Positions 1 through 64,000 of a stretch of DNA of 64,000 nucleotides are shown here, one piece after another. The notes under the pieces were generated by a model. That model was not told where the DNA came from and searched no databases. It saw nothing but the letters and a program-made list of their open reading frames with translations. Both the position numbers and the translations under genes were made by a program. This stretch comes from a phage. How positions within the stretch are numbered: the first letter of the stretch is position 1; each line of letters begins with the position of its first letter. The stretch is taken from sequence record PZ583743.1; one strand, written 5' to 3'.

Positions 1-667
1 CGACCGAGACCTTTAATACGATTTTTCAGAATTGCTTTCTGAATCATTCGTTCAGTCCAGTCAGTTCCCGTACCAAATGTAATTGTTACAAAAGGAGTCT
101 GTCCGTTTGAACTAAAGAGAGTATTTAGTTCATATTCATAAGCTTGGAATGCATCATATACATCTTTTTCTGTTTTAGATTGAGCATAATTCAGTGCATC
201 AGCGATTTGCCATTTTTCTGCATCCTCGATATGTTTTGCATAGGTGCGTTTAACATAAGGAGAAAGTACTTTATCTACATTCGCAAAAGTCGTTCCGCCA
301 TATTGATGAGAAGCAACTTGTGCAGTAATTTGCGCCATAATTGCAGTAGCAACACCGATTGATTTAGGTGTTTCAATCTGCGCATTACCAAGCTTAAACC
401 CGTTCTCAAGCATTCCTTTTAAATCTACTAAACAGCAATTAGTAAATGGAAGAGCAGGGGAATAATCAATATCGTGGAAATGGATAATTCCGCTTTCATG
501 CGCTTTCATAATAAAAGACGGGACCATATTTTTGGCAATGTGTTTAGACACAATACCAGCCATAAGGTCCCGTTGAGTTGGAAAAACACGAGAATCTTTA
601 TTAGCATTCTCGTTTAAAAGGTCTTTATTAGTTTTATGAATCAATCCTTCAATTTCTTTTTCAATTG
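1..667 (-). CDS. nrdD: Anaerobic ribonucleotide reductase NrdD, N-terminal part (gene continues past the left edge)
   Basis: Reverse translation from ATG at 665-667 reads MTIEKEIEGLIHKTNKDLLNENANKDSRVFPTQRDLMAGIVSKH, which I recognise as the T4 NrdD N-terminus; start abuts the gene 49 stop. Confidence 0.85.
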
Positions 668-1141
668 TCATTTTAAACTCTTTCTAAGCTGCTTCTTAAA
701 TGAAGCTATTAATTGTGTTTTAGTGTCAGATTCATTATATTCAAATCCTCTTTGAAGCATCTCAGCCATCATTTCCTCTTTTCCTAAACGAGAAAATTCC
801 TTTGATTTATCTCCAACAAAGTTAGGGTGAATATTATTTTGGGTGTAATCGGATTTTAAATAAGTAAGTAAATTTTCTAACCATTCAAGATAATCAACAC
901 CTTGTCCCTTTAAGCCAGAACGATTAAATTTATGCTTCATTTGACCTTCTGCGGCATTGCATAGATTACAAAGCAATCCACGTACCTTTCCTGCTTTTGG
1001 TCCATTTAATTCATGGTCATGATCAAGATGATTAGCTTGAACATCAGGATTTAGTTCTCGTTGGCAAATTAAGCATTTACCGTTTTGCGCATCATAAAAT
1101 TTCTGTTTTTCTTCTTTATATAATTTGCCAGTCAATAACAT
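668..1141 (-). CDS. 49: Endonuclease VII (Holliday junction resolvase)
   Basis: 157 aa; MLLTGKLYKEEKQKFYDAQNGKCLICQRELNPDVQANHLDHDH with Cys-rich zinc motif, matching T4 gp49 as remembered. Confidence 0.9.
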   Translation of the reverse strand: MLLTGKLYKEEKQKFYDAQNGKCLICQRELNPDVQANHLDHDHELNGPKAGKVRGLLCNLCNAAEGQMKHKFNRSGLKGQGVDYLEWLENLLTYLKSDYTQNNIHPNFVGDKSKEFSRLGKEEMMAEMLQRGFEYNESDTKTQLIASFKKQLRKSLK

Positions 1142-1147
1142 AATAAA

Positions 1148-1172
1148 ACCCTTACCTTAAATAGATAAGGGT
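1148..1172. terminator. Intergenic hairpin (ACCCTTA / TAAGGGT stem) with T-rich flank, upstream of gene 49
   Basis: Inverted repeat read directly in the sequence. Confidence 0.3.
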
Positions 1173-1183
1173 ATTTATTATTT

Positions 1184-1360
1184 TTAAGTATTGTAAAACA
1201 TTCGATGCAATCGTTTATACTGTCGAATCATCTTTTTAGTAGGACGAGAATAGGTTCCTACGCAAGTGGTCATATGAGGGTCCGTAGAATGTCCTTTAAT
1301 AAAAAGTTTCCAAACCTTACCGCCATTTAACTTTTCAGTATAAACCAATTCGGTTTTCAT
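1184..1360 (-). CDS. Small hypothetical protein (58 aa), gene 49.x position
   Basis: ATG at 1358-1360, stop at 1184-1186; last 14 residues (IRQYKRLHRMFYNT) duplicate the tail of the next gene; below the ORF track's 60 aa cutoff. Confidence 0.35.
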   Translation of the reverse strand: MKTELVYTEKLNGGKVWKLFIKGHSTDPHMTTCVGTYSRPTKKMIRQYKRLHRMFYNT

Positions 1361-1396
1361 TAAAATGTCCTGTCAGAAAAAGAATTTTGAGTTTTT

Positions 1397-1900
1397 TCAA
1401 GTATTGTAAAACATTTGATGCAATCGCTTATATTGCCGAATCTTTTGGTCAGAAAAAGAAATTTGAGTTTCAAGCCATTCAATGTACTCTGCGGCAGCTT
1501 GCATCAGGTTACCTTCATAGCCATCGTTATTTTCTTGCGCAGCTAATTTAGCTAATGCGTATGAAATACGTTCACCTTGAAAAGCGGCTTTAGGCTTCTG
1601 AACATCTTGGCTAGTTCTCTCTACAACTTCTTCAATTTCGCCATTTTCAACGGATTCAGTATTCCACAAACACCAGTATGTAATTGGCTTATCATAGATG
1701 TTAATAATCTTTCCGTCGGAAAGTTCAATTTCAATAATTCCAGTATCAGGTTCTATATCATCTTCACATTCTTTTGCAAGTTCACGAACTTTAAAGACAG
1801 TACCTGCACTAAGTTCCGGCCAGTAATTACATAGCCCTGTATCAACACGATTAATTCTAAACCACTTATCTACTGTAATCATGTCCCATCTCCATATCAA
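1397..1900 (-). CDS. Hypothetical protein, 167 aa (occupies the T4 pin / 49.x position)
   Basis: Track ORF; synteny between gene 49 and nrdC; function not recognised from sequence. Confidence 0.55.
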   Translation of the reverse strand: MIWRWDMITVDKWFRINRVDTGLCNYWPELSAGTVFKVRELAKECEDDIEPDTGIIEIELSDGKIINIYDKPITYWCLWNTESVENGEIEEVVERTSQDVQKPKAAFQGERISYALAKLAAQENNDGYEGNLMQAAAEYIEWLETQISFSDQKIRQYKRLHQMFYNT

Positions 1901-2004
1901 TTAAGTCATTTATTGTAGGTTCATTATATACTGTTTCTTCATCAGTGTAAACCGGTTCTTCCGGCTCTGGCTCTACAGTTTCCCATCTAACCGCCCACCA
2001 AGGT

Positions 2005-2214
2005 TTAACCCCGAAGCTTATTAAGTTCTTCATAATCAATCCAGGATTCTAGTCCTGATGGCAAATCAGATTCAATTTCCCAAAGAAGTTCTTCAATTTT
2101 ATGAAGACGATCTAATTCTTCAGCTGGAATAGTAACCATTGATGGAGTTCTTGCTACATTAATATCGTAAATCATATTTACCCCAGTTTGACCATACAAT
2201 CGCCGTATTTCCAC
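2005..2214 (-). CDS. Hypothetical protein, 69 aa
   Basis: Track ORF in a head-to-tail minus-strand gene series. Confidence 0.45.
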   Translation of the reverse strand: MEIRRLYGQTGVNMIYDINVARTPSMVTIPAEELDRLHKIEELLWEIESDLPSGLESWIDYEELNKLRG

Positions 2215-2393
2215 TTAGAAATAGACTTTTCACCATTAGAATAATAAACTTCAAGTTTAGCACGATTATTTTTAATTTGAATAACCTTGGCTGTCATCAA
2301 AGTTCCATACCCATAATAAACTGCAACTTCATCACCTACACATACCGCGCTTCCGCGGTAATCATGAATATAGTCAGTTCCTTCGAGCATCAT
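2178..2393 (-). CDS. Hypothetical protein, 71 aa
   Basis: Track ORF; overlaps neighbours by a few codons. Confidence 0.45.
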   Translation of the reverse strand: MMLEGTDYIHDYRGSAVCVGDEVAVYYGYGTLMTAKVIQIKNNRAKLEVYYSNGEKSISKWKYGDCMVKLG

Positions 2394-2653
2394 TTAAAAT
2401 ATTCTCGCAGTTGGTCAAATCCACCAATATGACTTCCATCAGGAGCAAATACCTGGGGCATTGTCAAGCCGATTTGAGTATCACGACCTAGTTTAGTCAG
2501 AAGCTCAGCAATTTTCTCATCATCAAAAACACCTTTTTCCGGCATAATGTTGATAAATTCAAACGGCTGTTTCTTCACGGTCAAAAGACGTTTTGCATTA
2601 TCGCAATACACACATTTATGAATGTTGCTATCATAACCATATACTTTAAACAT
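2390..2653 (-). CDS. nrdC: Phage thioredoxin/glutaredoxin NrdC
   Basis: 87 aa; MFKVYGYDSNIHKCVYCDNAKRLL with CVYC redox motif, matching T4 NrdC as remembered. Confidence 0.9.
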   Translation of the reverse strand: MFKVYGYDSNIHKCVYCDNAKRLLTVKKQPFEFINIMPEKGVFDDEKIAELLTKLGRDTQIGLTMPQVFAPDGSHIGGFDQLREYFK

Positions 2654-2654
2654 A

Positions 2655-2897
2655 TTATTCCTTAATTCCTAGTACTTGTTTAAAAGTCTCGTCGTAATCA
2701 AGACTTTGGCCCGTTTGTTCTTTATGTTTGTATATAATATCACTTACTTCTGATAGCATATTTTTATATGAACGAGTTAAAGCAGATTTAAACACGCTGT
2801 ATCTATCAGGAAATTTACCATGTTCATTATAATAAGCTATTGCTAATTCACGGACTGCCTTTTCAGCAGCCTCCATATATTCTTTACGCTTGGTCAT
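2655..2897 (-). CDS. Hypothetical protein, 80 aa
   Basis: Track ORF, tightly packed downstream of nrdC. Confidence 0.55.
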
Positions 2898-2899
2898 TT

Positions 2900-3289
2900 T
2901 TAATCCAAAATATTATTAGGCATTGGTTGAACACTCACAAGTTCTTTAAAGAACTCAGTAGAGTCAGGCAATTTAACCATTTCCGGAGCATGCTTACTGA
3001 ATTTATGTTTACATTGACGGCATTTATATTCAAGCTCTGGTTTACGCCAGTTAATCAATTGAACTTGTTCAGTACCGCATTCAGGGCAATTAGGAACGTT
3101 TTTAGAAGCTCTTTCACGTCGTTCAACCATAGCCATAATAGCATCCCATGCTGGAGGTTTAAAATCTAAATCGTCGCAGCCGTGAATCTTTCCACGCATT
3201 TCCATATCATCTTCCTCACCAGCCATAATAATTTTAATTAAACTGGAATTACTTGAAGCTGCAATGTCTTCTAATAAACGCTTTTTCAT
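2900..3289 (-). CDS. Hypothetical protein with C-terminal zinc-ribbon (CPEC...CRQC)
   Basis: 129 aa; four Cys in CxxC...CxxC spacing. Confidence 0.55.
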
Positions 3290-4212
3290 TTCAATACCTC
3301 AATAGCATTACGTAAACCATTTGCTTTGGCGGTTAAAGCCTTAAGAACTTTAGTATGCTCTTCAATCTGTTTTTCAACTTCAATCAAACGGGCACTGAGA
3401 TATTCGCGTTCTTCTTTCATAGTATCATTTCCATGATTGGATTTTGGTGTAGGTTTAAATTCACTAGGGTCCTTTAATTTAATAACAAATTTAGTTTCAA
3501 ACAGCGAAAGACCATAATTCGTATTATCATCAAAGGATTTGACTACATCCATATCAGATAATAACACGCGTAAATTATAAGCCAAAGAACTAATAGTTTC
3601 ATTGTGTTTATTAGCTTCGCGTGGTTTCATATACGGAAGATTTTTATATATCTCGTGCGGAGCACAAATGATAATTGACAATTCAAATTGCCCATTCTGG
3701 GACGATGGAGTGAATTTAGCCGTAACCCAGTCTTTTACATTCACATTAATAGTACGGTTATCACCATGACAAAACAGTCTACGAGAATGCTTAAAAAGCA
3801 TATTCACGTTATTATTGAATTCGTGTGAAAATTCACTAGCAAATTTTTCTTTACTATCTTTAGAAAACCATTCTTCTAAATAAGTTCTTTTCACGTCGTT
3901 AATAATATTAAATGTAACAACACTAGCATTTGATACATTAGTCTCAATGTAGCTTGGATACATAAATTTTTTAACATTATTAACAGCTATCACAGAAGAT
4001 AGTAATCGGGAACGTTTGAACCACTCGAGCAAAGAACCAAGAGAATGTGAATACGCATTTTGTGTATCTTTACAAATATGGTTTTCCCATCCAATATAGT
4101 CTAAAAAATCACGAAGAATATTATTGATTACTGCTCTGTGTCCTATCTGATAATTACGATGTTTAGTAATAAGACTGTCAAAATAATCAATATAATGTTT
4201 ACGAGTTTTCAT
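3286..4212 (-). CDS. Hypothetical protein, 308 aa, first of four tandem ORFs with coiled-coil-like C-terminus
   Basis: ATG at 4210-4212; C-terminal ~40 aa heptad-like helix after a Pro-rich linker. Confidence 0.6.
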   Translation of the reverse strand: MKTRKHYIDYFDSLITKHRNYQIGHRAVINNILRDFLDYIGWENHICKDTQNAYSHSLGSLLEWFKRSRLLSSVIAVNNVKKFMYPSYIETNVSNASVVTFNIINDVKRTYLEEWFSKDSKEKFASEFSHEFNNNVNMLFKHSRRLFCHGDNRTINVNVKDWVTAKFTPSSQNGQFELSIIICAPHEIYKNLPYMKPREANKHNETISSLAYNLRVLLSDMDVVKSFDDNTNYGLSLFETKFVIKLKDPSEFKPTPKSNHGNDTMKEEREYLSARLIEVEKQIEEHTKVLKALTAKANGLRNAIEVLK

Positions 4213-4264
4213 GTTCTTCTCACTTGGTTAATGATTTATACTCCGAGCCATCCTTGGCTTTAAA

Positions 4265-5266
4265 TTACTTAATTAACTGTAAAGCTTGTTCCAGACGATC
4301 AAGACGATTAACAGATTCTTCCCAAATCCTTTTAGCCTGCTCATATTCTTTCTGCGCTTTATTAGAAATTTCTAGAACTTCTTTATAAGCTTTTTCTAGT
4401 GCAATAACTTCTGGACGAATTTCTATCGGTTCAGGTGAATCATCAAGACATTCCATTAGTTCCTCAAGGGTAGTTTCTTCTTTAGGAGTATTCACAATTT
4501 CATCACATTTTTGTTGGTAAATTTCTTTATCAGTAGGTGAATAAGCACATTTCACTTCACGAAGGCTAATTACGAGTTTATATCCTTCCCAACCGCATAT
4601 ATTCTTAAAAGGATATGTATGAATATTTTCTACTGTTTCCATACAAAGTAATGCGGTCTCTAATTGACGAGTTATAGTGCTAGCAATTGAGAAAAATTTA
4701 TTAATATTCTTTTGGTTAGTTTCTGGTGTAAAAAATCCATAATTCACAAAAATAGATACTTTATTTTTATCAAGTTCATATTCTTTTATGATAATCATAT
4801 CAGAAGCCAAAGGATGAATTTGACGATAATCGCCATAACATAATTTAGAAGCTGATTTTAGAATCTGTCCTTTGAAAAGTCTGAAATTACTAATCCAACG
4901 ACGAGTAAAAATATTCTCAGGGTCTTCTTTATTATTAAGATGATAAGAATTAACATCACCGAACCAATTATATCCTACTACATCTTTGGTTCGTTTAATT
5001 TCTTTCCCAAAATTACCAAGAATATCCCGATTAACCAAATATGAAAGAAGACGAGACTCTTTAAAGGTTTTCTTGATAACATCTTTATCTACACGGCTAG
5101 AAATTTTACGAATTTCATGAATAAATTTAGTAGAAGAAACAATACTTGCATCAACACTATTGAGCCATTGATTGATAATAGAAAGAACGCTATTTTGGCC
5201 AAACATCGGTATAGCTTTATCATCAATAACGCTATTGAATGATTTGATATATTCGTTACGAGTCAT
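4265..5266 (-). CDS. Hypothetical protein, ~333 aa, second tandem ORF with coiled-coil-like C-terminus
   Basis: Start moved to ATG at 5264-5266 (MTRNEYIKS), preceded by GAGGAG and an early-type promoter; track ORF starts 51 nt further upstream. Confidence 0.6.
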   Translation of the reverse strand: MTRNEYIKSFNSVIDDKAIPMFGQNSVLSIINQWLNSVDASIVSSTKFIHEIRKISSRVDKDVIKKTFKESRLLSYLVNRDILGNFGKEIKRTKDVVGYNWFGDVNSYHLNNKEDPENIFTRRWISNFRLFKGQILKSASKLCYGDYRQIHPLASDMIIIKEYELDKNKVSIFVNYGFFTPETNQKNINKFFSIASTITRQLETALLCMETVENIHTYPFKNICGWEGYKLVISLREVKCAYSPTDKEIYQQKCDEIVNTPKEETTLEELMECLDDSPEPIEIRPEVIALEKAYKEVLEISNKAQKEYEQAKRIWEESVNRLDRLEQALQLIK

Positions 5267-5294
5267 AATAATCTCCTCAGTAGAAAGTAAGAAC

Positions 5295-5324
5295 ATTATA
5301 CCACATCCTTGTGGCAAAGTAAAC
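5295..5324 (-). promoter_or_regulatory. Early-type promoter (GTTTAC, 18 nt spacer, TATAAT)
   Basis: Read on minus strand; -35 at 5319-5324, -10 at 5295-5300. Confidence 0.5.
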
Positions 5325-6352
5325 TAGTTCAGTGCATTTAGTGCATTGTTCAGTTTAGAACGTTGCTTTGTCAGATTTTGAACCCTTGACTGAGCTTGTT
5401 CTAACGTCTTTTCAGCTTCTAGCATTTCATTGGTCGCTTTAACGAGTTCATCATCTACTGCCTTAAGAGACTTTTCAATCGCATCAGCGTGCCATTTTTC
5501 TACAGGTTTAAAATTTGAATTTTCAGTAGGAAGAAAACTCACTTTATTAAGTTTACATGCATCTATGTTACTTGAACTGTACATCCAACATTTAGGATCG
5601 TTTGATAAGTAATTGGATAAATTTAAATTTAAGGTATCTTGCACTTCCTGCTTTTTCTCTTGAACAATTTCATCCTTTCTCAAAAATTCATATTTAAATG
5701 AAACGATCATATCAAGTTCATATGTTGTTGTATGTTCCCAATTTCGCTCAAAACGAGGTAAAATCTTAGATTGAACAGCAGCAACAACATCCATATACTT
5801 AAATGCTTCTGTCAGCTGTGATTTAAGACATTCACAAATTGAAAGAGAATTTTTAGTATTAGGCTTAAAGCTAATTCGTGCAGTTCTATTATTTTCTTTT
5901 AACGGTCTTACTTCCATCTGAAGAGTATAACCATCAAATTTCAGGTTCTTTAAGTTAATATCAGAGCCTTTTAATCGACTAGCAGTAGACAAAATTTGCT
6001 TTAATTGTTTACGGAATAGAGCAATAAATCTCCATTCAATACGATAATGATTTGGATTGAAAAATCCAGATGATAAATCGACCTTACTTTGACCAACGCC
6101 TTGAACAATCAAAGGATTTTTATAATCAATAGTTTTACAGAAATCGGTGAGCTGTTCACGAGCAGTCATTTGTGTAATATACCCTGCTTTACTAAAATTA
6201 CGCACCCATTCACTGCTATTCGTATACTTAAAGTGATGAATAACACGATTAACTTTATCAGGGTCTAAATTATTTTCACACAAAAATGTCATAACATCAC
6301 GAGTATAGCTGGCATTACGAACCATATCTTCAATTTGAGAACGAGTTTTCAT
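5324..6352 (-). CDS. Hypothetical protein, 342 aa, third tandem ORF with coiled-coil-like C-terminus
   Basis: ATG at 6350-6352; C-terminal heptad-like helix. Confidence 0.6.
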   Translation of the reverse strand: MKTRSQIEDMVRNASYTRDVMTFLCENNLDPDKVNRVIHHFKYTNSSEWVRNFSKAGYITQMTAREQLTDFCKTIDYKNPLIVQGVGQSKVDLSSGFFNPNHYRIEWRFIALFRKQLKQILSTASRLKGSDINLKNLKFDGYTLQMEVRPLKENNRTARISFKPNTKNSLSICECLKSQLTEAFKYMDVVAAVQSKILPRFERNWEHTTTYELDMIVSFKYEFLRKDEIVQEKKQEVQDTLNLNLSNYLSNDPKCWMYSSSNIDACKLNKVSFLPTENSNFKPVEKWHADAIEKSLKAVDDELVKATNEMLEAEKTLEQAQSRVQNLTKQRSKLNNALNALN

Positions 6353-6360
6353 GGTGTTCC

Positions 6361-7248
6361 TTAAGATTTAAGTAAATCAACGATTTTAATTAATTTTTCA
6401 CGCTCAGATTTAGCTTTACTACTCAATCCAGATAGTCTGAAAATTTCATCATCATATTGCTGAATAGAAATATTTAGCTCTTCAATCTGCTTATTAAAAT
6501 AAGCAATTTGTTCAGAATGTTTTTCATTACTGCGAACTGGTACAGGTTTTGTAGGTAATTTAGTTGAACTGGATTCATCTGGGCGATAAATTAAAATGCA
6601 ATTTGAACCAATCGGACATTTAGCACCAGACACATATTCTAATGTTCCGGCTTCTTTTAAAACTTCAAAAGCTAAACAGAGATGATGCCCCATATTAACA
6701 TAATCTGTAGAGCGAGCTCTGATGTAATAATCATCTCCACGAGTACTAAATTTAAAGCATTTAAGGTCTTCTGTATTATTGGTCTTAAAAATCATTTGTT
6801 TATCTAGACCTTTAGCTAATCGAGCGCCTAATGCTAATAATCGTCGTTGATTTTCCCACAAATCCGCAATCATTTGGTCAAATGATAATTTCGGCATTAG
6901 TCGACCATAAAGGTCATATCCTTTATTATAATTGCGAAGGATTTCACTCGCATTAATACGAGACAACGCTCCAATTTTATTAAGGGCTTTCATGATGCGA
7001 TTAGATAAACCCATTCCAGATCCGTTTGTTCGTTGCAAATGTTTATCTAATCCAAACCCAATATCAACTTTAAATTTATCTAAAATTTCAGCATGAACAT
7101 CTCTGTCAATAACATTCAAATCCAAAGTTGGGTTAAATCTATGAAAAAATTTATCTGGCTCTCCACGACGAAGTACAGTCCATTCATTTAATTTTTTATT
7201 AACTAAAGATTTAATTACTGCATTGACATTATTAATTACTACTGACAT
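6361..7248 (-). CDS. Hypothetical protein, ~295 aa, fourth tandem ORF with coiled-coil-like C-terminus
   Basis: Track start is TTG at 7261-7263; in-frame ATG at 7246-7248 with GAGGAAA upstream. Confidence 0.6.
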   Translation of the reverse strand: MSVVINNVNAVIKSLVNKKLNEWTVLRRGEPDKFFHRFNPTLDLNVIDRDVHAEILDKFKVDIGFGLDKHLQRTNGSGMGLSNRIMKALNKIGALSRINASEILRNYNKGYDLYGRLMPKLSFDQMIADLWENQRRLLALGARLAKGLDKQMIFKTNNTEDLKCFKFSTRGDDYYIRARSTDYVNMGHHLCLAFEVLKEAGTLEYVSGAKCPIGSNCILIYRPDESSSTKLPTKPVPVRSNEKHSEQIAYFNKQIEELNISIQQYDDEIFRLSGLSSKAKSEREKLIKIVDLLKS

Positions 7249-7259
7249 ATTTTCCTCAC

Positions 7260-7664
7260 TCAATTTTCAATTTTACTAAATATACAGAATAAGATGGAAC
7301 AGACTATATAAGCACCACACACAGATTGAACTAATACCATTCCAAAGAACCAAACAATATTATCAAACAATGTCTGTTTTACGTCGAAAGGACGTAAACT
7401 TACAGTAATATTATCACCTTTTTCTATTGAAGAATACATCTCTGGGGAAATATATTCACTAAATCTATAACCGTCTTTGAGTTCATATACAGCAATAAAC
7501 GATAAACTAGACCCCTTTCCTTGAGTTCCTGTAAAGGTATTAACTACAGTAACATCATAATCTTTATAATGCATATAATCATTAATAGCATAATAACCAT
7601 ATGCAATTATTATACATAAACAACATATCAATAAATTCAATCTTTTAATTATCAACTGTTTCAT
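7260..7664 (-). CDS. Hypothetical membrane protein, 134 aa
   Basis: Hydrophobic N- and C-terminal segments; ATG at 7662-7664. Confidence 0.55.
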   Translation of the reverse strand: MKQLIIKRLNLLICCLCIIIAYGYYAINDYMHYKDYDVTVVNTFTGTQGKGSSLSFIAVYELKDGYRFSEYISPEMYSSIEKGDNITVSLRPFDVKQTLFDNIVWFFGMVLVQSVCGAYIVCSILFCIFSKIEN

Positions 7665-7719
7665 AATAATCTCAATTAAAAGGGCTTAGAACCATTATAC
7701 CATCCTTGGTATAAAGCGG

Positions 7720-8247
7720 TTATGCGAGTACCGTCTTTAACCGTTCTTCAAACTTCCGAAGAGTATTTTGGCGTTCAGCTCTTTGCTTTTTGTAAGTTTC
7801 AATACGCTCTGAAATGAGAGTGTATCGTTCATTTACTGATTCTTTCATAAAATCAGGAATTTCACGAGAAGCTTTAATCTCATCAAATTTATCAATAACA
7901 GCTTGCTCTTCAGCAATTAAGTTATCATACATCAAAATATCTTTCTTGATGAACTCAATATCTTCTTGAGTTACACGAGATAATTTAGATGCTTTATCCT
8001 TTTTGTACTGTTCATTAGTATCACGAGACCAGTGTAATGTACGATTTTTATTCGTATTCTTGTAAATTTCTACAATACCAATCTCATCGATAATAACGAT
8101 CCAATTCCAACGGGATTTGTAAATTTGTCCTCCATCAACCGTGATTTCACCTCCAATTGAGATGTCATTAAAGAACTTGCTTTGTGCTTCAGATTTAAAT
8201 TTACCATCGTTGTAATTTACCAGGTTGAAAATATCTTTAGCGTTCAT
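7720..8247 (-). CDS. Hypothetical protein, 175 aa, C-terminal coiled-coil-like
   Basis: ATG at 8245-8247 preceded by GGAGGAACA; early promoter just upstream. Confidence 0.55.
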   Translation of the reverse strand: MNAKDIFNLVNYNDGKFKSEAQSKFFNDISIGGEITVDGGQIYKSRWNWIVIIDEIGIVEIYKNTNKNRTLHWSRDTNEQYKKDKASKLSRVTQEDIEFIKKDILMYDNLIAEEQAVIDKFDEIKASREIPDFMKESVNERYTLISERIETYKKQRAERQNTLRKFEERLKTVLA

Positions 8248-8275
8248 TTTGTGTTCCTCCGTAGTTGATAGTTGT

Positions 8276-8305
8276 ATAGTACCACAGAGGAACAGTCTTG
8301 TAAAC
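8276..8305 (-). promoter_or_regulatory. Early-type promoter (GTTTAC, 18 nt, TACTAT)
   Basis: -35 at 8300-8305, -10 at 8276-8281 on minus strand. Confidence 0.5.
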
Positions 8306-8307
8306 CA

Positions 8308-8622
8308 CTAAAAGAAACTTCTTTCACAATTTTTTCCACTGAACCATGCGCTCACTGCTTTCTTAGTCTCAGGAGCAGTGTTATCCATAAACCATTCAAA
8401 GGCAGCCTTTTTATGATTCTGGAGGGCTTCTCGGGCTTTAATCTGCTCACGGTCTATTAACACTAACATATGAGCCTTTCTTGTCACCATGGGCTTCTTA
8501 TGATTTTTTGAATACTCCCAGTCATTTGTCCATCGCATTGTCGTTGCGAACTTAAATACTGCTTCTTTAATTTTAGTTTCGTAAATTTCACGAGCCTTTG
8601 AGTATAACATCATTACCTCCAT
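8308..8622 (-). CDS. Hypothetical protein, ~101-104 aa
   Basis: Track ORF; likely start at the second ATG pair (8611-8613) which has GGAGGT upstream. Confidence 0.5.
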   Translation of the reverse strand: MEVMMLYSKAREIYETKIKEAVFKFATTMRWTNDWEYSKNHKKPMVTRKAHMLVLIDREQIKAREALQNHKKAAFEWFMDNTAPETKKAVSAWFSGKNCERSFF

Positions 8623-8711
8623 TCACCAGTTTAATTCTAGTTATCTTTTTAATGGCAGTCCATATAATCTATTTCTGAACTGCCTTTTTGTCATAGAAGT
8701 CCTCTTATGAA

Positions 8712-9680
8712 TTATTTCAGAAGAGTAACCTCAGCAATTTCTTCCCAACCGTTTTTGTCGGTCATAATAAAGTCAGCAAGATAAAGAGCAGTACGCAGTG
8801 AAACATTGCGTAAACGATTAACATTAACTTTCATCCATGATAATGCTTTATAAGTTTCTTCATCAGAAAGACCGCGCTTTTGCATCATGTCAGTTGAAAG
8901 AATAACATCTTCAACCCTGACCATAATTTCTTCATTAGTGTGAACACCCAAATCCAAATAAACCGAGCGGGACACTAATGCTTGTAAATGTGGAGCAAGT
9001 TTAGTACCACGGTCTAATTCGCGGTCAATGTCAACGTTTGTGATAAAAACAATCGTTCCTTTAAATTCAAACTCACGCTCAATGCCTTTTTCTTCTAAGT
9101 AAGAAGATGCGGTGCTCCAGCAGACTTTACGGGTCTCTCCAGTGTCCAGAGCAGCTTTCAGAAGATTAAGAATGTCCATATCAGAGAAAACATCCACATC
9201 ATCAATCAAAAGGACAGAATTCTCTTCACGATTATTCCAAAGCTGTTCATAAAGACCGATACCAGAGATTTTACCATTAATGCTTTTATATTCAATGTAT
9301 CCATTATCATTTGCTTTATTCAAAGCTTTATCTAAAGAATACGTTTTACCAATACCCGCCGCACCAGAGATAATTAATGAACGAATATTTCCGTTAATAA
9401 TACCATTCGTCATCATTCCCATAACATTAAATCTTTTATTAATGCGGGTTTTCATATCTTCATATGATTCTTTAACTTCTTCAACTTTTACACCATCATA
9501 TGAAATGTCTGATTTGTAAACCCAAACACCGCGACGCTTACCGTCAATTTCAACAAAAACTTTACCATCTCCTTGTGCATCTACCGGAGCATTATCTGGG
9601 AACCATTCACCTAAGAGCTCAAAAGTTCCAGAGATTTCTTTACCGAAGTAGATACCCTTATTGATAGTTACAGTTTTCAT
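8712..9680 (-). CDS. P-loop NTPase (Walker A GAAGIGKT, Walker B LLIDDVD)
   Basis: Track start is TTG at 9690-9692; in-frame ATG at 9678-9680 (MKTVTINKG) with GGAG upstream. Confidence 0.65.
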   Translation of the reverse strand: MKTVTINKGIYFGKEISGTFELLGEWFPDNAPVDAQGDGKVFVEIDGKRRGVWVYKSDISYDGVKVEEVKESYEDMKTRINKRFNVMGMMTNGIINGNIRSLIISGAAGIGKTYSLDKALNKANDNGYIEYKSINGKISGIGLYEQLWNNREENSVLLIDDVDVFSDMDILNLLKAALDTGETRKVCWSTASSYLEEKGIEREFEFKGTIVFITNVDIDRELDRGTKLAPHLQALVSRSVYLDLGVHTNEEIMVRVEDVILSTDMMQKRGLSDEETYKALSWMKVNVNRLRNVSLRTALYLADFIMTDKNGWEEIAEVTLLK

Positions 9681-9716
9681 TTTATTCTCCAATTTTACAT
9701 TTGTTTTGATAGGGTA

Positions 9717-9746
9717 ATAGTATCACACTACTACCCTGCTGTAAAC
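9717..9746 (-). promoter_or_regulatory. Early-type promoter (GTTTAC, 18 nt, TACTAT)
   Basis: -35 at 9741-9746, -10 at 9717-9722; upstream of the ATPase gene. Confidence 0.5.
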
Positions 9747-9749
9747 AAT

Positions 9750-10013
9750 TTATTTTAATGTTTGCCAAATTTTTACTGCTTCGCGACGAGATACTTCTAC
9801 GGCGCCAAGTTCTATAGCTTTTTGGCGTCGCCGAGCGTGTAAGTCATAATGTTTAATGCGTTTATCTTGAAACCAAGAACGTTTCATTCCTATTGCTTCT
9901 GCCATTTCATGAAGCTCTTCAATATCTCCATCAGTGAACATATGACAATTTTTAGTTGGATGACCGCGAAGTTTCCATCCATGATTCATTAAAACATCTA
10001 CGTAAACTGTCAT
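9750..10013 (-). CDS. Hypothetical protein, 87 aa (HYDL...RR motif; possibly a DUF4031-like small domain)
   Basis: Track ORF; family assignment is from memory of the motif only. Confidence 0.5.
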   Translation of the reverse strand: MTVYVDVLMNHGWKLRGHPTKNCHMFTDGDIEELHEMAEAIGMKRSWFQDKRIKHYDLHARRRQKAIELGAVEVSRREAVKIWQTLK

Positions 10014-10159
10014 TGATTCTTCTCCAAATAAGTTTCGATAATTTTCTGAGCGAGATAAACTGCATTATCTTCAGTTGCATCTTCTAAGAAACTTTCAAAA
10101 CACTCTGAAATTTCTTCTGTGTCAATCAACTTTTTTACTTCAATTGGTGTAATTTTCAT
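10010..10159 (-). CDS. Small hypothetical protein (~49 aa)
   Basis: Track ORF 10010..10228 extends through an early promoter; first ATG downstream of the promoter is at 10157-10159 (MKITPIEVKK). Confidence 0.35.
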   Translation of the reverse strand: MKITPIEVKKLIDTEEISECFESFLEDATEDNAVYLAQKIIETYLEKNQ

Positions 10160-10196
10160 TTTGTTTTTCCGTTTAAGTGTTTGTTTTGATAGTTGT

Positions 10197-10226
10197 ATAG
10201 TACCATAAAGCTTTATGCTTGTAAAC
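10197..10226 (-). promoter_or_regulatory. Early-type promoter (GTTTAC, 18 nt, TACTAT)
   Basis: -35 at 10221-10226, -10 at 10197-10202. Confidence 0.5.
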
Positions 10227-10244
10227 AATTTTGTGAAAAATTTT

Positions 10245-10276
10245 TGAAATAAAAAAGGGAGCCCGAAGGCTCCCTA
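10245..10276 (-). terminator. Rho-independent terminator
   Basis: Hairpin GGGAGCC-CGAA-GGCTCCC followed by a T-run on the minus strand. Confidence 0.6.
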
Positions 10277-11290
10277 TCATTTATAATAACTTCGGTGGTT
10301 TTCAAGATAAACCCTCTCAAGGAAGTCATCCCAAAAACCCATGTCTACTTTTTGCTGCATACCGTTCTTAGAAGCTTCAGTAGATGCTGCTTCTACTTGA
10401 TCGACCACATCTTCCAAAAACTCTTGAACCGTTTTAAATGGATGTTTACCCAACTTCACGTCGAGAATAAATGGAGCATCTTGGAGTGGATAAACCAAGT
10501 CACCAGTTTTGTAAATTTCCAATAGTTGGAGTCCACCACGGCAAGCATGACTCAGAGCTTTCCAGTCAATACCTTCATTGGCTTCGGCCTTACGAGCACG
10601 TTCACCGTATTCAGCATCTAATTTGTTCAGTGACTGCTTAAGCTCAATAAGAGAAAGCGTTGTCTGATATTTACGACCCAACACTGTGTAGAACGTCTGT
10701 GGGCCTGTTTTCTCATGATTATGGAATACCCATTCGCAGAATTCGTTCTCTGGAAGACGATGCTTAATATCTTCAACTTTAGTACGACGTTGCTTAATGG
10801 AACCGTCTTCTTGATAATCAACCCACTGGTCAGGGATTTGATTAACTACTTTCAATACATCACGCAATGCAGCCAAACGAGAACCCTTAACACCATATTT
10901 AGAAGCTTGCTTGCGGACATATCCTAAATAGGATTTCATGTTAGTCGTATAAAAACGAGAACGATTGTCTTGAATAAACTTCCATACATCAGGCAAATCA
11001 GATTTAACCACTAGCTCAGGTGGAGTGTGAAGCATATCCAATGCTACAGTTTCACCATCTGCCGCTAATTTAAAGAAATATTTAAGACTGTATAGTTCAT
11101 GGTCAATATCATCTTTAGTGTTTTTAGATGATGTGTTGTTAGTGTTTTTACTCATATGCTCTTTAACATTTCCGATAAGAATATCACGAGCAAGAGGAAC
11201 AAAGATTTCTTTAAAATCTACATCAGATTCTGGAGTAGAAGTTCCATAAAGATGACTACCAAAATAGCTTTTCATTACTGTTTTCATCAT
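10277..11290 (-). CDS. Pol-beta-superfamily nucleotidyltransferase-like protein, 337 aa
   Basis: N-terminal FGSHLYGTSTPESDVDF fits the G[SG]-x(9-13)-D-x-D minimal nucleotidyltransferase signature; rest of protein unassigned. Confidence 0.6.
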   Translation of the reverse strand: MMKTVMKSYFGSHLYGTSTPESDVDFKEIFVPLARDILIGNVKEHMSKNTNNTSSKNTKDDIDHELYSLKYFFKLAADGETVALDMLHTPPELVVKSDLPDVWKFIQDNRSRFYTTNMKSYLGYVRKQASKYGVKGSRLAALRDVLKVVNQIPDQWVDYQEDGSIKQRRTKVEDIKHRLPENEFCEWVFHNHEKTGPQTFYTVLGRKYQTTLSLIELKQSLNKLDAEYGERARKAEANEGIDWKALSHACRGGLQLLEIYKTGDLVYPLQDAPFILDVKLGKHPFKTVQEFLEDVVDQVEAASTEASKNGMQQKVDMGFWDDFLERVYLENHRSYYK

Positions 11291-11760
11291 TCAGCCTTAT
11301 ATTCAATAACAGGACATACTTTAGCTTTACGGGCTTTTAAAAATTCGACGATAATAGATTTCTTGGGTTGAATAGGAGGTAAACCTTTATACGCCCTATC
11401 AATATTTTCTACATGTAAAGCATAATCCTTTTTCCATTTATAATCTTTATATTTTTCATGCAGTTGTGCAGGAATAACAAATGAACCAATAATAAGTAAA
11501 ACAAGCAAAATGGCAAGTATAAATGCTGATGGAATAAGAGTCCATAAACTACCAAAAATAAGCCATTTCTGCATGATTTCTGCGCAGATAATAGTTAGAC
11601 CTGCGAGTATAGTACATCCGAAAAAAGAAACGAAAAATGTAGGAATAACAATAGACCAAAAATATGCACACAGTGTCTTAGGTCGTTTCCATTCGTCGTT
11701 AAACATTTTAAATAATTTATAATGCCAAGAGTTTTCATTAATAACCATAATTATAATCAT
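11287..11760 (-). CDS. Hypothetical membrane protein, 157 aa
   Basis: Multiple hydrophobic segments in the translation. Confidence 0.5.
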   Translation of the reverse strand: MIIIMVINENSWHYKLFKMFNDEWKRPKTLCAYFWSIVIPTFFVSFFGCTILAGLTIICAEIMQKWLIFGSLWTLIPSAFILAILLVLLIIGSFVIPAQLHEKYKDYKWKKDYALHVENIDRAYKGLPPIQPKKSIIVEFLKARKAKVCPVIEYKAE

Positions 11761-12278
11761 CCTTTCATTGAAGGTGTAACGTATGTTAAATACTTAATCA
11801 TAGCCTCAGCTTCTGATTTTGACAATGAAATTTCTTCACCGTTTTGGCGAATAGAAACAAAATCTGGATGACGGTCACCGCTAGCCTTTAAAACACACAT
11901 GTAAGTATCAACTTCGCCTTCAATATTTGAAATGATTGAAGCAGTTCCACATGAATGTGGTTGTTGATAAACTAATACAGCTTTTCTTCCGCCGTTTGAC
12001 TGTTCATAAACTTTTAACACATCAAACAAATCACTTCTTTTATCAATAGCTAAGATGTTGTTTTCATCTTCAATGTTAAATCCTTCGGATACTTCATAAA
12101 GTGTCACCCATAAATCACCTATATCAATAGTAGCATTTTCCTTTCCATGACTTTCAAGAGCGTGACAAATTTTCTTGATTTCGTCATAACTCATTTTAAT
12201 AATATCATCTCCTTGAATAAGGAAGATGTCATTTTTAAATTCAACGCGAATTAAACCGCTTCCACTTGAAATAAACAT
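11757..12278 (-). CDS. Hypothetical protein, 173 aa (paralogue of the next gene)
   Basis: ATG at 12276-12278; shares GFNIE motif and C-terminal YLxxVxPxM tail with the 12285..12827 product. Confidence 0.55.
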   Translation of the reverse strand: MFISSGSGLIRVEFKNDIFLIQGDDIIKMSYDEIKKICHALESHGKENATIDIGDLWVTLYEVSEGFNIEDENNILAIDKRSDLFDVLKVYEQSNGGRKAVLVYQQPHSCGTASIISNIEGEVDTYMCVLKASGDRHPDFVSIRQNGEEISLSKSEAEAMIKYLTYVTPSMKG

Positions 12279-12284
12279 ATTTCC

Positions 12285-12827
12285 TCACTTTGAAACCATA
12301 GTTGGAATGACAGAATCAAGATAAGTCTTTAGCGCAATAGCTTCGTCTTTGGTAAATGTGACAATATGTGATCGAAAATCATCAATTTGACGAATAGTTA
12401 AGACATCTCCCTCTTCATAACATTTTGATACATTTAAAAGAGTTTCATCATTCTGATCGCACTGATCGCAAGCGTTAGTAATAATAGCATTGCAATTTTT
12501 GAGCCATTTTAAACTATGTTTTCTTTCATTAGAATAATAAAAATATTTAATCTTAGCTATAAAATTATCCCAATTATTAATTGATAAACATATTGACTCG
12601 CTTTCAATATTAAATCCTGGGCATAAAGAATAAAAATGAATTTTATGCTCATCATTAATGCTTACAATTTTATCAGTGTAAGGTTTTTCAATTTGGGTTA
12701 AATGAATAATTTCGCTAGGCGTAAAATATAGCATATCGTCTTCTTGCGTCAAACGATACATATTATTCACTTTTTCTATAGCCAATTCACCAAAAAGTGA
12801 ACTAACTTCTAGTACTAATCGTTTCAT
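12285..12827 (-). CDS. Hypothetical protein, ~180 aa (paralogue of the previous gene)
   Basis: Track start is GTG at 12849-12851; in-frame ATG at 12825-12827 (MKRLVLEV). Confidence 0.55.
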   Translation of the reverse strand: MKRLVLEVSSLFGELAIEKVNNMYRLTQEDDMLYFTPSEIIHLTQIEKPYTDKIVSINDEHKIHFYSLCPGFNIESESICLSINNWDNFIAKIKYFYYSNERKHSLKWLKNCNAIITNACDQCDQNDETLLNVSKCYEEGDVLTIRQIDDFRSHIVTFTKDEAIALKTYLDSVIPTMVSK

Positions 12828-12986
12828 ATTGATTCTCTTCGACTCACTCACAATTACATACTCCTTTGAATAATATCAATAATGTTGTTCACTAGATTAT
12901 AAGTAAACATTGGGTAATTATATTGAATCATCACATACACAACAAACAAAATTTTCATTCTCTTCTCCTTGGCAGTTGACAAGATT

Positions 12987-13016
12987 ACTATACCATAACC
13001 TTGCCAACTTGTAAAC
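12987..13016 (-). promoter_or_regulatory. Early-type promoter (GTTTAC, 18 nt, TATAGT)
   Basis: -35 at 13011-13016, -10 at 12987-12992. Confidence 0.45.
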
Positions 13017-13181
13017 CATTAAATGACGTTTTCAATAAAATTCTGAAGCTTTGTGTGAGCATCAACCATGATTTTCATTTCTTCCTTTGCGAAAGCTGTA
13101 CCTCTTTCACGAGAAGAATACTCATAGTCAGAAACTGCATTAGCGTATTCTTCAATTAGCTTCATTAAAAACATCTGCTTT

Positions 13182-13376
13182 TCAGTTTTCATTATTCCAC
13201 CTAATCATTTCAAGATATTGAACTAACTTAGCTTTGGATTTATCCAAATCCTTTTTAGCTGCTGCTATACCTTCGTATGAATATCCTTCACAATGCTCAA
13301 CTGCTAATTGATATGAATCTATTTCAACATCACGTGCTAATTTAATGATTTTTTCAAACTGTTCGTGTGTCAGCAT
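13182..13376 (-). CDS. Hypothetical protein, 64 aa
   Basis: Track ORF. Confidence 0.45.
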   Translation of the reverse strand: MLTHEQFEKIIKLARDVEIDSYQLAVEHCEGYSYEGIAAAKKDLDKSKAKLVQYLEMIRWNNEN

Positions 13377-13378
13377 AC

Positions 13379-13567
13379 TTAAACTCTCGTATTGTGATCG
13401 ATAATTTCATCAAGAAACATATCTAAAGCTTCTACAGCATTATCAACTTTAGCTTCAAATTCTTCAATACCTGATACTGATAAGGCAAAGTTAATGCGTT
13501 CCTCATCTGCTTTGCGAATTAAAGCTACCAATTCTTTAATTTTATCTGCTTGTTTGATACTAATCAT
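13379..13567 (-). CDS. Hypothetical protein, ~62 aa
   Basis: In-frame ATG at 13565-13567 (MISIKQADK) forms a TAATG overlap with the upstream stop. Confidence 0.45.
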   Translation of the reverse strand: MISIKQADKIKELVALIRKADEERINFALSVSGIEEFEAKVDNAVEALDMFLDEIIDHNTRV

Positions 13568-13755
13568 TATTCCACCACATATGAAAGAGAGAATATTGCA
13601 CACGCCATATGAGTTGCAGCTTCATCACACATATCATAACGTTTCTTAAGAAGTTCTTCAAGTTCTTCACTGGTAACTTCATCCATGTCGACGAAAAAAT
13701 CACCATTAATGATGACGTATATATTTCCTTCTTGATTAAGTGCTTCAATTTTCAT
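13567..13755 (-). CDS. Hypothetical acidic protein, ~62 aa
   Basis: ATG at 13753-13755 (MKIEALNQ) with GAGGAG upstream; the longer track ORF runs into the promoter. Confidence 0.45.
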
Positions 13756-13783
13756 GATGTTCTCCTCTTTATCCGATGGTTGT

Positions 13784-13813
13784 ATAGTATCACAGCTCAA
13801 ATAGAAAGTAAAC
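13784..13813 (-). promoter_or_regulatory. Early-type promoter (GTTTAC, 18 nt, TACTAT)
   Basis: -35 at 13808-13813, -10 at 13784-13789. Confidence 0.5.
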
Positions 13814-13823
13814 CGGTAAAATG

Positions 13824-13848
13824 AAAAAAGTCTCCCGAAGGAGACTAA
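13824..13848 (-). terminator. Rho-independent terminator
   Basis: Hairpin AGTCTCC-CGAA-GGAGACT followed by a T-run on the minus strand. Confidence 0.55.
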
Positions 13849-13850
13849 TG

Positions 13851-14237
13851 TTATTCGAGGGAAAGAAGATATTTACTTTGATAAAACATTCCAGTAATAT
13901 CATCTATCGTACTTTGAATGGCTGGAGGCATTTCTTTGTAAATGCTGTTAGATTGGTCTAGTATACGATCAATCATTTTAATTGTGTCGGTAGGAAGTTT
14001 ACTAGCATCTGGAATTGAAGGTGTGTATTTTCTACCAGAATACCCCAAATACTGCTCACCAAATTTATCAATCAAATCTGGCAACTCAGAGAAAATAAAA
14101 TCGTATGCCTTGTGTCTAGCATAACTTTTAGTTTCAAAATGCGCAGAATGAAAATAAGCTTGTGCAGCCATTAATAAACCTAAGTATTCATCTGCCTTTG
14201 AAGGTTTTCCACTTTGTGAAAAGTCGCTGAATTTCAT
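13851..14237 (-). CDS. Hypothetical protein, 128 aa (rI.-1 position)
   Basis: Immediately downstream of rI; synteny only. Confidence 0.6.
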
Positions 14238-14527
14238 TCAGTCTCCAATTTAATGTTCATAATTCTAGCGTATGATTGTGCCATCTCCGCGCCTCGTTCT
14301 ATACATTCAAAATCGGAAGAGCACGGGTCATTTTTATAGGTCGTTCGCATAAAACTATAGAACTGTTCAGATGATTCTACGCTTTTATTTTCAAAAAGCA
14401 TATAAACATGTCTAATACCAGATTCCATAAATTTATCAAAATGAGGATCGACATTCGCTTCAATTGGTGGAGATAAAGCAAACGCTAATCCTAGCATGGC
14501 AAATAATGCCGTTGCTTTTAAGGCCAT
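14234..14527 (-). CDS. rI: Lysis-inhibition regulator RI
   Basis: 97 aa; MALKATALFAMLGLAFALSPPIEANVDPHFDKFMESGIRHVYMLFENK matches T4 RI as remembered, with N-terminal signal/anchor. Confidence 0.9.
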   Translation of the reverse strand: MALKATALFAMLGLAFALSPPIEANVDPHFDKFMESGIRHVYMLFENKSVESSEQFYSFMRTTYKNDPCSSDFECIERGAEMAQSYARIMNIKLETE

Positions 14528-14539
14528 AAAGGCCTCCTA

Positions 14540-14752
14540 TCATTTTTGTCCTGTATTTACTTTATGCCGATGCACGGCCTTAACTTTATCAAGGTATTTT
14601 TCAAAATTTCGCAATCTAGTATAGTCTGCCGGAGATTGGTTGAGTGATACTTCTCGACGCAAAGCTGAAATGATATTTCCAACTTCCCTACGAATTTCAT
14701 CTAATTGAAGAACAGTAAGATTGCGAAGTTGCTTTTCAGTTAATTGTAGCAT
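14540..14752 (-). CDS. Hypothetical protein, 70 aa (rI.1 position)
   Basis: Track ORF; late-type TATAAATA just upstream. Confidence 0.55.
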
Positions 14753-14776
14753 ATATACCCCTTTAGTTAGATAAAC

Positions 14777-14784
14777 CTATTTAT
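14777..14784 (-). promoter_or_regulatory. Late-promoter core TATAAATA
   Basis: Exact TATAAATA on the minus strand upstream of the rI.1/rI genes. Confidence 0.5.
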
Positions 14785-14794
14785 AACTTTTGCA

Positions 14795-15376
14795 CTAACC
14801 GAGCTTTTTAGTTAATTCATTCCAATGTTTTCTACACAAAGAAACATAAATTTCATCACCAATACAGATTTGATTACCTTCTTTAACTGGCGTTCCATCT
14901 TCCATTAATCGAGCTGTCATAATCGCTTTTTTACCGCAATGACAAACTGCCTTTAGTTCAATAAGTTTATCTGCAATCGCCAAAAGTTCTTTAGAACCTT
15001 CAAATAATTTTCCAGCGAAATCAGTCCTTAGACCATAAGCCATAACAGGAACATTATATGTATCGACAATTCGGCTTAATTGATGTACCTGTTCAGTTTT
15101 TAAAAACTGAGCTTCATCTACAAATACGCAATGAATATCTTTTTGTGCTTCAGCCCATTTATAGAACTCAAAAATATCCATATCATCTGTAATAATATTC
15201 GCTTCCTGCTTAATTCCAATGCGAGAAACGACTTCACAGACAGAATCGCGAGTATCAATAGCAGGCTTAAGAACTAATACACCCATTCCGCGTTCTTTAT
15301 AATTATGCGCAGCAGTCAAAAGAGAAGCAGATTTTCCAGCATTCATTGCTGCATAAGTAAAAATTAAACTCGCCAT
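14795..15376 (-). CDS. tk: Thymidine kinase
   Basis: 193 aa; P-loop AMNAGKS and overall match to T4 Tk as remembered; ATG at 15374-15376. Confidence 0.92.
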   Translation of the reverse strand: MASLIFTYAAMNAGKSASLLTAAHNYKERGMGVLVLKPAIDTRDSVCEVVSRIGIKQEANIITDDMDIFEFYKWAEAQKDIHCVFVDEAQFLKTEQVHQLSRIVDTYNVPVMAYGLRTDFAGKLFEGSKELLAIADKLIELKAVCHCGKKAIMTARLMEDGTPVKEGNQICIGDEIYVSLCRKHWNELTKKLG

Positions 15377-15385
15377 ATCACCTTC

Positions 15386-15571
15386 TTAAAGCGTATTCAC
15401 ATAAGCTATTAATTCGTTTTCTTTCTTATCAAACCGGTCAGCAAATTCTTCTTGCTGTTCGGGAGATAGCGGGCCGTATTCATCATAAAAGGTGTTTACT
15501 TCTGTATGCTCATCTAGAAGTTCATGGATAAGCTCAAACAATTTATCTTTTTGTTCTTTGCTCAGACTCAT
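15386..15571 (-). CDS. Hypothetical acidic protein, 61 aa (tk.1 position)
   Basis: Track ORF. Confidence 0.5.
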   Translation of the reverse strand: MSLSKEQKDKLFELIHELLDEHTEVNTFYDEYGPLSPEQQEEFADRFDKKENELIAYVNTL

Positions 15572-15737
15572 ATATCAATTTCCAGAAGTTTTAAAATAAT
15601 TCGTTTTTGCTTAAATATTTCCATAGTTAAATGATCAGTATCTTTTTGACCAATTCCAATGGCAAAACCTTTATTAACAGCGAGTTCAATTAAATTATCA
15701 AGTTCACGTAACACTTCATATTGTAACTCAAAACTAT

Positions 15738-15944
15738 TCATTTTGGTTTACCTTCTTTAACGAAATCAGGATAAGGATAAAATCCTGAATAAAATCCTTC
15801 GCCTTTATGATTGATGCATCCTTTATTAGAGCAATAGCACCAATAATCGAAATCACAAGCCATTTCATCATTGCATAAAGCAAAAACAACTGGCCATTTA
15901 CACTTTTCACAATGGGCATTTTTAAGAATACTAGTTTGGCTCAT
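15738..15944 (-). CDS. Cys-rich small protein (~68 aa)
   Basis: Multiple Cys/His; start chosen at the ATG overlapping the upstream stop. Confidence 0.45.
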   Translation of the reverse strand: MSQTSILKNAHCEKCKWPVVFALCNDEMACDFDYWCYCSNKGCINHKGEGFYSGFYPYPDFVKEGKPK

Positions 15945-16153
15945 AACCATGTAACCTTTAAGCAATATTCTTCTACATGTTGTTTATGACCTTTCTTATC
16001 AATAAAGGTATATTCAACGAATGTTCCAATATAGTCTTTATCTACATCATGTGGACTATTAATTGGGCATTTAGTACGGCAAATGCGTTCCCATTGTCGA
16101 ATAATTTCCGCTTTGTTTTTAGGATCAAACGGATGCGGGTAATGCACTTTCAT
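15941..16153 (-). CDS. Hypothetical protein, 70 aa
   Basis: Track ORF. Confidence 0.45.
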   Translation of the reverse strand: MKVHYPHPFDPKNKAEIIRQWERICRTKCPINSPHDVDKDYIGTFVEYTFIDKKGHKQHVEEYCLKVTWL

Positions 16154-16604
16154 AATCCACCACTATTAAATCAATATCAGGAGTAAACATGTCGATTAAT
16201 TTAGAAACCTTATCCCAATCGCCGCCAGCAATACCACAACCTATGCGTGGAATATAAATTACTGGTTTAAACAAAAGGGTCTCTGCCTGTAGATTTAATT
16301 CTATCATGCAGTTTACTAAAGCACCATAATCAAGATTAGGACCCGGTTCGTATTGTGTATACAGGTTATAGCATATACCAAATCCTGTAGGATTATGTTT
16401 AAAAACAATAGACATATCGCCTAATTTATCACGAGAACCGTACTCGGTAGTGGTTTTATCTATTTCTAAAATTTTAGGATAGGCCCTTGCTAATTGACCC
16501 GCTACACCTGAACCCATAGTATGAAAACAATTGCACCCGTGCGCAATAATATTACCTTGAAGAAATAGGGCGACAATATCGCCCTTGATATATTTTACAA
16601 TCAT
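16125..16604 (-). CDS. Macro-domain-like protein (putative ADP-ribose binding/hydrolase)
   Basis: 159 aa; KGDIVAL...NxxGxxxGSGVAGQLARAYP...IPRIGCGIAGGDWD resembles macro-domain signature motifs (by eye). Confidence 0.6.
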   Translation of the reverse strand: MIVKYIKGDIVALFLQGNIIAHGCNCFHTMGSGVAGQLARAYPKILEIDKTTTEYGSRDKLGDMSIVFKHNPTGFGICYNLYTQYEPGPNLDYGALVNCMIELNLQAETLLFKPVIYIPRIGCGIAGGDWDKVSKLIDMFTPDIDLIVVDYESALPASV

Positions 16605-16942
16605 CTAGTACTCAATCCTCGATTATAAGAATCTACCAAACGGTCAACCATTGAATGACAAGCGGCTTTATCTTTCTCCTCCGCAACTGAACATTCTAAG
16701 GTATTCCACTTTTTAGCATATCGTTTTAATAAAGTATCATTTTTGTATCTGCTTGATTTATCTCTTTCTCCGTCTTTATATGCATATATTAATTTCTGCG
16801 CAAATTCAGCTTGGCATGCTTTATTTTTCCCACAATAATCCGCGGCAGTACGGTTTACATACTCTCTAATTTCAGTGTATGATGTATTTGCTAACGCAGA
16901 AAATGAAATTAATCCTACACATAAAACCAAAATTTTAGTCAT
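16601..16942 (-). CDS. Secreted/periplasmic hypothetical protein, 113 aa
   Basis: N-terminal signal peptide MTKILVLCVGLISFSALA. Confidence 0.5.
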   Translation of the reverse strand: MTKILVLCVGLISFSALANTSYTEIREYVNRTAADYCGKNKACQAEFAQKLIYAYKDGERDKSSRYKNDTLLKRYAKKWNTLECSVAEEKDKAACHSMVDRLVDSYNRGLSTR

Positions 16943-17480
16943 TTACTATTTCCAACAGTTTATTATTTTTAAGGTAGTTAGCCTTTTCTAGGACTTCAGA
17001 AGCATATTTAGAACCTGCTTTAACATTCCATCCCGAATTATAAGAGGATATTGCCTTTCTTATATCGCCCTTATGTATATTTAACCAATAAGAAAGTTCA
17101 ATGTACGCCCAGGAAGCTGAATTGGACCGTTTATTCAACATTCTTTTTATTTCAGCATCGGTCATATTATAACCAAGTTCCTTAACTCTTGCTCGCATTG
17201 TCGGCAAATAATTTTGGAACATTCCATAGGCATGATGCTTTGGTTTAGATTTTAAATTAACTCCGGCAGAGCTTTCTTGCCATAAAATAGCAGCCATTAT
17301 ATGACCTAATCCGCTCTTGTGGATATTTTTATGTGTTTTATATTTTCCATCCTTGGAAAATTGTTCCCCGAATTGATACGCGTAACGCATGTTATCGAGT
17401 TGGACATTACTGAAAGTATGCTCGGAGCTATGTGCCATCATTGAAATGGCCAATAGACCAGCGAGTAGTGCTTTTCTCAT
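16935..17480 (-). CDS. Secreted lytic-transglycosylase-like protein
   Basis: 181 aa; signal peptide plus WQESS...AYGMFQ...YNSG motifs typical of SLT domains. Confidence 0.55.
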   Translation of the reverse strand: MRKALLAGLLAISMMAHSSEHTFSNVQLDNMRYAYQFGEQFSKDGKYKTHKNIHKSGLGHIMAAILWQESSAGVNLKSKPKHHAYGMFQNYLPTMRARVKELGYNMTDAEIKRMLNKRSNSASWAYIELSYWLNIHKGDIRKAISSYNSGWNVKAGSKYASEVLEKANYLKNNKLLEIVND

Positions 17481-17487
17481 GCTTACC

Positions 17488-17949
17488 TCATTGAGTTTTA
17501 ATTACTGCTTTAGAAGCCTTTCCTGGTAAACGACGACTATTGATAATTGCCATCCTGCACTGAAGTGACGGGTCTTTGAACTTCGCATTAGGTTTACAAA
17601 CTGTAAATCCAAGCCAAAGATTTCCATCTGTGATTTCTAAACGCCCAGGACGATATTCAACCCCATCAATAAAATCCTCATCAATGTCAGGGCGTGGAGG
17701 CATACTCAGGAATTCATTAACTTCTAAAACATGGTCTTTTATTTTATGGAATAATTCAAAAACATATGTCTCATCAATCTCCCGTTGAATTGCACGATCA
17801 AGAAGATGTTGAGAATATTTTAGATGAAACGATGAGACTCCTGCTGCTTTTGATGCCTCACGAATCTCATTGTTAATTTGACGAAACTCCGACTCAAAGT
17901 GACGACGGAGTTTATTTCGACGGATAAAAACTTCTGTGTTGATAGTCAT
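17488..17949 (-). CDS. regB: Endoribonuclease RegB
   Basis: 153 aa; MTINTEVFIRRNKLRRHFESEFRQINNEIREASK matches T4 RegB as remembered. Confidence 0.9.
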   Translation of the reverse strand: MTINTEVFIRRNKLRRHFESEFRQINNEIREASKAAGVSSFHLKYSQHLLDRAIQREIDETYVFELFHKIKDHVLEVNEFLSMPPRPDIDEDFIDGVEYRPGRLEITDGNLWLGFTVCKPNAKFKDPSLQCRMAIINSRRLPGKASKAVIKTQ

Positions 17950-17976
17950 GTTATTCTCCTCTTAACTGATAGAAAA

Positions 17977-18006
17977 ATTATACCACAGTCAAGAGAAAAA
18001 GTAAAC
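17977..18006 (-). promoter_or_regulatory. Early-type promoter (GTTTAC, 18 nt, TATAAT) for regB
   Basis: -35 at 18001-18006, -10 at 17977-17982. Confidence 0.55.
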
Positions 18007-18009
18007 AAG

Positions 18010-18288
18010 TTATTCTTTAAATCTAATCAATTTATTCATAGACTTTGAAACTTCTGCACGAACCTCATGTAGGTTTTTGAGCTGTTCAAGACGCTGCTCA
18101 TAGTAAGCAATTTCATCTTCTTCGAGACAGTCCTGTGAATCTTCTTTAAGATAACGTGCATAGTCCTGGAAAGCGTTACGAACTACTTCCTGGAAGTCAT
18201 CAAGACTTTGAATTTTCTTAGGAGCAACAGATACACGACGAGGGGCAGTATAATACTCATAACCAAACCCTGCGCTTAATTGAGCCAT
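18010..18288 (-). CDS. Hypothetical protein, ~92 aa (vs-region)
   Basis: Start at the ATG forming a TAATG overlap ([13 protein letters not shown]). Confidence 0.45.
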
Positions 18289-18554
18289 TAATATTTTTCC
18301 TCTGGTTGGAACACAGCACGACAAGCCCACATACTGGCTTCTTTGAGTTTCGTTTTAGCAATAGTTAACTGATCGAGACTTTTAGCATAATTCTTCGCGA
18401 ATTCACAGTCTTCACAATTATCTAACGCTTCCCAAAATTCATCATATAAAGCATCAAAGATAAGTCCTAAACGAACTTCAGCGTCTTTGATAGCATTCAC
18501 TTTACTGATTTTATCGTCAGTATGTGGCTTATAACCTTTAATGTCTTCAATCAT
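18288..18554 (-). CDS. Hypothetical protein, 88 aa (vs-region)
   Basis: Track ORF. Confidence 0.45.
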
Positions 18555-18768
18555 ATTTTACTTCCTCACCTGTTCCCAAATCATATTCAACTAAACAAAT
18601 AGGCTCATGAATGCCATATCCTTGAACAGAAATTTCTGTCGTAGGATAAATTCCATTAATATCACCCATGTTCCACGCTTCGTTAAATTGCTGTTCGCCT
18701 GAATTACTAAACCATTCGGCGAAAGCATTTAGCACATCTTCAGAACCTTCAATAATTATCTTTGCCAT
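18547..18768 (-). CDS. Hypothetical acidic protein, 73 aa (vs-region)
   Basis: ATG at 18766-18768 overlapping the upstream stop (TAATG). Confidence 0.45.
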   Translation of the reverse strand: MAKIIIEGSEDVLNAFAEWFSNSGEQQFNEAWNMGDINGIYPTTEISVQGYGIHEPICLVEYDLGTGEEVKYD

Positions 18769-19130
18769 TACAAACTCTCAGTAAAGGTACGAGCGATAAC
18801 GTCGCGCTGCTGTTCCGGAGTCAGAGAGTTAAAGCGAACTGCATAACCGGATACACGGATGGTCAGCTGCGGATATTTTTCCGGATGCTTAACTGCATCT
18901 TCCAGAGTTTCACGACGCAGAACGTTAACGTTCAGGTGTTGACCACCTTCAATTTTAACTGTAGGCTGTTGCTCAATTTCAATTTCACGGGCATGCAAAC
19001 CATAGAAAATTTCTGGGTCTACAAAAGAGTCCTCTTTAAAGGTTTTAGAGACAATAATTCGTGCTTGAATACCATCTTCAAAATAAATAGTACCTTTATG
19101 TGTGCCTTCAAGAATTTGATATGCTTTCAT
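18768..19130 (-). CDS. Autonomous glycyl-radical cofactor (GrcA/YfiD-like; T4 Y06I-type)
   Basis: 120 aa; C-terminal [17 protein letters not shown] glycyl-radical motif. Confidence 0.8.
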
Positions 19131-19136
19131 ATAACC

Positions 19137-19466
19137 TCAATTAGAAAATAAATTTATCCAAGATTGTTCTTTAATTAAAAATGGCTCAGAATCATATGCC
19201 ATTAAACTTTGGGTGATTAGTCCTTTAAAAGGTCCATCAATAAATTCCATGGTAAAATATGGAATTTTATTCATTAATCTTGCATTAGGAGCAGTGCACA
19301 AAACTCTGCATCCTTTGAATACGCCTTTTTGTAATTTGTATTGCTTAGGATAAAATTCGCTCAAGACGTTGTTATTTGCCAAAATTTCAAAATGATTCAC
19401 CAATTTATTTTTAATAGTTTTTGGCGAAAAATAAAGATATTCGAAAAGTTGCGTATCTGTCATCAT
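19137..19466 (-). CDS. Hypothetical protein, ~109 aa
   Basis: Start at ATG 19464-19466 overlapping the upstream TGA (ATGA). Confidence 0.45.
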   Translation of the reverse strand: MMTDTQLFEYLYFSPKTIKNKLVNHFEILANNNVLSEFYPKQYKLQKGVFKGCRVLCTAPNARLMNKIPYFTMEFIDGPFKGLITQSLMAYDSEPFLIKEQSWINLFSN

Positions 19467-20050
19467 TGCATCCCAATTACGAAAAACTGCGGACGAGTAA
19501 TACCGCCAATGCAGCATTTACTATTGCAGCAGTAATGTACAGTGTCAATATGGACGCTATAAATTTTATCCATATCAGGAGATTTAACAGGCTCATCGAT
19601 TATATACAAAATCCGCGAAAGCGATAAACCTCTGAACTTGCTTCCTTTATTACCGATAAAACTACGGACAGAATCGGTAAATAAGCGGAATCGAATATCA
19701 TCGCTAGAATAACGCGAAAATTCTTTTTTAATGTGGCCCGCAGAAATTTTAGCGTAAGCTGAAGTATTAGAAAGAACAATAACTGTTCCACCGTCATACA
19801 ACCAATTAGCGGCAAAATTAGTTACTGCAGTTGATTTACCGGATTGACGTCCACCATCTAGTCGAAGTGTGCAATACTGTTTGAGTAAGTCTTCAAATGG
19901 TGGGATATAATCGTTTTTACAAATTTCTTCTACTCTAGCATCAGAATGGTGTGTAAAAGCATTCATCAGGGATAGATAAGGACCAGTTAAAAATGTTCTC
20001 ATTTTGTTATCTCTAAATTTGGGCCATTCCATGGCGCATGAATTGTCCAT
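19463..20050 (-). CDS. P-loop NTPase-like hypothetical protein (start uncertain)
   Basis: Walker A-like GGRQSGKST; the annotated N-terminus lies inside a repeated intergenic element, so the true start may be further downstream. Confidence 0.5.
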   Translation of the reverse strand: MDNSCAMEWPKFRDNKMRTFLTGPYLSLMNAFTHHSDARVEEICKNDYIPPFEDLLKQYCTLRLDGGRQSGKSTAVTNFAANWLYDGGTVIVLSNTSAYAKISAGHIKKEFSRYSSDDIRFRLFTDSVRSFIGNKGSKFRGLSLSRILYIIDEPVKSPDMDKIYSVHIDTVHYCCNSKCCIGGITRPQFFVIGMQ

Positions 20051-20242
20051 TTCTGTGTTTACCCATTACCGCGCTTGGGCTCGACCTTATTACAGGTTGG
20101 CGGGAATCCCTCATAGAATCATGAGGTCCAGGTTGTTCCCATGTTATTTGAATGTAAATATTTTTGCCTTAATACTTATACCAGTGTGGCTTCATTAAAA
20201 TTTTTTCATCGAGTCATTTTACCTCTCCAAGTAATTATGAAT

Positions 20243-20272
20243 ATACTATCACAATTTTAGGAGAAAGTAAAC
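20243..20272 (-). promoter_or_regulatory. Early-type promoter (GTTTAC, 18 nt, TAGTAT)
   Basis: -35 at 20267-20272, -10 at 20243-20248. Confidence 0.45.
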
Positions 20273-20274
20273 TG

Positions 20275-20577
20275 TTATTTACCTTTAATTACTTTAGCTG
20301 CTTCGATAGCCGCTTGCTGAAGGTCATCCATAGACATACCGAATTTAGAAGCAAAGTTATCAATTTTCTTTTCGACAGCATTCAAAGGCTTGGCCTGTTT
20401 ACCTTCATTAGCGCCAGGAAGAGCGAGAATACGCTCTTTGTCAATATAAAGGCTTACAAGTTTCTTACGGTCTTTATCGGACAAATCGTGAAATGAATGG
20501 GCCTTTTTATTTATAGCGGCTTCTAATTTACCTGCACTCACTCGCGCTTCAGTAATAAATTCTTGATATGTTTTCAT
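20275..20577 (-). CDS. ipII: Internal protein II
   Basis: 100 aa; capsid-targeting leader MKTYQEFITEA; size matches T4 IPII. Confidence 0.85.
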   Translation of the reverse strand: MKTYQEFITEARVSAGKLEAAINKKAHSFHDLSDKDRKKLVSLYIDKERILALPGANEGKQAKPLNAVEKKIDNFASKFGMSMDDLQQAAIEAAKVIKGK

Positions 20578-20685
20578 GTGTTTCCTTTAAATGTAAATAG
20601 TTTTATTCTTTAAGTTTGGGACAATTCATGCGTGCGAATTGTCCGTTTCTATATTTATCTATTACCGGGTTCGAACTCGGCTTTA

Positions 20686-21267
20686 TTAAGAATTACCACG
20701 GGCTGCATTAGCAACAGCGTAAGCGTACTGAACATTAGCGTCCTTAAACGTACCTTTAGAGGTATCTATTTCTGCCTTAAAGCCGCCTTTAGCCATAACA
20801 TCAGCAAATTCTTTACGGAAGGCCATTGCATCAAGACCTTTCCATGATGATTTATGCTTGGCGAATTCAAGACCAGCGTAGTTGACAGCCTTAGCTAATT
20901 TATTATCAATAACCCATTTACCAGCTTTAGGCACAAACACCGGGCCTTTCTGTTTAGAGAATAGTTTTAAATTCCAGCGACGAAGGTCACCGTCAGCTTT
21001 AACAAAAGCTGCATCCAAGTTACTAGCAACAACATCTTGAATATGGCCAAATTTAAGCCCATCAACTTCAATATTTAGATCGGTACGCCAGCGAAGTCCT
21101 TCCCAAGCGAAAGCTTTAAAGTCGGAAGCTTTTGTAGCTAAGTATCGTTCAATAGGAGCAGTTTTAGGGTCAAAGCCGTTTCCACCACGATAGTTCCACT
21201 CATCTTTATTAATGCCTTGAGCTTTTCCTGTAAAGGCTTCGGCGATAAATTCTTTATATGTTTTCAT
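20686..21267 (-). CDS. ipIII: Internal protein III
   Basis: 193 aa; leader MKTYKEFIAEA; matches T4 IPIII as remembered. Confidence 0.85.
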   Translation of the reverse strand: MKTYKEFIAEAFTGKAQGINKDEWNYRGGNGFDPKTAPIERYLATKASDFKAFAWEGLRWRTDLNIEVDGLKFGHIQDVVASNLDAAFVKADGDLRRWNLKLFSKQKGPVFVPKAGKWVIDNKLAKAVNYAGLEFAKHKSSWKGLDAMAFRKEFADVMAKGGFKAEIDTSKGTFKDANVQYAYAVANAARGNS

Positions 21268-21297
21268 TTTTGTTTCCTTGTTTGTTTTGATAGAGTA

Positions 21298-21327
21298 ATT
21301 ATACCATATTAATACTTAAGCGTAAAC
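21298..21327 (-). promoter_or_regulatory. Early-type promoter (GTTTAC, 18 nt, TATAAT) upstream of ipIII
   Basis: -35 at 21322-21327, -10 at 21298-21303. Confidence 0.5.
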
Positions 21328-21330
21328 CGT

Positions 21331-21590
21331 TTAAGCTTTACCGCCAGAAATAATTCCGAAGTTGTTAAAATCGTATCCAATATCGTCAACATCTACTTTA
21401 GGGCTTGCTGCAACATAAGCAATTTCACTATGTTTTGCATGGTGTTGATTTCTTTACCATCGCCACCTAAGAAAAAATACCCATTACGTTTTAATGAGCC
21501 AAAGTCTTCCGCATCACCAATGAAAGCTTTAACTTTAAATTTAGGACCTTTGGCATCTGCTTCAGCGATAAATTCTTGATACATTTTCAT
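21331..21590 (-). pseudogene. Internal-protein-like gene, apparently frameshifted
   Basis: 65-aa ORF 21393..21590 carries leader MKMYQEFIAEA; a second frame stays open ~23 further codons to a stop at 21331-21333. Confidence 0.4.
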
Positions 21591-21596
21591 TTTTCC

Positions 21597-22010
21597 TTAG
21601 TAAATTGATTTACCATAGTATTTGTACCAAGTAGGACGTTGAGCAATTTTTTCATCTAAGCGTGCTTGACTTATCGCAATGGACGCTTCGGACGGGACAT
21701 AATTATTACGAAATTCGGCAGGGATGTCGGAAATATCCTGGACAGTCGCGTCCTTGATTTTGAAACCACGTTTCAAGCATTCAGCGATTAGCTCGATTTG
21801 ACGTAAACGTAAAAATTCGAGTTTGTCGTAAAAGAATGTTACGTGACCTGTGCCTAAGATAAATGTTGGAGAGATTTTAAAATCCTTTACACGTTTACCG
21901 TTTTGAACATGTTTACGGACTGCACCAAATACGCGTGGTAATTCACGATACTCTGCCATAAGATGTTGGTCGGTCAGTTCAGAAACAAGTGTTAAATTGA
22001 TACGAGTCAT
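21597..22010 (-). CDS. denV: Endonuclease V (pyrimidine-dimer DNA glycosylase)
   Basis: [35 protein letters not shown] matches T4 DenV as remembered; start at ATG 22008-22010 after GGAGG. Confidence 0.9.
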
Positions 22011-22037
22011 AATTTCCTCCAAGTAGTTGATGAATGT

Positions 22038-22067
22038 ATAGTATCAAAGTCCTTGGAGGAAGTAAAC
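22038..22067 (-). promoter_or_regulatory. Early-type promoter (GTTTAC, 18 nt, TACTAT) for denV
   Basis: -35 at 22062-22067, -10 at 22038-22043. Confidence 0.5.
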
Positions 22068-22068
22068 A

Positions 22069-22871
<803 letters not shown>

Positions 22872-23327
22872 TTAAAAGAGGCTGTTCATTATTCGGTAAA
22901 GTGAAGGGCCCATCACATATTGCCACTGGGTATGAGGAATAAGAGCAAAAGCATCCATCTCTGGAATCATAACGCCATCTTTATTTTCAAAATAAGACTC
23001 GCAATGGCAATTTCTAAACATCTCATGCTCTACTGGAATCGTATAATAAAATAACTGTAAGTCTTTATTACTAGAATATTTAAATACACCTAGGTCTTCT
23101 AGAAGGTCTGGATTATAATTGCTAAAGCCAGTCTCTTCTAAACATTCTCTTCGTGCTGCATCTAGCGCGCTTAAATCAGAATTTTCTACACGGCCCTTTG
23201 GAATATCCCAGCGATGGGCCATCATTCCAGGCTTACGAGAACCGGTAACCCGACCCATAAATAAATCTTTATCTTCTGTCATAAAGATAATACCAGCTGA
23301 TAATGTTTTCATTTTAATTTCCTGCAT
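22872..23327 (-). CDS. nudE: Nudix hydrolase NudE
   Basis: 151 aa; Nudix box (RRECLEETGF); position directly after e. Confidence 0.8.
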   Translation of the reverse strand: MQEIKMKTLSAGIIFMTEDKDLFMGRVTGSRKPGMMAHRWDIPKGRVENSDLSALDAARRECLEETGFSNYNPDLLEDLGVFKYSSNKDLQLFYYTIPVEHEMFRNCHCESYFENKDGVMIPEMDAFALIPHTQWQYVMGPSLYRIMNSLF

Positions 23328-23797
23328 TCAGTGATAAAGTTATTTAAATTTTGAGTATATTTCTTTTCATCAAAAATCTTTTGTTGTCTGCGTAGCCGCC
23401 ATGGCATTTCAATGAACGTGTACCATATCCCAGATAATATTGCTGCTGTAAAAATATTAACAAGTATGGTTAAAAGAATCCAATCTCCTATTCTGTCCAT
23501 TGGATTTTTTATAAAAAAGTAAAATACGAATGATGTCACAGGAAGACTAATAATATACCACAGAATCATAATTTTATCTGTGAACCAATCAGCGTTCGTT
23601 AACTTAGCGCGACCATTATGAATACACACGAATTTATCATCTGTTATAATAGATGGCTTAGCTGCTTGATATCCCATTCTAAACTCCCTAATCAACAAAT
23701 TTTTCATATCTTCGGAACAACCATTCCAGTCAACTCTATCAACTGAAATGCCATCATCCCCATCATCTAAATCATACCAGCGAGTTTTTAAAATCAT
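23309..23797 (-). CDS. Hypothetical membrane protein, 162 aa
   Basis: Hydrophobic helices in the C-terminal half. Confidence 0.5.
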   Translation of the reverse strand: MILKTRWYDLDDGDDGISVDRVDWNGCSEDMKNLLIREFRMGYQAAKPSIITDDKFVCIHNGRAKLTNADWFTDKIMILWYIISLPVTSFVFYFFIKNPMDRIGDWILLTILVNIFTAAILSGIWYTFIEMPWRLRRQQKIFDEKKYTQNLNNFITECRKLK

Positions 23798-24156
23798 TTA
23801 ATTTTCCTACAATCACTCACAAACTCTTCCATTGATTCTTTTTCAATATAAGACATGTAGCTATTATATTCTTTTAATTGTATTTTGTAATCTTTTTTTC
23901 TTTGCCAATTTATTTTAAAATTATCATAATGAAAATATAACATGGTACCAAAGAATGAAAATAATGAAATAATTTTAGTATAGTGAAGTTCACTCCAAAC
24001 TTCTATTATATTTACTGTGCCGTCAATGTTTAAAATAAGACAGTCAATTAACAATCCAAAAAGACTACCCGCAAGAGCTGCAGCCAACGCCACAGCAAAA
24101 ATTAAAAATGACTCAGGAAGCGAATATTTGACTTTATTTAGTTTTGGCTTTTGCAT
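23794..24156 (-). CDS. Hypothetical membrane protein, 120 aa
   Basis: Two predicted transmembrane segments by eye. Confidence 0.5.
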   Translation of the reverse strand: MQKPKLNKVKYSLPESFLIFAVALAAALAGSLFGLLIDCLILNIDGTVNIIEVWSELHYTKIISLFSFFGTMLYFHYDNFKINWQRKKDYKIQLKEYNSYMSYIEKESMEEFVSDCRKIK

Positions 24157-24551
24157 CGTGATTCCTTAACAAATTTCATAATTTCATCAAATTCATATGC
24201 AGCAAGTTTAAGCTGGTGTTCCTTTTTAATCTTTTTGCACTGTGCTTTCCAATCACGTACGCGTTTACGATAATGTCTTCCTTGATACCAGTATCCTACC
24301 CAATTTACAGGTACTAATAAAAATGGAACTATCATTGGAAGAATTAGTGTTGACGCAAATATTATATTAGATTCAATATTAGTCATAACATCTATAACTA
24401 TTCCAACCCCCAGTAGAATTACAAATGATACAGCTATTACAGGACCTATTAATACATCAGTAGAAATTAGCTGGCGCTTTAATTCATACTTTAAGGGTTT
24501 ACTTGGAAGATACATTGATGGCTTTGACATATTCTCTACATTCCTTAACAA
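24138..24551 (-). CDS. Hypothetical membrane protein, 137 aa
   Basis: Two predicted transmembrane segments by eye. Confidence 0.5.
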   Translation of the reverse strand: MLRNVENMSKPSMYLPSKPLKYELKRQLISTDVLIGPVIAVSFVILLGVGIVIDVMTNIESNIIFASTLILPMIVPFLLVPVNWVGYWYQGRHYRKRVRDWKAQCKKIKKEHQLKLAAYEFDEIMKFVKESRCKSQN

Positions 24552-25107
24552 ATTTTTCTAGTAATAAATCACTTTCAAAATTAGGATTTTCCACTAATTT
24601 ATCAAAAAGATCATCAACAATATTCAAGATATTTCTTTTACTAAGAATACGTTTATTTTCATGCTTCGTTTCAGAATCAACTATAAGAGTAAAGAAATAT
24701 TTCTTTCCCTGAAATTTTACTGTAGTATCAATATAGAATAAATTTGACTTTTGTAAGTTACGTTTAAACCATGCGTCACTTAAACTATAAACACCGAGAT
24801 AATCAAAATCGTCGTTTAAATAACAAACTGTCCATTCAGGAGAAATGAAATCAGTAAATTCAACATCAAAATCGCATGTCAATGAATAAATTGATTCAAT
24901 ACTGTTAATAAGTATTCCAGGACGTATTAAAGACTTTTTACCTCTGGAAAATCTTCCAGAAAGACTTTCATCAGTTTCATACGAAGAGCCCCAATAGTAA
25001 TTACGTCCTTCTGCCATACGTTTAAGAGCATTTAGTAATTGGTCTGGAACATCAACTTGTCTTTGAAACTCTTCAAACATTGAATTGAAATCATTTTGCA
25101 TTCTCAT
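24499..25107 (-). CDS. Hypothetical protein, 202 aa
   Basis: Track ORF. Confidence 0.5.
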   Translation of the reverse strand: MRMQNDFNSMFEEFQRQVDVPDQLLNALKRMAEGRNYYWGSSYETDESLSGRFSRGKKSLIRPGILINSIESIYSLTCDFDVEFTDFISPEWTVCYLNDDFDYLGVYSLSDAWFKRNLQKSNLFYIDTTVKFQGKKYFFTLIVDSETKHENKRILSKRNILNIVDDLFDKLVENPNFESDLLLEKFVKECREYVKAINVSSK

Positions 25108-25148
25108 TCCTATTTACTCCAAGTAATAGGGGCCGAAGCCCCTTATCA

Positions 25149-25742
25149 TTATTTCAGAGAATTAATGTATTCCTGAACATCGGCAGAGGTGGTTTCAACC
25201 CCAGAAATATTGCCGTTAAAGGTTTCAACTCGAGCAAGGGTATCTTCAATATCAACCTTAGTCAGTGCTGCAATTTCAACTACATCATCGGCAGTACTAA
25301 TTCCAAGGGCATTTGCCGCACGAGTTTCACGAATATATTCCAATTTAACTGCAAGTTCTTGGCGAGCATCATCTAACTCAACTACTTTCTTGGCGATTTC
25401 AATTCGCATTTCAGCATAACCATCAGCTTTAGTAGTCAGTTGTTCAGCTGTTCGACGATATAGTAAACCGAGTTTAGCATGCATTGTTACATCTTGACCT
25501 TCGGAAAGAAGCTTGCGAATTTCACGCTCTTTTGATTCGGCTTGCTTATTCTTTTCGACAATAAGTTCACGAATACGCTTTTCTTCATTAATAGATTTAA
25601 CGGAAGCAGTTTTTAGATCTTTAATCTTATCAAGTAGTTTTGCTGCTGCAGCAGTATACTGTTCTTCAACAGATAGATTTTTAGCCATAGCAGAACCAAG
25701 TTTAGTGCGAATAAACTCAACAATTTTCTTCAGTGTGTTCAT
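25149..25742 (-). CDS. Coiled-coil protein, 197 aa (possibly PspA/IM30-like)
   Basis: Long heptad-rich helices; PspA resemblance is a weak impression only. Confidence 0.55.
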
Positions 25743-25769
25743 AGTATTTCCTTAGGTTGATACAATTAG

Positions 25770-25799
25770 ATAATATCACGTTTTTAATAGATTGTAAAC
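25770..25799 (-). promoter_or_regulatory. Early-type promoter (GTTTAC, 18 nt, TATTAT)
   Basis: -35 at 25794-25799, -10 at 25770-25775. Confidence 0.45.
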
Positions 25800-26135
25800 T
25801 TATTCTTCGTCTAGCTCATCGATAAAGACGTCGATGGCCTTGATAACGGCATCATTGATAGCCAATAAAGTAAAATCATCGTCAGTGCCTTTAGAAGATT
25901 CTAAAGCATTGATATATGCTTGGTTAGCAAGTTCCCAAGCCTTTTTAAAATAAGGAGCTTCATCATCAGGACAAATATCCCGCACGCCTTCAAAGATACG
26001 TTTGGCATAATCTAACACCCACTGTACAGGCATGTTTTGAGAACGTTCGTTAAACTCTTTAAAGTCCTTAGATTCAAAAAGCTCTTCAGGATAATAATTT
26101 CGATTACAAAAAGCTTTACTAAAGTTGCGTTTCAT
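25800..26135 (-). CDS. Hypothetical acidic protein, 111 aa
   Basis: Track ORF. Confidence 0.5.
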   Translation of the reverse strand: MKRNFSKAFCNRNYYPEELFESKDFKEFNERSQNMPVQWVLDYAKRIFEGVRDICPDDEAPYFKKAWELANQAYINALESSKGTDDDFTLLAINDAVIKAIDVFIDELDEE

Positions 26136-26190
26136 AATGTTCTCCTCAAATTATAGGCTCATAATATCTCAATCATGAGCCTATGTAAAC

Positions 26191-26466
26191 TTATTTCATA
26201 TTATTAAAATATTCTTCTGCGATTTCGTCGTTATCATGGTAAACTTTAGAAGACAGTTTAACATAACCTTCAGCAGTGAACATGTTAATCACAACCTTTA
26301 CAGTATACCACTGACCATCTTCATTACCCATTACTGCGTAAGTTTCAAACATCGGATGATCAGGACCGATAACTTTAATATCATTCACTGTACGACCGAA
26401 ATCTTCTGAAACGCATTTCATAAAGAAGTTGAACAGTTCGCCGTAATTATCCATTTCATTCTCCAA
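26191..26466 (-). CDS. Hypothetical protein, 91 aa
   Basis: Track ORF with early promoter upstream. Confidence 0.5.
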   Translation of the reverse strand: MENEMDNYGELFNFFMKCVSEDFGRTVNDIKVIGPDHPMFETYAVMGNEDGQWYTVKVVINMFTAEGYVKLSSKVYHDNDEIAEEYFNNMK

Positions 26467-26498
26467 GTTGTTTTTCTGTATCAGTAGTTGATAGTTGT

Positions 26499-26528
26499 AT
26501 AGTACAACGGAAGAACAGGGATGTAAAC
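26499..26528 (-). promoter_or_regulatory. Early-type promoter (GTTTAC, 18 nt, TACTAT)
   Basis: -35 at 26523-26528, -10 at 26499-26504. Confidence 0.5.
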
Positions 26529-26660
26529 AGTTTTGTGAAAAATTTTTTAAAAAGTTTTAGGGAATTCTAGGGCAGGGAGGGGCAATTAAAGGATAGGATA
26601 ATATATTATAAAGGGTAGAAACTAAATGATGCCTAGAGAGGTCCAGAAAGGCCTAGATAC

Positions 26661-26686
26661 CAAAAAGCCCTATCATTTAGATAGGG
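26661..26686 (-). terminator. Rho-independent terminator
   Basis: Hairpin CCCTATC-ATTTAG-ATAGGG followed by a T-run on the minus strand. Confidence 0.5.
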
Positions 26687-26694
26687 ATTTAAAA

Positions 26695-27258
26695 TTATTT
26701 ATCTAGTTTAGTTATTATAGCTTCTGCGGCAGCTTTTAGCTTAGATGCGGTGTTAATACGATTTTTAATTTCAGTATACGCATCGCCAAGAACATCAAGG
26801 CTATCAGAATAAACACTTACACTATTGCGTTCGCTATTTGAAATAGAACCTTTAGTTTTACGATCAAAATCGGTGTACACGTCTTGAAGATCACGGGCTG
26901 CCTTCTTTGCATCATCCAATGCATCAAGAGCTTTATTCAAAGCATTAACGTATTTTTTAGTGTCGAACATATTCTTAGAAATTTTAACAGGTGCACGTTC
27001 AGGAGTAGCTAAGGCAGATTTAGGAACCTGAGCGCCTGATGCTAATTTCTTAGAAATTTTGAAAAATGTTTTATTGAATTTATTTTCTTGACTCATCGTA
27101 AAAGAACTATTATCGATGTTATACATTTCAATAGCTTTAGCTTTCCACTTAAGAAAATCGCCCCGGTCTTTTGGGTCCAAGTGGAAGAATACTTTAGTAA
27201 GATCTGCTTCAGATGGTAATTTTGCTGCTTCGGTTAAAAATTCGGCATAAGTTTTCAT
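26695..27258 (-). CDS. Internal-protein-like protein, 187 aa
   Basis: Leader MKTYAEFLTEA; no T4 counterpart recognised. Confidence 0.6.
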   Translation of the reverse strand: MKTYAEFLTEAAKLPSEADLTKVFFHLDPKDRGDFLKWKAKAIEMYNIDNSSFTMSQENKFNKTFFKISKKLASGAQVPKSALATPERAPVKISKNMFDTKKYVNALNKALDALDDAKKAARDLQDVYTDFDRKTKGSISNSERNSVSVYSDSLDVLGDAYTEIKNRINTASKLKAAAEAIITKLDK

Positions 27259-27344
27259 TTAAAATCCTTGAAATAATTTATTGGTTATTAATTATTTATC
27301 ACGTTGTTATCATCCATGTTAGCATTCTCTGAGTGATTCAAACT

Positions 27345-27470
27345 AAAAAGCCCCAACCTTTCGGTCGGGGCTAAGCCTTGCGGCAACCTTGTCGGGGTTC
27401 CACCTGCTAAGGCAAGTGTTTGTACGAAACGCCGGGATTCGAACCCGGTTATTAAGTAGTTGACGCTACT
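27345..27470 (-). ncRNA. Putative structured stable RNA (tRNA-like arm, terminator at 3' end)
   Basis: Contains CCGGGTTCGAATCCCGG T-arm-like hairpin and ends in GCCCCGACC-GAAA-GGTTGGGGC plus T-run. Confidence 0.35.
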
Positions 27471-27479
27471 CAATATTTT

Positions 27480-27680
27480 TAAAAGGCCATATCTCGACCA
27501 TATCCGAACGTTCCGTCAAAAACGCTACTCGGCTTACGGCAAAGATATTTCCTCGAATCGATAATTCGGTGCGCCGTTTCTGCTGTGATAGTAAAGAATC
27601 AGAACACAGTAAAACTGTGGGAGAAACTATACTCCAGGGAACATCAGTCCGACGACTTACCGGTAGCGACCCGGTTTCTT
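27480..27680 (-). ncRNA. Possible second stable RNA
   Basis: About 200 nt with no credible ORF between the 116-aa gene and the first RNA; placement by analogy to T4 species C/D RNAs. Confidence 0.2.
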
Positions 27681-28029
27681 AGTATTCTTTTAAAGCATCA
27701 ACCTGTCCACGACGTTTACGCCATAAATCAATTACTTCATACGCAGATTCAGCATTTCGAATTGGACGGCATTTATATAAAGACTTGTGATTTTGATATT
27801 GTGTAGATAATGGAATTTTATCTAAAAGGTCTTTACGTTCAAAGTATTCGTAACCATCTAAACCAAATGAACGATTTTTGAGAAATTGCCAATGACCGTA
27901 TTCGTTTTCGACATAAACATAATCTGCATGCTGATAAAGTAAATTAATTACACGTTCAGAAATAACAGTGTCATTGTGATTAAAATAGAATGTTAAATCA
28001 TGAACTACTAAATAAACATTACCTTTCAT
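27679..28029 (-). CDS. Hypothetical protein, 116 aa
   Basis: Track ORF directly downstream of the tRNA cluster. Confidence 0.5.
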   Translation of the reverse strand: MKGNVYLVVHDLTFYFNHNDTVISERVINLLYQHADYVYVENEYGHWQFLKNRSFGLDGYEYFERKDLLDKIPLSTQYQNHKSLYKCRPIRNAESAYEVIDLWRKRRGQVDALKEY

Positions 28030-28045
28030 ATTTTCCTCACTTAAT

Positions 28046-28121
28046 TGGTCGAGGCAGTAGGGATCGAACCTACGACCTAGGACTTAGAAGGTCCTTGCTC
28101 TTCCTTCTGAGCTATGCCTCG
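28046..28121 (-). tRNA. tRNA-Arg (anticodon UCU), CCA encoded
   Basis: Folds by eye: acceptor CGAGGCA/TGCCTCG, loop CTTCTAA, T-arm GTAGG-TTCGATC-CCTAC. Confidence 0.85.
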
Positions 28122-28125
28122 GATT

Positions 28126-28200
28126 TGGCGGACGTGATAGGATTCGAACCTATAACCAATCGCTTAACAGGCGATCGCTCTGCCATTGAGCTACACATCC
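28126..28200 (-). tRNA. tRNA-Asn (anticodon GUU), CCA encoded
   Basis: Acceptor GGATGTG/CACGTCC, loop CTGTTAA, T-arm ATAGG-TTCGAAT-CCTAT. Confidence 0.8.
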
Positions 28201-28204
28201 AAAT

Positions 28205-28291
28205 TGGTGGGGAGTGGTGGAGTCGAACCACCCGAGTCGCAATGACAATGGATTTACAGTCCACACCGCTACCTCTACGGGATAACTCCCC
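28205..28291 (-). tRNA. tRNA-Tyr (anticodon GUA), class II long variable arm, CCA encoded
   Basis: 87 nt; loop CTGTAAA identical to E. coli tRNA-Tyr; T-arm GGTGG-TTCGACT-CCACC. Confidence 0.8.
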
Positions 28292-28300
28292 AAATTAATT

Positions 28301-28375
28301 TGGTGGCCCTGGGTGGAATTGAACCACCATCTGGCGATTATGAGTCGCTTGCTTGAACCTTCCAGCTACAGGGCC
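28301..28375 (-). tRNA. tRNA with CAU anticodon (Ile2-lysidine type or Met), CCA encoded
   Basis: Acceptor GGCCCTG/CAGGGCC, loop CTCATAA; sits at the T4 tRNA-Ile position. Confidence 0.8.
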
Positions 28376-28376
28376 T

Positions 28377-28452
28377 TGGTGCTGATTGACGGAATCGAAC
28401 CGCCGACCTTCTCATTACAAGTGAGTTGCTCTACCTACTGAGCTAAATCAGC
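28377..28452 (-). tRNA. tRNA-Thr (anticodon UGU), CCA encoded
   Basis: Acceptor GCTGATT/AATCAGC, loop CTTGTAA. Confidence 0.85.
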
Positions 28453-28457
28453 AAAAC

Positions 28458-28547
28458 TGGCGGAGGCGATAGGATTTGAACCTATGAGTCGCCGGAGCGA
28501 CTGCCGGTTTTCAAGACCGGTGCATTAAACCACTCTGCCACGCCTCC
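28458..28547 (-). tRNA. tRNA-Ser (anticodon UGA), long variable arm, CCA encoded
   Basis: 90 nt; loop CTTGAAA; T-arm ATAGG-TTCAAAT-CCTAT. Confidence 0.85.
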
Positions 28548-28549
28548 AG

Positions 28550-28623
28550 TCTCCATACAAGGATTTGAACCTTGGACCTCCTGATCCCAAATCAGGCGCT
28601 CTACCAAACTGAGCTACACGGAG
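28550..28623 (-). tRNA. tRNA-Pro (anticodon UGG), CCA not encoded
   Basis: Acceptor CTCCGTG/TATGGAG, loop TTTGGGA; 3' end abuts tRNA-Ser (dimeric precursor arrangement). Confidence 0.8.
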
Positions 28624-28633
28624 TAAATTAAAT

Positions 28634-28707
<74 letters not shown>

Positions 28708-28712
28708 AAATT

Positions 28713-28799
28713 TGGTGCGAGAAGTGGGACTCGAACCCACAAGGAAATCATTCCGCAGCATTTTAAGTGCTGTGCCTTTACCAATTTGACCATTCTCGC
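28713..28799 (-). tRNA. tRNA-Leu (anticodon UAA), long variable arm, CCA encoded
   Basis: 87 nt; acceptor GCGAGAA/TTCTCGC, loop CTTAAAA. Confidence 0.85.
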
Positions 28800-28800
28800 G

Positions 28801-28873
28801 CTGGGAATAAAGGACTCGAACCTTTGCATCCTGGAATCAAAATCCAGTGCCTTACCAACTTGGCTAATTCCCA
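28801..28873 (-). tRNA. tRNA-Gln (anticodon UUG), CCA not encoded
   Basis: Acceptor TGGGAAT/ATTCCCA, loop TTTTGAT; 3' end one nt from tRNA-Leu (dimeric precursor arrangement). Confidence 0.8.
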
Positions 28874-28942
28874 ATTATTAACAAAGGCTCTCAAACAAGA
28901 ACCCTTGATGATAGAGGGTATTAATCAGTGCGATATGAGTTA

Positions 28943-28968
28943 ATAATAACAAATAATTCTTAAAGCAT
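28943..28968 (-). promoter_or_regulatory. Candidate MotA-type middle promoter upstream of the tRNA cluster
   Basis: Minus-strand ATGCTTTA box, 12 nt spacer, then TATTAT. Confidence 0.3.
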
Positions 28969-28970
28969 AT

Positions 28971-29258
28971 TTACCATTTATGATAATACATATTTACGAT
29001 GCATTCAAGACCCAAAGGATTCTTGAAAATATCATATTCAAGAGGACCTTTTTCCGTTTCAATAAAGAAATCAAAATTTACTGTATTAAATTTACGGTCT
29101 TCCTTCACTAATTTAACTTGAGAAGATGAACGATCAATGTAAACCTTTTCAACTTCAAAACATGTTAAAATGCCATAATCATCAATCAAGGCTTTAGCTG
29201 CTTCTTGATCATATTTATATCCATTTTCAATGGATGATACTTTCGCATAAAGAATCAT
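28971..29258 (-). CDS. Hypothetical protein, 95 aa
   Basis: Track ORF. Confidence 0.5.
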   Translation of the reverse strand: MILYAKVSSIENGYKYDQEAAKALIDDYGILTCFEVEKVYIDRSSSQVKLVKEDRKFNTVNFDFFIETEKGPLEYDIFKNPLGLECIVNMYYHKW

Positions 29259-29260
29259 TA

Positions 29261-29665
29261 TTAACCTTTATCAACAATAGTATGTGTATGGGCATTTACG
29301 ATTTGCCACCAGTCAAAACTATCGCCAAATCGTTTTGATTTATTGTCTTCAATAATTTGGCGTAATTCATCTTCTGTTTCAGCATACGCAATCAAATCAT
29401 CATATCCACCGCAAGGATAGTAATTATCGCCTGCGAACAAAAGAAAATTTACTTTAGATGGGTCTACATAATAATGCTCTTTAGGATATTTAGTTCCTTT
29501 CCAATCAGTTACTTCAACATAACGATAAGAAAATCCATTTTTACTTTCAACCCAACTCCACGCTTCAAAAGGAGTATTAAAAACTCTATCAGGTATTAAA
29601 TTACCTTCAAAATGAGAAGGATTTGCATAATCCCCAGCATAAACATAATATTCGTTAATATTCAT
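29261..29665 (-). CDS. Hypothetical protein, 134 aa
   Basis: Track ORF. Confidence 0.5.
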   Translation of the reverse strand: MNINEYYVYAGDYANPSHFEGNLIPDRVFNTPFEAWSWVESKNGFSYRYVEVTDWKGTKYPKEHYYVDPSKVNFLLFAGDNYYPCGGYDDLIAYAETEDELRQIIEDNKSKRFGDSFDWWQIVNAHTHTIVDKG

Positions 29666-29851
29666 TTATTCACCTTTAGAAATTTTATCCATAACAATAG
29701 CGATTAAACCAATTAAAAATGCTACTACAAGTGAAAAAACATTTTCTGCTGTAGTCAATAATCCACATATAAATCCAACAAACATTGAAAAACTAAAAGC
29801 AGAAGCAGAAATTGCAATAGCAACATTTCGAATTAATTCACAACGTTTCAT
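29666..29851 (-). CDS. Small membrane protein, 61 aa
   Basis: Two hydrophobic helices; early promoter upstream. Confidence 0.45.
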   Translation of the reverse strand: MKRCELIRNVAIAISASAFSFSMFVGFICGLLTTAENVFSLVVAFLIGLIAIVMDKISKGE

Positions 29852-29879
29852 TTTATTCTCCTCAGTAGTTGATAGGGTA

Positions 29880-29909
29880 ATAGTATCACAACTAAAACCC
29901 TATGTAAAC
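29880..29909 (-). promoter_or_regulatory. Early-type promoter (GTTTAC, 18 nt, TACTAT)
   Basis: -35 at 29904-29909, -10 at 29880-29885. Confidence 0.5.
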
Positions 29910-29927
29910 AACTTTGTGAAATATTTA

Positions 29928-30215
29928 TTACAAAAGATTTTTAGCAATAATCTTGAGATGTGCCGCAGAAATGTGTTTAGCTTTAAACAACGCAGTTTCT
30001 TCAGCAGGAGAGATAATGATTGTAGCACCATCCTTTTTAGCAGACCACCCATCACCTAGGTAAACAGTACCTTTGATTTCTTCGCCATCAACCAAACTAA
30101 TCATTGGTTTACCTTCTCGTCCTTTATTTGCTTTAATAACTTCAGAAGTAAGAGTAGCTTCAGTAATAGTAGAAACCGGGGTAGTTGTAGAAGTAAATTC
30201 TTTGAAAGTTTTCAT
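29928..30215 (-). CDS. ipI: Internal protein I
   Basis: 95 aa; C-terminal ...KHISAAHLKIIAKNLL and core MIKANKGREGKPMISLVDGEEIKG match T4 IPI as remembered; leader region diverged. Confidence 0.85.
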   Translation of the reverse strand: MKTFKEFTSTTTPVSTITEATLTSEVIKANKGREGKPMISLVDGEEIKGTVYLGDGWSAKKDGATIIISPAEETALFKAKHISAAHLKIIAKNLL

Positions 30216-30245
30216 TTTATTTTCCTAATTAATTTTGATGAGATA

Positions 30246-30275
30246 ATAGTATCACTACCTCATCAACGTGTAAAC
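30246..30275 (-). promoter_or_regulatory. Early-type promoter (GTTTAC, 18 nt, TACTAT) for ipI
   Basis: -35 at 30270-30275, -10 at 30246-30251. Confidence 0.5.
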
Positions 30276-30287
30276 AACTTTGTGAAA

Positions 30288-30984
<697 letters not shown>

Positions 30985-30985
<1 letters not shown>

Positions 30986-31698
30986 TATAGTACCTTTAGT
31001 GTATTTTTAATTTTAGAAAAAAGTTCTTCAAGAGAACCATCATTTGTAATTACTAAATCACCATCACGAATTGGCAATCCAGCTTCTGTAATATGAGTAT
31101 CATTGGATTTTTGACCAGGACGAACTACATGAATTACTGTAGCACCCATCGCCCTAGCCGCATCCATTTCATGATCTTGACGAGTATCAGGAACGATATA
31201 ATAATCATAACCTGAATTAAATTTATCAAGATAATCTAAAGCAAATAATTTTACCCAATACATGCGGTCGAAGTTATTAACAATCAAATCCGTACCTAGG
31301 GCTTGCATCAGACGACGGACTGACCATTGATCTTCAATATTATTTATAACGTCAGCAATCTTGTTAAATGCTACGAAATTAACTGCGTCATCAAAAACAA
31401 ACACACCTTTAATTGGGCTTTTACTATTAAGATAGCAAAATGCTTGTTCCATAATCGTAATTACTTCTAATTTAGTCAGATTTAAATTAGTCTCACGATC
31501 ATAGTCAATTCCTTCAAACTCTTTACGAGTTAAGCAAGGATAGTCAGTGTTTGCTGCAAATACACCCCATGCATAAGCCAATGCATCCTTAATAGGACCA
31601 GCAAGTTGATATTTAACTGCAGAATAATTATTCATAATAAAATCTGCAGTAGTATCTTTTCCACTACGCTTTACACCACTTAAAAAGATTAGTTTCAT
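30985..31698 (-). CDS. 1: Deoxynucleoside monophosphate kinase
   Basis: 237 aa; P-loop GVKRSGKDT at N-terminus. Confidence 0.9.
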
Positions 31699-31747
31699 AT
31701 GTTTCTCCTCAAATTTAGTTAAGATTATAACACATGAAACTGAAGCA

Positions 31748-32278
31748 TTAAACTTCTGCTATAATTTTGCCATCTTTTTCTACTTGAAAATACGTATAAG
31801 GAATCGTTGCTGTACATACTAAAGCTGGGTCTGAATCTTCCGTGTAGCTAAATTCTACTTCAGACAGGTCAGAAACCCAAGGCTTATAAAAATTTATTGA
31901 CATCACGATTTCAGTTTTACTGTTATCTAAAATGTAAAGCGTAATGTATTCAGGACCTGTTTTTTGGGCAGTATTTTCGCCTGTAAGATAGTTACTAGTT
32001 CCTAGCATCCATTCATACATTCCTATCCACGACTTAAGCTCTTCATCAACTATAAATCTCACAATGAGTGGGTCGTACTCAAATGTAACTCCTGGACGCT
32101 GTGCTCGGCCTAGTCCAAACGGCCCAGTCACGGTATCAGTAACAGGTATCCTAATTCCCGGAATAGGAACTGACTGAGCATTTAAAGTAAAAGCAGATGT
32201 AGTATTACTATGTGGTATTGATACTACAAAGTTAGTTGTATTTGCTTGGTTAAAAATTTGTTGTAGTGCTTGCGACAT
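31748..32278 (-). CDS. 3: Tail completion / sheath stabiliser protein gp3
   Basis: Start at ATG 32276-32278 (MSQALQQIF) after GAGGA gives 176 aa, the T4 gp3 length; synteny with genes 1 and 2. Confidence 0.7.
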   Translation of the reverse strand: MSQALQQIFNQANTTNFVVSIPHSNTTSAFTLNAQSVPIPGIRIPVTDTVTGPFGLGRAQRPGVTFEYDPLIVRFIVDEELKSWIGMYEWMLGTSNYLTGENTAQKTGPEYITLYILDNSKTEIVMSINFYKPWVSDLSEVEFSYTEDSDPALVCTATIPYTYFQVEKDGKIIAEV

Positions 32279-32384
32279 ATATTCCTCATAATGCTTTATA
32301 AATGTTGGTGGTATAATGGGTCTAAGTCCCTTCCATTCAATTCCAATTAGAACAAACAATAGAAAAGAATGGAAGATAATAGAA

Positions 32385-33044
32385 TTAATTTATTAGACTT
32401 CTTAAACGAGCAGAAGTCATAAATGGAAATTTTTCTAAAGTTGGCTTTCGCCAATATCTTGGATGACAAGTTGATTTAAAATCAAGAACAATTTTCTTTG
32501 CTTCATCAATAGTGCTAACTCCAAAGTTATCTAACATTATTTTCTTTTCTTTTTCCCACCGTTTATTAGCTAAAGCAGATTGAAGCTTTTTGTTTTTAAA
32601 TGTATCATTTTTTCTAGAATGAGTTGTGCCTTGTGTCGGACTCCATCCTCTTCCTAAAATAAATCCCTCAGGAATTATATCTCCATCATGCAATTTTATA
32701 CATCTTTTACCATTATTATAATATTTTCGTCCAGTTTGTGTATTTGAAATATTATTTGCATGTTTTCTTTTTAACCAACCATAAACTTTATTATTTCTCC
32801 TAACATATTTAGTTGAAACCGTCATTTTTATGGCCGCATAAGATAATTTTAAAGAATTTGGGTGTATTTTTACTAATAGTTGATGTGCAACATAATGCTC
32901 TTCTGGAGTTAAATCAACCAAGTTAGAAGCATCATTACTACCGCCTAAACATTTCGGAATAATATGATGTCTTTCTTTATATCCAGTAAGGGCTCTATTG
33001 CGAGCCCTATCAATTAGTGAATTATAAATTTTTTCATAATTCAT
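32385..33044 (-). mobile_element. Freestanding HNH homing-endonuclease-like gene inserted between genes 2 and 3
   Basis: Start at ATG 33042-33044 (MNYEKIYN), overlapping the gene 2 TGA; HNH motif ERHHIIPKCLGGSNDASNLVDLTPEEHYVAH; basic C-terminal region. Confidence 0.8.
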
Positions 33045-33868
33045 CGTACATTGCTCCAAACTTTGTTTGCAGAGAAACGTTTTCCTTTGGAGTAGAAGCT
33101 TTGGAGTGGCATTAACACAACGTTCGCCCAGTCTTTCGGGGCGATTTCAACAAGGCTACCCATAATATTACCGGGTATATATGCCTTAATCATTTGGTCT
33201 GCACCCCTAAATCCTTTCACTTGACTCCAATCAATTTTTAATTTCGTTTTATTAGTAATAGTAGGTGTATTTGAATATTGCTTTAAAAGCTCTTCTAGAA
33301 ATTGCTGACGAGCTTTAGGTGGAATATAGTGCAAGTTCAATCCGTACATTAAATTATGTTTACCTAAACCAAGGTAAATTATCAAAGGAAATTTATCCCA
33401 ATAAGGAAGAGTTTCTTTGTGTTTAGCGTCGTAAGCAAAAGCATATATTCGTCCCGGCTGCGGGCGAACAACTTTATGTCCTTTTACCTGTTTAATAGTT
33501 TCAGCAAACCACTTTCTGGTTTTATTATTAATTGCTGCGCCTTCATTACGAATTTTATCACGCAATGTTTGTCTGAATGAATTTATCATAAGCAGTTGTC
33601 TTTCTTGCTTATTGAGTTTATTCATTGGTTTTGATTCAAGCTTTTGAATCTTTTCAGCTGTTTTAATTCCTGAAGCATATTTTGACATTGCCGAAGTAAA
33701 CGTAGAATATTTAATTCCTTTTTCTTCAGCAAATTGCTTTCCTGTCATTCCTTTTGCTTTGGCCTTTTTGTATTCAAGACCTATCTGAATCCATTTCTTT
33801 TCGTTTAATGATTGCTTAACCTTTGGAACTTGGGGAGTGCTTTCATTAATTATTTGAAAAATAGCCAT
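33041..33868 (-). CDS. 2: DNA-end protector protein gp2
   Basis: 275 aa; position between genes 4 and 3; TAATG overlap with gene 4. Confidence 0.8.
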
Positions 33869-34320
33869 TATGCCCCCTTAAAGCCAAGAGCTCGTAATCC
33901 ATCTTCTGTTAAAATTCTAAATTTTATTCCACGCTTTTCAGCTAAAGCTTGAGCTGCTTTCCATTTGTCAGTATTAACTGAATATGTATAAATTTCATTC
34001 ATAAATCTTTTCTTCGCTGCAGTTGTTAGATGTGCTGGTTTAATTGGTGGTTGTGTTTCTTTTTTAGGCTTTATTTCAATAAAAAATTCTTGTCCAGAAG
34101 AATCTTTCATCCAAATATCCATGAAGTATCTACGTTTTTTCCCTTCTGCATTACAAAAATAAGGAATTACTGCTGTTTCACTACCCCATGCAATAATTTC
34201 TGGATTTTTATCTAACCATTCAAAAAAGAATTTTTCCCAATTTGATCTATACGTAATTTTTTTAGGGTCACCTCTATATTTTGATATATTTTTAGGAACC
34301 CATTTTCCAGAATATGCCAT
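33868..34320 (-). CDS. 4: Head completion protein gp4
   Basis: 150 aa, the T4 gp4 length; divergent from gene 53. Confidence 0.8.
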
Positions 34321-34331
34321 TGGATTCTCCT

Positions 34332-34354
34332 TATAAATAGATAATATATTTATA
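34332..34354. promoter_or_regulatory. Divergent late-promoter cores (TATAAATA on both strands) between genes 4 and 53
   Basis: Plus-strand TATAAATA at 34332-34339 (gene 53); minus-strand TATAAATA at 34347-34354 (gene 4). Confidence 0.6.
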
Positions 34355-34367
34355 AACAGGAGGGCCC

Positions 34368-34958
34368 ATGCTCTTTACATTTTTTGATCCGATTGAATAT
34401 GCGGCCAAAACGGTGAATAAAAACGCGCCGACTATTCCTATGACAGATATTTTTAGAAACTATAAAGACTATTTTAAACGCGCTCTTGCGGGATACCGCT
34501 TACGTACTTATTATATTAAAGGTTCACCACGCCCGGAAGAATTAGCAAATGCTATATATGGAAATCCACAGTTGTATTGGGTTTTATTGATGTGTAATGA
34601 TAATTACGATCCGTATTATGGATGGATTACTTCGCAGGAAGCTGCTTATCAAGCATCTATACAAAAATACAAAAATGTAGGTGGAGACCAAATAGTATAT
34701 CATGTTAATGAGAACGGTGAAAAATTTTATAATTTAATATCATACGATGATAATCCATATGTTTGGTATGACAAAGGCGATAAAGCTAGAAAATATCCTC
34801 AATATGAAGGAGCACTTGCTGCTGTTGATACGTATGAAGCTGCTGTTCTTGAAAATGAAAAACTTCGTCAAATAAAAATAATAGCAAAATCAGACATTAA
34901 TTCATTTATGAACGACCTTATACGTATAATGGAGAAATCTTATGGAAATGATAAGTAA
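34368..34958 (+). CDS. 53: Baseplate wedge protein gp53
   Basis: 196 aa; synteny immediately before gene 5. Confidence 0.85.
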   Translation: MLFTFFDPIEYAAKTVNKNAPTIPMTDIFRNYKDYFKRALAGYRLRTYYIKGSPRPEELANAIYGNPQLYWVLLMCNDNYDPYYGWITSQEAAYQASIQKYKNVGGDQIVYHVNENGEKFYNLISYDDNPYVWYDKGDKARKYPQYEGALAAVDTYEAAVLENEKLRQIKIIAKSDINSFMNDLIRIMEKSYGNDK

Positions 34959-36669
34959 TAACCTCAACTGGTTTGTTGGTGTTGTTGAAGATAGAATGGA
35001 CCCATTAAAATTAGGTCGTGTTCGTGTTCGTGTGGTTGGTCTGCATCCACCCCAAAGAGCACAAGGCGATGTAATGGGTATTCCAACCGATAAATTGCCA
35101 TGGATGTCAGTTATTCAACCTATAACTTCTGCAGCAATGTCTGGAATTGGAGGTTCTGTTACAGGGCCAGTAGAAGGAACTAGAGTTTATGGTCATTTTT
35201 TAGACAAATGGAAAACTAACGGAATTGTCCTTGGCACGTATGGTGGGATAGTTCGCGAAAAACCTAATAGACTTGAAGGATTTTCTGACCCAACTGGACA
35301 GTATCCTAGACGTCTAGGAAATGATACTAACGTATTAAACCAAGGCGGAGAAGTAGGATATGATTCGTCTTCTAATATTATCCAAGATAGCAATCTAGAC
35401 ACTGCGATAAATCCTGATGATAGACCGCTATCAGAGATTCCAACTGATGATAATCCAAATATGTCAATGGCTGAAATGCTTCGCCGTGATGAAGGATTAA
35501 GACTAAAAGTTTATTGGGATACCGAAGGATATCCGACAATTGGTATTGGTCATCTTATCATGAAGCAGCCAGTTCGTGATATGACCCAAATTAATAAAGT
35601 TTTATCAAAACAAGTTGGTCGTGAAATTACCGGAAATCCAGGTTCTATTACAATGGAAGAAGCGGTAACTTTATTTGAACGCGATTTGGCTGATATGCAA
35701 CGTGACATTAAATCACATTCTAAAGTTGGCCCAGTTTGGAAAGCAGTTAATCGTTCTCGTCAAATGGCGTTAGAAAATATGGCATTCCAAATGGGTGTTG
35801 GCGGTGTAGCTAAATTTAACACAATGTTAACTGCTATGTTAGCCGGAGATTGGGAAAAAGCATATAAAGCCGGTCGTGATTCATTGTGGTATCAACAAAC
35901 AAAAGGCCGTGCATCCCGTGTTACCATGATTATTCTTACAGGGAATTTGGAATCATACGGTATTGAAGTTAAAACACCAGCTAGGTCTTTGTCAGCAATG
36001 GCTGCTACCGTAGCAAAGTCTTCTGATCCAGCTGACCCTCCTATTCCGAATGATTCGAGAATTTTATTCAAAGAACCTGTTTCTTCATATAAAGGTGAAT
36101 ATCCGTATGTTCACACAATGGAAACTGAAAGCGGTCATATTCAGGAATTTGATGATACCCCTGGGCAAGAGCGATACAGATTAGTTCATCCGACTGGAAC
36201 GTATGAGGAAGTATCACCATCAGGAAGAAGAACGAGAAAAACTGTTGATAATTTGTATGATATAACAAATGCTGACGGTAATTTTTTGGTAGCCGGCGAT
36301 AAAAAGACTAACGTCGGTGGATCAGAAATTTACTACAACATGGATAATCGTCTTCACCAAATAGATGGAAGCAACACAATATTTGTCCGTGGCGATGAAA
36401 CTAAGACAGTTGAAGGTAATGGAACTATCCTAGTTAAAGGTAATGTTACTATTGTAGTTGAAGGTAATGCTGATATTACAGTTAAAGGGGATGCTACCAC
36501 TTTAGTTGAAGGAAATCAAACTAATACAGTAAATGGAAATCTTTCTTGGAAAGTTGCTGGGACAGTTGATTGGGACGTTGGTGGTGATTGGACAGAAAAA
36601 ATGGCATCTATGAGTTCTATTTCATCTGGTCAATACACAATTGATGGATCGAGGATTGACATTGGCTAA
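34942..36669 (+). CDS. 5: Baseplate hub / tail lysozyme gp5
   Basis: 575 aa; internal lysozyme domain (MAEMLRRDEGLRLKVYWDTEGYPTIGIGHLI) paralogous to gene e; C-terminal VxGxxxxx beta-helix repeats. Confidence 0.95.
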   Translation: MEMISNNLNWFVGVVEDRMDPLKLGRVRVRVVGLHPPQRAQGDVMGIPTDKLPWMSVIQPITSAAMSGIGGSVTGPVEGTRVYGHFLDKWKTNGIVLGTYGGIVREKPNRLEGFSDPTGQYPRRLGNDTNVLNQGGEVGYDSSSNIIQDSNLDTAINPDDRPLSEIPTDDNPNMSMAEMLRRDEGLRLKVYWDTEGYPTIGIGHLIMKQPVRDMTQINKVLSKQVGREITGNPGSITMEEAVTLFERDLADMQRDIKSHSKVGPVWKAVNRSRQMALENMAFQMGVGGVAKFNTMLTAMLAGDWEKAYKAGRDSLWYQQTKGRASRVTMIILTGNLESYGIEVKTPARSLSAMAATVAKSSDPADPPIPNDSRILFKEPVSSYKGEYPYVHTMETESGHIQEFDDTPGQERYRLVHPTGTYEEVSPSGRRTRKTVDNLYDITNADGNFLVAGDKKTNVGGSEIYYNMDNRLHQIDGSNTIFVRGDETKTVEGNGTILVKGNVTIVVEGNADITVKGDATTLVEGNQTNTVNGNLSWKVAGTVDWDVGGDWTEKMASMSSISSGQYTIDGSRIDIG

Positions 36670-36703
36670 TATACTTCCAATGAGCGCTGATTTAGGAGAA
36701 TCC

Positions 36704-37198
36704 ATGGAAGGTTCTTCTATCGACGTCACCTTTACCGCTCAATTAGAAACAGGTGAAACGTTAGTATCTATAAATATAACTAGTTACGAAGAAACTCCTG
36801 GGGTTTTAGTAGAAGAAAATCGTTTATATGGAACGTATGAATCTGTGTTTGGATTTGGAAATGACGCACTAAAATATCGTTTAGATAATGAATTTAAAAC
36901 TGCTGCTTCATGGGAAGACCTTCCAACTGATTCTAATACTCAGTTATATTTATGGAAAGCTCCTCAAAACCTCCAGAAGACATTCACTTACGAAGTAACA
37001 TTAATATATGACTACCAAGAACAAAGTGAATCTGGAGGTTCTGGTAGTAATTCTAGGTCATCTTCTGATACTACTGAACCAACGGATCCTCCTGCTCCAA
37101 CAAGAAAAACTCTTGTTAAAAATTACACAAAAACTATAGTTGGAAATTGGAGTCGTTGGGCTAATAAATTAAGAAGCTACGTATATGAGAGGCAATAA
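36704..37198 (+). CDS. Hypothetical protein gp5.1-like (~164 aa)
   Basis: Start chosen at ATG 36704 after AGGAGAA; track ORF begins with TTG inside gene 5. Confidence 0.5.
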
Positions 37199-37491
37199 TG
37201 TCAGGATTAAGTTATGATAAGTGTGTTACTGCTGGCCATGAAGCATGGCCTCCAACGGTTGTGAATGCTACACAAAGTAAAGTATTCACTGGAGGAATTG
37301 CTGTTCTCGTAGCAGGTGATCCAATTACAGAACATACAGAAATTAAAAAGCCATATGAAACACATGGCGGAGTGACACAACCTAGAACTTCTAAGGTATA
37401 TGTCACTGGAAAGAAAGCTGTTCAAATGGCTGATCCAATATCATGCGGTGATACTGTGGCTCAGGCATCATCTAAAGTATTCATTAAATAG
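37198..37491 (+). CDS. 5.4: PAAR-repeat baseplate spike tip protein gp5.4
   Basis: 97 aa, the T4 gp5.4 length; position after gene 5. Confidence 0.85.
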
Positions 37492-37499
37492 GATTCAAA

Positions 37500-39482
37500 A
37501 TGGCAAATACCCCTGTAAATTATCAATTAACAAGAACAGCAAATGCTATTCCCGAGATATTCGTCGGGGGTACATTTGCTGAAATAAAACAAAACCTCAT
37601 TGAATGGCTTAATGGTCAAAATGAATTTTTGGATTATGATTTTGAAGGCTCAAGATTAAACGTTCTGTGTGACCTTTTAGCTTATAATACATTATATATT
37701 CAGCAGTTTGGTAATGCTGCCGTATATGAAAGCTTTATGCGTACTGCTAACTTACGTAGTTCAGTAGTTCAAGCGGCACAAGATAATGGATATTTACCTA
37801 CTTCAAAATCAGCTGCTCAAACTGAAATTATGCTAACTTGCACAGACGCATTGAATAGAAATTACATTACTATTCCTCGTGGTACTCGCTTTTTAGCATA
37901 TGCAAAAGATACTTCCGTTAATCCTTATAACTTTGTATCTACTGAAGATGTTATTGCTATTCGCGATAAAAATAACCAATATTTTCCGCGTTTAAAATTA
38001 GCCCAAGGACGTATAGTAAGAACTGAAATCATTTATGATAAATTAACACCTATTATCATTTATGACAAAAATATAGATAGAAACCAAGTTAAACTATATG
38101 TTGATGGAGCAGAATGGATTAACTGGACAAGAAAGTCAATGGTTCATGCTGGTTCTACATCAACAATTTACTACATGCGTGAAACTATTGATGGAAATAC
38201 TGAATTTTATTTTGGTGAAGGTGAGATTTCCGTTAATGCGGCAGAAGGAGCATTGACCGCTAATTATATTGGAGGTCTTAAACCTACCCAGAACTCTACG
38301 ATTGTTATTGAGTACATCAGTACTAACGGTGCAGATGCGAATGGCGCAGTCGGATTTTCATATGCAGATACATTAACAAATATAACTGTCATCAATATTA
38401 ATGAAAATCCAAACGACGACCCAGATTTCGTTGGAGCAGACGGCGGTGGTGACCCAGAAGATATTGAGCGTATTCGCGAATTGGGTACTATTAAACGCGA
38501 AACCCAACAACGCTGCGTAACTGCGACTGATTATGATACATTCGTTTCAGAGAGATTTGGTTCTATTATTCAAGCAGTTCAAACTTTCACTGATTCTACA
38601 AAACCCGGTTATGCATTTATTGCTGCTAAACCTAAATCAGGTCTGTATTTAACTACTGTACAGCGTGAAGATATTAAAAATTATCTCAAAGACTATAATT
38701 TAGCTCCTATTACACCATCAATTATTTCTCCTAATTACCTTTTTATTAAGACTAATTTAAAAGTCACATATGCTTTAAATAAGCTGCAAGAATCCGAACA
38801 GTGGCTCGAAGGTCAAATAATTGATAAAATTGATCGTTATTATACCGAAGATGTAGAAATTTTTAACTCATCTTTCGCTAAATCTAAGATGTTGACATAT
38901 GTAGATGATGCAGATCATTCTATCATTGGCTCATCAGCGACAATTCAAATTGTTCGTGAAGTACAAAACTTCTATAAAACGCCTGAAGCAGGTATTAAAT
39001 ACAATAATCAAATAAAAGACCGTTCTATGGAATCTAATACGTTTTCATTTAATTCTGGACGAAAGGTTGTAAATCCTGATACTGGTTTAGAAGAAGATGT
39101 ATTATATGACGTTCGTATAGTATCAACAGACCGAGATTCTAAAGGAATTGGTAAAGTTATTATTGGTCCATTTGCTTCGGGTGATGTTACAGAAAATAAA
39201 AACATTCGTCCATATACAGGCAACGATTTTAATAAATTAGCAAATTCTAGTGGACGCGACAAATACTATGTTATCGGTGAAATAAATTATCCAGCTGATA
39301 TGATTTATTGGAATATCGCTAAAATTAATTTAACATCCGATAAATTTGAGGTTCAGACTATTGAGCTATATTCTGATCCAATAGACGATGTTATTTTCAC
39401 ACGCGATGGTTCACTGATTGTATTTGAAAATGATTTACGTCCACAATACTTAACTATCGATTTGGAGCCTATATCACAATGA
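37500..39482 (+). CDS. 6: Baseplate wedge protein gp6
   Basis: 660 aa, matching T4 gp6 length and order. Confidence 0.85.
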   Translation: MANTPVNYQLTRTANAIPEIFVGGTFAEIKQNLIEWLNGQNEFLDYDFEGSRLNVLCDLLAYNTLYIQQFGNAAVYESFMRTANLRSSVVQAAQDNGYLPTSKSAAQTEIMLTCTDALNRNYITIPRGTRFLAYAKDTSVNPYNFVSTEDVIAIRDKNNQYFPRLKLAQGRIVRTEIIYDKLTPIIIYDKNIDRNQVKLYVDGAEWINWTRKSMVHAGSTSTIYYMRETIDGNTEFYFGEGEISVNAAEGALTANYIGGLKPTQNSTIVIEYISTNGADANGAVGFSYADTLTNITVININENPNDDPDFVGADGGGDPEDIERIRELGTIKRETQQRCVTATDYDTFVSERFGSIIQAVQTFTDSTKPGYAFIAAKPKSGLYLTTVQREDIKNYLKDYNLAPITPSIISPNYLFIKTNLKVTYALNKLQESEQWLEGQIIDKIDRYYTEDVEIFNSSFAKSKMLTYVDDADHSIIGSSATIQIVREVQNFYKTPEAGIKYNNQIKDRSMESNTFSFNSGRKVVNPDTGLEEDVLYDVRIVSTDRDSKGIGKVIIGPFASGDVTENKNIRPYTGNDFNKLANSSGRDKYYVIGEINYPADMIYWNIAKINLTSDKFEVQTIELYSDPIDDVIFTRDGSLIVFENDLRPQYLTIDLEPISQ

Positions 39483-42400
39483 CAGTAAAAGCACCTTCAG
39501 TCACTAGTCTCAGAATTTCCAAGTTATCCGCAAATCAGGTGCAAGTACGCTGGGATGACGTTGGTGCTAATTTCTACTATTTTGTAGAAATCGCTGAGAC
39601 AAAAACAAACTCGGGGGAAAATCTCCCGAGCAATCAATACAGATGGATTAACTTAGGATATACTGCAAATAACAGCTTCTTTTTTGATAATGCTGACCCA
39701 TTGACATCATACGTTATTAGAGTAGCTACAGCTGCACAGGATTTTGAGCAGTCTGATTGGATTTATACCGAAGAGTTTGAAACTTTTGCTACAAACGCTT
39801 ATACATTTCAAAACATGATTGAAATGCAATTAGCTAATAAATTCATTCAGGAAAAATTTACTCTTAATAATTCTGACTATGTTAATTTTAATAATGACAC
39901 TATAATGGCTGCATTGATGAATGAATCATTCCAATTCAGCCCATCATATGCTGATGTTTCATCAATAAGTAATTTTATTATTGGTGAAAATGAGTATCAT
40001 GAAATACAAGGTTCTATTCAGCAAGTATGTAAGGATATTAATCGAGTTTATTTGATGGAATCAGAAGGGATTCTATATCTTTTTGAGCGTTATCAACCTG
40101 TAGTTAAAGTATCCAATGATAAAGGTCAAACCTGGAAAGCTGTAAAGCTCTTCAATGACCGTGTAGGATATCCTTTATCTAAGACTGTATATTACCAATC
40201 TGCGAGCACAACATACGTTCTAGGATACGACAAGATTTTCTATGGCCGCAAATCTACTGATGTTAGATGGTCAGCTGATGATGTCAGATTTAGTTCGCAG
40301 GATATAACATTCGCTAAACTTGGTGATCAACTTCATTTGGGATTTGATGTTGAAATCTTTGGTACTTATGCTACATTACCTGCAAATGTGTATCGTATAG
40401 CTGAAGCTATTACTTGCACCGATGATTACATTTACGTTGTCGCCAGAGACAAAGTTAGATACATAAAAACGAGTAATGCACCTATAGATTCTGATCCATT
40501 ATCTCCAACATATTCGGAAAGACTTTTTGAACCTGATACAATGACTATAACCGGAAATCCTAAAGCAGTATGCTATAAAATGGATTCTATCGGTGATAAA
40601 GTTTTTGCTCTTATTATTGGTGAAGTTGAAACATTAAATGCTAATCCTAGAACATCAAAAATAATTGATTCTGATGATAAAGGAATATACGTTTTAAATC
40701 ATGATACAAAAACGTGGAAAAGAGTTTTTGGCAACACTGAAGAAGAAAGAAGACGTATTCAACCTGGATATGCGAATATGTCAACTGATGGTAAATTAGT
40801 TTCTCTGTCTTCGAGTAATTTTAAATTTTTAAGTGATAACATTGTTAATGACCCTGAAACTGCAGCGAAATATCAGTTAATCGGTGCTGTTAAATATGAA
40901 TTTCCTCGCGAATGGTTAGCTGATAAGCATTATCATATGATGGCATTTATAGCAGATGAAAAATCTGATTGGGAAACTTTTACGCCTCAACCGATGAAAT
41001 ATTATGCAGAACCATTCTTTAACTGGTCTAAAAAATCTAACACACGTTGTTGGATAAACAACTCTGACAGAGCTGTAGTAGTTTATGCTGATTTAAAATA
41101 CACTAAAGTTATAGAAAATATTCCGGAAACATCGCCAGATAGATTAGTTCATGAATACTGGGATGATGGTGATTGCACGATAGTAATGCCAAATGTTAAA
41201 TTCACGGGATTTAAAAAATATGCGTCTGGGATGCTTTTTTATAAATCTTCTGGTGAAATAATTTCTTACTATGATTTTAACTATCGAGTGAGAGACACGG
41301 TTGAAATAATTTGGAAGCCAACTGGAATATTTTTAAAAGCATTTTTACAAAACCAAGAGCGTGAAACTCCTTGGTCACCAGAAGAAGAGCATGGATTAGC
41401 TGACCCTGATTTAAGACCATTGATTGGCACAATGATGCCTGATTCTTATTTACTACAAGATTCGAATTTTGAGGCATTTTGCGAAGCATATATTCAATAT
41501 CTTTCTGATGGATATGGAACTCAGTATAACAATTTACGAAATTTAATTCGTAACAAATATCCACGAGAAGAGCATGCATGGGAATATTTGTGGTCAGAGA
41601 TATATAAAAGAAACATTTATTTAAATGCTGACAAACGTGATGCTGTTGCAAGATTTTTTGAATCACGTAGCTATGATTTTTATTCTACTAAAGGAATTGA
41701 AGCATCATACAAATTTCTTTTTAAAGTTCTTTATAATGAAGAAGTTGAAATTGAAATTGAATCTGGGGCTGGTACTGAATATGATATAATCATTCAATCT
41801 GATTCTTTGACTGAAGACTTAGTAGGACAAACGATTTATACAGCTACAGGAAGATGTAATGTTACTTATATAGAAAGAAGTTATTCTAACGGTAAATTGC
41901 AATGGACTGTAACTATTCATAATCTTTTGGGAAGATTAATTGCCGGTCAAGAAGTTAAAGCAGAAAGACTCCCTAGTTTTGAAGGCGAAATTATTCGCGG
42001 GGTTAAAGGAAAGGATTTGCTTCAAAATAATATAGACTATATTAATAGAAGTCGATCATATTATGTAATGAAAATTAAATCCAATTTACCTTCTTCCCGC
42101 TGGAAATCTGACGTTATTCGTTTTGTTCATCCAGTAGGATTTGGATTTATAGCAATTACTCTTTTAACAATGTTTATTAATGTCGGTTTAACTCTTAAAC
42201 ATACAGAGACTATAATTAATAAATACAAAAACTACAAGTGGGATTCTGGATTGCCTACTGAATATGCTGATAGAGTAGCTAAATTAACTCCAACTGGTGA
42301 AATTGAACATGATTCAGTAACAGGAGAAGCAATTTATGAACCTGGCCCAATGGCTGGTGTAAAATATCCTCTTCCTAATGACTATAATGCTGAAAATAAT

Positions 42401-42577
42401 AATTCAATATTTCAAGGTCAATTGCCTTCTGAACGACGCAAGTTAATGAGTCCTCTATTTGACGCATCTGGAACAACATTTGCACAGTTTAGGGATTTAG
42501 TTAATAAACGTCTAAAAGATAATATAGGAAATCCAAGAGACCCTGAAAATCCAACACAGGTTAAAATAGATGAATGA
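39479..42577 (+). CDS. 7: Baseplate wedge protein gp7
   Basis: 1032 aa, matching T4 gp7 length and order. Confidence 0.85.
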   Translation: MTVKAPSVTSLRISKLSANQVQVRWDDVGANFYYFVEIAETKTNSGENLPSNQYRWINLGYTANNSFFFDNADPLTSYVIRVATAAQDFEQSDWIYTEEFETFATNAYTFQNMIEMQLANKFIQEKFTLNNSDYVNFNNDTIMAALMNESFQFSPSYADVSSISNFIIGENEYHEIQGSIQQVCKDINRVYLMESEGILYLFERYQPVVKVSNDKGQTWKAVKLFNDRVGYPLSKTVYYQSASTTYVLGYDKIFYGRKSTDVRWSADDVRFSSQDITFAKLGDQLHLGFDVEIFGTYATLPANVYRIAEAITCTDDYIYVVARDKVRYIKTSNAPIDSDPLSPTYSERLFEPDTMTITGNPKAVCYKMDSIGDKVFALIIGEVETLNANPRTSKIIDSDDKGIYVLNHDTKTWKRVFGNTEEERRRIQPGYANMSTDGKLVSLSSSNFKFLSDNIVNDPETAAKYQLIGAVKYEFPREWLADKHYHMMAFIADEKSDWETFTPQPMKYYAEPFFNWSKKSNTRCWINNSDRAVVVYADLKYTKVIENIPETSPDRLVHEYWDDGDCTIVMPNVKFTGFKKYASGMLFYKSSGEIISYYDFNYRVRDTVEIIWKPTGIFLKAFLQNQERETPWSPEEEHGLADPDLRPLIGTMMPDSYLLQDSNFEAFCEAYIQYLSDGYGTQYNNLRNLIRNKYPREEHAWEYLWSEIYKRNIYLNADKRDAVARFFESRSYDFYSTKGIEASYKFLFKVLYNEEVEIEIESGAGTEYDIIIQSDSLTEDLVGQTIYTATGRCNVTYIERSYSNGKLQWTVTIHNLLGRLIAGQEVKAERLPSFEGEIIRGVKGKDLLQNNIDYINRSRSYYVMKIKSNLPSSRWKSDVIRFVHPVGFGFIAITLLTMFINVGLTLKHTETIINKYKNYKWDSGLPTEYADRVAKLTPTGEIEHDSVTGEAIYEPGPMAGVKYPLPNDYNAENNNSIFQGQLPSERRKLMSPLFDASGTTFAQFRDLVNKRLKDNIGNPRDPENPTQVKIDE

Positions 42578-43574
42578 TTCAAGTGTTATCTATCGTGCGA
42601 TAGTTACTTCAAAATTTAGAACAGAAAAAATGTTGAATTTTTATAATTCAATTGGAAGTGGTCCGGATAAAAACACTATCTTTATTACATTTGGAAGATC
42701 AGAACCGTGGTCATCAAACGAAAATGAGGTGGGATTTGCCCCACCTTATCCCACTGATTCTGTGTTAGGTGTAACTGACATGTGGACTCATATGATGGGA
42801 ACCGTAAAGGTTCTTCCATCTATGCTTGATGCAGTTATTCCTCGTAGAGATTGGGGAGATACTAGATATCCGGATCCATACACATTTAGAATTAACGATA
42901 TTGTAGTGTGTAACTCAGCTCCTTACAATGCTACCGAATCAGGTGCAGGTTGGTTAGTATATCGTTGTTTAGATGTTCCTGATACAGGAGTGTGCTCAAT
43001 TGAGTCTTTAACTAATAAGGATGAATGCCTTAAGCTAGGTGGAAAATGGACTCCTTCTGTTAGGTCAATGACTCCTCCTGAAGGTCGAGGAGACGCGGAA
43101 GGAACAATCGAACCTGGAGACGGGTATGTATGGGAATATCTTTTTGAGATTCCGCCTGATGTATCTATAAACAGATGCACAAATGAATATATCGTCGTTC
43201 CTTGGCCCGAGGAATTAAAAGAAGACCCGACTAGATGGGGGTATGAAGACAACCTCACTTGGCAGCAAGATGATTTTGGATTAATTTACCGGGTTAAGGC
43301 AAATACTATTCGTTTTAAAGCATACTTAGATTCAGTTTATTTTCCTGAAGCTGCATTGCCAGGAAATAAAGGATTTAGACAAATATCGATAATCACAAAT
43401 CCTCTTGAAGCTAAAGTTCATCCAAATGACCCAAACGTTAAAGCTGAAAAGGATTACTATGATCCGGAAGATTTAATGAGGCATTCGGGCGAAATGATTT
43501 ATATGGAAAATAGGCCACCTATTATTATGGCAATGGATCAAACAGAAGAAATCAATATTCTGTTTACATTTTAA
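42570..43574 (+). CDS. 8: Baseplate wedge protein gp8
   Basis: 334 aa, matching T4 gp8 length and order. Confidence 0.85.
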   Translation: MNDSSVIYRAIVTSKFRTEKMLNFYNSIGSGPDKNTIFITFGRSEPWSSNENEVGFAPPYPTDSVLGVTDMWTHMMGTVKVLPSMLDAVIPRRDWGDTRYPDPYTFRINDIVVCNSAPYNATESGAGWLVYRCLDVPDTGVCSIESLTNKDECLKLGGKWTPSVRSMTPPEGRGDAEGTIEPGDGYVWEYLFEIPPDVSINRCTNEYIVVPWPEELKEDPTRWGYEDNLTWQQDDFGLIYRVKANTIRFKAYLDSVYFPEAALPGNKGFRQISIITNPLEAKVHPNDPNVKAEKDYYDPEDLMRHSGEMIYMENRPPIIMAMDQTEEINILFTF

Positions 43575-43576
43575 AT

Positions 43577-43604
43577 TAAGGGAGCCATGGGCTCCCTTTT
43601 TCTT
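43577..43604 (+). terminator. Rho-independent terminator after gene 8
   Basis: Hairpin GGGAGCC-ATG-GGCTCCC followed by a T-run. Confidence 0.6.
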
Positions 43605-43612
43605 TATAAATA
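43605..43612 (+). promoter_or_regulatory. Late-promoter core TATAAATA for gene 9
   Basis: Exact TATAAATA about 25 nt upstream of the gene 9 ATG. Confidence 0.6.
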
Positions 43613-43636
43613 CTATAAACTCATAAGGAAACCGCT

Positions 43637-44503
43637 ATGTTCATTCAAGAACCAAAGAAATTGATTGATACCGGCGAAATTGGTAACGCTTCTACTGGTG
43701 ATATCTTATTCGACGGTGGTAATAAAATTAATAGTGATTTTAACGCAATTTATAACGCGTTTGGCGATCAGCGTAAAATGGCAGTAGCAAATGGCACTGG
43801 TGCTAACGGCCAAATTATCCATGCTACTGGATATTATCAAAAGCATTCTATCGCAGAGTACGCAACTCCGGTGAAAGTTGGTACTAGACATGATATTGAT
43901 ACCTCTACTGTTGGTGTTAAAGTTATCATTGAAAGAGGCGAACTTGGCGACTGCGTTGAATTTATTAACTCAAATGGATCAATATCAGTTACTAATCCTT
44001 TAACGATTCAAGCTATTGATTCAATTAAAGGCGTTTCAGGTAATTTGGTAGTAACTAGCCCATATAGTAAAGTTACTTTACGTTGTATTTCATCTGATAA
44101 TTCTACGTCAGTTTGGAATTATTCTATTGAAAGTATGTTTGGCCAAAAGGAATCACCGGCCGAAGGTACATGGAATATTTCTACGTCTGGATCAGTTGAC
44201 ATTCCGCTATTTCATCGTACTGAATATAACATGGCTAAATTGTTAGTTACATGCCAATCAGTAGATGGAAGAAAAATTAAAACAGCAGAAATAAATATTC
44301 TTGTAGATACTGTTAATTCAGAGGTCATTTCTTCTGAATATGCTGTCATGCGAGTTGGGAATGAAACCGAAGAAGACGAAATCGCTAATATTGCATTTAG
44401 TATTAAAACAAATTATGTAACAGCGACTATAAGTTCTTCAACTGTCGGTATGAGAGCAGCAGTTAAAGTTATCGCTACGCAGAAAATCGGGGTGGCTCAA
44501 TAA
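43637..44503 (+). CDS. 9: Baseplate protein gp9 (long-tail-fibre socket)
   Basis: 288 aa, matching T4 gp9 length and order. Confidence 0.85.
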   Translation: MFIQEPKKLIDTGEIGNASTGDILFDGGNKINSDFNAIYNAFGDQRKMAVANGTGANGQIIHATGYYQKHSIAEYATPVKVGTRHDIDTSTVGVKVIIERGELGDCVEFINSNGSISVTNPLTIQAIDSIKGVSGNLVVTSPYSKVTLRCISSDNSTSVWNYSIESMFGQKESPAEGTWNISTSGSVDIPLFHRTEYNMAKLLVTCQSVDGRKIKTAEINILVDTVNSEVISSEYAVMRVGNETEEDEIANIAFSIKTNYVTATISSSTVGMRAAVKVIATQKIGVAQ

Positions 44504-46308
44504 TGAAACAAAATATTAATATCGGTAATGTTGTTGATGATGGTACCGGTGACTACCTGCGTAAAGGTGGTATAAAAATAAATGAAAACTTTGATGAACT
44601 TTATTATGAACTTGGCGATGGAGATGTTCCATATTCAGCCGGTGCCTGGAAAACTTATAATGCTTCATCTGGACAAACACTAACGGCAGAATGGGGAAAA
44701 TCATACGCTATTAATACCTCTTCTGGAAGAGTAACTTTACAACTTCCTAAAGGAACTGTTAATGATTATAATAAAGTAATTAGAGCTAGGGATGTATTTG
44801 CAACATGGAACATCAATCCAGTTACTTTAGTAGCTGCTTCTGGAGATACAATTAAAGGGTCGTCATCATCGGTTGAAATTAATACTCAATTTAGTGATTT
44901 AGAGCTCGTTTATTGCGCTCCAGGACGTTGGGAATATGTCAAAAACAAACAAATTGACAAAATTGTTAGTTCAGATATTAGTAATGTAGCTCGCAAAGAA
45001 TTTTTAGTTGAAGTTCAAGGACAAACTGACTTTTTAGATGTTTTCAATGGAACTAGTTATAATGTCAATAACATCAGAGTAAAACATCGTGGTAACGAAT
45101 TATATTACGGCGATGTATTTAGTGAAAACAGTGACTTTGGCTCTCCAGGGGAAAATGAAGGAGAACTAATTCCTCTCGATGGATTTAATATTAGGCTAAG
45201 ACAGCCATGTAATATTGGTGACACCGTTCAAATTGAAACATTTATGGATGGTGTATCACAATGGAGAAGTTCATATACTAGACGCCAAATAAAAGTACTA
45301 GATTCAAAACTAACATCAAAGACTTCTTTAGAAGGAAGCATTTATGTTACTGATTTATCGGCGATGAAATCAATTCCATTTTCTGCATTTGGATTAATTC
45401 CTGGTGAACCTATTAATCCTAATTCTCTTGAAGTTCGTTTTAATGGAATTTTACAGCAACAAGCTGGAACAGCTGGATATCCTCTGTTTTTGTGTGAAGG
45501 CGCTAGTTCAGATACACAAGAAGGTTGTATATCTCTTGGTGGTGAATGGAAAGAATCAAACACAGATTATTCTATAGAATATGAAGATGGAAAACCTACC
45601 AGTCTTTTATTTGATAGAAAATTTGAATCAGGTGATATAATCGTTATAACGTGGTTCAATAATGATTTAGGAACTCTTTTAGAAAAAGATGACATCATTG
45701 AATTGACTGATGACCGTTATGTTAGTAAAGGATCATCTACCGAAGTTACTGGTGATGTAGCCTTAACGGATTTTGATAAAATCGGTTGGCCAAATGTTGA
45801 AAAAGTTGATTCTTATACTAGAACGTATAATTCAATATCATCTATTTTCGATAGCATTTATCCTGTAGGTTCAATTTATGAAAATGCTATAAATCCAAAT
45901 AATCCGGCGACTTATATGGGATTTGGTTCATGGAAATTATTTGGTAAAGGACGGGTTTTAGTAGGATGGAATGATGATGTTACGGATCCAAACTTTGCTT
46001 TAAACAATAATGATTTAGATTCTAGCGGAAATCCTTCACATACTGCCGGTGGTACAGTTGGAACAACATCAGTAACGCTTGAAAACGCAAATCTTCCTGC
46101 AACTAAAACCGACGAAAGAGTTTTAATTGAAGATGAAAATGGATCGGTTATTATTGGAGGTTGCCAATATGACCCAGATGAAACTGGTCCTATATATACA
46201 AAATATCGTGAAGACTACGCAACAACAAACTCTTCACATACTCCTCCTGCTAATATTAGTAATATTCAACCGTCTATTACTGTATACCGTTGGATAAGGA
46301 TTGCATAA
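44503..46308 (+). CDS. 10: Baseplate wedge protein gp10
   Basis: 601 aa; order as in T4. Confidence 0.85.
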
Positions 46309-46967
46309 TGAGTTTACTTAATAATAAAGCGGGAGTTATTTCCCGCTTAGCAGATTTTCTTGGTTTTAGAACTAAGAAAAATGATATTTCGGTTATGAAT
46401 AATCAGCCAGTAGGTGCTGTAACAATTTCACAAATAGCAAAAGGTTTTTATGACCCAAATGTAGAATCTGCTATCAATGATGTTAGAAATATGGCAGAGC
46501 AACAGGTTGGAGCTGTATTAGTTAATATAAGCGGCGTATCTCCTACTGGTGTGCAGCAAACAGACTATTGGTCATTTGAAGGAACTGTTACTGATACTTC
46601 AGCCAAACCAGGTGACCCAGTTATTGTTAACATGTTTGGTATTCCAGTTAAAGCTAATAACGGAATGACTTCAATCGAATTTACCAGTGCCGTTAGAACA
46701 GCTCTACAGGAAATGGTTGCAAAATTTATTGCAATTGATTCATTTGAAGACCATCCTACAATAGGAAATAAAATACAAGTTAAGTATTTAGATAACCAGG
46801 AACATATCTTAGAACAATACTCTGATAAAGGAATTACTTTCAAACAAGAAATAATTTCTCCTTCTAAACCTGGATACGGAACTTGGCAATTATTAGGTGC
46901 GCAAACTGTTACGCTAGATAGTCACACACAACCTACGGTATTTTATTATTTTGAGAGAATAGCATGA
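46308..46967 (+). CDS. 11: Baseplate wedge protein gp11
   Basis: Start at ATG 46308 ([15 protein letters not shown] overlap) gives 219 aa, the T4 gp11 length. Confidence 0.85.
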
Positions 46968-48514
46968 GTAACAATACATATCAGCACGTATCAAATGAAT
47001 CAAAATATGTTAAATTCGATCCAGTAGGATCGAATTTTCCTGACACTGTCACGACAGTGCAGTCTGCATTATCAAAAATAAGTAATATCGGCGTAAATGG
47101 TATTCCTGATGCAACTATGGAAGTTAAAGGAATAGCAATGATTGCGTCAGAGCAAGAGGTTTTAGATGGAACTAATAATTCTAAAATCGTTACACCAGCT
47201 ACATTAGCAACAAGATTATTGTATCCAAATGCTACTGAAACTAAGTATGGTTTAACGCGCTATTCAACAAATGAAGAAACATTAGAAGGCTCAGATAATA
47301 ATTCATCAATAACGCCGCAAAAACTGAAATACCATACTGACGATGTGTTCCAAAATAGATATTCGTCTGAGTCATCAAACGGGGTTATTAAAATATCATC
47401 TACACCTGCAGCTTTAGCTGGAGTTGATGATACTACGGCAATGACTCCATTAAAAACACAAAAACTTGCAATAAAATTAATTTCACAAATAGCTCCTTCC
47501 GAAGATACTGCATCAGAATCTGTGAGAGGTGTAGTTCAATTATCTACTGTTGCGCAAACTCGTCAAGGAACTCTCCGCGAAGGATATGCAATTTCTCCGT
47601 ATACCTTTATGAATTCTGTTGCAACACAAGAATATAAGGGTGTTATACGTTTAGGAACACAATCGGAAATTAACAGTAATTTGGGAGATGTTGCAGTAAC
47701 GGGTGAAACACTAAATGGTCGAGGAGCTACTGGTTCTATGCGTGGAGTAGTTAAATTAACGACGCAAGCCGGTATTGCCCCTGAAGGTGATAGCTCTGGT
47801 GCATTAGCATGGAACGCAGATGTAATTAATACTCGTGGTGGACAAACTATTAATGGTTCTTTAAATTTAGACCATCTTACAGCAAACGGAATTTGGTCGC
47901 GTGGTGGAATGTGGAAAAATGGCGATCAGCCAGTTGCCACTGAAAGATATGCGTCCGAAAGAATTCCAGTTGGGACTATTATGATGTTTGCAGGTGATTC
48001 AGCACCTCCTGGTTGGCTTATGTGCCATGGTGGAACCGTGTCAGGTGACCAATTTCCTGATTATAGAAACGTAGTTGGAGGAAGATTTGGTGGGGATTGG
48101 AATAATCCAGGGATTCCTGATATGCGAGGTCTTTTCGTCAGAGGAGCCGGCACAGGCGGTCATATTTTAAATCAACGTGGACAAGATGGCTATGGAAAGG
48201 ATAGACTGGGCGTAGGATGTGACGGAATGCATGTTGGTGGTGTTCAGGCACAACAAATGTCATACCATAAACATGCTGGTGGTTGGGGTGAATATAACAG
48301 AAGTGAAGGCCCATTTGGCGCGTCAGTTTATCAAGGATATCTTGGAACTAGAAAATATTCCGACTGGGATAATGCTTCATACTTCACTAATGATGGATTT
48401 GAATTAGGTGGACCGAGAGATGCTCATGGTACACTTAATCGTGAAGGATTAATTGGTTATGAAACTAGACCATGGAATATATCATTAAACTATATTATTA
48501 AAGTTCATTACTAA
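46964..48514 (+). CDS. 12: Short tail fibre gp12
   Basis: 516 aa; order as in T4. Confidence 0.85.
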
Positions 48515-48523
48515 GGATTACAA

Positions 48524-49981
48524 ATGATTGAATTAAAAGAGTTACCTTTTGTTGATAGCGTTCCTGACGAAGGTCAGGAACGCATTTCATGGATTAAAAA
48601 TGGTGAAGAAATATTAGGAGCTAGTACTAAGTATGGAAATGATGGATCAATGAATAGACCAATTGTTTCCGTGTTTAAAAACGTCGAAGTTCTTGATGAA
48701 AATGTGGGAATTCTTAAAACTGCCATTGAAACATCACAGAAAGATATTAAAACAATTCAAGGAGTTTTAGACGTATCAGGAGATATAGAAGCGCTATCGC
48801 AGATCAGTGTTAATAAAAATGACATATCAAATTTAAAGACACTTACTAGTGAACACACTGATATATTAACTGGAACTAATAATACAGTTGACAAAATTAT
48901 TGCTGATATAGGTCCATTTAATGATGAAGAAAACTCTGTTTATAGAACAATTAGAAATGATTTACTGTGGATTAAACAGGAATTAGGACAATATTCTGGC
49001 CAAGACATTAATGGTCTTCCTGTTGTTGGTAATGCTAGCACAGGAATGAAACACAGAATAATAACAAATAGCACATTATTATCTTCACAAGGCATTCGTT
49101 TAAGCGAATTAGAAAATAAATTTACTGAATCTGACGTAGGATCATTAACTGTTGAAGTTGGTAAATTACGTGATGAACTTGGTAATAAACCGGTAGATTT
49201 TGGACCAAATATTTATAATAGATTAAACGCTATAGATGATAAACAAACTTTAATAAATTCTGATATAGCAGAAATTAAATCTTCTATTGGATACCCAGAA
49301 AATGTTTCTATAATAACAGAAATTAATAATAACAAAAGTAGCATTGAAGCTATTAATAATGAATTAAATCAGAGTGAAGGTGTTAAACAGCGCTTAACGG
49401 CTATTGAAACTTCTATCGGTTCAGATGATATTCCTTCTAGTATTAAAGGAAAAATTAAAAATCACACAACTTCTATTGAGTCTTTAAACGGAATTGTTGG
49501 TGAAAACACTTCGTCTGGTTTAAGAGCGAATGTTTCGTGGTTAAATCAAATTGTTGGAACTGACTCCAGTGGAGGACAACCGTCTCCTTCTGGATCTCTA
49601 TTAAATAAAGTTTCAGTGCTTGAAGGAGAAGTTTCAGTTTTAAACAATAATGTTCAAAATATACAAGTTGAAATAGGAAATAATAGAACAGGAATTAAAG
49701 GTCAAGTTATTGAACTTACTTCACTTATAAATGGAAATAATCCTGACGGATCAACTGTTGAAGAACGAGGATTAACTAATTCTGTAAAAACGAATGAAAC
49801 CAACATTGCGGCAGTCACACATGAAGTAAATACAGCTAAAGACAATATATCCTCTTTACAGAGCAGCGTTCAAGCTCTACAAGAAGCAGGTTATATTCCT
49901 GAAGCTCCAAAAGATGGCCAAGCTTACGTTCGTAAAGACGGCGAATGGGTACTACTTTCTACCTTTTTATCACCAGCATAA
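48524..49981 (+). CDS. wac: Fibritin (whisker) Wac
   Basis: 485 aa coiled-coil with C-terminal foldon [27 protein letters not shown]. Confidence 0.9.
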
Positions 49982-49984
49982 CAT

Positions 49985-50011
49985 GGGGCCGCAAGGCCCC
50001 AAAGGATTTTT
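49985..50011 (+). terminator. Hairpin after wac (GGGGCC-GCAA-GGCCCC)
   Basis: GC-rich stem-loop followed by a short T-run. Confidence 0.45.
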
Positions 50012-50013
50012 AA

Positions 50014-51715
<1,702 letters not shown>

Positions 51716-51756
51716 TAAATATTATAAACTAATTAAAGCCCAGATTAGGAGAAATC

Positions 51757-54894
<3,138 letters not shown>

Positions 54895-54925
54895 ATATAT
54901 TAAAGCATATTAAAGAGGATTAAAA

Positions 54926-56905
54926 ATGACTTTATTATCTCCGGGCATTGAGCTCAAAGAAACTACGGTTCAAAGCACCGTGGTTAATAACTCTACTGGT
55001 ACAGCAGCTTTGGCCGGTAAATTCCAGTGGGGTCCTGCTTTTCAGATCAAACAGGTTACAAATGAAGTAGATTTAGTTAATACTTTTGGTCAACCTACAG
55101 CTGAAACTGCTGACTATTTTATGTCTGCAATGAATTTCTTACAATATGGAAATGATTTGCGAGTTGTGCGTGCTGTCGATAGAGATACCGCTAAAAACTC
55201 ATCTCCGATTGCTGGTAATATTGAATACACTATTTCTACTCCAGGTAGTAACTACGCGGTTGGAGATAAAATCACAGTTAAGTATGTTTCAGAAGACATT
55301 GAAACGGAAGGTAAAATTACCGAAGTAGATGCTGATGGAAAAATTAAGAAAATTAGTATTCCTACCGCAAAAATTATCGCTAAAGCGAAAGAAGTCGGTG
55401 AATATCCAGCATTAGGTTCTAACTGGACCGCGGAAATTTCTTCGTCTTCATCTGGTTTAGCTGCAGTAATAACTCTTGGAAAAATTATTACTGATTCCGG
55501 TATTTTATTAGCTGAGATTGAAAATGCTGAAGCTGCTATGACAGCGGTTGACTTTCAGGCAAATCTCGAAAAATATGGAATTCCAGGAGTAGTAGCTCTT
55601 TATCCGGGCGAGTTGGGCGATAAAATCGAAATTGAAATCGTATCTAAAGCTGACTACGCAAAAGGTGCTTCTGCATTACTTCCAATTTATCCAGGTGGCG
55701 GAACACGCGCATCTACTGCCAAGGCAGTTTTTGGATATGGACCACAAACTGATTCGCAATACGCTATTATAGTTCGTCGTAATGATGCTATTGTTCAAAG
55801 TATTGTTCTTTCAACAAAGCGTGGTGAAAAAGATATTTACGATAGTAACATCTACATTGATGACTTTTTCGCAAAAGGCGGTTCAGAATATATTTTCGCA
55901 ACTGCACAAAACTGGCCAGAAGGATTCTCTGGAATTTTAACTCTGTCTGGTGGATTATCATCAAATGCTGAAGTAACAGCAGGAGATTTAATGGAAGCCT
56001 GGGACTTCTTTGCTGACCGTGAATCTGTTGACGTTCAGTTGTTTATTGCGGGTTCTTGTGCCGGTGAATCTTTAGAAACAGCATCTACTGTCCAAAAACA
56101 CGTCGTTTCAATTGGGGATGCTCGCCAGGATTGCTTAGTATTGTGCTCACCACCGCGCGAAACTGTAGTTGGAATTCCTGTAACTCGCGCTGTTGATAAC
56201 TTAGTCAATTGGAGAACCGCAACAGGTTCATACACTGATAATAACTTTAATATCAGTTCAACCTACGCAGCAATTGATGGTAACTACAAATATCAGTATG
56301 ACAAATATAATGATGTAAATCGTTGGGTTCCATTAGCAGCTGATATTGCCGGTTTATGTGCAAGAACCGATAACGTTTCTCAGACTTGGATGTCTCCAGC
56401 TGGTTATAATCGCGGCCAGATTCTTAACGTTATTAAACTTGCTATTGAAACTCGCCAAGCTCAGCGCGACCGTTTATATCAAGAAGCTATCAACCCAGTA
56501 ACTGGTACAGGTGGTGATGGTTACGTATTGTATGGTGATAAAACAGCTACTTCTGTTCCTTCTCCATTTGATCGTATTAACGTTCGTCGTCTGTTTAATA
56601 TGTTGAAAACGAATATCGGACGTAGTTCAAAATATCGTTTGTTCGAATTAAACAACGCGTTTACTCGTTCATCATTCCGCACAGAAACTGCCCAATACTT
56701 ACAGGGAATTAAAGCTCTCGGTGGAATTTATGAATATCGTGTAGTTTGCGATACAACAAATAACACTCCGTCAGTAATTGATAGAAATGAGTTTGTTGCA
56801 ACATTCTACATCCAACCGGCCAGAAGCATTAACTACATTACCTTGAACTTCGTAGCAACTGCTACTGGTGCAGATTTCGATGAGTTAACTGGTCTTGCAG
56901 GTTAA
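54926..56905 (+). CDS. 18: Tail sheath protein gp18
   Basis: 659 aa, matching T4 gp18 length and order. Confidence 0.92.
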   Translation: MTLLSPGIELKETTVQSTVVNNSTGTAALAGKFQWGPAFQIKQVTNEVDLVNTFGQPTAETADYFMSAMNFLQYGNDLRVVRAVDRDTAKNSSPIAGNIEYTISTPGSNYAVGDKITVKYVSEDIETEGKITEVDADGKIKKISIPTAKIIAKAKEVGEYPALGSNWTAEISSSSSGLAAVITLGKIITDSGILLAEIENAEAAMTAVDFQANLEKYGIPGVVALYPGELGDKIEIEIVSKADYAKGASALLPIYPGGGTRASTAKAVFGYGPQTDSQYAIIVRRNDAIVQSIVLSTKRGEKDIYDSNIYIDDFFAKGGSEYIFATAQNWPEGFSGILTLSGGLSSNAEVTAGDLMEAWDFFADRESVDVQLFIAGSCAGESLETASTVQKHVVSIGDARQDCLVLCSPPRETVVGIPVTRAVDNLVNWRTATGSYTDNNFNISSTYAAIDGNYKYQYDKYNDVNRWVPLAADIAGLCARTDNVSQTWMSPAGYNRGQILNVIKLAIETRQAQRDRLYQEAINPVTGTGGDGYVLYGDKTATSVPSPFDRINVRRLFNMLKTNIGRSSKYRLFELNNAFTRSSFRTETAQYLQGIKALGGIYEYRVVCDTTNNTPSVIDRNEFVATFYIQPARSINYITLNFVATATGADFDELTGLAG

Positions 56906-56940
56906 TACGGTGCATTCTAAAGGCCTGTTTCGGCAGGCCA

Positions 56941-57007
56941 TATAAATACACTATATCCTTAATTCTTTAATTCTATATGCCCTAGGTTAAACATAGGGAT
57001 ATAAATA
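56941..57007 (+). promoter_or_regulatory. Two late-promoter cores (TATAAATA) upstream of gene 19
   Basis: Exact TATAAATA at 56941-56948 and 57000-57007. Confidence 0.6.
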
Positions 57008-57021
57008 CTACAGAGGCTAAT

Positions 57022-57513
57022 ATGTTTGTAGATGATGTAACACGAGCGTTTGAATCTGGTGATTTTGCTCGACCTAACTTATTCCAAGTAGAAATTTCTT
57101 ATCTTGGACAAAATTTCACGTTTCAATGTAAAGCCACTGCTTTACCAGCTGGTATTGTAGAAAAAATTCCAGTCGGATTTATGAACCGTAAAATTAACGT
57201 AGCAGGCGATCGTACATTCGATGACTGGACTATTACAGTAATGAATGATGAGGCGCATGATGCACGCCAGAAGTTTGTTGACTGGCAAAGCATTGCTGCT
57301 GGGCAAGGAAACGAAATTACTGGTGGAAAACCAGCAGAGTATAAAAAGAGCGCTATTGTACGCCAATATGCTCGTGACGCTAAAACTGTAACAAAAGAAG
57401 TCGAAATTAAAGGCCTGTGGCCTACTAACGTGGGTGAACTTCAGTTAGATTGGGATTCAAACAATGAAATCCAAACATTTGAAGTAACTCTCGCTCTCGA
57501 TTATTGGGAATAA
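57022..57513 (+). CDS. 19: Tail tube protein gp19
   Basis: 163 aa, matching T4 gp19 length and order. Confidence 0.9.
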   Translation: MFVDDVTRAFESGDFARPNLFQVEISYLGQNFTFQCKATALPAGIVEKIPVGFMNRKINVAGDRTFDDWTITVMNDEAHDARQKFVDWQSIAAGQGNEITGGKPAEYKKSAIVRQYARDAKTVTKEVEIKGLWPTNVGELQLDWDSNNEIQTFEVTLALDYWE

Positions 57514-57545
57514 AATGAATGGGGAGAAATCCCCATCCTGCTTAA

Positions 57546-59170
<1,625 letters not shown>

Positions 59171-59171
<1 letters not shown>

Positions 59172-59419
59172 TGGAAGGTTTAATTGAAGCTATTAAATCA
59201 AACGACCTCGTAGCCGCTCGTAAATTATTTGCTGAAGCCATGGCTGCAAGAACGATTGATTTAATTAAAGAAGAAAAAATCGCTATCGCTCGTAATTTCT
59301 TAATCGAAGGTGAAGAACCTGAAGACAAGGATGATGACGAAGACGAAGATGGTGATGATAAAGACGACAAAAAAGACAAAGACTCTGACGAAGATGACGA
59401 AGACGAGGATGATGAATAA
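59171..59419 (+). CDS. 67: Prohead core protein gp67
   Basis: 82 aa with highly acidic Asp/Glu-rich C-terminus. Confidence 0.8.
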
Positions 59420-59844
59420 TGCTTCTGATCCCTGAAACTCATGAATTAGTTCTCGAGAATGTCGAAGCACTTATTCCTGAAGCACAGGGTCGCTTTGACG
59501 AATTGTCTTCTGCTTTAAATAAAGACGATATAAATACAATTGTCGAGAATATGCTTGATGATGAAACTGATTTAGCAGTTGCATTAGCTTCTATTAATGA
59601 AAATATGCCGTTAAATGAATTCATTGTTAAGCACGTTTCAGCTCGTGGTGAAATTACACGTACTAAAGACCGCAAAACACGCGAACGTAATGCATTTCAA
59701 ACCACTGGGCTGTCTAAAGCAAAACGTAGACAAATTGCTCGCAAAGCTACCAAAACGAAGATTGCCAATCCAGCAGGTCAATCTCGTGCTCAGCGTAAGC
59801 GTAAAAAAGCTCTTAAACGCCGTAAAGCATTAGGATTAAGCTAA
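59419..59844 (+). CDS. 68: Prohead core protein gp68
   Basis: 141 aa, basic C-terminus; order as in T4. Confidence 0.8.
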
Positions 59845-60497
59845 TGAATGAACCCCAATTACTAATTGAAACTTGGGGTCAACCTGGCGAAATTATTGAT
59901 GGTGTGCCAATGCTTGAATCCCACGATGGAAAAGACTTAGGTTTAAAACCGGGTTTATACATCGAAGGAATATTCATGCAAGCAGAAGTCGTCAATAGAA
60001 ATAAACGTCTTTATCCAAAACGCATATTAGAAAAAGCGGTAAAAGACTATATTAATGAGCAAGTTTTAACTAAACAAGCTCTCGGAGAATTAAATCATCC
60101 TCCACGCGCTAATGTTGACCCGATGCAAGCCGCTATCATTATAGAAGATATGTGGTGGAAAGGAAATGACGTATACGGACGAGCTCGTGTTATTGAAGGT
60201 GACCACGGTCCTGGAGATAAATTAGCAGCTAATATTCGTGCCGGATGGATTCCAGGAGTTTCTTCTCGTGGATTAGGTTCATTGACTGACACAAATAAAG
60301 GTTATCGTATCGTAAACGAAGGATTCAAATTAACTGTAGGTGTTGATGCAGTATGGGGTCCAAGTGCTCCAGATGCATGGGTAACTCCTAAGGAAATTAC
60401 CGAATCACAGACGGCGGAAGCCGATACAAGTGCCGATGACGCCTATATGGCTCTCGCAGAGGCCATGAAAAAAAGCGTTATAAATATTATTATCTAA
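59844..60497 (+). CDS. 21: Prohead core protease gp21
   Basis: 217 aa; [20 protein letters not shown] matches T4 gp21 as remembered. Confidence 0.9.
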   Translation: MNEPQLLIETWGQPGEIIDGVPMLESHDGKDLGLKPGLYIEGIFMQAEVVNRNKRLYPKRILEKAVKDYINEQVLTKQALGELNHPPRANVDPMQAAIIIEDMWWKGNDVYGRARVIEGDHGPGDKLAANIRAGWIPGVSSRGLGSLTDTNKGYRIVNEGFKLTVGVDAVWGPSAPDAWVTPKEITESQTAEADTSADDAYMALAEAMKKSVINIII

Positions 60498-60513
60498 ACA
60501 ACAGGACTACAAA

Positions 60514-61323
60514 ATGCTTAAAGAACAACTGATTGCTGAAGCGCAAAAAATTGATGCTTCCGTTGCTCTTGATAGTATTTTCGAATCAGTTAATATTTCT
60601 CCGGAAGCAAAAGAAACTTTCGGCACTGTATTCGAAGCTACCGTCAAGCAGCACGCCGTTAAATTAGCTGAATCTCATATCGCTAAAATTGCTGAAAAAG
60701 CAGAAGAAGAAGTAGAAAAAAATAAAGAAGAAGCAGAAGAAAAAGCTGAGAAGAAAATTGCTGAGCAAGCTTCTAAATTCATTGACCATCTTGCGAAAGA
60801 ATGGCTCGCTGAAAATAAATTAGCAGTTGATAAAGGCATCAAAGCCGAACTGTTTGAATCCATGCTTGGTGGATTAAAAGAGCTCTTTGTTGAACACAAC
60901 GTTGTTGTTCCAGAAGAATCAGTTGATGTTGTGGCTGAAATGGAAGAAGAGCTGCAAGAACATAAAGAAGAATCAGCTCGTCTGTTCGAAGAACTCAATA
61001 AGCGTGACGCATATATCAATTATGTGCAGCGTGAAGTGGCATTGAGCGAAAGTACTAAAGATCTGACTGAGTCTCAAAAAGAAAAAGTCTCTGCTCTGGT
61101 CGAAGGTATGGATTATTCAGATGAATTCTCAAATAAATTGAGTGCCATCGTAGAAATGGTGAAGAAGTCTAATAAAGATGAAAGCACTATTACTGAGGGT
61201 ATAAATACTCCTGATACTGAAGCAGCCGGACTAAATTTCGTCACTGAAGCTGTAGAAGATAAAGCTGCACCTGGTGCAGAAGATATTGTAAGTGTATATG
61301 CGAAAGTCGCATCTCGTTTCTAA
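60514..61323 (+). CDS. 22: Prohead scaffold protein gp22
   Basis: 269 aa, Glu/Lys-rich helical protein; order as in T4. Confidence 0.85.
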   Translation: MLKEQLIAEAQKIDASVALDSIFESVNISPEAKETFGTVFEATVKQHAVKLAESHIAKIAEKAEEEVEKNKEEAEEKAEKKIAEQASKFIDHLAKEWLAENKLAVDKGIKAELFESMLGGLKELFVEHNVVVPEESVDVVAEMEEELQEHKEESARLFEELNKRDAYINYVQREVALSESTKDLTESQKEKVSALVEGMDYSDEFSNKLSAIVEMVKKSNKDESTITEGINTPDTEAAGLNFVTEAVEDKAAPGAEDIVSVYAKVASRF

Positions 61324-61341
61324 TTTTAAAGGTTAACACAA

Positions 61342-62907
61342 ATGACTATCAAAACTAAAGCTGAACTTTTGAACAAATGGAAGCCATTACTGGAAGGTGA
61401 AGGTTTACCGGAAATTGCTAATAGCAAACAAGCGATTATCGCTAAAATCTTTGAAAACCAGGAAAAAGATTTCCAGACAGCTCCAGAGTACAAAGACGAA
61501 AAAATCGCCCAAGCGTTCGGTTCTTTCTTAACAGAAGCTGAAATCGGTGGTGACCATGGTTACAATGCTACTAACATCGCTGCTGGTCAGACTTCTGGCG
61601 CAGTAACTCAGATTGGCCCAGCTGTTATGGGTATGGTACGTCGTGCTATTCCTAACCTGATTGCTTTCGATATTTGCGGTGTTCAGCCGATGAACAGCCC
61701 GACTGGTCAGGTATTCGCACTGCGTGCTGTATATGGTAAAGACCCAATCGCTTCAGGTGCTAAAGAAGCATTCCACCCAATGTATGGTCCAGATGCAATG
61801 TTCTCTGGTCAGGGTGCTGCTAAGAAATTCGCTGCTTTGAAAGCAAGTGATACTCTTGAAGTTGGAACTATTTACACCCACTTCTTCCAGGACACTGGTA
61901 CTGTGTATCTGCAAGCTACAGAAGCTAAACAAATTGATTCCACTGCATCTGACGTAGCTAAATTAGATGCTGAAATTAAGAAACAAATGGAAGCTGGTGT
62001 ACTGGTAGAAATCGCTGAAGGTATGGCTACTTCTATCGCTGAACTTCAGGAAGGTTTCAACGGTTCTACCGATAACCCATGGAATGAAATGGGCTTCCGT
62101 ATCGATAAACAAGTTATCGAAGCTAAATCTCGTCAGCTGAAAGCTGCTTACTCTATCGAATTAGCACAAGACCTCCGCGCTGTTCACGGTATGGATGCTG
62201 ATGCTGAACTGTCTGGTATTCTGGCTACCGAAATCATGCTGGAAATCAACCGTGAAGTTGTTGATTGGATTAACTACTCAGCTCAGGTTGGTAAATCTGG
62301 TATGACCCTGACTCCAGGTTCTAAAGCTGGTGTATTTGACTTCCAGGATCCGATTGATATTCGTGGTGCTCGCTGGGCGGGTGAATCCTTTAAAGCTCTG
62401 TTGTTCCAGATTGACAAAGAAGCAGTTGAAATTGCTCGTCAGACCGGTCGTGGTGAAGGTAACTTCATTATCGCTTCCCGTAACGTAGTTAACGTTCTGG
62501 CTTCAGTTGATACTGGCATTTCTTATGCTGCACAGGGTCTGGCTACCGGCTTTAACACTGATACTACCAAGTCAGTATTTGCTGGTGTTCTGGGTGGTAA
62601 ATACCGTGTATATATCGACCAGTATGCTAAACAGGATTATTTCACTGTAGGTTATAAAGGTCCGAACGAAATGGATGCTGGTATTTACTATGCTCCATAT
62701 GTAGCTCTGACTCCGCTGCGTGGTTCCGATCCGAAGAACTTCCAACCAGTAATGGGATTCAAAACTCGTTACGGTATCGGTATCAACCCATTTGCAGAAT
62801 CCGCTGCTCAGGCTCCGGCTTCTCGCATCCAGAGCGGTATGCCTTCTATTCTGAATAGCCTTGGTAAAAACGCTTACTTCCGCCGTGTATATGTTAAAGG
62901 TATCTAA
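61342..62907 (+). CDS. 23: Major capsid protein gp23
   Basis: 521 aa, the T4 gp23 length; order as in T4. Confidence 0.95.
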   Translation: MTIKTKAELLNKWKPLLEGEGLPEIANSKQAIIAKIFENQEKDFQTAPEYKDEKIAQAFGSFLTEAEIGGDHGYNATNIAAGQTSGAVTQIGPAVMGMVRRAIPNLIAFDICGVQPMNSPTGQVFALRAVYGKDPIASGAKEAFHPMYGPDAMFSGQGAAKKFAALKASDTLEVGTIYTHFFQDTGTVYLQATEAKQIDSTASDVAKLDAEIKKQMEAGVLVEIAEGMATSIAELQEGFNGSTDNPWNEMGFRIDKQVIEAKSRQLKAAYSIELAQDLRAVHGMDADAELSGILATEIMLEINREVVDWINYSAQVGKSGMTLTPGSKAGVFDFQDPIDIRGARWAGESFKALLFQIDKEAVEIARQTGRGEGNFIIASRNVVNVLASVDTGISYAAQGLATGFNTDTTKSVFAGVLGGKYRVYIDQYAKQDYFTVGYKGPNEMDAGIYYAPYVALTPLRGSDPKNFQPVMGFKTRYGIGINPFAESAAQAPASRIQSGMPSILNSLGKNAYFRRVYVKGI

Positions 62908-62919
62908 TCTTTGACGATT

Positions 62920-62950
62920 TAAGGGACCTTCGGGTCCCTTTAGTTGTTTT
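62920..62950 (+). terminator. Rho-independent terminator after gene 23
   Basis: Hairpin GGGACC-TTCG-GGTCCC followed by a T-run. Confidence 0.65.
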
Positions 62951-62955
62951 TATGG

Positions 62956-62963
62956 TATAAATA
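62956..62963 (+). promoter_or_regulatory. Late-promoter core TATAAATA for gene 24
   Basis: Exact TATAAATA about 28 nt upstream of the gene 24 ATG. Confidence 0.6.
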
Positions 62964-62990
62964 AATCATATAAACCAAAAGGAAAGCGCA

Positions 62991-64000
62991 ATGGCTAAAA
63001 TCAACGAACTTCTGCGCGAATCAACCACAACGAATAGCAACTCAATCGGTCGCCCAAATCTCGTTGCTTTGACTCGCGCTACCACTAAATTAATATATTC
63101 TGACATTGTAGCAACGCAAAGAACTAATCAACCTGTTGCTGCTTTTTATGGTATCAAATACCTTAATCCAGATAACGAATTTACTTTTAAAACTGGTGCT
63201 ACTTACGCTGGCGAAGCTGGATATGTAGACCGAGAACAAATCACAGAATTAACAGAAGAGTCTAAATTAACTCTCAATAAAGGCGATTTATTCAAATATA
63301 ATAATATCGTTTATAAAGTATTAGAAGATACACCATTTGCTACCATTAAAGAAAGCGATTTAGAATTAGCTCTTCAGATTGCAATTGTTCTTTTAAAGGT
63401 TCGTCTATTTTCTGATGCAGCATCAACAAGCAAATTTGAAAGTTCTGATAGCGAAATTGCGGATGCTAGATTCCAGATTAATAAATGGCAAACCGCAGTT
63501 AAATCTCGTAAACTTAAAACTGGCATCACAGTTGAATTAGCACAAGATTTAGAAGCAAATGGATTCGATGCTCCTAATTTCTTGGAAGATTTGCTTGCAA
63601 CTGAAATGGCGGATGAAATCAATAAAGATATTCTACAGTCTTTGATTACAGTATCAAAACGCTATAAAGTTACAGGAATTACTGATACCGGATTCATTGA
63701 TTTGAGTTATGCATCTGCACCTGAAGCTGGTCGTTCATTATACCGAATGGTATGTGAAATGGTTTCGCATATCCAAAAAGAATCAACTTATACTGCAACG
63801 TTCTGTGTTGCTTCAGCTCGTGCCGCTGCGATTCTTGCTGCATCAGGTTGGTTAAAACATAAACCAGAAGATGACAAATATCTTTCACAAAATGCCTACG
63901 GGTTCTTAGCTAATGGTTTACCGCTTTATTGCGATACTAACAGCCCATTAGATTATGTAATCGTTGGTGTAGTAGAAAATATCGGTGAAAAAGAAATTGT
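62991..64000 (+). CDS. 24: Capsid vertex protein gp24, N-terminal part (continues past the right edge)
   Basis: Translation from ATG 62991 reads MAKINELLRESTTTNSNSIGRPNLVALTRATTK..., a gp23 paralogue; not in the ORF track because it is incomplete. Confidence 0.85.
   Translation, partial: MAKINELLRESTTTNSNSIGRPNLVALTRATTKLIYSDIVATQRTNQPVAAFYGIKYLNPDNEFTFKTGATYAGEAGYVDREQITELTEESKLTLNKGDLFKYNNIVYKVLEDTPFATIKESDLELALQIAIVLLKVRLFSDAASTSKFESSDSEIADARFQINKWQTAVKSRKLKTGITVELAQDLEANGFDAPNFLEDLLATEMADEINKDILQSLITVSKRYKVTGITDTGFIDLSYASAPEAGRSLYRMVCEMVSHIQKESTYTATFCVASARAAAILAASGWLKHKPEDDKYLSQNAYGFLANGLPLYCDTNSPLDYVIVGVVENIGEKEI

Follow-up and report, generated by a model that had tools for sequence, protein, structure and literature searches.

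Repeats at the pin border of a T4-like phage: probable scars of a deletion fusion between the Lon inhibitor gene and its small neighbour

Two pairs of direct repeats beside the gene for the Lon inhibitor Pin in a T4-like phage are very probably scars of rearrangements at the border between two neighbouring early genes, pin and a small gene of the DUF7279 family, such that the C-terminal tail of Pin derives from a deletion fusion and the layout seen here, shared with phage RB32, combines a fused pin, a vestige of the old pin end and an intact small gene. The sequence analysed, referred to below as the window, is a stretch of 64,000 nucleotides (PZ583743.1) that is 99.9% identical to Shigella phage SF2-1 across 600-2700 and comes from a T4-like Tequatrovirus. 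Its minus-strand gene order is nrdC, 49.3, 49.2, 49.1, pin (1882-1397), a 58-aa ORF (1360-1184), gene 49 (1141-668) and nrdD, and the literature searched contained no published description of the pin/DUF7279 locus. The features of this region, all on the minus strand, are:

668..1141, minus strand: gene 49 (endonuclease VII), the downstream anchor gene
1148..1172, minus strand: conserved hairpin (10-pair stem, -14.8 kcal/mol) with the gene 49 Shine-Dalgarno, and a late-promoter-like TAATAAATA motif at its 5' edge (1148-1183)
1181..1229, minus strand: repeat A1, the native DUF7279 tail (residues 44-58, MIRQYKRLHRMFYNT) with its TAA stop and the next three bases
1184..1360, minus strand: the 58-aa DUF7279 gene (RB32 ORF078c family, phrog_3272), supported by Pfam PF23945, pN/pS, AF2 and tblastn
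1360..1394, minus strand: repeat B1 and leader, a presumed vestige of the ancestral pin 3' end (TQNSFSDRTF, stop TAA overlapping ATG) that lines up at each base with the pin end still functional in unfused phages
1394..1444, minus strand: repeat A2, Pin codons 147-161 (KIRQYKRLHQMFYNT) with the TGA stop and the next three bases, 44/49 identical to A1 and probably captured from the DUF7279 gene
1395..1401, minus strand: CTTGAAA, the A2-to-B1 junction of the rearrangement, with three extra A bases after it
1397..1882, minus strand: pin, inhibitor of the host Lon protease (PinA) in its fused 161-aa form, which relatives annotate as Pin; Pin proper spans residues 1-146 and the putatively captured tail residues 147-161
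1448..1470, minus strand: repeat B2, Pin codons ETQISFSD, the last conserved Pin-family residues ahead of the proposed fusion point

The repeats and the owner of the shared tail

The first-pass annotation of this DNA had described a segment at 1181-1228 repeated at 1394-1443, a second short repeat at 1372-1393 and 1448-1470, and a single C-terminal tail carried by two adjacent ORFs, and all of this is borne out. The copies of repeat A, 1181-1229 and 1394-1442, agree without gaps at 44 of 49 positions (spacing 213), and those of repeat B, 1372-1394 and 1448-1470, at 22 of 23 (spacing 76). Shuffling 1100-1950 200 times with dinucleotide composition preserved gave best 49-mer matches of 27.9 on average and 30 at most, and best 23-mer matches of 16.7 on average and 18 at most. 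The minus-strand ORF at 1184-1360 ends in ...KKMIRQYKRLHRMFYNT and the one that stops at 1397 ends in ...DQKIRQYKRLHQMFYNT. Read along this strand, the repeats follow each other as B2 (1470-1448), A2 (1442-1394), B1 (1394-1372), X (the body of the 58-aa ORF) and A1 (1229-1181), that is, B-A-B-X-A; a second CTTGAAA heptamer lies inside pin at 1468-1474 (-), just 5' of B2. Repeat A consists of two copies of the DUF7279 tail and repeat B of two copies of the Pin segment that codes for ...ETQ(I/N)SFSD, and an HMM scan of all ORFs of at least 30 aa in the window found no tail copy beyond the two known occurrences. The A2-to-B1 junction is present in 113 independent phage genome records, including RB32, which excludes an assembly artefact.

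The tail-bearing ORF had been given a length of 167 aa; its end stands as described, but this length reflects a mechanical TTG start, and relatives are annotated from the ATG at 1882, which yields a Pin of 161 aa. This protein belongs to the Pfam family Inhibitor_I24 (PF10465; 160.8 bits against a cutoff of 27, E 2.3e-47), with residues 4-141 aligned to positions 2-135 of the 136 in the profile. Residues 1-146 are covered by phrog_2167, and residues 147-161 match positions 44-58 of phrog_3272. The 412 nt of the window pin upstream of repeat B are 94% identical to T4 pin, and A2 is 100% identical to the T4 pin 3' end over 39 nt and matches DUF7279 positions 43-58 by HMM. Judged by sequence, the 161-aa ORF is a close orthologue of T4 PinA, which inhibits the Lon protease according to work cited in PMC8835725 (Skorupski 1988; Hilliard 1998). 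No discussion of the 15-residue tail was found in the PinA literature searched.

The 58-aa ORF is a member of DUF7279 (PF23945; 62.7 bits against a cutoff of 24.5, E 3e-17), with residues 7-56 spanning profile positions 1-53 of 53, and it matches phrog_3272 over positions 1-58 of 59 (E 3.4e-34). Homologues were found by tblastn in 370 phage records, with 117 at at least 95% identity and 62 at 90-95%, and a pN/pS against relatives of 0.11-0.36 indicates a constrained coding gene under purifying selection. The AF2 model of the protein (pLDDT 81.7) contains three beta strands and a C-terminal helix at 42-56 that corresponds to the tail, and it resembles the model of a phage S16 homologue (TM 0.75-0.80). 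That uncharacterised S16 protein was also the only match in a search of BFVD with the DUF7279 model; a Foldseek search of the PDB yielded no solved-structure match (best E 0.27), and no mention of DUF7279 was found in the literature searched. The tail motif, RPTK+xIRxxKRxHRxF, is kept in Tequatro-, Dhaka-, Gapriver-, Mosig- and Gelderlandvirus, and its invariant columns (R39, P40, T41, K42, I45, R46, K49, R50, H52, R53 and F55) are those of a basic helix. The same motif occurs in a Mosigvirus paralogue encoded upstream of pin, in phages whose Pin is without the tail, and in phages that have no pin. Since the tail lies inside the DUF7279 profile, it is native to the small ORF, and the structural model predicts that A1 encodes an integral helix of the small protein.

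Small genes of this kind take several positions around pin. The Mosigvirus paralogue (MQVKLLYRLLKNGK...) lies between 49.1 and pin (L006 306-476; L007 and L009 901-1071), and some Mosigviruses have two DUF7279 genes, one on each side of pin. In other genera, the slot right after Pin is occupied by phrog_15176 proteins (...KPTKAQIRRRKKW...; L024, L025 and L038 at ~2301-2468, L008 at 1442-1597), which have a similar basic tail, are weakly related to DUF7279 (E ~1e-5 to 1e-2) and in one case overlap pin by a 1-nt stop-start. In the RB32-type phage MLP2 (L063), a 2-nt deletion cuts the DUF7279 gene short, where a sequencing error is possible.

Arrangements of the pin border in other phages

A small ORF beside pin is an old and widespread arrangement, and its variable presence between gene 49 and pin in related phages, raised by the first-pass annotation, was confirmed by comparison, T4 itself being without it. 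Among 44 IMG/VR loci anchored on gp49 (50-100% identity), the Pin homologues of many genera end in ...LExQLxFSD(R/K)AF or nearby, and a tail-bearing Pin was found only in Tequatrovirus. Close Pin homologues in the protein database likewise form two classes, one of 161 aa (fused) and one of 148 aa (...SFSDRAF).

At the nucleotide level, the breakpoints of the different states were placed to the base. The unfused state (b) is represented by SA20RB, NiC89 and KNP1: the last residues of Pin are ...SFSDRAF, and the TAA of pin shares bases with the start ATG of the DUF7279 gene (TAATG). This state also occurs, with a shorter Pin, in Dhakavirus VR5 and Gaprivervirus RZ. In the T4-type state (a), a 161-aa Pin ends ...SFSDR|MIQQYKRLHQMFYNT and the small gene is absent. 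State (a) differs from (b) by a 137-nt deletion that runs from just after GACCGA to just before ATGATT, has no microhomology and provides the one-base frame shift needed to join the two reading frames. The RB32-type state (c), which is that of the window, consists of the fused pin, then ACTCAAAATTCTTTTTCTGACAGGACATTTTAATG, then the intact small gene. The ACTCAAAATTCTTTTTCTGACAGGACATTTTAATG segment lines up position by position with the functional 3' end of pin in state (b), TQ(I/N)SFSDR(A/T)F with its stop overlapping the ATG, which identifies B1 as a vestige of the old pin 3' end and not as the end of a cassette. In state (d), seen in PaulHMueller, Pin keeps its ...SFSDRAF end, and a clean deletion at an AAT microhomology has removed the small gene. 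State (e), found in Shigella phage CT01, is a tandem duplication that takes in the end of pin, the hairpin and gene 49 up to codon 30; its breakpoint in pin lies immediately 5' of CTTGAAACTCAA and of the CTTGAAA site used in the window junction. The duplication in CT01 creates an annotated 42-aa chimeric ORF (L011 369-497) that joins gp49 residues 1-30 to the last 12 residues of Pin.

The frequency of these states was gauged from 60 of 742 records, listed at even ranking steps, among which state (a) accounted for 19, (c) for 10, (b) for 5 and (d) or (e) together for 6. Scaled up, this amounts to ~235 records of (a), ~124 of (c), ~62 of (b) and ~74 of (d) or (e), all but the count for (c) being estimates from the even-step sample, and these values are consistent with the 113 junction records and the tblastn bands of 117 and 62.

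A tail fusion is also found in Mosigvirus, where Pin usually ends ...EYIEYLERRLS, sometimes followed by a DUF7279 gene. In the Logan contig L058 and phage vB_EcoM-ZQ3 (three records at at least 99% identity), Pin instead ends ...EYIEYLERR|FHRDFYNVY, joined at a CGTTT microhomology directly upstream of the gene 49 hairpin, so that 9 residues of the helix are kept. This Mosigvirus fusion is independent of that in Tequatrovirus. The endings of Pin thus include RAF, RRLS, a frameshifted end and the shorter Mosigvirus tail, a variety which indicates that the extreme C-terminus of Pin is evolutionarily loose. The frameshifted end is that of VIPECOOM02 (L060), in which a 1-nt deletion (possibly a sequencing error) turns the Pin end into ...FSNERFNENRINLY, running into the start region of DUF7279.

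Several further forms of the gene were seen. P0037 encodes a 191-aa read-through fusion with the upstream DUF7279 paralogue N-terminal to Pin. In the Dhakavirus JS98 type (L005 1115-1590; L019, L022 and L023), Pin is split and circularly permuted, with a 59-aa ORF for the Pin C-domain (HMM 102-149), a 100-aa ORF for the N-domain (1-79) and DUF7279 following in this order, their stops and starts overlapping; in VR5 and RZ, the 59-aa C-domain ORF alone is left. In P0030, an ENA contig of 1.5 kb, a Peptidase_S24-like (PF00717) segment is attached to Pin residues 1-83, either as a chimera or through misassembly.

Origin of the fusion and of the RB32-type layout

The series of states suggests how the fused gene could have formed. 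The ancestral arrangement had a pin ending in ...LETQISFSD(R/K)AF, with a stop that overlapped the DUF7279 start (TAATG), and a DUF7279 gene with the C-terminal helix ...PTKKMIRQYKRLHRMFYNT. In an ancestor of Tequatrovirus, a deletion of 137 nt without microhomology then probably joined Pin codon 146 in frame to DUF7279 codon 44, and its product would be the 161-aa T4-type Pin, the last 15 residues of which are the neighbour's helix. That the fusion took place by this 137-nt deletion is suggested by comparing the aligned sequences of states (a) and (b). The junction alleles, DRM in T4, DQM and DQK, differ only by single substitutions at one shared position, so a single fusion suffices to account for them. 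The first-pass annotation had proposed a small cassette inserted by short-homology recombination; the variable presence of the 58-aa ORF and the short or absent homology at the junctions agree with this proposal, but the direction is reversed, in that Pin appears to have gained its tail by deletion fusion.

The opposite reading, in which the tail originated in Pin and a mobile cassette of 58 aa entered in or beside pin, copying ~50 bp of its target, can appeal to the variable presence of the small ORF and to its absence from T4. It is nonetheless very improbable, given that the tail falls inside the DUF7279 profile and fold, that DUF7279 homologues have it away from any tail-bearing Pin, that Pin profiles stop before it, and that endonuclease, integrase and PeSL signals are absent from the segment.

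For the RB32-type layout, the slightly favoured route, to which we give roughly an even chance, is recombination between a fused-pin genome of type (a) and an unfused genome of type (b). Illegitimate recombination at or near CTTGAAA, which sits just after the stop of the tail (1401-1395) and just before B in pin (1474-1468), would have placed the vestige and the intact gene behind the fused pin. An alternative route, which is possible but doubtful, starts from a tandem duplication of [B-X-A] at the two CTTGAAA sites of an unfused genome; X would then be lost from the first copy to give the fused pin, and the T4-type would form later by recombination of A2 with A1. This route draws support from the CTTGAAA sequences that flank [B-X-A] in unfused genomes, from the tandem duplication at the same pin site in CT01, from the T4-type sequence of IMG/VR L014, which is exactly SG1 A2 plus the sequence downstream of SG1 A1, and from APTC-EC-2A and SHFML-26, where the AAAATTC (N) allele occurs in both B1 and B2. 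It requires one illegitimate event more than recombination of (a) with (b), however, and DQM and DQK, the junction alleles of state (c), look derived from the DRM of T4. In addition, the codon after B reads CGA or CAA in the fused pin and AAG or AGG in the vestige, a difference at 2-3 of its 3 positions, with 22-23 identities out of 23 within B itself.

Other observations on this step concern both routes. Neither accounts for the three A bases by which the A2-to-B1 junction exceeds what a clean CTTGAAA crossover would leave. The flanks do not tell the routes apart, as the window pin body is 94-95% identical to T4-type phages and 90.5% to SA20RB, and the window gene 49 is ~98% identical to both. 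The vestige differs from the known Tequatrovirus (b) alleles at 4 of the 7 bases just before the old stop, with SDKAF or SDRTF in place of SDRAF, so that either an unsampled donor or selection for a Shine-Dalgarno is needed. An exact-pattern scan of IMG/VR for an unfused genome with the leader allele of the window returned the ZN18 genome only, and the results of a synthetic-query BLAST for such a genome were swamped by RB32-type matches. The order of events is hard to read because alleles have been scrambled by recombination; for example, SG1 has the (c) layout with a (b)-like DUF7279 allele.

If the shared tail were a selected module, such as a helix through which both proteins bind one host target or partner, then Pin would have gained a function by capturing it and the fusion would be of the Rosetta-stone type, with Pin and DUF7279 working together. 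What speaks for such a module is that Pin has been fused in frame to the DUF7279 C-terminus twice independently (in Tequatrovirus and in Mosigvirus), that the stop-start overlap of pin with DUF7279 or with the phrog_15176 small gene is kept in several genera, and that the last tail residues, QMFYNT, are invariant among the fused Pins seen. Against this, many phages have a Pin without either the tail or DUF7279 and others have DUF7279 without pin, just 9 helix residues are left in the Mosigvirus fusion, and the Pin C-terminus tolerates each of the other endings listed above. The changes inferred in fused-Pin tails (R146Q, M147K, R149Q, H155N, R156Q and one synonymous) are replacements in 5 of 6 cases, a pattern that, for six changes only, is near the neutral expectation. 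We therefore regard the functional-module reading as improbable, and the first-pass suggestion of a selected, shared C-terminal tag finds no support in these replacements or in the ancestral and many extant Pins that do without the tail. Slightly less probable still is the more specific proposal of a functional partnership between Pin and the DUF7279 protein, in which both might act on Lon or another host factor, with the basic C-terminal helix as target-binding module and two adaptive captures; were it true, the Rosetta-stone fusions would show what an uncharacterised small protein, widespread in T-even phages, does. The AF2 model of Pin (pLDDT 64.6, with the tail below 50) is too poor to place the tail, and on the basis of this low-confidence model and the very few substitutions, A2 is probably a tolerated passenger on Pin.

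Mechanisms of other kinds were considered and rejected. PeSL-mediated shuffling, based on a promoter and stem-loop unit, has no promoter- or terminator-like site within 1181-1229, 1372-1394, 1394-1442 or 1448-1470, the nearest PeSL-like elements being a promoter-like site at 1951..1923 and the hairpin at 1172..1148. A free-standing homing endonuclease cassette (seg/mob, GIY-YIG/HNH) was dismissed because the sole ORF of the variable segment is that of the 58-aa DUF7279 protein, with no other Pfam match at E <= 1, and -1 frameshifting at the TAATG overlap because no slippery heptamer is present there.

Present roles of the locus and comparison with known systems

If the scars are read as proposed, B1 with the rest of the 34-nt vestige would be non-coding and would now act only as the leader of the small gene, including its predicted Shine-Dalgarno. 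In the window, AGGA (1368-1371) lies 7 nt upstream of the ATG of the 58-aa gene; all (c) genomes have AAGG, AGGG or AGGA 7-8 nt before the ATG, and (b) genomes have CGAGCG there. An AGG-containing Shine-Dalgarno may have been gained because stop-start translational coupling to pin was lost, and the AGG of (c) leaders fits such a need for a stand-alone Shine-Dalgarno, although an SDKAF allele in the donor is an equally possible source. The two pairs of direct repeats may also make the locus prone to deletions of 213 bp or 76 bp, which would regenerate a T4-like or an unfused state.

The hairpin region at 1172-1148, in which the Shine-Dalgarno of gene 49 is sequestered, is unchanged in every rearranged variant aligned and forms the fixed right-hand limit of all rearrangements seen. 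This hairpin (1148-1172) would be the element through which translation of gene 49 is reportedly controlled (Barth et al. 1988). A hairpin combined with a late promoter has been described as a general mechanism (PMC2988022). At the other side of the locus, just upstream of pin and inside 49.1, the region's best σ70-like site (1923-1951, minus strand; TTTACA-17-TATAAT, 11/12) fits the PeSL promoter consensus of the T4 group, TTTACW-N17-TAYWAT, with no adjoining stem-loop reported.

These results have consequences for how Pin is studied. The textbook T4 PinA of 161 aa is very probably a chimera, with a last 15 residues that are the C-terminal helix of a neighbour gene lost from T4, and structure-function work on Lon inhibition should treat Pin residues 147-161 as a foreign and probably dispensable appendage. 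The locus also provides, at one gene boundary, a natural series of unfused, fused, fused plus restored gene, clean deletion, tandem duplication and independent fusion, which is useful for studying the gain and loss of small genes in T-even phages by illegitimate recombination.

In T-even phages, adjacent genes can be fused by deletion, and in T4 deletions and duplications arise illegitimately with short or no homology. Like the deletion fusions of T4, the pin locus joins neighbouring frames in frame, with 0-7 nt of homology at the junctions and with duplication and deletion variants among close relatives. The 58-aa ORF is, like RB32 ORF078c and the RB69 orf087c-like proteins, a full-length member of Pfam DUF7279 and phrog_3272. 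In contrast, the last 15 residues of T4-type Pin are off the Inhibitor_I24 profile, and most Pins of other genera and many of Tequatrovirus do not have them. PeSLs consist of an early σ70-like promoter (TTTACW-N17-TAYWAT in the T4 group) and a stem-loop terminator (PMC2839356, PMC4122927). The pin locus resembles PeSL regions in its variable small ORFs, its location in a plastic T4-type region and its short direct repeats able to excise an ORF, but its repeats are coding sequence (a protein tail and a Pin segment) rather than a promoter and stem-loop. The pin locus thus exemplifies deletion fusion and illegitimate recombination within a plastic part of a T-even genome and is not a new kind of system.

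What the first reader, a model, noticed from the sequence alone, without database searches (positions are those of the whole stretch)
16125..16604. Macro-domain-like protein in the tk-vs region
The 159-aa product has the motif pattern of a macro domain (KGDIVAL..., GSGVAGQLARAYP, IPRIGCGIAGGDWD), a fold that binds or hydrolyses ADP-ribose. T4-like phages ADP-ribosylate host proteins, and several bacterial defences use ADP-ribosylation or NAD-derived signals, so this could reverse or intercept such marks.
Basis: partly seen in the sequence, partly recalled or inferred. Interest (0 to 1): 0.5.

Follow-up and report, generated by a model that had tools for sequence, protein, structure and literature searches.

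The report
T4 Tk.4/AdfM-type phage macrodomain
This is an ordinary, already annotated gene of T4-like phages: a small ADP-ribose-removing (macrodomain) enzyme whose T4 counterpart, tk.4/adfM, was recently shown to protect the phage from the bacterial DarTG2 defence that ADP-ribosylates phage DNA.

Summary

The window is a Tequatrovirus (99% identical to phage vB_EcoM_P8). The gene sits between tk.3 and vs, so it is the positional ortholog of T4 tk.4. Public records already annotate it as "phosphatase, A1pp motif" or "macro domain protein". A 2025 preprint showed that deleting T4 tk.4 sensitises T4 to DarTG2, and renamed the gene adfM.

Two details are added here:
- The protein is not DarG-like at the catalytic position. 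It carries an invariant Gln84 where DarG and TARG1 have lysine, as in Streptomyces SCO6735, a proven thymidine-ADP-ribose DNA hydrolase.
- The window carries a second allele that is only 58% identical to T4 Tk.4 (46% over residues 51-155), although the flanking genes are 93-100% identical.

Activity of this allele is inferred, not tested. Interest is low.

The parts
16125..16604 (-). CDS of a 159-aa single-domain macrodomain protein, the positional ortholog of T4 tk.4 (= adfM)
16616..16620 (-). Shine-Dalgarno-like GAGGA, 11 nt upstream of the ATG
   Evidence: Read from the sequence. Identical in T4 and HY01.
16601..16604 (-). ATGA overlap of the vs stop codon with the tk.4 start codon; translational coupling is inferred
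   Evidence: ORF coordinates (vs 16601-16942, tk.4 16125-16604) and sequence.
16527..16541 (-). Codons for H22-G23-C24-N25-C26. N25 is the conserved macrodomain Asn; H22 and N25 correspond to SCO6735 His24 and Asn27.
   Evidence: H22, G23, N25 and C26 are invariant in 46 homologs. N25 aligns with the DarG Asn and with PhiKZ AdfM N23, whose mutation reduces activity. SCO6735 N27S is nearly inactive.
16497..16514 (-). Codons for G31-S-G-V-A-G36, the glycine-rich ADP-ribose-binding loop 1
   Evidence: G31 and G33 are invariant across the window protein, T4 Tk.4, BT1257, TARG1, DarG and PhiKZ AdfM. G33 and A35 are invariant in the family.
16353..16367 (-). Codons for N80-L-Y-T-Q84. Q84 occupies the position of the catalytic Lys of DarG (K80) and TARG1 (K84), and of Gln85 of SCO6735.
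   Evidence: N80, Y82 and Q84 are invariant. The profile-to-TARG1 alignment puts NlYtQ against YLITK, and MAFFT puts it against DarG/PhiKZ FPTK. SCO6735 Gln85 sits at that position and Q85A is inactive.
16215..16250 (-). Codons for P119-RIGCGIAGGD-W130, the phosphate-binding loop 2
   Evidence: P119, G122, G124 and W130 are invariant. The motif PRIGCG(I/L)AGG.W is shared with BT1257 and SCO6735.
16120..16455 (.). Core of the divergent allele cassette. DNA identity to T4 falls to 45-67% here, against 92-100% in most of the flanking sequence (85% just before the cassette).
   Evidence: Sliding identity. Per-gene identities. Residues 1-50 are 84% identical to T4 Tk.4 and residues 51-155 are 46% identical.
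15941..16153 (-). Context: tk.3 ortholog (70 aa, 93% identical to T4 Tk.3). Its start lies 29 nt inside the 3' end of the macrodomain gene.
   Evidence: Annotated the same way in HY01.
16601..16942 (-). Context: vs (valyl-tRNA synthetase modifier), immediately upstream in the same transcription direction
   Evidence: 96% identical to T4 Vs. Annotations.

Best explanation
The gene encodes a stand-alone ALC1-like (TARG1/DarG/SCO6735-class) macrodomain. It is the window phage's version of T4 Tk.4, recently renamed AdfM. It lies in the minus-strand tk-vs gene run, and its start codon overlaps the stop codon of vs. Its most likely job is to hydrolyse the ADP-ribose that the host toxin DarT2 attaches to thymidines of single-stranded phage DNA. 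That would undo the replication block imposed by the DarTG2 defence, so the protein acts as an 'orphan antitoxin'. The chemistry is probably that of Streptomyces SCO6735 rather than of DarG. Gln84, held in place by Asn25, would position the distal ribose for attack by an activated water, because the catalytic lysine of DarG and TARG1 is absent. What is shown here: the ORF, the macrodomain fold, the structural class, the conserved active-site residues, and the positional orthology to T4 tk.4. What is shown by others: T4 tk.4 is required on DarTG2 hosts, and SCO6735 cleaves thymidine-linked ADP-ribose and needs Gln85 and Asn27. What is inferred: this 58%-identical allele has the same activity and the same target.
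Against: No experiment exists for this allele. Residues 51-155 are only 46% identical to T4 Tk.4. For T4 Tk.4 itself only genetics is reported, in a preprint; hydrolysis of ADP-ribosyl-DNA was proposed there, not measured. The SCO6735 equivalences rest on sequence and profile alignments plus the paper's statement, not on a superposition with 5E3B. 5E3B did not appear in the listed fold-search hits. The phage protein lacks about 6 residues of the longer 'mobile loop' that the SCO6735 paper links to high activity. The HxCNC motif is shared with yeast Poa1p, an ADP-ribose-1''-phosphate phosphatase, so small-molecule substrates are not excluded.
Confidence: 0.72

Rival explanations
1. It is a Poa1p-like ADP-ribose-1''-phosphate phosphatase, or another small-molecule ADP-ribose derivative hydrolase (for example of O-acetyl-ADP-ribose or of NAD-derived immune signals). 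It would act on metabolites rather than on modified DNA. This is the reading behind the database label 'phosphatase'.
Against: Many macrodomains show Appr-1''-p phosphatase activity in vitro as a side activity (general knowledge). T4's own tRNA repair uses Pnkp and Rnl1, which does not generate ADP-ribose-1''-phosphate (general knowledge). The only phenotype reported for the T4 ortholog is DarTG2-specific. The Poa1p alignment is weak over the C-terminal half.
Confidence: 0.1
2. It removes ADP-ribose from proteins or RNA. It would either tune the phage's own Alt/ModA/ModB modifications and RNAylation, or counter a defence that ADP-ribosylates proteins or RNA.
For: ALC1-like relatives TARG1 and SCO6735 also de-modify Glu/Asp-linked protein substrates.
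Against: T4 Alt, ModA and ModB make arginine-linked marks, which macrodomains are not known to cleave (general knowledge). No such phenotype has been reported, and the transposon screen found tk.4 only under DarTG2. Nothing in the locus links it to alt or mod genes.
Confidence: 0.08
3. It works mainly as a non-catalytic binder. It would either sequester ADP-ribose-containing ligands or inhibit DarT2 by direct contact, as reported for catalytically dead SCO6735 and DarG.
For: SCO6735 Q85A still inhibits DarT in vitro by interaction. A deeply diverged surface beneath a conserved pocket could reflect co-evolution with a protein partner.
Against: Every residue tied to catalysis in SCO6735 is invariant across the phage family, which argues for selection on enzymatic activity. 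The protein lacks the C-terminal DarT-binding domain of DarG: it is 159 aa, and only positions 2-138 of the 338-position DarG model are matched.
Confidence: 0.07

Closest known systems
T4 Tk.4 = AdfM (anti-DarT factor Macrodomain), bioRxiv 10.1101/2025.11.20.689424
   Same: It occupies the same genomic slot (tk.3 - tk.4 - vs) with the same orientation and a 4-nt overlap with vs. It has a similar size (159 against 155 aa) and 58% identity (E 2e-70). The HGCNC, NLYTQ and P-IG-G motifs are identical, and the upstream SD and first 30 nt are identical.
   Different: It is a distinct allele. Residues 51-155 are only 46% identical. Loop 2 reads GCGIAGG, the family consensus, whereas T4 has GAGIGKG. 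It has a 4-residue C-terminal extension that overlaps tk.3 by 29 nt. Its function has not been tested.
Streptomyces coelicolor SCO6735 (PDB 5E3B), a stand-alone ALC1-like macrodomain that cleaves thymidine-linked ADP-ribose on DNA
   Same: It is a stand-alone single macrodomain. Gln replaces the catalytic Lys, and the His/Asn/Gln/Gly set that was examined by mutation (His24, Asn27, Gln85, Gly128) is conserved. It shares the PRIGCGLAGG.W loop. The family profile matches it at E 1e-15.
   Different: SCO6735 is bacterial and chromosomal, not phage-borne. The phage protein has a shorter loop after the Gln than the SCO6735/BT1257 subclass. Overall similarity is low; the single-sequence match is E 1e-7.
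DarG antitoxin macrodomain (M. tuberculosis 5M3I, T. aquaticus 5M31)
   Different: There is no catalytic Lys: NLYTQ replaces NFPTK. There is no C-terminal DarT-binding domain and no adjacent darT. It scores 27.7 bits against the 250-bit DarG equivalog cutoff.
PhiKZ gp104 AdfM (chimallivirus anti-DarT2 macrodomain, Cell Rep 2026, PMC13309987)
   Same: It is a phage-encoded single macrodomain that counters DarTG2, and it carries the same gene name. The Asn whose mutation reduces PhiKZ AdfM activity (N23) corresponds to window N25.
   Different: It belongs to a different lineage. PhiKZ AdfM is DarG-like (E 9e-25 to Mtb DarG) and keeps FPTK. The window protein matches Mtb DarG only at 4.6e-5 and has Gln. 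The two are 24% identical. The two 'AdfM' proteins therefore look like independent acquisitions.
BT1257 (Bacteroides thetaiotaomicron, PDB 2AFC/2FG1) and yeast Poa1p (6LFQ)
   Different: BT1257 has no known function. Poa1p is a eukaryotic ADP-ribose-1''-phosphate phosphatase with insertions, and it aligns poorly over the C-terminal half.

Membership tests
Macro domain (Pfam PF01661) | Profile match above the curated gathering score | tested here: met
   33.1 bits against cutoff 22, E 5.8e-8, covering 2-117 of 118 profile positions.
Macro domain (Pfam PF01661) | Three-layer alpha/beta/alpha fold with a central mixed sheet | tested here: met
Macro domain (Pfam PF01661) | ADP-ribose pocket residues: conserved Asn and two Gly-rich loops | tested here: met
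   N25, G31/G33 and G122/G124 align with the same residues of DarG, TARG1 (Ser at the Asn position), BT1257 and PhiKZ AdfM. They are invariant in the family.
Macro domain (Pfam PF01661) | Measured binding or hydrolysis of ADP-ribose derivatives | not testable with these tools
   Requires purified protein.
ALC1-like / TARG1-DarG-SCO6735 class of macrodomains | Closest structural and sequence neighbours are class members, clearly ahead of MacroD, viral and PARG types | tested here: met
T-even Tk.4 / AdfM | Sequence homology to T4 Tk.4 over the full length | tested here: met
   58% identity over 155 aa, E 2e-70.
T-even Tk.4 / AdfM | Conserved position between tk.3 and vs in a Tequatrovirus genome | tested here: met
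   Flanking tk.3 is 93% and vs 96% identical to T4, in the same order and strand.
T-even Tk.4 / AdfM | Required for phage growth on a DarTG2-expressing host | not testable with these tools
   Shown only for T4 tk.4. The window allele is untested.
DarG antitoxin (NCBIfam NF048014 equivalog) | Full-length match above the curated cutoff, including the C-terminal DarT-binding domain | tested here: not met
   27.7 bits against cutoff 250. Only model positions 2-138 of 338 are matched, and the protein is 159 aa. PADLOC DarG likewise matches 3-144 of 329.
DarG antitoxin (NCBIfam NF048014 equivalog) | Catalytic lysine (T. aquaticus K80, 'FPTK') | tested here: not met
   Gln84 occupies that column and is invariant in 46 homologs.
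DarG antitoxin (NCBIfam NF048014 equivalog) | Encoded next to a darT toxin gene | tested here: not met
   The neighbours are tk.3 and vs. A bacterial homolog (P0096) also has no called darT gene within about 6 kb on either side.
SCO6735-type (Gln) thymidine-ADP-ribose hydrolases | Gln at the DarG K80 / TARG1 K84 position, with the supporting Asn, His and loop Gly | tested here: met
   Q84, N25, H22 and G124 correspond to SCO6735 Gln85, Asn27, His24 and Gly128. This follows from alignment to TARG1 and DarG plus the paper's stated equivalence.
SCO6735-type (Gln) thymidine-ADP-ribose hydrolases | Extended 'mobile loop' characteristic of the Actinobacteria/Bacteroidetes subclass | tested here: inconclusive
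   In the profile alignment BT1257 carries a 6-residue insertion after the Gln that the phage family lacks. No direct superposition on 5E3B was available.
SCO6735-type (Gln) thymidine-ADP-ribose hydrolases | Hydrolysis of DarT-made dT-ADP-ribose | not testable with these tools
   Needs a biochemical assay.
PhiKZ-type AdfM (DarG2-like phage macrodomain) | Close homology to DarG macrodomains with a retained FPTK lysine | tested here: not met
   PhiKZ gp104 matches Mtb DarG at 9.4e-25 and has FPTK. The window protein matches at 4.6e-5 and has NLYTQ. The two are 24% identical.

The most novel reading that the evidence does not exclude
The T-even 'AdfM' lineage may be a lysine-independent, SCO6735-like (Gln84/Asn25) DNA de-ADP-ribosylase acquired separately from the DarG-like AdfM of jumbo phages. 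Two allele classes circulate in otherwise near-identical Tequatrovirus genomes: the window type, and the T4/T2 type with a GIGKG loop. They are 46% identical beyond residue 50. These classes may differ in specificity, for example toward different DarT2 variants or sequence contexts, toward other nucleic-acid ADP-ribose linkages, or in escape from a host factor that recognises the macrodomain. On that reading the locus would be an arms-race cassette rather than neutral mosaicism.
Probability: 0.2. Interest if true: 0.45.

Novelty: already known. Interest (0 to 1): 0.15.

Why it matters
It matters mainly as confirmation. The gene is the window phage's copy of a counter-defence factor that lets T-even phages grow on DarTG2 hosts, and about 5% of sequenced phage records carry a relative. 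Two points may help people working on DarTG. First, the T-even protein has the SCO6735-type Gln active site, not the DarG lysine site it was compared with. This predicts different chemistry and different inhibitor sensitivity. Second, Tequatroviruses carry at least two deeply diverged alleles at this locus, so results obtained with T4 Tk.4 should not be assumed to hold for all T4-like therapeutic phages. The label 'phosphatase', used in many of the listed records, is probably misleading.

Tried and rejected
1. I looked for a DarG-type architecture with NCBIfam and PADLOC. Only weak matches limited to the macro domain appeared, so DarG membership was rejected.
3. The MAFFT alignment A2 misplaces BT1257 around the NLYTQ motif, giving Y at column 84. 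The HMM alignment (NMIGQ against NlYtQ) was preferred.
4. I checked a bacterial homolog (Pelagimonas, P0096) for a neighbouring darT. None was found, so genomic context gives no extra support for the DarT link.
5. The promoter scan found no more sites than shuffled sequence (13 against 14.4 expected), and none lies immediately upstream of the gene. Expression is assumed to come from upstream promoters of the minus-strand early/middle unit.
6. Plus-strand ORFs overlapping the gene (for example 15977-16186, 69 aa) were treated as spurious, because the minus-strand frame carries all the homology.
7. The idea that the protein reverses T4's own Alt/ModA/ModB marks was considered and ranked low, on linkage chemistry (general knowledge) and the absence of any phenotype.

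Full report
**Observation**

Window 16125-16604 holds a 159-aa ORF on the minus strand, running from ATG to TGA (codons checked on the sequence and).
- KGDIVAL at residues 7-13.
- GSGVAGQLARAYP at residues 31-43.
- IPRIGCGIAGGDWD at residues 118-131.

A GAGGA Shine-Dalgarno-like element lies 11 nt upstream of the start. The start codon overlaps the stop codon of the upstream gene in an ATGA arrangement. The 3' end overlaps the start of the next gene by 29 nt.

**Whose genome, and which gene**

The surrounding 2.3 kb is 98-99% identical to many Tequatrovirus (T4-like) phages, led by Escherichia phage vB_EcoM_P8. That phage encodes a 100% identical protein annotated 'phosphatase'.

Per-gene comparison with T4 gives these identities:

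| Gene | aa identity to T4 |
|---|---|
| rI.-1 | 100% |
| rI | 97% |
| rI.1 | 100% |
| tk | 99% |
| tk.3 | 93% |
| vs | 96% |
| vs.1 | 99% |
| regB | 99% |

The ORF occupies exactly the slot of T4 tk.4, between tk.3 and vs. The T4 record already says 'Tk.4; contains A1pp phosphatase motif'. HY01 annotates the near-identical gene as 'Macro domain-containing protein'.

**Is it a macrodomain?**

Yes, on every test available.
- Pfam Macro matches at E 5.8e-8 and 33.1 bits, above the 22-bit gathering score and nearly end to end.
- PHROG 335 matches at 1.9e-71.
- Direct sequence search of the PDB finds BT1257 (1e-10), yeast Poa1p (1.6e-9), SCO6735 (1e-7), the M. tuberculosis DarG macrodomain (4.6e-5) and human TARG1 (0.01).
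- A profile built from 46 homologs sharpens these matches to 1e-19, 2e-15, 1e-15, 3e-11 and 6e-17 respectively.
- An AlphaFold2 model built on that alignment has mean pLDDT 94.3 and pTM 0.89.
- The top Foldseek hits are TARG1, Poa1p, BT1257 and DarG.

The protein belongs to the ALC1-like class of macrodomain hydrolases.

**What is known about the ortholog**

A transposon-sequencing preprint (HIDEN-SEQ, bioRxiv 10.1101/2025.11.20.689424) reports three things. tk.4 was the single significant T4 gene depleted on a DarTG2-expressing host. A clean tk.4 deletion sensitised T4 to DarTG2. The authors named the gene adfM (anti-DarT factor Macrodomain) and proposed, but did not measure, enzymatic removal of ADP-ribose from DNA.

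This fills a gap left by the AdfN study, in which T4 lacking adfA and adfN stayed DarTG2-resistant.

Independently, a chimallivirus macrodomain (PhiKZ gp104) was also named AdfM. It was shown in vitro to remove DarT2-made ADP-ribose from DNA, and mutation of a conserved Asn (N23A) weakened that activity.

**Mechanistic anatomy**

Across 46 homologs sharing 38-79% identity with the window protein, the invariant residues are H22, G23, N25, C26, G33, A35, D49, G62, N80, Y82, Q84, G88, P119, G122, G124 and W130.

N25 aligns with the DarG Asn and with PhiKZ AdfM N23.

Q84, in the motif NLYTQ, falls in the column of the catalytic lysine of DarG (FPTK, K80) and of TARG1 (LITK, K84). The phage protein therefore lacks the DarG/TARG1 lysine. 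It also lacks the TARG1 aspartate, having A126 in that column.

This matches the situation described for Streptomyces SCO6735. That stand-alone ALC1-like macrodomain cleaves DarT-made thymidine-linked ADP-ribose. It has Gln85 at the lysine position, and Q85A is dead. Asn27 locks the Gln in place, and N27S is nearly dead. The authors propose a water-mediated mechanism.

The residues examined by mutation in that paper (His24, Asn27, Gln85, Gly128) correspond to H22, N25, Q84 and G124 here. The loop PRIGCGLAGGTW of SCO6735 is nearly identical to PRIGCGIAGGDW.

One difference stands out. BT1257, placed in the SCO6735 subclass by that paper, carries a 6-residue insertion after the Gln that the phage family lacks. 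So the 'mobile loop' feature is not clearly shared.

By contrast, PhiKZ AdfM is a true DarG-like protein. It matches Mtb DarG at 9e-25, retains FPTK, and is only 24% identical to the window protein. The two phage 'AdfM' proteins therefore look like independent recruitments from different branches of the same class. This is an inference.

**A second allele**

The window protein is only 58% identical to T4 Tk.4, although the flanking genes are 93-100% identical.

DNA identity to T4 is 93-98% just before the gene. It drops to 45-67% across 16120-16455, recovers to about 80% at 16456-16575, and is 100% from 16576 onward. At the protein level, residues 1-50 are 84% identical and residues 51-155 are 46% identical.

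Megablast with the gene finds 318 of 560 phage records carrying the window-type allele over at least 80% of its length. These include RB3, HY01 and teqdroes. T4/T2-type records share only the first 140-150 nt.

The T4-type lineage (P0015, P0034) is roughly equidistant, at 53-60% identity, from most of the other Tevenvirinae-type alleles compared. It carries an unusual loop 2, GIG(G/K)G, whereas the window allele has the family consensus GIAGG.

This is a gene-sized mosaic cassette. Whether it reflects an arms race or neutral exchange is not known.

**Most likely function and rivals**

I commit to an orphan-antitoxin role with confidence of about 0.72. On this reading the protein hydrolyses DarT2-made thymidine-ADP-ribose on phage single-stranded DNA by a Gln84/Asn25-dependent, lysine-independent mechanism.

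The rivals are:
- A Poa1p-like ADP-ribose-1''-phosphate phosphatase or other small-molecule hydrolase (about 0.10). This is the source of the 'phosphatase' label. The shared HxCNC motif supports it, but no phenotype does.
- Protein or RNA de-ADP-ribosylation, including reversal of T4's own marks (about 0.08). This is disfavoured by the arginine linkage chemistry of Alt, ModA and ModB, which is general knowledge.
- Mainly non-catalytic binding or inhibition of DarT2 (about 0.07). This is disfavoured by the strict conservation of catalytic residues and the absence of DarG's C-terminal DarT-binding domain.

**Membership**

- Macro domain: met.
- ALC1-like class: met.
- T-even Tk.4/AdfM: met on homology and synteny, with function untestable here.
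- DarG antitoxin: not met. The score is 27.7 against 250 bits, and there is no C-terminal domain, no catalytic Lys and no neighbouring darT.
- SCO6735 type: active-site features met, mobile loop inconclusive.
- PhiKZ-type AdfM: not met.

**Verdict**

The identical protein is in GenBank, the macrodomain annotation dates from the T4 genome record, and the anti-DarTG2 role of the T4 ortholog has been reported.

What remains of interest is modest: the SCO6735-like Gln active site, which the preprint does not discuss, and the deeply diverged allele class. I score interest at 0.15.

Noticed in passing
window 15386-15965 (minus strand): The interval between tk and tk.3 differs from T4. Where T4 has tk.1 and tk.2, the window has three small ORFs of 61, 57 and 75 aa. 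The 61-aa product is 54% identical to T4 Tk.2. The 57-aa product (PHROG 3452) and the Cys-rich 75-aa product (PHROG 2306, annotated in HY01 from a downstream start) have no match among the T4 genes compared (rI.-1 to vs.6). All are of unknown function.
   Followed up: partly
window 18547-18768 (minus strand): A 73-aa ORF (PHROG 1986, unknown function) sits where T4 has vs.5. Only 18 residues match T4 Vs.5. This is a second small mosaic replacement in the same gene run.
   Followed up: partly
window 16567-16585: A perfect 8-bp G+C-rich hairpin, AGGGCGATATTGTCGCCCT, lies inside codons 7-13 (KGDIVAL) of the macrodomain gene. The terminator scan flagged it on both strands, and it is identical in T4 and HY01. 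It could be an RNA structure near the translation start or simply a coincidence of coding sequence.
   Followed up: partly
window 17977-18005 (minus strand): This is the best sigma-70-like promoter match in the region: TTTACT, 17-nt spacer, TATAAT, with an extended -10 TG. It lies just upstream of regB and is the nearest candidate for driving the regB-vs.1-vs-tk.4 run. However, the scan as a whole found no more sites than shuffled sequence.
   Followed up: no
public records matching window 16125-16604: Annotation of this one gene is very inconsistent. Labels include 'phosphatase', 'RNase III inhibitor', 'Poa1p-like family protein' and 'macro domain protein'. In one record the features listed under the match include 'MazF family toxin-antitoxin system protein', though which feature that label belongs to was not checked. 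A 2026 T2 preprint calls it a 'putative thymidine kinase'. That preprint also reports that the T2 tk.4 mRNA interacts with the host sRNA ArcZ.
   Followed up: no
L003 6001-6459 (Pelagimonas phthalicica chromosome): A bacterial member of the same Gln-type family (P0096, 40% identical) is a stand-alone chromosomal gene with no darT-like neighbour. Its neighbours include a peptidase M23 gene and a tryptophan halogenase gene. Like SCO6735, it may be an orphan DNA de-ADP-ribosylase.
   Followed up: partly
PhiKZ gp104 compared with window 16125-16604: Two unrelated lineages of phage macrodomain now share the name AdfM: DarG-like with FPTK in PhiKZ, and SCO6735-like with NLYTQ in T-even phages. This is a nomenclature trap for annotation pipelines.
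   Followed up: yes

Follow-up and report, generated by a model that had tools for sequence, protein, structure and literature searches.

Phages inject internal proteins as anti-defence cargo; GmrSD is blocked by IPI, and on E. coli ECOR17 IPIII is required (PMC9391042). In the phage DNA analysed here (a stretch of 64,000 nucleotides, called the window throughout), one internal-protein (ip) gene, ipII, so named from its annotation in relatives, lies between two related, palindrome-containing sequences. The locus raises the question of what these sequences are, and whether they have a part in the exchange of the gene that they enclose. We hypothesize that the copy downstream of ipII (copy 1) is a conserved structured RNA element, and that the upstream copy (copy 2) is a truncated paralogue edging an ip cassette inserted by recombination; we give this overall reading a probability of about 0.6. 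The features concerned are as follows, with the basis of each in brackets.

19463..20002, minus strand: vs.8, 179 aa, downstream of the element (PHROG 1488, E 5e-79)
20003..20140, minus strand: copy 1, the full, very probably non-coding element and leader of vs.8 (the element precedes vs.8 or an ip gene in relatives)
20021..20048, minus strand: 3' module of copy 1 (invariant sequence and RNAalifold hairpin)
20059..20105, minus strand: conserved 47-nt core (R1 score of 67.7 bits, RNAalifold, about 1,000 phage records)
20102..20140, minus strand: P1 domain (nested hairpin shape kept across lineages in single-sequence folds)
20141..20274, minus strand: remaining cargo, consisting of a denV remnant, ATGACTCG ... 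PHWYKY and stop, and a sequence homologous to the early-promoter/stem-loop region of T4 denV (comparison with T4)
20275..20577, minus strand: ipII, 100 aa, cargo between the copies (PHROG 7857, internal virion protein, E 4.5e-55)
20607..20688, minus strand: copy 2, a 5'-truncated paralogue with P3, GGUAAU, 3' hairpin and leader (74.7% identity with copy 1)
20619..20644, minus strand: perfect hairpin of copy 2, GGACAAUUC-GCACGCAU-GAAUUGUCC (fold energy)
20665..20680, minus strand: P3 of copy 2, CCG-A-GU-UCGA-AC-C-CGG, the near-palindrome of the initial annotation (aligns with P3 of copy 1)

The repeat itself is confirmed. Within the window, blastn and nhmmer pair positions 20010-20092 with 20607-20688 as direct repeats over 83 nt (E ~5e-12), and the local alignment of the two copies scores 39, as compared with 8.1 +/- 1.3 and a maximum of 18 in 2000 shuffles. 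The initial annotation had placed two related copies around ipII at 20020-20095 and 20617-20690, which is correct to about 10 nt; its location of copy 1 stands, but the full element is longer than it stated (about 20003-20140). The palindromes that it described are also present: copy 2 has a perfect 9-bp inverted repeat, GGACAATTC-N8-GAATTGTCC, at 20619-20644 and the near-palindrome CCGGGTTCGAACTCGG at 20665-20680, and copy 1 has imperfect versions (GGACAATTC ... GGAATGGCC; TCGAGCCCAAGCGCGG). It had proposed a search for further copies and for conservation, with divided results: there is no third copy in the 64 kb by blastn, nhmmer or a covariance model of the core (R1; 47 positions, 12 pairs), but conservation in relatives is very strong. 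R1 also finds no additional copy beside the window's tRNA cluster, and its best extra match (40094-40147) lies within a 1032-aa ORF. Elsewhere, the element is present as one copy per locus at 46 other loci.

The most conserved part of copy 1 is the 47-nt core, which is modelled as a small three-way junction consisting of P0 (CCA/UGG, 20098-20100 with 20063-20065), P2 with an NUARNA hexaloop (ACCU-GUAAUA-AGGU, 20084-20097), P3 with a variable tetraloop (CGAGC-CCAA-GCGCG, with an A-G mismatch, 20070-20083), and a conserved GUAA linker (20066-20069). R1 matches copy 1 with an E-value of 1e-24, the sole significant match in the window, and scores 32 and 28 bits on two loci outside its training set (L042 and L032, respectively). 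RNAalifold recovered P0, P2, P3 and the 3' hairpin de novo from 17 T4-like sequences. The clearest covariation is in P0, whose junction-proximal pair occurs as AU (22), UA (5), UG (4), CG (3) and GC (3), that is, as five pair types, with 1 of 38 sequences unpaired; double-change cells number 24, versus 8.4 +/- 2.4 in shuffles, and 87.7% of P0 cells are paired, versus at most 49% with the partner slid. G.U pairs occur in 26 of 38 sequences at one position of P3 and several times in P0, and because each would be an A.C mismatch on the opposite strand, they fix the sense strand as the window's minus strand. P2 and P3 hardly vary, in part as a consequence of search patterns in which these stems were fixed, and support for their pairing comes from a few informative changes (G-C/G.U alternation, copy 2, and Barba-type variants). 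P3 with its mismatch is absent from the single-sequence minimum-energy fold, and its lower part is unable to form in the Vibrio-type loci L032 and L042. A scan for remote homologues in which the P3 stems were left free returned chance matches only. The initial annotation had suggested that the repeats might act at the RNA level; for copy 1 this is supported by the covariation, the G.U pairs possible on one strand only, and conservation across phage families.

The core is flanked in copy 1 by the P1 domain on its 5' side and by the 3' hairpin module and the vs.8 ribosome-binding region on its 3' side. In P1, an outer helix, GGGAA/UUCCC (20136-20140 with 20102-20106), surrounds the hairpin CCUCAU-GAUUCU-AUGAGG (20109-20126), and single-sequence folds of other lineages give hairpins of constant shape and different sequence: an inner CCUUAU/AUAAGG in L070 and L089; inner CCUCA/UGAGG and outer GGGAG/CUCCC in L016; inner CACAU/AUGUG and outer GGGG/CCCC in V18; and inner CUACG/CGUAG and outer GGAAC/GUUCC in L033. 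The 3' module consists of GGACAAUUC (20040-20048), the hairpin GCCAU-GGA-AUGGC (20023-20035) and CC; its sequence AUGYGCCANGGAAUGGCCC is unchanged across T4-like groups, and RNAalifold predicts the GCCA/UGGC hairpin. Copy 1 as a whole folds no better than shuffled sequence (z +0.5). Two further pairings were considered and set aside: a pseudoknot between the P1 loop and sequence further downstream, which is unsupported in T4, and a long-range pairing of GGGAUUCC with GGAAUGGCCC, which shows no covariation.

About 1,000 phage records contain the core at an identity of 90-100%, among them those of T4-like phages, Vequintavirus (V18), Phapecoctavirus (phiWec188), Pylasvirus, Barbavirus, phage Ivi and Vibrio phage F88, and it is always unannotated or beneath dubious tiny ORFs. 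In phages that are not T4-like, its position is often a non-coding gap adjoining tRNA genes or the end of a transcription unit. Searches against Rfam 15 gave no match overlapping the element in the window (E <= 10) and no element match in V18, Ivi, phiWec188, Pylas, Barba, F88, L028 or L033 (E <= 1), and known ribozymes (hammerhead, twister, pistol, HDV-like) were not matched by eye or in Rfam. A tRNA-like or tmRNA-like identity was rejected on the results of ARAGORN, which found ten tRNAs at 28046-28873 in the window and none at the element, and no tRNA or tmRNA at the motif in ten other loci; a weak permuted-tmRNA match in Pylas lies 400 nt off and below threshold. A host origin (as a REP/MITE-like repeat) was likewise rejected: the core was not found in 5,426 complete E. 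coli genomes, and the GTDB species set gave 3 pattern matches, none of which scored with R1. A literature search found neither the core sequence nor a described motif.

Copy 2 is a second copy, but not one equivalent to copy 1. It lacks the 5' strand of P0, P1, and the 5' half of P2, and R1 finds nothing in 20600-20700 up to E = 10 with filters off. It begins exactly at the double stop of ipIII, TAATAAAG, and this junction 8-mer equals the P2-loop 8-mer of the full element, TAATAAGG. Its P3 differs from that of copy 1 by a compensatory change from C-G to U-A, with the mismatch position retained, and relatives have a G.U at the third pair (CCUGG). The perfect 9-bp hairpin has a folding energy of -12.5 kcal/mol as RNA (z = -4.1); in L087 its arms are GGGCAAUUC/GAAUUGCCU, in which an A-U pair is replaced by G-C and one pair is G.U, and its loop is inverted relative to that of L088, while the single copy of FL08 carries a 12-bp perfect version. 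Both hairpins of copy 2 thus show compensatory changes in relatives. A T4 late promoter in copy 2 (GATAAATA) was considered and dropped, being unconserved in other variants of this copy.

Could these sequences be something other than RNA structures? It is hardly credible that copy 1 codes for the N-terminus of vs.8 or for a small upstream peptide (MDNSCAMEWPK...). The initial annotation took it as the N-terminus of an ORF at 19463..20050, and an open frame is indeed mechanically present and links copy 1 to vs.8; in T4, too, an open frame reaches vs.8 (annotated as 219 aa), but it is a different frame. The extension is unconserved and appears to be an artefact of annotation: the start M[RK].(F)LT of vs.8 is conserved, while the extensions upstream of it vary both in length (0 to 54 codons) and in frame, the conserved AUG is immediately preceded by a stop in several relatives, and in relatives the element sequence, including the 3' module, is in a different frame or is interrupted by stops. 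The true start of vs.8, judged from this comparison, is the ATG at 20002-20000, and since the extension is not conserved in relatives, the sequence upstream is very probably untranslated. On our reading, three of the four variable core positions first seen are third codon positions of one frame, but the core's only open frame (CNKVEPKRGN) has no start codon, contains a UAG in L037 and a frameshift (a 1-nt deletion) in L031, and a degenerate back-translated pattern yielded no extra synonymous variants; a coding core was rejected on these grounds. For copy 2, a reading as a neutral remnant that an old duplication or insertion left behind, functionless in itself and with a palindrome that is a by-product of DNA-level quasi-palindrome correction, deserves more weight, although we regard it as unlikely. 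Half of the core is absent, R1 fails, and the copy is rare, being present in just 16-25 of 50,697 phage records; moreover, the inverted loop among relatives and the 'perfected' palindrome of FL08 are typical of template switching at DNA palindromes. Against this, in the four variants seen, compensatory replacement of A-U by G-C and wobble pairs preserve both hairpins, and in T4 a different stem-loop occupies the position of copy 2, which suggests selection for a hairpin between ipIII and the next gene.

Nor do the copies resemble transcription signals. A scan of 19000-22500 combined with reading of the sequence detected no sigma-70-like or TTTACW-N17-TAYWAT promoter on the minus strand at 20003-20140 or 20600-20690, and neither copy has an intrinsic terminator (a GC-rich hairpin with a U-run) on the minus, or gene, strand, where the hairpins are followed by CAAACUUAAAG and UAAUAGAUAAA, with no U-tract; neither copy is a promoter/terminator cassette. 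GTTTAC, which follows the core in group-B phages, was considered as an early promoter and rejected, there being no conserved -10 element. Terminator-like matches in the copies are confined to the antisense strand, as two weak ones in copy 2 (20619-20644 and 20665-20680 in a consensus scan, each with a T-rich tail on the plus strand), and the region contains 7 such sites versus 2.7 +/- 1.8 expected. That the copy 2 palindromes are intrinsic terminators of plus-strand transcription is nevertheless improbable: every gene between 18000 and 23000 lies on the minus strand, the tails (GTTTCTAT, CTTTATTA) are weak, and the G.U pairs seen in relatives, in P3 and in the L087 hairpin, would be A.C mismatches in a plus-strand RNA. 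Cassettes combining an early promoter with a stem-loop (PeSL) are reportedly known in T4-like phages from the work of Arbiol in 2010. These promoter-early stem-loop cassettes have been defined and a model of their shuffling set out (Comeau, Arbiol and Krisch 2014, PMC4122927). The locus invites comparison with them, being a plastic internal-protein locus in which stem-loops are present and a variable ORF is flanked, and in T4 itself the spacer between ipIII and ipII consists of a promoter/stem-loop cassette, which X04567 lists as inverted repeat B. It is very doubtful, however, that both copies are regulatory cassettes of the PeSL type, with an early promoter and a stem-loop terminator as in hyperplastic regions of T4-like phages: a sense-strand promoter is absent from both copies and a U-tract from both hairpins, there are two copies only in 64 kb, and the core is conserved in phage families without PeSLs.

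The comparison with PeSLs is closer at the level of DNA exchange. Like them, the element is a short conserved non-coding cassette of hyperplastic regions, with direct copies around variable ORFs that are often anti-defence genes, and empty and occupied sites of close relatives fit recombination between copies (by excision or integration); here too, as is characteristic of PeSLs, close relatives differ by indels or replacements where the copies lie. Unlike PeSLs, which have many dispersed copies, an early promoter and a terminator, it has 1-2 copies per genome at a single locus, lacks both signals, and is centred on a structured core conserved far beyond the T4-like phages. The empty site (ipIII, one full element, vs.8) is found in vB_Eco_F25 and many others. 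In the window the repeats enclose ipII plus the denV remnant, the latter at the position where T4 has an intact denV (the window's own intact denV is at 21597-22022); in ECML-134, G4498 and ESh24 they flank a 157-aa DUF7412 internal virion protein instead, and FL08 has a hybrid element. TB004 and W143 are further two-copy phages, whereas in T4 copy 1 lies between denV and vs.8. A separate lineage of Klebsiella phages (L013/L023/L027) provides an independent case, with an ip gene between ~27-nt direct repeats of the element's 3' hairpin module and an otherwise identical empty site in L052/L054. Because relatives show empty and occupied sites with varied cargo, and because of the Klebsiella-phage case, cassette shuffling at the element, as the initial annotation had suggested, is supported by these sequence comparisons. 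Also common to the swapped cassettes are the conserved leader of the ip genes and the codons for capsid targeting, which make up a 41-nt repeat family of 4 copies, and this homology alone, without the element, could drive their exchange. Overall, the interpretation offered in the initial annotation is partly supported.

Copy 1, then, would be a non-coding structured RNA transcribed with the early genes from the window's minus strand, in which a covarying P1 hairpin domain precedes the core, and in T4-like phages it would form the leader of vs.8; every T4-like locus examined has the element upstream of vs.8 or of an ip gene, and 75-101 nt separate the core from the AUG. Copy 2 would mark the upstream edge of an ip cassette (here ipII plus the denV remnant) inserted at the element by recombination, the left junction being the 8-mer TAATAARG common to the ipIII double stop and the P2 loop, and through the homology of the two direct repeats the cassette may be excised or exchanged. 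We infer that the core is recognized by a conserved factor, probably one of the host, which acts on the transcript; such a factor could, for instance, process the RNA, protect its ends or insulate transcription units. We do not propose a function of the core as promoter or intrinsic terminator. In copy 2, the perfect hairpin may serve as an intercistronic structure in the mRNA, separating ipIII from the cargo gene. More speculatively, and with considerable doubt, the core may represent a previously undescribed class of phage RNA: a portable module, near-invariant in at least six unrelated families of virulent gamma-proteobacterial phages, that binds a conserved host machine, for instance RNA polymerase, the ribosome or an enzyme of tRNA/RNA processing, and whose double-stop-like loop TAATAARG also serves as the microhomology by which internal-protein (anti-defence) cassettes move.

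Several known structures share some of these properties. In the T4 early region at 58.3-65.5 kb (X04567), stem-loops A, B and C are annotated between e, ipIII, ipII and denV; like the element, they are intercistronic and occupy the same positions, and they have been suggested as possible terminators or regulatory structures, but stem-loop B (ipIII-ipII) differs in sequence and has an embedded early promoter. In the same record the element is unannotated, inside 'ORF 64.0' and its alternative starts. Phage tRNA clusters hold stable RNAs that are not tRNAs, such as T4 species 1 and 2 and RNA C/D, and the element is similarly an unannotated structured RNA beside tRNA genes in V18, phiWec188, Pylas, L028 and L085; unlike them, in the T4-like phages it is 8 kb from the tRNA cluster, in an mRNA leader. 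Helix 44 of 23S rRNA, in the L11/thiostrepton region, has a GUAAUA hexaloop on a short stem in a three-way junction with two hairpins, as does the core, but the order of the hairpins is reversed, there is otherwise no similarity, and the phage loop varies as NUARNA; this likeness may serve as a lead only. The put antiterminator RNAs of HK022, which make RNA polymerase resistant to terminators, act on a conserved host machine without a phage protein, and like the element they are phage RNAs transcribed in cis, with two adjacent stem-loops and conserved unpaired bases (PMC9378689). A put RNA has a length of ~70 nt, contains a triplex and two long stems, and closely follows an early promoter (PMC9378689), whereas the element has 4-6 bp hairpins closed by a third helix and is often at the ends of transcription units. 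No sequence similarity between the two was found, phage searches of the core gave no HK022 match, and the resemblance seems to be a loose, architectural one.

A repeat that brackets ip genes, and that occurs in nature with empty and occupied sites, offers a testable route for cargo swapping in T-even phages. It also corrects the start of vs.8 in many annotations. The presence of the core beside the tRNA clusters of unrelated phages suggests a common interaction with host RNA machinery. And as the element is present in T4 too, concealed within the annotated N-terminus of vs.8, the best-studied phage would have an unrecognised, strongly conserved RNA structure.

The genes surrounding the repeats, in this segment of a T4-like (Tequatrovirus) phage genome, all lie on the minus strand; for comparison, the T4 order is e-ipIII-ipII-denV-vs.8.

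Features of the internal-protein (ip) locus, in transcription order
22347-22835, minus: e, first in order
22069-22365, minus: ip-like ORF (98 aa), between e and denV
21597-22022, minus: denV, intact, between the two ip-like ORFs
21393-21590, minus: ip-like ORF (65 aa), between denV and ipIII
20686-21267, minus: ipIII, upstream of ipII
20607-20688, minus: copy 2
20275-20577, minus: ipII, between ipIII and vs.8
20141-20274, minus: denV remnant
20003-20140, minus: copy 1
20002 or 20050 down to 19463, minus: vs.8, followed by vs.7

The remnant occupies the position of denV in T4 and comprises a homologue of the T4 denV promoter/stem-loop, ATGACTCG with a stop, and a 3' fragment coding ...PHWYKY and a stop; the intact denV is sited elsewhere, between ipIII and e.

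The two related copies that the initial annotation placed around ipII are real: 20010-20092 pairs with 20607-20688 over 83 nt at 74.7% identity (E ~5e-12; blastn and nhmmer within the window), with a local-alignment score of 39 against 8.1 +/- 1.3 in 2000 shuffles. The perfect inverted repeat and the near-palindrome described in the second copy are likewise present (20619-20644 and 20665-20680), and a search for further copies found no third one in the 64-kb window.

Copy 1 is a conserved, non-coding structured element of the sense strand. The mechanically called ORF 19463..20050 starts within it, and the T4 annotation of vs.8 reaches further upstream still, in another frame; the N-terminus that copy 1 was thought to supply is a matter of annotation only. 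Ahead of the conserved vs.8 start (M-R/K-x-(F)-L-T), the open stretch varies among 14 relatives from 0 to 54 codons and in its frame, and a stop immediately upstream often ends it; the strongly conserved 3' part (AUGYGCCANGGAAUGGCCC) lies in different frames in the comparison loci L025 and L006 and follows a stop in L013. Because the extensions are inconsistent and the 3' part is read in differing frames, we place the true start at ATG 20002-20000 (giving 179 aa), with copy 1 as the leader; the annotation of the start is probably wrong in T4 (219 aa; AF158101, L001 1564-2223) and many relatives. The vs.8 product falls in PHROG 1488, which has no assigned function, and has a weak P-loop/terminase-ATPase-like match.

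Read as minus-strand RNA, the conserved 47-nt core of copy 1 (20059-20105) has four parts.

Parts of the core
P0: closing helix, 3-7 bp, lineage-specific sequence
P2: A/C-CCU[NUARNA]AGG-U/G
P3: (U)CGAGC-NNNN-GYGCG(G), its A·G mismatch conserved and its tetraloop free
Linker: GUAA/UAA, leading back to P0

In a set of 38 distinct sequences, the P0 pair nearest the junction is AU in 22, UA in 5, UG in 4, CG in 3 and GC in 3, with one mismatch, and in close T4-like genomes the same pair is U-A, A-U, C-G or U.G and broken in none of 17. Across the whole structure 87.7% of cells are paired, versus at most 49% with a slid partner, and double-change cells number 24 against 8.4 +/- 2.4 in shuffles. Unguided RNAalifold recovers P0, P2, P3 and a 3' hairpin (GCCA-NGGAA-UGGC) from T4-like sequences. 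Many pairs are G.U, which at one position of P3 occurs in 26 of 38 sequences; on the opposite strand these would read A.C, so the functional strand is the gene sense strand. The near-invariance of P2 and P3 is partly due to search patterns that fixed both; a scan with P3 left free gave chance matches only, and the P3 sequence is therefore constrained beyond its pairing. Copy 1 folds no better than shuffles (z +0.5), and the lower P3 cannot form in two Vibrio-type members. On the 5' side of the core, each lineage has a nested-hairpin domain whose sequence differs between lineages.

Hairpins of the 5' domain
T4 type: GGGAA...CCUCAU/AUGAGG...UUCCC
L070 and phage FL08: CCUUAU/AUAAGG
L016: GGGAG/CUCCC
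V18: GGGG...CACAU/AUGUG...CCCC
L033: GGAAC...CUACG/CGUAG...GUUCC
phiWec188/Pylas/L085 group: GAAUGU/ACAUUC, GAGUG/CACUC, GUGUAU/AUACAC

Relatives conserve the element widely: a copy-1 query (136 nt) matches 1,111 phage records, and the central 37 nt alone ~1,000 at 90-100% identity, in every T4-like group examined and in phages unrelated to T4. The motif lies in a gap free of annotation, with three tRNA genes nearby, in Vequintavirus V18, between tRNA-Thr and tRNA-Gly in Phapecoctavirus phiWec188, and in a 1-kb gap after the tRNA cluster of the N4-like Klebsiella phage Pylas, and is present in a Rheinheimera Barbavirus, Vibrio phage F88 and the 45-kb phage Ivi. Pattern scans of viral and metagenomic contigs place it 300 nt downstream of tRNA-Pro, with a strong intrinsic terminator 15 nt further on (L028), directly after a tRNA-like sequence (L085), and adjoining a tRNA gene (L048, L050, and the GC-rich L056 and L071). 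The motif tends to lie at the end of a transcription unit, since a strong sigma-70-type promoter follows within 10-80 nt in V18, the Vequintavirus-type L033 and Ivi. A search of 5,426 complete E. coli genomes gave no match to the core, none of three pattern matches in the GTDB species set scored with the covariance model, no Rfam 15 family matched the element in the window or at eight other loci, and a literature search found no match to the core sequence.

Several further features accompany these loci. The core of phiWec188, Pylas and L085 forms the tip of a non-coding region that is conserved over a far greater length (L005 2371-2866; L040 1273-2290; ~350 nt either side of the motif in L085) with long-range helices such as GUGUUCUUA...UAAGAGCAC and a tRNA-like T-arm downstream; Pylas has a sub-threshold permuted-tmRNA match at 1917-2004. 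Group I intron matches occur a few kb or less from the motif in three unrelated loci (L033 3115-3418, 81 bits; L028 12784-13079, 54 bits; L041 2117-2336, 43 bits). At Vequintavirus loci the motif region is flanked by another conserved sequence, (C)CCUUAGAGGGCUUGAUAGUGCACC, upstream (L003 2410-2440; L033 ~60-90) and in L033 again downstream (~185-215). The window's own tRNA cluster (28046-28873, minus) has ten genes (Arg, Asn, Tyr, Met, Thr, Ser, Pro, Gly, Leu, Gln), T4 having eight; the core motif was not found beside it.

Because loops, mismatch and linker are near-invariant across phage families sharing only a host class, we infer that the core would be recognised on the transcript by a conserved, probably host, factor. 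Candidate roles for this putative factor are processing, end protection, and insulation between transcription units, and the sites next to tRNA clusters would fit RNA-processing machinery. An effect on RNA polymerase like that of the HK022 put antiterminator RNAs, suggested by analogy, is less likely because the motif often stands at unit ends.

Copy 2 is a truncated second copy. With the covariance model (38 sequences), copy 1 is the sole significant match in the window (67.7 bits), and copy 2 goes unreported even at E = 10 with filters off, because, as the alignment shows, it lacks P1 (the 5' hairpin domain), the 5' strand of P0 and the 5' half of P2. It starts at P3, right after the ipIII double stop (...TCT TAA TAA AG/CCGAG...); the full element reads ...CCTG TAA TAA GG/TCGAG... 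at the same point. The end of the ip gene and the loop of P2 share the 8-mer TAATAARG at the junction, and we infer a microhomology-mediated origin. What is retained is kept in shape: a C-G pair in P3 of copy 1 is U-A in copy 2 (G.U in relatives), and the perfect hairpin in phage ESh24 has A-U changed to G-C, plus one G.U. This hairpin (9-10 bp), taken as minus-strand RNA, is unusually stable given its composition (-12.5 kcal/mol, z -4.1). Its 8-nt loop (hairpin at 20619-20644) is GCACGCAU in the window and inverted to AUGCGUGU in phage G4498 (L088 ~1555-1580), which is a small inversion with the palindrome arms as its limits; together with the "perfected" 12-bp palindrome of the single FL08 element, the inverted loop is a sign of template switching at a DNA quasi-palindrome. 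Few records carry the copy-2 spacer (16-25 of 50,697). T4 has at this position a different stem-loop, which contains a promoter (inverted repeat B of X04567), and the copy-2 hairpin would most likely act in its place as an intercistronic mRNA hairpin.

Close relatives show four architectures at the locus, and natural empty and occupied sites exist.

Architectures at the locus
1, empty site: ipIII - 45 nt - full element - vs.8 (vB_Eco_F25; by span Lutter, HEMP5, EP01, KIT06 and others)
2: ipIII - copy 2 - ipII and denV remnant - copy 1 - vs.8 (window, TB004, W143, JE01)
3: ipIII - copy 2 - 157-aa DUF7412 internal virion protein - copy 1 - vs.8 (ECML-134, G4498, ESh24)
4: e - DUF7412 ip - hybrid element - vs.8 (FL08)

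A second case, of independent origin, is a lineage of Klebsiella phages. The order is core - 3' hairpin - vs.8 in L052 and L054. In L013, L023 and L027 it is core - 3' hairpin - ip gene (99-100 aa) - second 3' hairpin - vs.8, and a direct repeat about 27 nt long, GCCAAGGAATGGCCCC.TTTAA, flanks the ip gene; L006 instead has the homologue of this ip gene upstream of the element. Judged from sequence comparison, this is the pattern that entry and exit of ip cassettes by recombination at the element would produce. The early suggestion of module shuffling by flanking repeats is supported by the empty and occupied sites and the swapped cargo. The same logic has been proposed for cassette entry and exit through mini-circles of the promoter-early stem-loop (PeSL) cassettes (PMC4122927). 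The cargo arrangement at the copies resembles PeSLs in fitting entry and exit by recombination; unlike PeSLs, the present element has neither promoter nor terminator and occupies a single locus, and it fails their definition.

Other homologies may also serve cassette exchange. A 41-nt repeat family (D1; 20548-20588, 21238-21278, 21561-21601 and 22321-22361; 71-73% identity) spans the ribosome-binding site and first codons (MKTYQEFI..., the capsid-targeting sequence) in four nearby copies, belonging to ipII, ipIII and the two small ip-like ORFs (65 and 98 aa); this leader with its capsid-targeting codons may offer an alternative homology. The TATTTACATT motif (families D5 and D15), which occurs upstream of copy 1 as well as in the leader of copy 2, may be used likewise.

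The repeat pair documents cassette turnover at an anti-defence internal-protein locus, and copy 1 exposes a conserved, hitherto undescribed RNA motif, present also in T4, where it has been mis-annotated as protein.

Follow-up and report, generated by a model that had tools for sequence, protein, structure and literature searches.

The window analysed here, a 64-kb stretch of phage DNA (64,000 nucleotides, record PZ583743.1), comes from a Tequatrovirus (T4-like phage). Exactly six of its open reading frames start with MK[TM][YF]xEF, which opens the leader that directs T4 internal proteins (Ips) into the head, and all six are on the minus strand. Translating the window in all six frames yields six copies of the motif MK.[YFW].[ED]F, every one at the beginning of a minus-strand ORF; 200 shuffled sequences had 0.02 copies on average and never more than 1. 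Each of the six ORFs is preceded at 6–13 nt by a Shine-Dalgarno-like GGA/AGGA. Three of these ORFs are orthologues of the classical T4 genes: ipII (20275–20577; 100 aa; leader MKTYQEFITE↓A, the arrow marking the predicted cleavage; 93/100 residues identical to T4 IPII; phrog_7857, 4.5e-55), ipIII (20686–21267; 193 aa; MKTYKEFIAE↓A; 176/193 identical to T4 IPIII; phrog_5341, 3.5e-117) and ipI (29928–30215; 95 aa; 94/95 identical to T4 IPI; Pfam IPI_T4, 2e-53). The remaining three, here called ip65, ip93 and ip187, bear out the claim of a first-pass annotation that leader-bearing ORFs exist beyond ipI, ipII and ipIII. The window also encodes gp20, gp67, gp21, gp22 and gp23, with Pfam matches to Portal_T4, GP67, Peptidase_S77, T4_CASP and Gp23 across 57585–62907. 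Among them, on the plus strand, are the leader-removing prohead protease gp21 (59844–60497; Peptidase_S77, 1.6e-111) and the scaffolding core protein gp22 (60514–61323; T4_CASP, 4.7e-90), part of the structure to which the leader is thought to dock.

Experiments on the IPIII leader have mapped the requirements of the T4 capsid targeting sequence (CTS) to an aromatic residue at position 4, Phe at 7, Leu or Ile at 8 and Glu at 10, with L/I-x-E as the gp21 site; the 10-residue leader by itself is enough for packaging of foreign proteins (review PMC9026906). When the leaders are compared and their gp21 context is inspected, as the first-pass annotation had suggested, ip65, ip93 and ip187 all carry the mapped residues: the aromatic residue and Phe are in place, and a predicted gp21 motif at residues 8–10 is followed by a small residue (IAE↓A, LSE↓S and LTE↓A, respectively). 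In ip93, where the leader thus ends before a serine, there is an additional predicted motif at residues 13–15 (LNE↓A, preceded by Ile). Like T4 IPI–III, the extra ORFs therefore share the leader determinants Y/F4, F7, L/I8 and E10; they are also small, lie in the same minus-strand neighbourhood and are encoded alongside gp21 and gp22. Unlike T4 IPI–III, they have no sequence similarity to these proteins beyond the leader, in agreement with the earlier remark on their bodies: BLASTP finds the leaders alone in common. A Pfam search gave no above-threshold match, and hence no IPI_T4 domain (PF11634), in any of the three; in the window this domain is matched only by the ipI orthologue. Another difference is positional, since ip65 and ip93 lie within the recognised Ip loci (ipII/ipIII–e and ipI–57B), whereas ip187 is outside both.

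The leaders, cleavage motifs, homologies, synteny, promoters and gp21 gene make it likely that the three extra ORFs are accessory Ip genes of the well-known T-even type, whose products would be packaged, cleaved and injected and would most likely serve against host defences. The first 10 residues would act as a capsid targeting sequence bringing the protein into the prohead scaffolding core, where the window-encoded gp21 would cleave the L/I-x-E motif behind Glu10, leaving a mature protein that would stay in the head with the DNA and be injected together with it. Because injected head proteins are at work before the phage expresses any gene, nothing else is available to it against defences that cleave the entering DNA. 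To our knowledge, the majority of Ips other than Ip1–Ip3 have no known target. T4 IPI, IPII and IPIII are CTS-bearing, gp21-processed and injected, and Ip1, Ip2 and Ip3 have recently been shown to block one GmrSD type IV enzyme apiece, a different one in every case (PMC12373910). The anti-defence role that the first-pass annotation considered plausible for such cargo is already in the literature. An extra Ip would most likely neutralise a first-line host defence in the same manner. The authors of that study predict that the remaining Ip-locus proteins act likewise; ten other ip genes gave no inhibition of five more GmrSD systems (PMC12373910), and a role as GmrSD inhibitor is therefore not general. 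The variability of leader-bearing Ip genes among T-even phages has been known since Repoila et al. 1994, with "at least 10 reported" as cited in PMC12373910. The leader sequences of the window were not found in the supplements of Silas et al. 2025.

For ip93 the affiliation is straightforward. The first-pass annotation listed a 98-aa ORF (22069–22365), but its TTG start is a product of mechanical ORF calling: the leader begins at the ATG at 22350, giving a 93-aa protein (22069–22350, minus strand), and the TTG was rejected as a start given that the related genomes SP1 and W143 use the ATG with a 282-bp coding sequence. By sequence, ip93 is an Ip5-family internal head protein. It matches phrog_3499 ("internal head protein", 1.2e-46) over residues 1–87, is 47.6% identical to T2 Ip5 over 84 aa (E 1e-21), has 100% identical copies in at least 133 phage records and bears the RefSeq name "internal head protein"; no Ip5-family similarity was found in ip65 or ip187. 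Ip5 of T2 and RB51, also a named internal head protein, shares this PHROG but is located at the ipI–57B locus, whereas ip93 occupies the other Ip locus, joined to the end of the endolysin gene. ip93 is a diverged paralogue or allele of Ip5, with a C-terminus that is 9 residues longer. The endolysin gene e (22347–22835, minus strand; 162 aa vs. 164 aa in T4; 153 residues identical to T4 e) overlaps the start of ip93 with its 3′ end, such that the ip93 ATG overlaps the stop codon of e. Upstream of e are two exact matches to the T4 late-promoter box TATAAATA (22849–22869, minus strand), at −34 and −21 from the e start, which would drive an e–ip93 transcript; ip93 would thus be made together with endolysin from late promoters. 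With a pI of 6.3, ip93 is not basic, unlike the classical Ips.

The second gene, ip65 (21393–21590, minus strand; leader MKMYQEFIAE↓A), is not the complete small gene it appeared to be. Alignments to SP1 and W143 reveal a 1-nt deletion (one T) after codon 50, at about 21440/21441, so that 50 intact codons are followed by 15 out-of-frame ones; the coding sequence continues out of frame to 21331, and frame-2 translation and DNA alignments show that this 3′ remnant (21331–21392) encodes ...SEIAYVAASPKVDVDDIGYDFNNFGIISGGKA up to the stop. A 65-aa gene in its own right was rejected on these grounds. The parent gene encodes 84–86 aa, is also called "internal head protein" in RefSeq and is present, as phrog_2667, in SP1, W143 and many Tequatrovirus and Mosigvirus genomes. 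Over residues 1–50, ip65 and the intact gene of about 175 records agree at 92–100% of positions (100% for W143, 94% for SP1), and many of these records carry the name "internal head protein"; the phrog_2667 match is confined to residues 1–54. ip65 is the same gene at the same position between denV and ipIII, but the copy in the window differs from the intact one in that its product has 65 aa, the last 15 of them unrelated. It lacks a dedicated promoter. The intact 86-aa protein, with a pI of 4.9, again departs from the classical Ips in not being basic. ip65 is therefore probably an inactive, frameshifted allele of the 84–86-aa Ip gene, and may be either a pseudogene or a sequencing error; no identical allele occurs in any record of the phage collection. 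That the gene instead yields a functional short internal protein, in which the leader and mature residues 1–40 survive, seems improbable to us. The shortened product would retain the whole leader and, at pI 9.46, is basic, and in about 30 phage records the gene is also frameshifted, these copies switching to the same alternative frame and stopping no more than a few codons apart. However, those frameshifts represent three separate events (−1, +2 and −1) within about 20 nt, and the out-of-frame tails show no conservation beyond that imposed by the shared DNA. The coding sequence downstream of the frameshift is still nearly identical to that of intact genes, as expected for a recent inactivation, and the full 84–86-aa frame is retained in about 175 of 205 records.

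Novelty, which the first-pass annotation attributed to all three extra ORFs, is thus lost for ip93, an Ip5-family member, and for ip65, a broken copy of a named internal head protein, which leaves ip187 (26695–27258, minus strand; 187 aa; leader MKTYAEFLTE↓A), the only one of the three that is both unannotated and outside the recognised Ip loci. Its match is to phrog_2280 ("unknown function", 4.2e-53), and it is labelled hypothetical in all of the 165 phage records that contain it. The gene sits in a terminator-flanked cassette between rnaC and e.8. The upstream boundary is a terminator at the 3′ end of the rnaC-like RNA (27349–27372, minus strand), and an intrinsic terminator directly after ip187 (26668–26686, minus strand) marks the end of a roughly 660-bp insertion relative to T4. 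A late-promoter-like box, GATAAATA (27293–27300, minus strand), lies 42 nt upstream of the ATG with one mismatch to TATAAATA; the corresponding box in SP1 is AATAAATA, and neither is a canonical late promoter. The mature protein is predicted to be basic, all-helical and composed of two domains (19.7 kDa, pI 9.46, 32 K+R in 177 aa), comparable to IPIII in size and basic charge; in the AlphaFold model (pLDDT 79) the leader (residues 1–11) is the detached, low-confidence part. Database searches by fold and sequence offered no functional clue: Pfam returned only sub-threshold matches to cytochrome b562 and the ALIX V domain (14–17 bits vs. cut-offs of about 30), NCBIfam gave no match, and a sequence search of the PDB yielded nothing at E < 0.1.

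A word-indexed homologue search recovered only relatives at least 89% identical to ip187. An exhaustive HMMER search added one more, P0015 (30% identical), which gave entry to a wider family of about 350 phage records in the collection, spread over Tequatrovirus, Mosigvirus, Karamvirus and Marfavirus and the groups of JS98, CHI14 and Kosakonia phage 305. In PG7 (Karamvirus), Marfa, ESh15 (Mosigvirus) and JS98-like phages the orthologues lie at the position of ip187, beside the tRNA cluster, and RB69ORF149c shows 88% identity over 136 aligned residues. A remote member, g140 of the Yersinia phage fD1 (157 aa, leader MKSYTQFLNEA), is found by profile comparison (hhalign 96.4%, E 1e-9), BLASTP detecting no similarity to ip187 beyond the leader; it too lies between e.8 and the tRNA/small-RNA cluster. 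ip187, fD1 g140 and RB69ORF149c share the slot and the arrangement of leader, small helical domain, K/P/A linker and helical bundle, and the latter two are, like ip187, annotated as hypothetical. In several T4-like genera, the stretch between the tRNA/rnaC cluster and e.8 is a third Ip site, held by the ip187 family; residence in the recognised Ip loci is a positional habit and not a strict requirement. We tentatively suggest, while leaning slightly against so broad a statement, that the family (phrog_2280, including RB69ORF149c, RB14ncORF136c and, remotely, fD1 g140) is an unrecognised class of leader-targeted, gp21-processed and injected proteins with its own, third Ip locus.

The same family data bear on whether the leaders are mere recombination scars, ribosome-binding site and leader DNA having served as homology for exchange, with some of the ORFs, ip187 in particular, encoding cytoplasmic proteins that are never packaged. 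The 5′ ends of ip65 and ipIII in the window do match those of T4 ipI, ipII and ipIII (77–94% over 44–69 nt of DNA), and ip187 in the window lacks a canonical TATAAATA. Yet among orthologues the leaders are 50–80% identical whereas the bodies are only 19–28% (about 22%) identical at the protein level; a functional-looking leader and L/I-x-E site persist even in orthologues with DNA divergence that would preclude recombination of this kind, and the majority have a second [LI]xEA|G site. The diverged orthologues moreover have canonical late promoters, with TATAAATA upstream of the start in PG7 and ESh15; Marfa has CATAAATA, in the same place as the box in the window. Given also that the leader alone packages foreign proteins (PMC9026906) and that fD1 g140 was detected by LC-MS/MS among phage-particle-associated proteins (PMC8309999 Table S3), we regard scars as highly unlikely. 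The fD1 list is not specific for head contents, because DenV, endolysin, NudE and an HNH-type ORF are also in it (PMC8309999 Table S3); the fPS phage paper contains no proteomics, and a literature search for fHe-Yen9-01 proteomics found nothing.

If the ip187 family is indeed packaged, its members could still be mainly bulk, DNA-associated head proteins, contributing to charge neutralisation, DNA organisation or ejection, and not specific defence inhibitors. The basic charge of predicted mature ip187 would suit such a function, as lysines of T4 internal proteins touch DNA phosphates (PMC3012670), and so would the Lys/Pro/Ala-rich inter-domain linker, which is greatly expanded in orthologues (e.g. 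PAKAPKEPKAATVKAPAPKAAPAVKPAAP in PG7); the family also keeps to one genomic slot in several genera, vs. the fast turnover of classical Ips. Against this, T4, T2 and W143 lack ip187, so that the head can function without it, and the gene comes and goes as a presence/absence cassette, as other accessory Ips do; IPIII is likewise basic and abundant, yet is a specific GmrSD inhibitor (PMC12373910). A bulk role therefore appears rather unlikely, and we favour an injected accessory Ip. Since the family spans phages with different hosts, its target may differ from the GmrSD enzymes hit by Ip1–Ip3 or be a more general first-line defence. The window brings nothing conceptually new, in that it contains further members of a published kind of Ip, but with its conserved targeting leader, late promoters in relatives and fixed site outside the known Ip loci, ip187 is a worthwhile lead. 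Set against T4 IPI–III and T2 Ip5, it is a plausible new injected protein. Characterising the family could lengthen the list of injected anti-defence effectors and would better the annotation of therapeutic T4-like phages.

Finally, the position of denV (21597–22010, minus strand; 124/138 aa identical to T4 DenV) between two Ip genes, noted earlier as a departure from T4, is confirmed by the gene orders. In T4 the order is vs.8-denV-ipII-ipIII-e, with denV on the opposite side of ipII, whereas in the window it is vs.8-ipII-ipIII-ip65-denV-ip93-e. The DNA identity of denV to T4 is 78%, vs. 88–94% for its flanks.

Scanning all six reading frames of the window for the leader motif MK.[YFW].[ED]F gives six matches, each opening a minus-strand ORF preceded by a Shine-Dalgarno-like sequence, compared with a mean of 0.02 matches in 200 shuffles of the window. 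Three of these are the orthologues of T4 IPI (29928-30215; 94/95 residues identical, Pfam IPI_T4 2e-53), IPII (93/100) and IPIII (176/193). The other three are the ORFs that the first-pass annotation had singled out as extra leader-bearing genes, namely ip65 (21393-21590; 65 aa, frameshifted), ip93 (22069-22350; 93 aa) and ip187 (26695-27258; 187 aa). Its claim that their bodies are unlike IPI-III also holds, as BLASTP among all these proteins finds no similarity of the three to IPI-III outside the leaders. For the 7.5-kb region there are 872 matching phage records, nearly all from T4-like phages of enterobacteria; Escherichia phage vB_EcoM_SP1 is the best match (95.5% identity, 99% of the query covered). 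The window has the T4-like gene order vs.8, ipII, ipIII, e, nudE, e.2-e.8, tRNA cluster, ipI. The tRNA cluster (28046-28873) comprises ten genes (Arg, Asn, Tyr, Met, Thr, Ser, Pro, Gly, Leu, Gln) versus eight in T4, and lacks both Ile and the homing endonuclease segB; a 116-aa ORF (27679-28029) adjoins tRNA-Arg, upstream of an rnaD-like sequence.

The first 10 residues of IPIII suffice for packaging foreign proteins into the head; leader residues 4 and 7 control targeting and residues 8 and 10 control cleavage, with the prohead protease gp21 cutting after the Glu of L/I-x-E (PMC9026906, PMC3012670). These determinants are present in ip65, ip93 and ip187, and the same phage encodes the machinery: portal gp20, gp67, gp21 (Peptidase_S77, 1.6e-111), scaffold gp22 and capsid protein gp23 all lie in the window. 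The cleavage context that the first-pass annotation proposed to look for in all six leaders is thus found in the three extra ORFs but not in the IPI leader (MKTFKEFTSTTTPVSTITE|A), which, as in T4, has no L/I-x-E at positions 8-10; the sole gp21-type site of the window IPI is ITE at positions 17-19, so not all six leaders are processed at residue 10. Most likely, the products of the three extra ORFs would enter the prohead core, lose their leader to gp21, stay in the head with the DNA as mature proteins and be injected along with it. Each of Ip1, Ip2 and Ip3 blocks a different GmrSD type IV restriction enzyme, and the same role has been predicted for other Ip-locus proteins; however, ten more ip genes gave no inhibition of five further GmrSD systems (PMC12373910), so that an anti-restriction role for ip65, ip93 and ip187 would be an argument by analogy. 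We consider it probable that ip93 and ip187 are packaged and processed; a specific anti-defence role is a tentative proposal.

The first-pass annotation saw in these ORFs novel leader-bearing cargo and a plausible place for new injected anti-defence effectors. The literature already covers variable Ip genes with leaders in T-even phages, the use of the leader to detect them and the proposal that they form a diverse injected anti-restriction set (PMC12373910, PMC3012670, PMC9026906), and public genomes already list the ip65 gene and ip93 as internal head proteins. Of the three, only ip187 lacks prior recognition: it matches PHROG 2280 ("unknown function") at 4.2e-53 and occurs at ≥85% identity in 165 phage records, all "hypothetical protein" and including RB14ncORF136c. 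As far as we checked, the ip187 family has no annotation and no paper, with an older name possible in Repoila et al. 1994, and this family, at a third site outside the "two Ip loci" of the literature, is the sole unrecognised element here.

In comparison with T4, ip187 forms a cleanly inserted cassette of ~660 bp, with the rnaC small-RNA terminator on one side and the e.8 upstream region on the other. The cassette has its own terminator, and the terminator ends that bound it (26668-26686 and 27349-27372) both carry GGGCTTTTT, with which both junctions end, whereas in T4 one copy of GGGCTTTTT joins the two flanks directly; this suggests that the cassette may have been gained or lost via recombination between short repeats. 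A box, GATAAATA, lies 42 nt upstream of the ip187 start in the window and reads AATAAATA in SP1; the corresponding boxes upstream of the orthologous start codons are TATAAATA in phages PG7 and ESh15 and CATAAATA in Marfa. In short predicted proteins from public metagenomes (P0010, P0011 and P0014), ip187 fragments are fused to phage sequence unrelated to them; the partner is the C-terminal part of NudE in one and the opening residues of e.8 in another. These fusions are either natural recombinants at a hotspot or assembly chimeras.

An exhaustive HMMER search for ip187 returned one 30%-identical relative (P0015), which leads to ~350 phage records in other T4-like genera and groups (Mosigvirus, Karamvirus, Marfavirus; the JS98, CHI14 and Kosakonia phage 305 groups), all annotated "hypothetical". 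In PG7, Marfa and ESh15 the family gene occupies the same slot, right behind the tRNA cluster, followed in PG7 by annotated e.8 and e.6 homologues. Within the family, identity is 50-80% in the leader (e.g. MKTYNEFLNES, MYTFNEFLAET, MLNFKEFITES) and just 19-28% in the remainder, and most members have a second [LI]xEA|G site. The AlphaFold model built with the family alignment (pLDDT 79) comprises a disordered leader (1-11) and a small three-helix domain (17-73), which a flexible linker connects to a C-terminal helical bundle (101-186). Predicted mature ip187 (19.7 kDa, pI 9.46) is close in size and charge to IPIII* (20.3 kDa, pI 9.62). This basic charge, the Lys/Pro/Ala-rich linker, which is far longer in orthologues, and the conservation across genera would also fit the main alternative to an anti-defence effector, namely that ip187 serves as a general head protein associated with DNA. 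In Yersinia phage fD1, g140 (157 aa; leader MKSYTQFLNEA) lies in the same slot and belongs to the family as a remote member (hhalign probability 96.4%, E 1e-9). LC-MS/MS flagged it as phage-particle-associated, as it did DenV, endolysin and NudE, and the support from this listing is accordingly weak (PMC8309999, Table S3).

The second ORF, ip93, was initially given as 98 aa from a TTG at 22365, which is a mechanical ORF start only; the leader opens at the ATG at 22350, the start used by relatives (282-bp CDS). The protein matches PHROG 3499 ("internal head protein") over its full length (1.2e-46) and recurs at 100% identity in at least 133 phage records, its RefSeq name there being likewise "internal head protein". 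By sequence it is an Ip5-family paralogue, 47.6% identical to Ip5 of phage T2 (E 1e-21), that sits at the ipII/ipIII-e locus rather than the ipI-57B locus. Behind its leader, with the predicted cut before S, is a second L-x-E site, ILNE|A. The ip93 start codon overlaps the e (endolysin) stop (22347-22352), and for this reason the last endolysin residues differ from those of T4 (162 vs. 164 aa). Two exact T4 late-promoter boxes (TATAAATA) directly upstream of e make late co-transcription of e and ip93 the simplest reading.

A reading of ip65 as a new small protein was rejected. In tblastn, the match to most relatives is confined to residues 1-50 (identity 92-100%, about 175 of 205 records); their version of the gene encodes 84-86 aa, frequently under the name "internal head protein". 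When aligned with SP1 and W143 at the DNA level, the window lacks a single T after codon 50, with the remainder of the gene persisting near-identically in another frame down to 21331. This exact allele is in no record of the phage collection; the deletion is therefore either private to this phage or an error of sequencing. In our reading, ip65 is a known Ip gene that was inactivated here recently. Other frameshifts fall in the same ~20 nt (+2, an extra AA, in JM10 and Pu-Krd-SF6; -1 at another base of an A-run in G2133), giving at least three independent events (window 21420-21445; L003, L004 and L005 around 740-760), and ~30 of the 205 records read into the alternative frame. Such clustering may reflect recurrent gene loss or a local mutational hotspot.

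Finally, denV lies between IP-like genes, as the first-pass annotation had noted: the T4 order is vs.8-denV-ipII-ipIII-e, whereas that of the window, common to SP1, W143, G2133 and others, is vs.8-ipII-ipIII-ip65-denV-ip93-e. With 78% DNA identity to T4 for denV (21601-22046) versus 88-94% for the flanking vs.8, ipII/ipIII and e segments, the ip93-denV-ip65 block has the look of a mosaic piece whose ancestry differs. At the DNA level, the ip genes match one another across their 5' ends, which comprise ribosome-binding site and leader, and this would allow cassette swaps by homologous recombination. The ipII/ipIII-e locus is clearly a hotspot, since W143, T2 and fD1 carry further leader-bearing genes there: a 104-aa gene annotated "hypothetical" in W143 (L002 2295-2609; MKTYKEFIAESANQ...), and the 157-aa IpIV, identical between T2 ipIV (L011 1941-2414) and fD1 g129 (L010 4786-5259) and weakly similar to IPII (32% over 77 aa).

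Follow-up and report, generated by a model that had tools for sequence, protein, structure and literature searches.

In a Mosigvirus (RB69-like T-even) phage, the small accessory gene between denV and ipIII lacks a single T after codon 50, and the resulting 65-aa ORF is very probably a recent, lineage-specific frameshift pseudogene (a truncated allele) of a non-essential RB69 ORF125c orthologue that resembles an internal head protein. The window analysed here is the whole 64,000-nt stretch of sequence record PZ583743.1, and its best GenBank matches are 95–98% identical over 24 kb. On the minus strand, nudE is followed by e (lysozyme), a 93-aa ORF with a capsid targeting sequence (CTS) leader, denV, the truncated ORF, ipIII, and ipII, and the truncated ORF begins 7 nt after the denV stop codon. 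The features are listed below.

20275–20577, minus strand: ipII homologue, 100 aa, intact (PF26874)
20686–21267, minus strand: ipIII homologue, 193 aa, intact (PF26861)
21298–21326, minus strand: predicted sigma-70-like promoter (TTTACG, 17-nt spacer, TATAAT, with TG; 10/12 consensus positions)
21331–21440, minus strand: remains of codons 51–86 (the conserved C-terminal coding region) and the original TAA, out of frame and with no start codon of their own
21393–21590, minus strand: truncated ORF, residues 1–50 orthologous to RB69 ORF125c (phrog_2667, E 2.2e-11)
21431, minus strand: G-to-A substitution linked to the deletion, ten bases downstream of it (CGT to CAT in the old frame)
21440–21441, minus strand: junction of the 1-nt deletion; in alignments, relatives read AACACCTATGCAAAAC and the window AACACC-ATGCAAAAC
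21561–21590, minus strand: CTS, codons 1–10 (MKMYQEFIAE, followed by A11), cleavage predicted after E10
21594–21598, minus strand: Shine-Dalgarno-like AAGGA, overlapping the denV stop codon (21599–21597)
21597–22010, minus strand: denV (endonuclease V, PF03013), immediately upstream and probably co-transcribed
22069–22350, minus strand: CTS-leader ORF, 93 aa, intact, in the position of RB69 ORF127c (phrog_3499, internal head protein)
26695–27258, minus strand: 187-aa ORF, intact, with a perfect CTS-type leader (MKTYAEFLTEA); no Pfam family in the metagenome annotation
29928–30215: ipI-like ORF with a CTS leader, intact

Six ORFs in the window, including the truncated one, carry a CTS leader, and the other five are intact. 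The 187-aa ORF probably encodes another uncharacterised internal protein. Since the predicted promoter lies between the original stop codon and ipIII, expression of ipIII should not depend on the broken gene. Elsewhere in the window, a cluster of 10 tRNA genes (Arg, Asn, Tyr, Met, Thr, Ser, Pro, Gly, Leu, and Gln) occupies 28046–28873 on the minus strand, as in the T4 tRNA region. Candidate neighbouring genes with the Pfam families Acb1 (~30288–30743, minus strand) and Acb2/Tad1-hairpin (~18289–18555, minus strand), which are anti-CBASS/anti-Thoeris families, were positioned by correspondence with the precomputed annotation of a near-identical contig (L016). A gene for a Y06M-like membrane protein (PF26896; 23309–23797, minus strand) is intact at 162 aa in the window and in contigs L007, L017, and L019; it is split into 30 and 122 aa in L006/L016 and L020 and is 102 aa in L018, making it a second polymorphic pseudogene of the lineage. 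At position 21749 in denV, the window carries its own substitution, differing from all six related assemblies.

The frame-0 ORF runs on the minus strand from ATG at 21590 to TAG at 21395–21393 and comprises 65 codons plus the stop, with the translation MKMYQEFIAEADAKGPKFKVKAFIGDAEDFGSLKRNGYFFLGGDGKEINTMQNIVKLLMLQQALK. These coordinates are the same as those of the 65-aa leader-bearing ORF in the original prediction. The −1 frame is open on the minus strand from 21453 to TAA at 21333–21331 (40 codons) and reads RNQHHAKHSEIAYVAASPKVDVDDIGYDFNNFGIISGGKA. No ATG, GTG, or TTG occurs in this frame between 21453 and 21331, which rules out separate expression of the C-terminal fragment. A second frame that reaches 21331 without a start codon had thus been described correctly, but it extends ~20 codons past the frame-0 stop, not ~23. 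Both frames are open over 61 nt (21453–21393, minus strand), and the run CAAAAC at 21436–21433 lies inside this overlap. The frames do overlap near an A-rich run, as predicted; the lesion itself, however, lies outside the run, 4 nt upstream. A 40-codon open frame arising by chance in AT-rich DNA would be only mildly unlikely (~5%, a rough estimate), and the second frame is recognised as a genuine coding remnant by homology, because it encodes the conserved C-terminus of an 86-aa protein that is intact in ~200 phages. It contains AKHSEIAYVAASPKVDVDDIGYDFNNFGIISGGKA, SEIAYVAASPK, and VDVDDIGYDFNNFGIISGGK, and residues 51–65 of the window product (MQNIVKLLMLQQALK) are out-of-frame junk. The AAGGA is spaced 3 nt from the ATG at 21590 and 9 nt from a second ATG at 21584. 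Start choice varies: the RB69 record uses the first ATG, while the second is taken as the start in several other records and in the metagenome gene calls. An ATG directly after the frame-0 TAG (21390–21395, minus strand) opens a 27-codon ORF (21392–21309) that is probably meaningless. In one metagenomic allele (P0022), Gln stands in place of this TAG, and the product reads through the 27-codon stretch to give 91 aa.

The lesion is one T missing between 21441 and 21440 on the minus strand (ACC(T)ATGCAAAAC). The missing base would lie between C and A, outside any homopolymer and upstream of CAAAAC. Base-by-base alignment across the deletion was carried out with three phage records, and ~200 records align across the locus at 95–98.5% identity with one extra base and a continuous ORF. 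The relatives that contain the T encode one continuous 86-aa protein (...GKEINTYAKRSEIAYVATSPKVDVDDIGYDFNNFGIISGGKA). Because orthologues of 87 aa are intact in Gaprivervirus VR7 and Gelderlandvirus S16, the comparison identifies the deletion as the derived state and the intact ORF as ancestral. The event is recent, because the downstream frame is still stop-free and nearly unchanged. The Arg that the linked G-to-A substitution at 21431 would replace is invariant in the four intact orthologues aligned, which represent three genera. Compared with the 181 matching GenBank phage records, the window still has at least three differences in 82 nt from the closest. These results bear out the suggestion of a recent frameshift pseudogene. 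Related phages encode the full-length product, and the contrary pattern, in which they would encode the same short protein with no conservation of the downstream frame, was not found: in relatives with the short protein the downstream frame is identical to that of the window, and in all the others it is conserved as coding sequence.

The ORF is intact at 86 or 87 aa in ~200 related phage genomes, including RB69 and two other genera. In RB69, the type phage, ORF125c is intact at 86 aa and annotated from the first ATG. By tblastn, 218 phage records contain the protein. A sample of 60, spread over the ranking of these matches, comprised 53 with a single uninterrupted full-length match and seven with a broken, deleted, or partial allele. 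The orthologues of VR7 (VR7ORF127c, whose annotation notes similarity to RB69 ORF125c) and S16 (gp70.1) are 87 aa long with 63–70% identity. A profile search of 1.84 billion protein representatives added four distant homologues of 94–194 aa, all with a CTS-like leader and the same C-terminal motif. Between genera, dN/dS was 0.15–0.26 for codons 51 to the end and similar, 0.09–0.19, for the N-terminal part. These ratios, together with conservation across genera, indicate that the C-terminal third of the intact orthologues is under purifying selection and that the part lost in the window is constrained coding sequence.

In PHROG, both the intact orthologue (E 6e-20) and the window ORF (E 2.2e-11) match phrog_2667, named 'internal head protein', and the window gene shares with the phrog_2667/ORF125c group its synteny downstream of denV. 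However, group members are full-length proteins of 86–87 aa with the motif EIAYV..PKVD..D..DF..FG..GGK, whereas the window product departs from them after residue 50 and ends at residue 65, with the motif left only out of frame. In this family the window gene thus counts as a broken allele and not as a functional member. Pfam scans of the intact orthologue and distant family members, and NCBIfam, gave no family for the protein, and a PDB sequence search yielded no meaningful match (best E-value 0.13). The family profile A3 matched one WG-repeat protein (P0033; E 1.7e-4, profile positions 22–74), which is no more than a weak lead. In the central motif, KRNGYxFxGGDGKEIxTYAKR, there is a weak resemblance to the WG-containing beta repeat WG_beta_rep (PF14903), for which the Pfam scans of family members were negative. 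AlphaFold2 models of the intact orthologues, built on a four-sequence alignment, were too poor to show what the truncation removes (pLDDT 52, pTM 0.45). T4 has no orthologue; the sole matching record named Tequatrovirus, most likely OZ035756.1, matches the Mosigvirus sequence of the window.

In T4 IPIII, the first 10 residues are enough for entry into the prohead core; in this leader, targeting depends on residues 4 and 7 and cleavage by gp21 on residues 8 and 10, and the gp21 protease cuts after L/I-x-E (PMC9026906; PMC3012670). The leader of the window ORF is of this type (~10 residues like MKTYQEFIAE), with Y4 and F7 at the targeting determinants and I8-A9-E10 as a gp21 prohead-protease site at its end, and the gene is located in the variable ip neighbourhood of a T-even genome. 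By analogy with T4 IPI–IPIII, the CTS leader suggests the most likely fate of the intact protein: entry into the prohead core, gp21 cleavage behind E10, and transport in the head together with the DNA. The designation as a putative internal head protein derives from the leader, the gene neighbourhood, and PHROG naming. In literature searches on ORF125c, Ip10, and Mosigvirus virion proteomics, we found no report of virion proteomics or expression for the family.

The same gene is broken repeatedly in other phages. Besides the window allele, at least eight frameshift or deletion alleles have arisen independently, giving at least nine distinct alleles in all. FL44 and Pu-Krd-SF2 carry +AA after AAATC, and UFV13 carries −TT. 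In 172859UKE1 (L015, 307–417), a 144-nt in-frame deletion between the near-identical repeats GGTCCTAAA and AGTCCTAAA leaves 38 aa, namely the CTS and the last 23 residues; this product corresponds to a separate PHROG family, phrog_35655. TU01 and pEK20 gave the same 114-nt tblastn match as 172859UKE1. Among the metagenomic alleles, P0017, P0020, P0021, and P0022 are frameshifts, P0023 has a 21-codon in-frame deletion, and P0032 (54 aa) joins DenV residues 1–30 in frame to the C-terminal 24 residues of an ORF125c-family protein. The last implies deletion of most of denV and most of the ORF125c-family gene in some phage. The search for short alleles favours breaks in the middle of the gene, which makes their apparent clustering uninformative. 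The pattern of breakage fits a dispensable gene under intermittent selection.

Whether the missing base could be a sequencing or assembly error in the source genome was considered, as single-base indels are the commonest assembly artefact. All 181 matching GenBank phage records lack the deletion, and the 21-mer across it had no matches in IMG/VR or in the JGI metagenomes; two matches in GTDB MAGs were due to chance, with no flanking similarity. An exact look-up of the 65-aa product also returned no match, because gene callers start at the second ATG. The ipIII product of the window was found on metagenome and SRA-derived contigs, and on all those shown the neighbouring gene was called as 63 aa. 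This 63-aa product, initiated at the second ATG (P0016), is present on eight contigs from at least six independent samples (ERZ19289331, SRR26926504, SRR22222717, SRR28999511, SRR16279930, and SRR36495837) that came through two pipelines, ENA and Logan. Four of these loci were aligned and have the same missing T, the same G-to-A substitution at 21431, and full identity over 300 nt across the gene. The contigs are 97.2–99.9% identical to the window over 9–20 kb (995 bases for L021), that is, they differ from it elsewhere by 0.1–2.8%. They also differ in gene content; in L018, for example, a Tudor-like gene is added and the DUF7438 array differs. Between 20000 and 23000, however, they differ from the window at only 1–3 sites. 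The same deletion, outside a homopolymer, in independent and otherwise differing contigs indicates a real, inherited allele that circulates in several genomic backgrounds on a haplotype block they have in common. A sequencing error, one of the explanations first offered, is thereby rejected and retains hardly any probability.

A slippery site had also been proposed, through which −1 ribosomal frameshifting or transcriptional slippage within 21453–21393 would restore the full-length protein at some frequency. The 61-nt overlap does contain two weak one-tRNA sites, A_AAC (21434) and A_AAG followed by TAG (21398–21393), and low-level P-site slippage of tRNA-Lys is conceivable at an A_AAG directly before TAG. 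However, the overlap lacks a slippery heptamer X_XXY_YYZ. The sole classic heptamer, T_TTT_TTC, lies outside it at 21476, where a −1 shift would run into the −1 frame stop at 21456–21454 downstream. The RNA from 21460 to 21330 is no more stable than shuffled sequences (MFE −20.8 kcal/mol versus a shuffle mean of −22.0; z = 0.35), and a run of four As is too short for transcriptional slippage. The two-frame layout is absent among relatives, which have a single continuous ORF where the same sequences are ordinary coding, and the other broken alleles break elsewhere and in other directions (+2, −2, and −1). Recoding is thus unsupported and extremely improbable. A less remote, though still unlikely, explanation is that the truncation is not neutral decay: loss of the C-terminus may be advantageous, or the CTS with ~40 residues may keep a function. 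The position of the allele on a nearly invariant 3-kb block common to genomes that differ by up to 2.8% elsewhere would agree with this, as would the eight or more other disruptions and a published view (PMC3012670) that T-even internal proteins contend with the restriction systems of their hosts in an arms race. On the other hand, 53 of the 60 sampled records are full-length, the gene is under purifying selection, the mid-gene bias of the short-allele search deprives the clustering of weight, and neutral decay of a dispensable gene also predicts recurrent breakage. We know of no defence system targeting the ORF125c-family protein. In one form of this explanation, which we regard as unlikely, carrying the injected protein intact has a cost on some hosts, as when a host defence senses it, and the frameshift is an adaptive escape. 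The N-terminal fragment may have a residual or altered function, given its persistence in several genomic backgrounds.

Under the preferred reading of a recent frameshift pseudogene, one T was lost after codon 50 in this phage lineage. Translation would then shift frame, add 15 unrelated residues, and stop at 21393, and the conserved 36-residue C-terminus would remain unmade because its frame has neither a start codon nor a recoding signal. The expected product of 65 aa (55 aa after leader removal) would keep the leader and 40 mature residues and could still reach the head. Because a third of the conserved domain is missing, this product is most likely a non-functional fragment, possibly still packaged. 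Its loss would be tolerated because the gene is accessory, with five other intact CTS-leader genes in the window. The ip region of T-even phages has long been known as variable, and ordinary decay of one dispensable accessory gene matters little by itself. The appropriate annotation of the locus is a disrupted RB69 ORF125c orthologue and not a 63- or 65-aa hypothetical protein. A small CTS-leader gene that is conserved in at least three genera is nevertheless broken in ~10% of the sampled genomes by many independent lesions, and these recurrent lesions provide a convenient natural knock-out series for finding the role of the protein.

T4 IPI–IPIII are CTS-targeted, processed by gp21, and injected with the DNA, and IPI* has an anti-restriction role against GmrS/GmrD. 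The window gene is like those of T4 IPI, IPII, and IPIII in its MKTYQEFIAE-type leader, with aromatic residues at positions 4 and 7 and I-x-E at 8–10, and in being a small gene among ip genes; unlike them, it shows no similarity to T4 IPI–IPIII beyond the leader. T-even internal proteins are described as a diverse and poorly conserved accessory set (PMC3012670; PMC9026906), so that tolerance of losing one of them is no surprise. Like RB69 ORF125c, VR7ORF127c, and S16 gp70.1, the window gene occupies the locus directly downstream of denV. Its nucleotide identity with the Mosigvirus orthologues is 95–98.5%, and the leader and first 50 residues are identical; in contrast to the RB69 ORF125c group, it is one T short after codon 50, giving 65 instead of 86 aa and the loss of the 36 C-terminal residues. 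The other decayed alleles (FL44, Pu-Krd-SF2, UFV13, the 38-aa phrog_35655 product, P0017, P0020–P0023, and P0032) are, like that of the window, independent disruptions, and all are recent, since what remains of each has diverged little from intact relatives. Their lesions differ from the −T of the window, being +AA, −TT, other frameshifts, in-frame deletions of 21 or 48 codons, or a fusion with denV.
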